DNA from: Chlorokybus atmophyticus
Lineage: Eukaryota; Plantae; Mesostigma and Chlorokybus algae
Reading direction: 5' to 3'
Assembly (NCBI GenBank): GCA_009103225.1
Contig: RHPI01000140.1
Span: 215,961 to 229,270 of the forward strand
DNA: 13,310 nucleotides
The first letter of the stretch is position 1. Each line of letters begins with the position of its first letter. The translations under genes and the position numbers were made by a program. Positions 1 to 13,310 of the stretch are shown piece by piece. The notes beneath the pieces were generated by a model. That model ran no database searches. It was not told the DNA's origin and saw only the letters and a program-made list of their open reading frames with translations.

Positions 1-330
1 GGGGGGGGGGGGGTATGCATATGTGCGTGTATGCATACCTGTATCTGCATAAAATATGCCGGTGTGGGGCAAAGGGGCAGGGGCACTTGATCTTTCGCAC
101 ATTAACCATGTGAAGGGTGGAATTGGTACACACATCACAAGTACTCTGTACCTTCTGTGGATACACATCATGCACATACACATGATGTGTACTAGCGCAG
201 TGCGTGCATACCACCAACGCGCACAACTAACCCCTTCGAGACAACGCAACATGGTATTCTCCGTGACAATAGCGTGCATGTATCTATCCTTAGCACGCAC
301 GCATGGCCGTTGCTGGATGCCACACTTGCG
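1..330. repeat. Low-complexity flank: G13 run, then CA/TG- and TGCA-rich sequence
   Basis: Thirteen G at 1-13, followed by repeated TATGCATA, CACAT and GTGTA words. The ORF at 56-403 has no recognisable motif. Confidence 0.6.
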
Positions 331-406
331 TAGTGAACTTACCGTAATGCACTTGTCAATGTCATCGAGACGCCCTCCCCCCCCCCTTTGGGTGGAGGTG
401 TGAAAT

Positions 407-551
407 TGTCCCATGGGCCGGTATTCTTGCCCCACATTGCGATGTGCTAAAACTGACCGGTTCATCTCCCTATAAAGCCCGACCTTGCAGGGCGCCGGGC
501 GTCCCACATTGGGGGTGGGGCAGAAGGTGGGCCAATGCCGCACGGTATGCA
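407..551 (-). repeat. Probable distal part of element A 3' LTR, separated from the rest by the TRIM
   Basis: On the minus strand, after the TRIM, the sequence reads TGCAT ACCGTG CGGCATTGGC. This matches the spacing of GGCAA CTGCCC CGGCAGTGGC in the element B LTR. The hairpin series continues, there is a TATA-like TTTATAGGG near 468-476, and a candidate end ...GGGACA lies at 407. Confidence 0.5.
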
Positions 552-640
552 TGTAACAGTTGGGGCCCAACCATTAGGCTATGGTAGTAAAAGACACTAC
601 CATGAGTGAGGTCTGTCACAATATATCCCAATTCGTGACA
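552..640 (-). repeat. TRIM 3' LTR (89 bp)
   Basis: Direct repeat of 972-1060, adjacent to the PPT at 641-650. Confidence 0.92.
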
Positions 641-650
641 TTCCTCCCCA
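641..650 (-). promoter_or_regulatory. TRIM polypurine tract
   Basis: TGGGGAGGAA on the minus strand, immediately before the LTR start TGTCAC. Confidence 0.85.
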
Positions 651-959
651 ATTTAACCCATGAGTTTCTCATAATCCAATGAGGCACTAGCCCACGTCGC
701 CGTGTTTGCGGCCGTACCACAATTGGTCTGCCCGCGGCCTGTTGAATCCGGCCCACGAACGGTCTCAACCGACCGAACGGCCATCCTCACCGCGCGACCT
801 GCCATCGGCAGCGCGACCGCTCACGCGGCCTTAGGTTGAGCTGGCTTGGCGCGCAGGTCGTGATCTCGCGCCCAGCCTAGGGCAAGCCGTCCCAATTGTT
901 CTTGTTTTTGCCTTGAATCTGCCTCAGTCCCCTACGAGAATTGAACCCGAGACGTCAAA

Positions 960-970
960 CTCCGATACCA
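960..970 (-). promoter_or_regulatory. TRIM primer binding site (tRNA-iMet type)
   Basis: TGGTATCGGAG begins 1 nt after the 5' LTR and resembles the canonical plant TGGTATCAGAG. Confidence 0.85.
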
Positions 971-971
971 T

Positions 972-1060
972 TGTAACAATAAGGGCCCGACCAATAGGCT
1001 ATGGTAGTAAAAGACACTAGCATGAGTGAGGTCTGTCACAATTTACCCCAATACGTGACA
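972..1060 (-). repeat. TRIM 5' LTR (89 bp)
   Basis: Direct repeat of 552-640, followed by the PBS on the minus strand. Confidence 0.92.
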
Positions 1061-1299
1061 TTGCCGAGGGATCGAAAGATCCCCTGGCTATGGCGGTCGC
1101 TGCGTTAGCAGCGCCGCCATGCGGTCGATATCGACTTGCGACATGAGTTTCAAGTCGATACCGGTGTTACATAACATAACACCTTATAAGGGCCTATAAA
1201 GGCCCTCATACGACTCAAATGGCTGTGTTTATTCCGTTGGGACCCTTATCTCTCAATAAATAAGGGCGGGGAACCGCATAGCGGTAGCACTCCGTTACA
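1061..1299 (-). repeat. Element A 3' LTR, proximal part
   Basis: Starts TGTAACGG on the minus strand directly after the PPT. It is clearly homologous to the element B LTR (GGTTCCCCGCCCTTATTTA, ATAAGGGTCCCAACGG, GCATGGCGGCGCTGCTAA) up to GGCAA, where the TRIM begins. Confidence 0.9.
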
Positions 1300-1310
1300 T
1301 TCTCCCCCAC
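1300..1310 (-). promoter_or_regulatory. Element A polypurine tract
   Basis: GTGGGGGAGAA directly precedes TGTAAC. Confidence 0.88.
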
Positions 1311-1451
1311 TTAGGTTTCAATGTCCTCATTGAAGGGTTTGCAAGGCCCCACCGCAAGCACTGAAAACCTGAGTGAGAAAAGAACCAGGTCCGAAGCGGT
1401 AAAGATGTTTGCCAGCACCCTTTTACCATCCACGTGCGAACACATCACTCC

Positions 1452-1606
1452 ACTACGCCCGAAGAATCTGCTGGCAGTTAGTAAGATTCCTTTTGGAATT
1501 CCCACGTGTTGTGTTCAACACCATACCCTTTCCACTTCACCAAGTAAGTCGGCGCGCGTCCGCGTCGAGGCTTACGGTGACGTAGGATTAGGACCTCGTA
1601 CTCGAA
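1452..1606 (-). pseudogene. pol: Chromodomain at the integrase C-terminus (frameshifted)
   Basis: Manual translation gives FEYEVLILRHRKPRRGRAPTYLVKWKGYGVEHNTWE, then after a frameshift RNLTNCQQILRA*W. This has the chromodomain YLVKWKGY...NTWE signature. Confidence 0.9.
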
Positions 1607-1679
1607 AGTATCATCGCCATCCACTGCGACAGGGGGTGGAGGAGGTTGAACCCGACCGTTTGAACGGTACGGTTCAATA

Positions 1680-2760
1680 CACTCACATGAAACACGTTAT
1701 GTATACGTATGGATTGTGGTAACTCCAACCGATACGCGTGAGTGCCGACCCGATCAACCACTTTGAAGGGGCCTATCCATCGAGGGAAAAACTTTCGGGT
1801 ACCCACTCCCTTGATGGATATGTTTTTAATGCTTACAGGCACCGAATTGCCCACATCATGGTCGGTCTGCCTACGATGCTATCAGCTTGGGCTTTCCGTC
1901 TGTCCTGCGCTGCGCGCAGACAGCTCTTTGCCAATGCTAACCTGTCTTGCATGGCCGCAGCCATCTCGCGCGCTGCAGGCACGCGAGTCAAGTCGTTAGC
2001 CGGCAACTTAATACTCGCAGAACTTTGTGGATGCACTCCGTAATTAAGAAAAGCGGAGTTTCCTACACACTCTCTTGCCATGCATTGTTAATCGCGAACT
2101 TAGCCATTGGAAGATAAATATCCCAATCAGACTGATTCGGACTCACATAATGCCGGATGGTTTCCTCAATCACTTGATTGGCGCGTTCAGTCTGACCATC
2201 AGTCTGCGGATGATAAGCGGTACTCATGTGCTGCTGTATCTATAGGAAGTTGCATAGCGACTTCCCAAACTGAGCCACAAACCTCGAGTTCCGGTCAGAG
2301 ACAATGTTGCGAGGTAAGCCATTCAACTCGAACACTAACGCGACAAAACCATCGCTAAATCACGGGAGCCTATCTCCGTACGGCATGGAACAATGTGAAC
2401 CATTTTGGTCAAACTATCCACAAATACTGCAACCGCAGTATGATTCAACGCTGTCTCAGGGAGCTCAGTGATAAGGTCCATACTCACACTTTCCCACTGT
2501 CAGGAACTGGTAACGGCCGCAGTAGCCTTGCGGGCTTTTGACGTAACGGTTTGTCACGTTGCCATTTGTCACACGTGTCCACATACCGCTTCACATCAGT
2601 AGGCAACGATGGCCACTAATACAACTGTTGCACTGCCTTAGTGGTCTTGCGACTACTAAAGTGCCCAGCGTACGGTGGATGGTGTATATCCGCTATGCAT
2701 TTTACACGCAGTTCAGCATGGTCAGGTATTACCAAACTGTTGCTCATGTCATACCGATTG
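1680..2760 (-). pseudogene. pol: Integrase of element A (fragmented)
   Basis: Zn-finger start IHHPPYAGHFS in ORF 2616-2849. GPF module KFFPRWIGPFKVVDRVGTHAYRLELP..IHNVFHVS in ORF 1588-1854. Confidence 0.9.
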
Positions 2761-2919
2761 TTACGTTCGTCAAACTTTTGTAAGTTGTCTGCAATAGAAA
2801 ACCACGGGTCAAAAGCGCCCCTGTACAACAGCTTGCACAAACTCATCATCAGGGGACAATGTGCTGCGTGTCGCGAGTAATTGCGCGCGCATCACTGCCA
2901 GTAATGACGGGCAGCGATG

Positions 2920-3258
2920 CAAAGGGTCAGCCACATTGATTCTGCCCGGCTGATACACCCAATCAAAGGTGAACCTTGACAAAAACTCATTCCAGCGCGC
3001 TTGCCGTCTCGACAAGTTTTGCTGTGTTGAGAAATACACCAACGGGTTGTGATCAGTCACAACAGTGAACTGAACACCCTCCAAGTAACATCTCCATGTG
3101 TCAAGAGCATGAACTATACCCAATAGTGCTTGCTCTGTCGTGATGTAGTTCACCTCTGCAGGAATGAACTTCTTACTCTCAGAAGCACAAAGTCTGCCAT
3201 CTTGCAACAGTACCGCACCACACCCAAGTGTTGATGCGTCACTGACCACTGTGAAGTG
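2920..3258 (-). pseudogene. pol: RNase H of element A
   Basis: FTVVSDASTLGCGAVLLQ...YITTEQALLGIVHALDTWRCYLEG..FTVVTDHNPL...NVADPL in ORF 2809-3600. Confidence 0.93.
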
Positions 3259-3559
3259 TTTATCCCTATTTGACAGTGCTAACACCGTCGCTGATGTTAG
3301 AGCCAACCTCACCTTCTGCATAGCAGCTTCTTGTGCTGTCGTCCAAGTGAACGGGGCATCTTTACGCAACAGTTTGGTCAAAGGCATAACATCTGTCGAG
3401 TACTCCATTATGAACTTGCAAAAGTAGTTTGCCAACCTTGGAGACAATCTTAGTTGATGGACATTTTGAGGTTGGGGCCACTCTTTCACAACCTGCACTT
3501 TGCGAGGGTCAGGTTTGGTACCCGCACCACTCACAATGCGACCAAGAAAGGGCAACTCC

Positions 3560-4205
3560 GTTTTACAAAAACACACTTGGTGAGATTTGCCAACAAACAA
3601 TGCTTGCGCAATCTTGAAAACACCGCTTCCAAGTGTTGCCTATGTTCGTCCTTTGTTTCACTGAAGACAATGATGTCATCCAAGTATATTATGACATGTT
3701 GACCAAGCATATCATCAAAAGTTTTATTCATTTCCTTGTGAAACACAGCGCTTGCAGTAGTCAATCAAAAAAATAACAATTTGTATTGATAATGGCCCAT
3801 AGGTGTTCTGAATGCTGTCTTATAGACATCCGAAGGATGAATACGGATTTGATGATAGCCACTTGTCAAGTTTAGCGTACTAAAGTACGCATTCCCTTAC
3901 AACTTGTCAAACACATCATTAATCCTTGGCAACGGGTATCTGTTGTTTACTGTGATCTTTTTTAGAGCACGGCAATTTACACACATGCGCAACTTCCCAT
4001 TTTCTTTCATAACAAACAAGATGGGTGCACCAAAGGGTGAAGAACTTGGTTCAATCAATCCCTTTTTGAATAACTATGTTATCTGTGTTTCCATTTCCCC
4101 CTTTCACGAGGGCTCAACCTACATACAGGCCGAAATGGAGGCTCACTACTAGGAATTAAAGGTATTGTGTGTCCGACACCTCGATCAGGGGGCAAGCCCG
4201 GCAAC
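3560..4205 (-). pseudogene. pol: Reverse transcriptase of element A (disrupted)
   Basis: Motifs LPGLPPDRGVGH, PSSSPFGAPILFV, RYPLPRI, GYHQIRI and YLDD (3675-3686), interrupted by stops and frameshifts. Confidence 0.93.
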
Positions 4206-4469
4206 TCATCTGAGAACACATCCTGAAACTTCTCAATGATGTCCGCCACACCTTCCGTATTCCAGGCACTACATCATCACTCGACGTTAAGTGCGTTAGA
4301 CAAGCAGGTGTGTTTTTACGTAACGCACGCTTCACTTGAAGCGCCGTAAGTAATGCAGGGACTCTTTGCTTGTATTCCAAGCTATGCGACCCCTGCACGG
4401 ACCAGTGATGCGCTTACGCCCCTTCTTTACTGTGCACAACCGTGCAGTATCTAATGTCATAGACACTTG

Positions 4470-4655
4470 ATCTTGCCATTTTTGGCCAAATACCACATCA
4501 ACACCAGCTATGTCAATGGGTACTACGATGAAAGTTAAATTGGCTTAATAACTACCAATCTTAACTTTTAACTTGATTTCACCTTTTACTGATAACGCAC
4601 CCCCAGCACCAGCAGCTAAGAAGACTGAGGGTTTACATGCTATCTTATTGCGCAT
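4470..4655 (-). pseudogene. pol: Aspartic protease of element A, C-terminal half
   Basis: Reads MRNKIACKPSVFLAAGAGGALSVKGEIKLKVKIGSY*ANLTFIVVPIDIAGVDVVFGQKW, continuing in frame from KWVMR at 6006 once element B is removed. Confidence 0.85.
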
Positions 4656-4994
4656 TGTAACGGTGTGCTACCTCCATAGAGGTTCCCCGCCCTTATTTAG
4701 GATTAAATAAGGGTCCCAACGGGATTATACAGCCTATTAAGCCTTATTAGGGCCGTTAACCTAGTGTTAAGGCCCTAATGTAGTGTTACTTAACTATAAC
4801 ACTGATATCGACATGAGACATGAGTCTCATGTCGATATCAGCTGCATGGCGGCGCTGCTAATGCAGCGGCCGCCATAGCCAGAGCATCTTTTGCTCTGGC
4901 AACTGCCCCGGCAGTGGCGGCGGCGGCGGCGAGGCTGGTGGTGGTGTTGGGGTAGGGGATTAAAGGGAGGAGGGGCACACCCTCTCTCCTGACA
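4656..4994 (+). repeat. Element B 5' LTR
   Basis: TGTAAC...CTGACA, direct repeat of 5667-6005. Confidence 0.97.
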
Positions 4995-4995
4995 T

Positions 4996-5007
4996 TGGTA
5001 TCGGAGC
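4996..5007 (+). promoter_or_regulatory. Element B primer binding site (tRNA-iMet type)
   Basis: TGGTATCGGAGC begins 1 nt after the 5' LTR. Confidence 0.9.
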
Positions 5008-5165
5008 ACGGGCGGTAAGGGGCCTGTGGGAGGGGCGGCGGCAGGCGGCAGGCACTGCAGGGGCGGCGGCAGGCACTGCGTCGGCAGGCGGCACTGCGGC
5101 GGCAAACTAGCGGTAGTTAAAAGTTTTGTTTGGTTTAACTGTTGTAGTTAAACGCTGCTGCTGGT

Positions 5166-5214
5166 GCCTAGCCTAGCCTAGCCTAGCCTATGCATGCCAT
5201 GCCATGCCATGCCT
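5166..5214 (+). repeat. Compound pentanucleotide microsatellite (GCCTA)5 followed by (GCCAT)n
   Basis: Read directly from the sequence. Confidence 0.9.
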
Positions 5215-5653
5215 AACTTGTCCTAGTTTAGTTGTTATTGTATGAAGGGGGGCGGCCATCCAAGCCCCTCCCTGAAGCATTGCATCCAAGCACATAACAT
5301 AGTAATCATATATTGTTTACTATAATCTTTGTGTGCTAACCACCATGTGGATTCGTGGTGGTGAAGGGCTTTTTATCTATTTTTTTGGATAAATTCCCTT
5401 GGGGGCAGTTCGGTGGCAACATCGACTGTCTCGGTACCGCCAGTCAGTGCGGTGAGGCCGCCAGAATTTTTCTGTGCGGTCGATATCAAACTCACAACTC
5501 ACAACTTGTCGATATCGGCCTGTAGGGCTGATTCAACGAGATTTTGGCACTTTGGGTGTCAATTGTGATTGTAAGTTGAGCTGGGTTGTACAAAGTGAAA
5601 ACTTTGAGCAGCCATGGGGCTTTGCTAACCCTTCAATGAGAACATTGAAACCT

Positions 5654-5666
5654 AAGTGGGGGGGAA
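5654..5666 (+). promoter_or_regulatory. Element B polypurine tract
   Basis: AAGTGGGGGGGAA directly precedes the 3' LTR start TGTAAC. Confidence 0.9.
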
Positions 5667-6005
5667 TGTAACGGTGTGCTACCTCCATAGAGGTTCCCCG
5701 CCCTTATTTAGGATTAAATAAGGGTCCCAACGGGATTATACAGCCTATTAAGCCTTATTAGGGCCGTTAACCTAGTGTTAAGGCCCTAATGTAGTGTTAC
5801 TTAACTATAACACTGATATCGACATGAGACATGAGTCTCATGTTGATATCAGCTGCATGGCGGCGCTGCTAATGCAGCGGCCGCCATAGCCAGAGCATCT
5901 TTTGCTCTGGCAACTGCCCCGGCAGTGGCGGCGGCGGCGGCGAGGCTGGTGGTGGTGTTGGGGTAGGGGATTAAAGGGAGGAGGGGCACACCCTCTCTCC
6001 TGACA
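5667..6005 (+). repeat. Element B 3' LTR
   Basis: Direct repeat of 4656-4994. Confidence 0.97.
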
Positions 6006-6110
6006 CGCATAACCCATTTTTCTTCGACGAAATTATGCGTTGCCCCGCTGTCAACTAAGAACGGACTAGTAATACCCTGTGCCATGCCTGCGAAGGTCCA
6101 CAACAAAAGT
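6006..6110 (-). pseudogene. pol: Aspartic protease of element A, N-terminal half
   Basis: FLVDSGATHNFV, with the catalytic DSG at 6044-6052. Confidence 0.92.
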
Positions 6111-6524
6111 ACTAGTCGCCCTTGAAAGGTAGCCAAGATTTCGTGACTAATGCGTGGGTAAATCAATACTGCTGACAACCGCACTGTCCCCGTCTCACGC
6201 TTTGTTTCAACACAGTTTCCCCCCGAGTATGCTTTAGCCACGGTCCATGTTACTTGGGCACCATGACAACCACACTCAGTGTCGTGTGTTTATTGTATAA
6301 CTCACACAATGTGCGCAAAACTTCTGTTAGCATGTTACATTCTACACTAGCACTAGCACACAAGCCTTGTCATCCACTTTTTCATTATCAAAAAGTGGCA
6401 GCTTATCATGTGCTTGCCATGCATGTGTCATTACATGCACACGAGACAATACATTAAACCAGTTTGCTGTATGTAACACTAGCAACTGGCCACTAGATGA
6501 AGGTACATCAGTCACGACGTAATC

Positions 6525-6728
6525 CTATTCAACCTTCTTGACCTTGCCCTTCCCCTTGGTTGGGCAGTTCTTCGCAATGTGACCTGGCTTTGTGCACACG
6601 TAGCATGCGCGTGCTGCAATAGGCGTAGCACCACTCGCATGTGCGGATGAGATCTTAGCCTTTTTTGCTGAATGCGCACTCGTCGTTTGCATGGCAGGTT
6701 CCCATGCTGTTGGGCAACATGGAGGCAT
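6525..6728 (-). pseudogene. gag: Gag C-terminus of element A with a CCHC zinc knuckle
   Basis: CYVCTKPGHIAKNC (CX2CX4HX4C, 6564-6605) followed by a basic tail KGKGKVKK. Confidence 0.9.
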
Positions 6729-6755
6729 TGTCACAATTTATTCCAATTTGTGACA
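6729..6755. repeat. Orphan 27-bp imperfect palindrome resembling the terminal hairpin of the TRIM LTR
   Basis: TGTCACAATTTATTCCAATTTGTGACA, compared with TGTCACAATTTACCCCAATACGTGACA at 1034-1060. Confidence 0.7.
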
Positions 6756-7212
6756 TTGCCAAGTCACCCGACATAAACGTGGTGGTTGCCCAGTTCGTGC
6801 GCTACAACGGCTAACTACATGCATGGAGCAATTTGTTGTTGACATTGCAAAATTGTTGATAATAATGGTCACTGAGAGGTACAACTTGCGTGCATTGCTT
6901 GCAAAACTGCACGTGCATCTATGAGATATTGGTTGTGTTATAGTGTTCTGAACTACAAATACAATCGCAACCAACGATCAGTGGCTCGCGCATAGTGGGT
7001 ACACCTACCACGCATTATGTATGCGCGCGACATCGACAAAAATGTCGCGTACTCGACATTGGTAAAGATAAAGATAACACGTGATGAGCGCATGTGGGGA
7101 GCAATTGTCGCGCATGCATGCTAGATGGATGGCAATGCCACAACAATCTTCTGACTAACGTCAATGGTGGTCTTATTATTGGGTCGAACTCCGTGTTCTT
7201 GCGACACTCATT

Positions 7213-7451
7213 TGTCGGGTCGGGGGAAGTCGAGGGTCACACTGTTTCGAGCCGCTGCAAGGAAAGTAATGCGTGCTGGTCTTGGTGCTGCAACATGTTA
7301 TAACCTGTGGCAAAAGCAAAAGATAACCTAGCTTGTATGGCGAGGAATGCTTGGTGGAGCTGCTCCACTATTGCTGAGTCACACGGACATGTGGAGGCGG
7401 TGTCCTCCTTAGTGTACATGCTATGCTGTAGGACACACAGTCAACAAGCCA
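7213..7451 (-). repeat. Orphan (solo-like) LTR of the element C family
   Basis: Direct repeat of 8046-8283 with 7 substitutions and 1 indel by eye, and TG...CA ends. It has no PBS, no PPT and no TSD (TCATT vs CTACT). Confidence 0.88.
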
Positions 7452-8045
7452 CTACTACAGGTAGTGCTGTTTACACAGTTCTTTGCATGTGCGGAATATG
7501 TGTTACACTGTTAAGTGAGGTGAATGGGCAAGCAACACGTGGATACTGTGCCCTGACTGATGCCAACAAGCACACTGCAACCAGGCACACCAAGCCCACA
7601 GTGATGTCAAGCACGATGCACACGCGAGCATGCACAGGCTCTCACACAGTGGAGGGGTTCTTGATAACCGGGATGGCGTGTTCGTAGTTCAAGTCGTTTC
7701 ACAAGCTCTTAGCTTTCTCACTCACAGTGTCACCAGCTGATCCGGTGAACACTGTGACTACTTATACAAGTCAAATTATGACTGTTCAGAACATAAGCTA
7801 ACGGTCATATCGAGGCTATTTCCACAGCAATTGTCACTTGATATAGAACACAACTTATAGCTGAACTCACAACTGAACAGCTACGCGCGGTGCCTATGTG
7901 GGCTATGGTCGTGAGCTACCCTGAAGTCATAACCTAGCTACTGGTCAGGGTCGCGCGCGCGTTGGTATGTCGATAGGCCGGGCGACGGTTTCGGTGTAGG
8001 CATGCCCGATGAAGGCTGGTATGTGTGGGCACCAGGCATGACAGC

Positions 8046-8283
8046 TGTCGGGTCAGGGGAAGTCGAGGGTCACACTGTCTCGGGCCGCTGCAAGGAAAGT
8101 CATGCGTGCTGGTCCTGGTGCTGCACATGTTATAACCTGTGGCAAAAGCAAAAGATAACCAAGCTTGTATGGCGAGGAATGCTTGGTGGAGCTGCTCCAC
8201 TATTGCTGAGTCACACGGACATGTGGAGGCGGTGTCCTCCTTAGTGTACATGCTGTGCTGTAGGACACACAGTCAACAAGCCA
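8046..8283 (-). repeat. Element C 3' LTR (238 bp)
   Basis: TGGCTTG...CCGACA on the minus strand. Its boundaries are defined by the copy at 7213-7451 and by the PPT. Confidence 0.9.
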
Positions 8284-8292
8284 CCCCCCCCT
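8284..8292 (-). promoter_or_regulatory. Element C polypurine tract
   Basis: AGGGGGGGG directly precedes the LTR, about 40 nt after the pol stop codon. Confidence 0.88.
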
Positions 8293-8359
8293 GAGCTTCT
8301 GGGGAAATTCCAGCTCCAGAGCTCCGCTGCTAATGCAGGTGAGGCGGGCCGTTGGTGCG

Positions 8360-8494
8360 GCAATCGTCGCACCAGTACTCCTCCATGGGTATTGCGTCCA
8401 ATGGGGGCTCCAAACAGTAGCAATGCAGGCCCTTGTTACAGCCATCGCAGAGCATCATGAGTGCCTCATCGGCGGCGCTGTCGCAGCGTTCACA
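8360..8494 (-). pseudogene. pol: PHD finger (C4HC3) at the integrase C-terminus
   Basis: CERC...MMLCDGCNKGLHCYCLEPPLDAIPMEEYWCDDC, with all eight Zn ligands present. Confidence 0.93.
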
Positions 8495-9640
8495 GCGTGT
8501 GCTACGGGCGGGGCGAGGGTGCTGGATGCGCGCGAAGCCTGCTACGTAGGGGAGGTGACATGGCGCGCAATTCACCATGTTGTCCTTCAACCTCTCGCCA
8601 TTCTGACCAAGAAGGTCCAGCACTCCTGTGGGGTACACCTTAAGTACCTTGTAGCCGGTGCGGCCCACGGAGGTGTCGAGCGTGTCCTTGATGGCTGCCA
8701 TACGATAGGCAAAGTCACTGGCTTGAAACCGCCGTTGGCGCTCCTTGTAGAAGCCGCTTCGCACGCTCTCGTAGCGCAGAGTGTCACGGTGCTGTGCGAT
8801 GCGCAGGTTGTGGAAGGCCATTGGGACGGTGTGCTCAAACAGCGTGGCACGTGTGGTGATGTCGTGGTGCATCCAGTCGAGATCGTCGAAGTTGTCCACC
8901 ACACGGTCTACTTCCTGTTGTGGACGAAAAAGAAGCAACGGCGGATGCCCGAACAGCAAGTAGTATGGACTGTACTCGCGCAGCGCCGCCTGCTTCGACA
9001 ATCGGTAGCCCTGAGCCACCCACGGAAGGTGGTCGTCCCGGGTGTTCTTCTCATAATCCAGCACGTACTTGCGGAGTGCCTTTTTGATAGTCTGCACCGT
9101 CCGCTCGGCGAGACCGTCGGCTTGAGGGTGGTTACGCGAAGTATGGGGATGATCGATGTAGCATCTGTCAAGCAGGGTGTCGAACTCCCCCCTGAACTTA
9201 GTGCCCTGGTCGGTGATGACCTCAGCGCAACTGCCGAACCGGCTGAGGACATGGGAGAGGAAAGCTTGAGCCACCCCCCTGCTGCTCTTGTCGGGTATTG
9301 GCACCAGCTCCACTCATTTGGAGAAGTGCTCGATCATGACGAGGATGTAGCGGTTGCCCCGCGCCGAGGGTGCCAAGTCTCCCAAGATGTCGAGTCCCCA
9401 GCGGTAAAACAGCCCGGTGATGGGGAGAGGATGCAAGGTGGCGCTACGTGTGTTGAGGCTGGCACGTACCATGTCACACTGCTGGCAGCGACTGACGAAC
9501 CCCTGCACCTGTTTGGACAGCCCATACCACCAATATTGCGCTCTTACCAGGCTGACGGTACGCTTGACACCGAAGTGCCCCAGCTCCTTGTGGAGGGCAG
9601 CGATTATAGCCTCGCGTGTGGCTGATGTTGGCACCTTGTC
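8495..9640 (-). pseudogene. pol: Integrase of element C (one W-to-stop change at 9314-9316)
   Basis: HHCC finger HKELGH...CQQC (9476-9592). Core motifs WGLDILG, ITDQGTKF and HPQADGLAERTVQT. Confidence 0.95.
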
Positions 9641-10039
9641 CTCGTCCTGAACGCGGCGGTACACTTTATCACCCGCCCACTGGTAGTGGTTGCGCTGACT
9701 GACACGATCTTTCTCCCGTGCACTCATATTTGAGGGAAGCTGGCCACTTTGAAGGAAGGAGAGTGATGGCTTGTCCAGCCATATGCCCTGCCTGGTGTCG
9801 GTGGGTGCTAGCTCGGTGTCGTCGACTTCGATGTTGGCCGCGTGGACGTCCCCTAGTGGTGTGGTCACTTTGGGGTCCGCAGCCTCAAGGGCAGGCACCT
9901 CCTCCGTCGTTGAGGTGGTGTTGATCTGGCGCCCTGACCGTAACGCGGCAGCAGCAAATATGGCCGCCATGGTGGGAGCTGCTGCGGTGGGGCCGAGCTC
10001 GTGTCGAGCTTCGATTGCATCGTTGGTACTGCGGTGAGG

Positions 10040-10402
10040 GTTGCGACTGAGGCCATCAGCGTCTTGATTGGTGAGGCCGGCGCGGTGGTCGATCTCGAAG
10101 TCATACTCCTGCAGCAACAGGGCCCAGCGAGCAAGTTTCCCTGTCAAATGTTGGTTGGTTATCAACCATTTGAGTGGTTGATGATCGGTGATTAGCTGGA
10201 ATTGTTGACCAAAAAGGAAAGGTCTAAAGAAGGAGATAGCCCACACTGCAGCGAGGCACTCCCCCTCGTAGCTGCTGTTGTTGGCCTCAGCGCTGTTGTT
10301 GCTTCGGCTGGCGTACGACGCCACCCGCTCCTTCTTGTTCTCATCGTGCTGTACCAGCACAGCCCCCATCCCAGGTTTGCTCCAATCGGTGTGGAGAATG
10401 AA
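10040..10402 (-). pseudogene. pol: RNase H of element C
   Basis: FILHTDWS..GMGAVLVQ, SSYEGECLAAVWAI, LITDHQPLKWL and DADGLSR. Confidence 0.95.
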
Positions 10403-10679
10403 GGGCTTGTTGTAGTCAGGGCGTTGCAGGATGGGAGCGATGGTGAGTCTGCCCTTTAGCTCCTCAAACGCCTGCTGTTGTGGCCCCTTCCACGCAAACT
10501 CCACCTTCTTCTTCAGGAGCTCGTTGAAGGGTCGTTCAATCTTTGCGAAGTTCTTCACGAAACGGCGATAGTAGTTGGCAAGGCCCAGAAAGGCATGCAG
10601 ACGCGTAAGGTCCGTGGGAGCAGGGATAGCCGCCAAAGCCTCCACCTTTGCCTGCTGTACGTACACACCGTGGGGCACA

Positions 10680-11326
10680 ATCATGTGCCCTAGGTAGGGT
10701 ACCTTGCGAGTAAAGAAGGTGCAGTTGTCGGGGTGCACTGTCATCCCCACCCCTTTGAGTCTCTCCAGCACTTCCTCGATGTGCTGCAGGTGCTCGTCGT
10801 TACTGCGACTGAAGATGAGAATGTCATCAATATAGCATCGCGCGAAGTCCAGCCCTTTCAAGGCTTTGTCCATGACGCGCTGGAACTTGGCAAGAGCGTT
10901 CTTCAGTCCGAAGGGCATGACCTTCCACTGGTACAGCTGCCGGTTGCCCCATAAAGAGGTCTTGTGCTTGTCCTCCTCCTTGATGGCGATCTGGTTGTAC
11001 CCTTGGCGCATATCCAGGATGCTGAAGACGGTACAGTCTCCTACATCATTAAAGATACCCTATGCAGTAGGCATTGGATACCTGTCTTATTTGGTCTTGT
11101 TGTTGAGGGGGCGATAATCGCCGCACATGCGCCGGTCTGTCCAGTTGCCTGCTGAATCCTTCTTCAAGGGCATGACGGTCGCGGCCGCAAAGTCCGATGT
11201 GAACTCCTCAATTAGGCCTGCACCTAATAGAGCCTTGCACCTCTGCTCCACCAAGTCCTCTTCCAACTTGGAGAGTCGGTACTGTCGCCGAAACACCGGT
11301 TCGGTGTCCACCAACTCGATGTCCAT
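10680..11326 (-). pseudogene. pol: Reverse transcriptase of element C (stops at 11087 and 11060)
   Basis: RRMCGDYRPLN, RYPMP, LDMRQGYNQI, VMPFGLKNA, YIDD (10823-10834) and YLGH. Confidence 0.96.
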
Positions 11327-11617
11327 CTGGTAAACTGAGCAAACACCCAGTTCCCTTACACTGAAACTGAACTGACTCCTCCACTTGTTGAGGAGAGCCT
11401 CCAGTTGTTCTTGCGTCTGGCCTGTAGCCAGTGGTCCAATGGCATGAGATCAAGAGGTGGCGTTGGCGACCACAGGGATGTCCTCCACAGTGACTGCTGC
11501 CTGCTCCTCCATATGGGCGATTTCGAGGGCGGTGTGTGCCGCTTTGGTCTCTTGCCCGCGACCGGCCCACCCCCCTGCCAGGTGTTCGAGCTCCTGGAAG
11601 GACACATGGCGGTCTTA

Positions 11618-12580
11618 GAGAGCAAAGCACATTTTCAATAACCATACCATGCTGTTCTGATCCATGGCGCGTCCCAGCAACTGGCATTGCTGACTGTCGG
11701 TCAACGTGGAACTTGTGACACTGCCTGGAGAGAAGCCCATGGCGCGTTCGCGCTCACGTGCATTGGGTTCCTCCAGCTGGCCTGTGTTGGAATCCAACAA
11801 CATGCCGGCGCCGTGGTTGCGGAAGGCGTACGATCCTGGGTAGGACACCAGGGTGGGGAGCGCACGACGTGGTTGACCAGGTTGGTTGCATTGGTAGAAG
11901 TGGTGGTGATCGCGTCGGGTGACTGGTTGTGCTGTTCGGCTAGGGTCCAAGATAGCATCGATTGCCAGATTGCGTGGACGACTGCTGTGCAGATATTCAG
12001 CAGCATAGAGATCTTCAACTGTTGCCAGGTTGGTCCACTCGGCGCGGACGCGGTGTGCCCGAGAGCCATGTCGTGCTGAGTTGATTCTGAGAGGATGCCC
12101 CAATAACGAACACACCTGTCGGAAGCTGTTGGCCACGTGATGGCGCGTATCGTCCTCGGAGTGCACATTCTCGATGATGTACCTTGGAGGCCTGAACAGC
12201 TGGTCGCTCTGCAGAAATTTGACCCGCATCAGTTACCAGAACAGTTGTGAGCGAGGATCAGCGAGTCCTTGGCCGGTGCCTGCTCTGGAGTGTCCTTGAC
12301 ACTCCCATCCTGCTATCAGCAAGTCGATGTTGCCCACCGCTAGGAGGTGATCCGCAGTGATTAAACGGATGCCCTGTGGCAGTGCCTTCAGACTGCCTTG
12401 CAGTGCCGATAGCGGCAGTAGCTGCGGGTAGCATTTGTGTAGGTGGCGCAGGTGGTGGCCCAGAGCAATCTATGCGTGTGGATCAGGGTCGCAGTAGAAG
12501 TATTTGGTGACCGTCGCATCGGTGTTGAGAACAGTGACGAGGCCACTACCTATTCCTTCGAATAGTTCCAACACGGTGAT
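11618..12580 (-). pseudogene. C5 cytosine DNA methyltransferase domain (DNMT3-like), in frame within pol; stops at 12470 and 12233
   Basis: Motif I VLELFEGIG; motif IV DLLIAGWECQGHSRAG (Cys codon 12299-12301); motif VI YIIENV; motif VIII SRAHRVRAEWTNL; motifs IX/X ERERAMGF...QCQLLGRAMD. All are in the correct order. Confidence 0.92.
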
Positions 12581-12825
12581 GCCTTGTTGTCGCCGGAATA
12601 CGTGAAATTCCACTACTCCAGTGGCCACCTGGTGTTGTTTCTGGACAGCAGCTTGGTCCTTGTAGAGAGGGAACCGTGAAGTGAGCCGCGGTCTGGTCAG
12701 TAGCAGATGTGCGACCACCTGTGCGCGCCAGCGGCGTTCCGCTGGTTGCTGGTGGGCCACTTTCTCAGTGGCATCTTTCTGAGACTCGTCGTATGGGATA
12801 GGAGAGTCTTGGTTCGCGTTGTGGG

Positions 12826-12938
12826 TGACCACCGCAGATGATCTGTCAGTGGTTGTCGAGCCCGACCTGTGGGTGGCTGTCGCAGCTGACCTGTCAGTGG
12901 TTGCCGACGACGACCTGTAGGTAGCTGTTGCAGCTGAC
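12826..12938 (-). repeat. Imperfect 48-bp tandem repeat (about 2.3 units) encoding a Ser/Thr/Ala-rich linker
   Basis: Peptide units SAATATYRSSSATTDR / SAATATHRSGSTTTDR / SSAVVTH. Confidence 0.85.
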
Positions 12939-13023
12939 TTTTGGTGGGATCGAGTGCGGGCCACCAACTTGAGAGGCAGGTATCCATGAACCTCCCCGTC
13001 CTCCTCATCTCAATGAGGACAAA

Positions 13024-13310
13024 TCAGGCCTTTTCTGTCCAGCAATCCAGCCCCATGCCAACAGGGAAGTTGAAGTCCTGTCCCAACAACAGGTCGAAAG
13101 ACCCTGCGTCGGTGACCACACACTTCTGTATGACCTCGGTGCTGTGGGACGGTTCCTCTCCTATTAAGCGAATGCAGAGGGCTTGCTTGGTGATACTGAT
13201 CACCTTGTCCCGGCTGCCGGTTGCAATGTCGAGCACGTATGGGCACGGCATCAGCTCAGCGCTGGTGATGCCAAGGTCACGTGCGAGGTAACGTCCGATG
13301 ATGATAGGCT
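13024..13310 (-). pseudogene. pol: Aspartic protease of element C, C-terminal part; the catalytic triad is probably just outside the window
   Basis: PIIIGRYLARDLGIT...SFDLLLGQDF has a retropepsin-like DLLLG tail. It is offset by one frameshift (near 13010-13030) from the rest of pol. Confidence 0.75.

Follow-up and report, generated by a model that had tools for sequence, protein, structure and literature searches.

The closest described relatives of the element analysed here come from a 2018 study of retrotransposons that carry DNA methyltransferases (de Mendoza et al.; PMC5890265), which a sequence-only reading of this DNA had correctly cited as precedent. KnitGypsy-Dnmt3 of Klebsormidium nitens has its methyltransferase within the Pol ORF of a Gypsy element, where it is under purifying selection, and the repeats of the element have the layout A-coding-B-A-B (PMC5890265). 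In the tree of that study the Klebsormidium retrotransposon DNMTs group with DNMT3 (PMC5890265). The Klebsormidium Gypsy domain gave no methylation in yeast, a result that the authors call inconclusive; the domains of SymbioDIRS-Dnmt3, for which they inferred an independent acquisition, carried out de novo CG methylation in yeast, and self-methylation of the cDNA or of the new insertion was proposed for the DIRS elements with DNMT3 (PMC5890265). A 2026 preprint names the type 'streptophytes (Gypsy-DNMT3)'. A 5-methylcytosine writer borne by a retrotransposon inverts the usual view of methylation as a weapon of the host against transposons. To our knowledge, none of the Gypsy-borne DNMT3 domains has yet been demonstrated to be active.

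The window is the whole stretch of DNA that was analysed, 13,310 nucleotides from Chlorokybus atmophyticus (contig RHPI01000140.1, positions 215,961 to 229,270). It very probably holds a Gypsy-DNMT3 retrotransposon that has decayed and no longer codes for protein, with the pol order protease, DNMT, reverse transcriptase (RT), RNase H (RH), integrase (IN) and PHD finger. This kind of element has already been published as KnitGypsy-Dnmt3 (PMC5890265), and the window copy is a further member. A full-text literature search returned nothing on Chlorokybus copies, and with the present one the hosts come to include a lineage from the base of the streptophytes. The relative P0173 is an intact metagenomic ORF of 2358 residues in which Pfam places Asp_protease, DNA_methylase, RVT_1, RNase H, integrase and PHD in that order. 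The features of the window copy are as follows.

13039 to 13308, minus strand: protease, C-terminal half only (tblastn with P0173 residues 680-769, 31% identity, E 4e-11, frame -3)
12820 to 12915, minus strand: tandem duplication of 48 nt (16 codons) in the protease-DNMT linker (repeat search, two copies, 79% identical)
11618 to 12640, minus strand: DNMT3-like C5 cytosine methyltransferase domain (PF00145, family HMM and motif order)
10679 to 11449, minus strand: reverse transcriptase (Pfam RVT_1, E 1e-26; YIDD at 10823-10834)
10103 to 10492, minus strand: RNase H (Pfam RT_RNaseH, E 1.6e-34, and RT_RNaseH_2, E 1.1e-30)
8900 to 9625, minus strand: integrase, with an H2C2 zinc finger at 9461-9625 (Pfam Integrase_H2C2, E 2e-15) and the DDE core
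8360 to 8494, minus strand: PHD finger at the integrase C-terminus (Pfam PHD, E 2.1e-8)
8330 to 8332, minus strand: pol stop codon (translation)
8046 to 8284, minus strand: 3' direct repeat, copy one, a candidate B1 in the A-coding-B-A-B layout (repeat families D2 and D4)
7213 to 7452, minus strand: 3' direct repeat, copy two, a candidate B2 and likely 3' end of the element (repeat search)

Read in the minus-strand frame that starts at 13309, the DNA encodes a continuous pol-like sequence that begins near 13255 and ends at the stop at 8330-8332, with point stops as the sole interruptions. The DNMT, RT, RNase H, integrase and PHD finger lie in one frame (-2) from about 12715 to 8333, and residues 910-2350 of P0173 align with 12715-8342 in a single tblastn alignment at 43.7% identity. 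The sequence-only reading had put the DNMT in the same frame as RT, RNase H and integrase, and this alignment bears it out. It had also named a protease as the upstream neighbour. That protease is real, but the window ends inside it, so that only the C-terminal half is present, and it is read in frame -3, against -2 for DNMT to PHD. An extra letter at position 13020 is found in one contig of run X1 and in one of run X2, and an indel in the window copy is therefore the likely cause of the change of frame. Pfam finds no match to the protease fragment of the window on its own; it places Asp_protease_2 at residues 663-711 of P0173. The integrase core aligns with the rve region of P0173 and P0170, and the PHD finger stands at the same position in P0173 and in most relatives. 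The RT-RNase H part is 61% identical to that of P0171, and about 61% is the highest identity of any database protein to the window.

Directly after pol come the two copies of the 3' repeat (240 nt), about 97% identical and separated by a spacer of 590 nt. They fit the B-A-B end of the A-coding-B-A-B layout of KnitGypsy-Dnmt3 (PMC5890265), with the 5' end of the element lying beyond the window.

The remainder of the window contains other repetitive DNA. The minus strand at 2100-4100 holds another Gypsy RT-RNase H-integrase, more decayed than the first; it is scattered over several frames and shows 30-39% identity to the same set of relatives, and tblastn gave no DNMT match beside it. Direct repeats of 300 nt at 4656-4955 and 5667-5966 are 100% identical and 1011 nt apart, each with a 40-nt palindrome, and have inverted matches near 1070-1351.

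The methyltransferase motifs, all located by translation, are these.

12548 to 12574, minus strand: motif I, VLELFEGIG
12296 to 12313, minus strand: motif IV, AGWECQ
12164 to 12178, minus strand: motif VI, IIENV
12035 to 12058, minus strand: motif VIII, AHRVRAEW
11732 to 11758, minus strand: motif IX, RERERAMGF
11660 to 11680, minus strand: motif X, LLGRAMD

Motifs I, IV, VI, VIII and IX/X had been picked out by eye from the letters, and each was found again, in order and in one minus-strand frame. The catalytic Cys, the Glu of ENV and the Arg residues of RxR are all present in the window, and the motifs align with those of 28 relatives (alignment A1). The domain had been given a start at 12580; it begins further out, near 12640. 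Two stops had been described within it, and both are there, but a third stands at its C-terminal edge.

PF00145 matches the 78-residue piece at 12236-12469 alone with E 4.6e-6 and 26.7 bits, above the gathering cut-off of 22, in agreement with the check on this profile that had been proposed. The other two DNMT pieces (that with motif I, and 11618-12232) have no Pfam match alone. Intact relatives match PF00145 with E values down to 5.9e-12. We built a family HMM of 365 positions from 119 relatives, leaving the window out. Read with X in place of each stop, the window domain reaches 395 bits against it over positions 7-363 of the 365; 200 shuffles of its residues gave 5.3 bits at most. The match is far beyond chance.

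The family profile was compared with PDB sequences. The top match is DNMT3A, with 84 bits (E 7e-23), followed by DNMT3C and DNMT3B with about 77 bits, DRM with 51, M.HaeIII with 41, M.HhaI with 38 and DNMT2 with 28. The DNMT3A motifs that the sequence-only reading had quoted can all be seen where the profile is aligned with PDB chain 2qrv_A. Single DNMT pieces of the window gave nothing significant against PDB sequences, the match being made by the family profile. Evidence on the fold comes from an intact relative, P0032:960-1300, which is 42% identical to the window pieces, and not from the window chain. Its AlphaFold2 model has a mean pLDDT of 94.7, and its best 50 PDB matches, every one of them DNMT3A/B/C, reach E 8e-19, the best having target-normalised TM-scores of 0.82-0.84. 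The proposed check of the fold thus came out in favour of a DNMT3-type methyltransferase, and the window matches end to end the HMM of the family to which the folded relative belongs. The order of the motifs is non-rearranged, unlike that of DRM. Judged by profile and model, the window domain appears closest to DNMT3 among characterised methyltransferases. In cellular DNMT3 proteins a PWWP and/or an ADD domain is commonly found N-terminal of the catalytic domain. Pfam finds no PWWP or ADD here, and the sole reader domain is the PHD finger after the integrase.

The domain is a genuine part of the element. Contig pieces covering 8300-13310 number 828 and 351 in two sequencing runs, with both DNMT junctions included, and are diverged from the window (85-99% identity); all runs in which the stretch occurs consist of contigs of DNA or unknown type. 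Pieces from other copies bridge the junctions, for example 11180-11755 and 12595-12813, and in 16 database relatives, too, the DNMT precedes RT. Since P0173 is colinear and contigs of other copies bridge both junctions, a secondary insertion private to this copy is excluded: other family copies and distant relatives alike carry the DNMT at the same position. The DNMT belongs to a multi-copy family with a fixed position in pol. The central claim of the earlier reading, a DNMT in a Ty3/Gypsy pol between protease and RT, is upheld by the colinearity with P0173, the Pfam domains and the family HMM.

The window copy itself is dead. Eight premature stops interrupt pol, and three of these fall within the DNMT or at its edge; the eight include the following, located by translation.

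12470 to 12472, minus strand: stop inside the DNMT
12233 to 12235, minus strand: stop inside the DNMT
11615 to 11617, minus strand: stop at the C-terminal edge of the DNMT
11450 to 11452, minus strand: stop in the DNMT-RT linker, just upstream of RT
11087 to 11089, minus strand: stop in RT
11060 to 11062, minus strand: stop in RT
9314 to 9316, minus strand: stop that splits the integrase

At position 9314 every contig covering the site has a different letter from the window, and the stop at 9314-9316 is therefore private to the window copy. We took the 40 differences from the contigs that have the best support; nearly all of these are read by every contig covering the site. At 30 of the 40 (75%) the window has T or A where the contigs have C or G. 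The copy is a fossil, changed mainly by C-to-T and G-to-A; it cannot make an enzyme, and as a locus it is inert and ordinary. A CpG signature of decay was not found among these 30 changes: seven are at CpG, and all sequence contexts are represented. As the changes are not enriched at CpG, the pattern of decay provides no evidence of CG methylation of the window copy. The ratio of observed to expected CpG is 0.7-0.8 across the element.

The sequence of motif IV requires closer attention. The window has Gly-Trp-Glu-Cys-Gln (12296-12313), that is Glu-Cys without Pro-Cys. The Pro-Cys dipeptide is the classical signature of C5 methyltransferases, yet the catalytic Cys is preceded by Glu in 80 of the 119 relatives, by Pro in 31 and by another residue in eight. 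Glu-Cys is therefore a peculiarity of the family rather than a product of decay in this copy. Across the same 119 diverged relatives the Cys of motif IV and the Glu of motif VI are invariant, and the two Arg residues of motif VIII and the first glycine of motif I nearly so. Such conservation of catalytic residues argues for a selected enzymatic role of the domain in the family.

Other explanations must be weighed against a family of retrotransposons with a DNMT3-type enzyme in pol. The arrangement might be an accident of this locus only, a Gypsy element having inserted beside or into a DNMT3 gene of the host. We found nothing in favour of this and give it virtually no credence, given that one ORF carries this order in each of the intact relatives P0173, P0170 and P0032, that the RT tree agrees with the DNMT tree and that contigs of other copies run across both junctions. 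The origin of the domain is a separate matter, and a bacterial or viral enzyme of the Dcm type captured by the element might be considered in place of a DNMT3. The tail of motif IV, CQDLS.AG or CQGHS.AG, does resemble the bacterial GSPCQDLS.AG seen in the weak matches P0256-P0263, and the family DNMT tree contains no cellular algal DNMT3 as a root. Such a source is nonetheless highly improbable: the profile scores DNMT3A at more than twice the bits of either M.HaeIII or M.HhaI, the 50 best structural matches are DNMT3A/B/C without exception, and the 2018 tree puts the Klebsormidium retrotransposon DNMTs with DNMT3 (PMC5890265). The weak matches P0255-P0263 were considered as outgroups for the DNMT tree and were left out as bacterial-looking (GSPCQDLS).

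A DNMT3 origin would also be consistent with a catalytically dead protein similar to DNMT3L, kept for binding DNA or chromatin, or for recruiting or titrating the DNMT3 of the host. The replacement of Pro by Glu before the Cys, in the window and in two thirds of the relatives, could be read in this way, as could the absence of methylation by KnitGypsy-Dnmt3 in yeast (PMC5890265); yet human DNMT3B was likewise negative in yeast. Moreover Pro-Cys is kept in 31 of the 119, so that the two forms interchange within one family. Pseudo-enzymes of the DNMT3L type lose the catalytic Cys, the Glu-Asn of motif VI, the Arg-x-Arg of motif VIII and the glycines of motif I, and these are precisely the residues that are invariant or nearly invariant here, in 119 sequences at 30-45% identity. 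We therefore regard a dead enzyme as unlikely, and retain the reading of an element family whose DNMT3-type domain was probably maintained for catalysis.

The element type had been thought rare, and this is not borne out. A phmmer search with the 205-residue C-terminal DNMT piece against 1.84 billion representatives matched 703 clusters (at 50% identity) with E <=1e-3, of which 383 had E <=1e-10. The named hosts are Closterium, Marchantia, Monoraphidium and Chromochloris, and by this survey the type is common across green algae and liverworts. Most of the long matches have the order RT-RH-DNMT-IN-PHD; the window type, protease (PR)-DNMT-RT-RH-IN(-PHD), is found in a minority. The DNMT thus has two sites within one green-lineage Gypsy family, between RNase H and integrase (P0005, P0023, P0029, P0054) or between protease and RT (P0032, P0170, P0173). 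The two orders are separated by a branch with support of 100 in the RT-RH tree and of 97 in the DNMT tree, the latter made of family members only. In both trees the window falls with the DNMT-before-RT lineage, whose named members are Closterium spp. and Marchantia polymorpha (Mp_2g26090). The named streptophytes, Closterium, Marchantia and the window, have PR-DNMT-RT-RH-IN-PHD. Monoraphidium neglectum, the only named chlorophyte with enough of pol for the order to be read, has RT-RH-DNMT-IN-PHD and is the sole named member with the order read as RH-DNMT-IN. A DNMT-only fragment from Chromochloris zofingiensis has the form of motif IV typical of the RH-DNMT-IN lineage. In an RT tree with animal and fungal Gypsy outgroups the window lies in a clade (support 98) with P0171 and liverwort copies; Klebsormidium and Closterium are in separate clades, and the RH-DNMT-IN clade is nested among others with weak support.

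Two further observations were made on metagenomic sequences. The ORFs P0163-P0169, of about 1330 residues, each encode aspartic protease and DNMT but no RT; in some relatives a break in pol may follow the DNMT. The contig that encodes P0173 (L004:1-18357) repeats a unit of 8261/8262 nt in perfect tandem, 2.2 times over, the reported repeat segments being 100% identical. The name of this contig ends in '_c', and the contig represents either a tandem array or an apparently live element in circular form.

A broader history can be proposed, in which Gypsy-DNMT3 would be no peculiarity of Klebsormidium and instead an old and largely vertical family of the whole green lineage with two architectures, its DNMT captured once and later moved, and its Glu-Cys loop belonging to an altered enzyme. 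Taken as a whole we find this rather doubtful. If it were true, the Glu-Cys loop could mark an enzyme adapted, for example, to cDNA intermediates rather than to chromatin.

In intact members pol is a single ORF, and the DNMT3-type domain would therefore be made together with the enzymes of replication. Most likely it would then use S-adenosylmethionine to place 5-methylcytosine either on double-stranded cDNA of the element itself or on the fresh insertion, so that new copies would bear a host-like methylation mark, and the PHD finger carried by the integrase would steer the choice of integration site. For the ancestral element the sequence-only reading had suggested such methylation of new cDNA copies, or else a modulation of host silencing. 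The existence of naturally intact members makes it possible to ask what the enzyme methylates, and to whose benefit.

Comparison with known systems places the window nearest to KnitGypsy-Dnmt3. Both have a DNMT3-type, non-rearranged domain in a Ty3/Gypsy Pol ORF with a DDE integrase, both have streptophyte hosts, and the direct repeats, which in KnitGypsy-Dnmt3 are other than two plain LTRs, may be so here too (a candidate B...B pair lies at the 3' end of the window copy). Pol proteins of K. nitens are about 45% identical to the window over the RT-RH-integrase zinc-finger piece, and belong to the same green-lineage family; a DNMT-bearing K. nitens protein was not among the homology-search matches listed. 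The two differ in host, and the RT of the window groups with P0171 and the liverwort copies, not with the Klebsormidium clade. SymbioDIRS-Dnmt3 of Symbiodinium resembles the window family in having a DNMT3-type domain in a Pol polyprotein, and in having two domain orders within one host group, but its backbone is that of a DIRS element with a tyrosine recombinase, rather than a Gypsy element with DDE integrase and PHD. The EpiLTRs of Euglena and Collodictyon (bioRxiv 10.64898/2026.05.21.726589) are also LTR retrotransposons with a cytosine methyltransferase and a chromatin-reader domain; unlike the window, their DNMT is sister to DNMT4, and they have a Dam-type adenine methyltransferase and a chromodomain. 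Cellular DNMT3A, 3B and 3C share the motif order of the window family, with motifs VI, VIII and IX very similar, yet the identity is only about 21%. The window family is without PWWP or ADD and has about 25 more residues from motif VIII to motif IX, and the window copy differs further in having Glu-Cys, not Pro-Cys, and in the location of its domain within a retrotransposon polyprotein. What is added to the published element is detail, namely the size of the family, the two architectures of pol and the Glu-Cys loop, and these may deserve the attention of a specialist.
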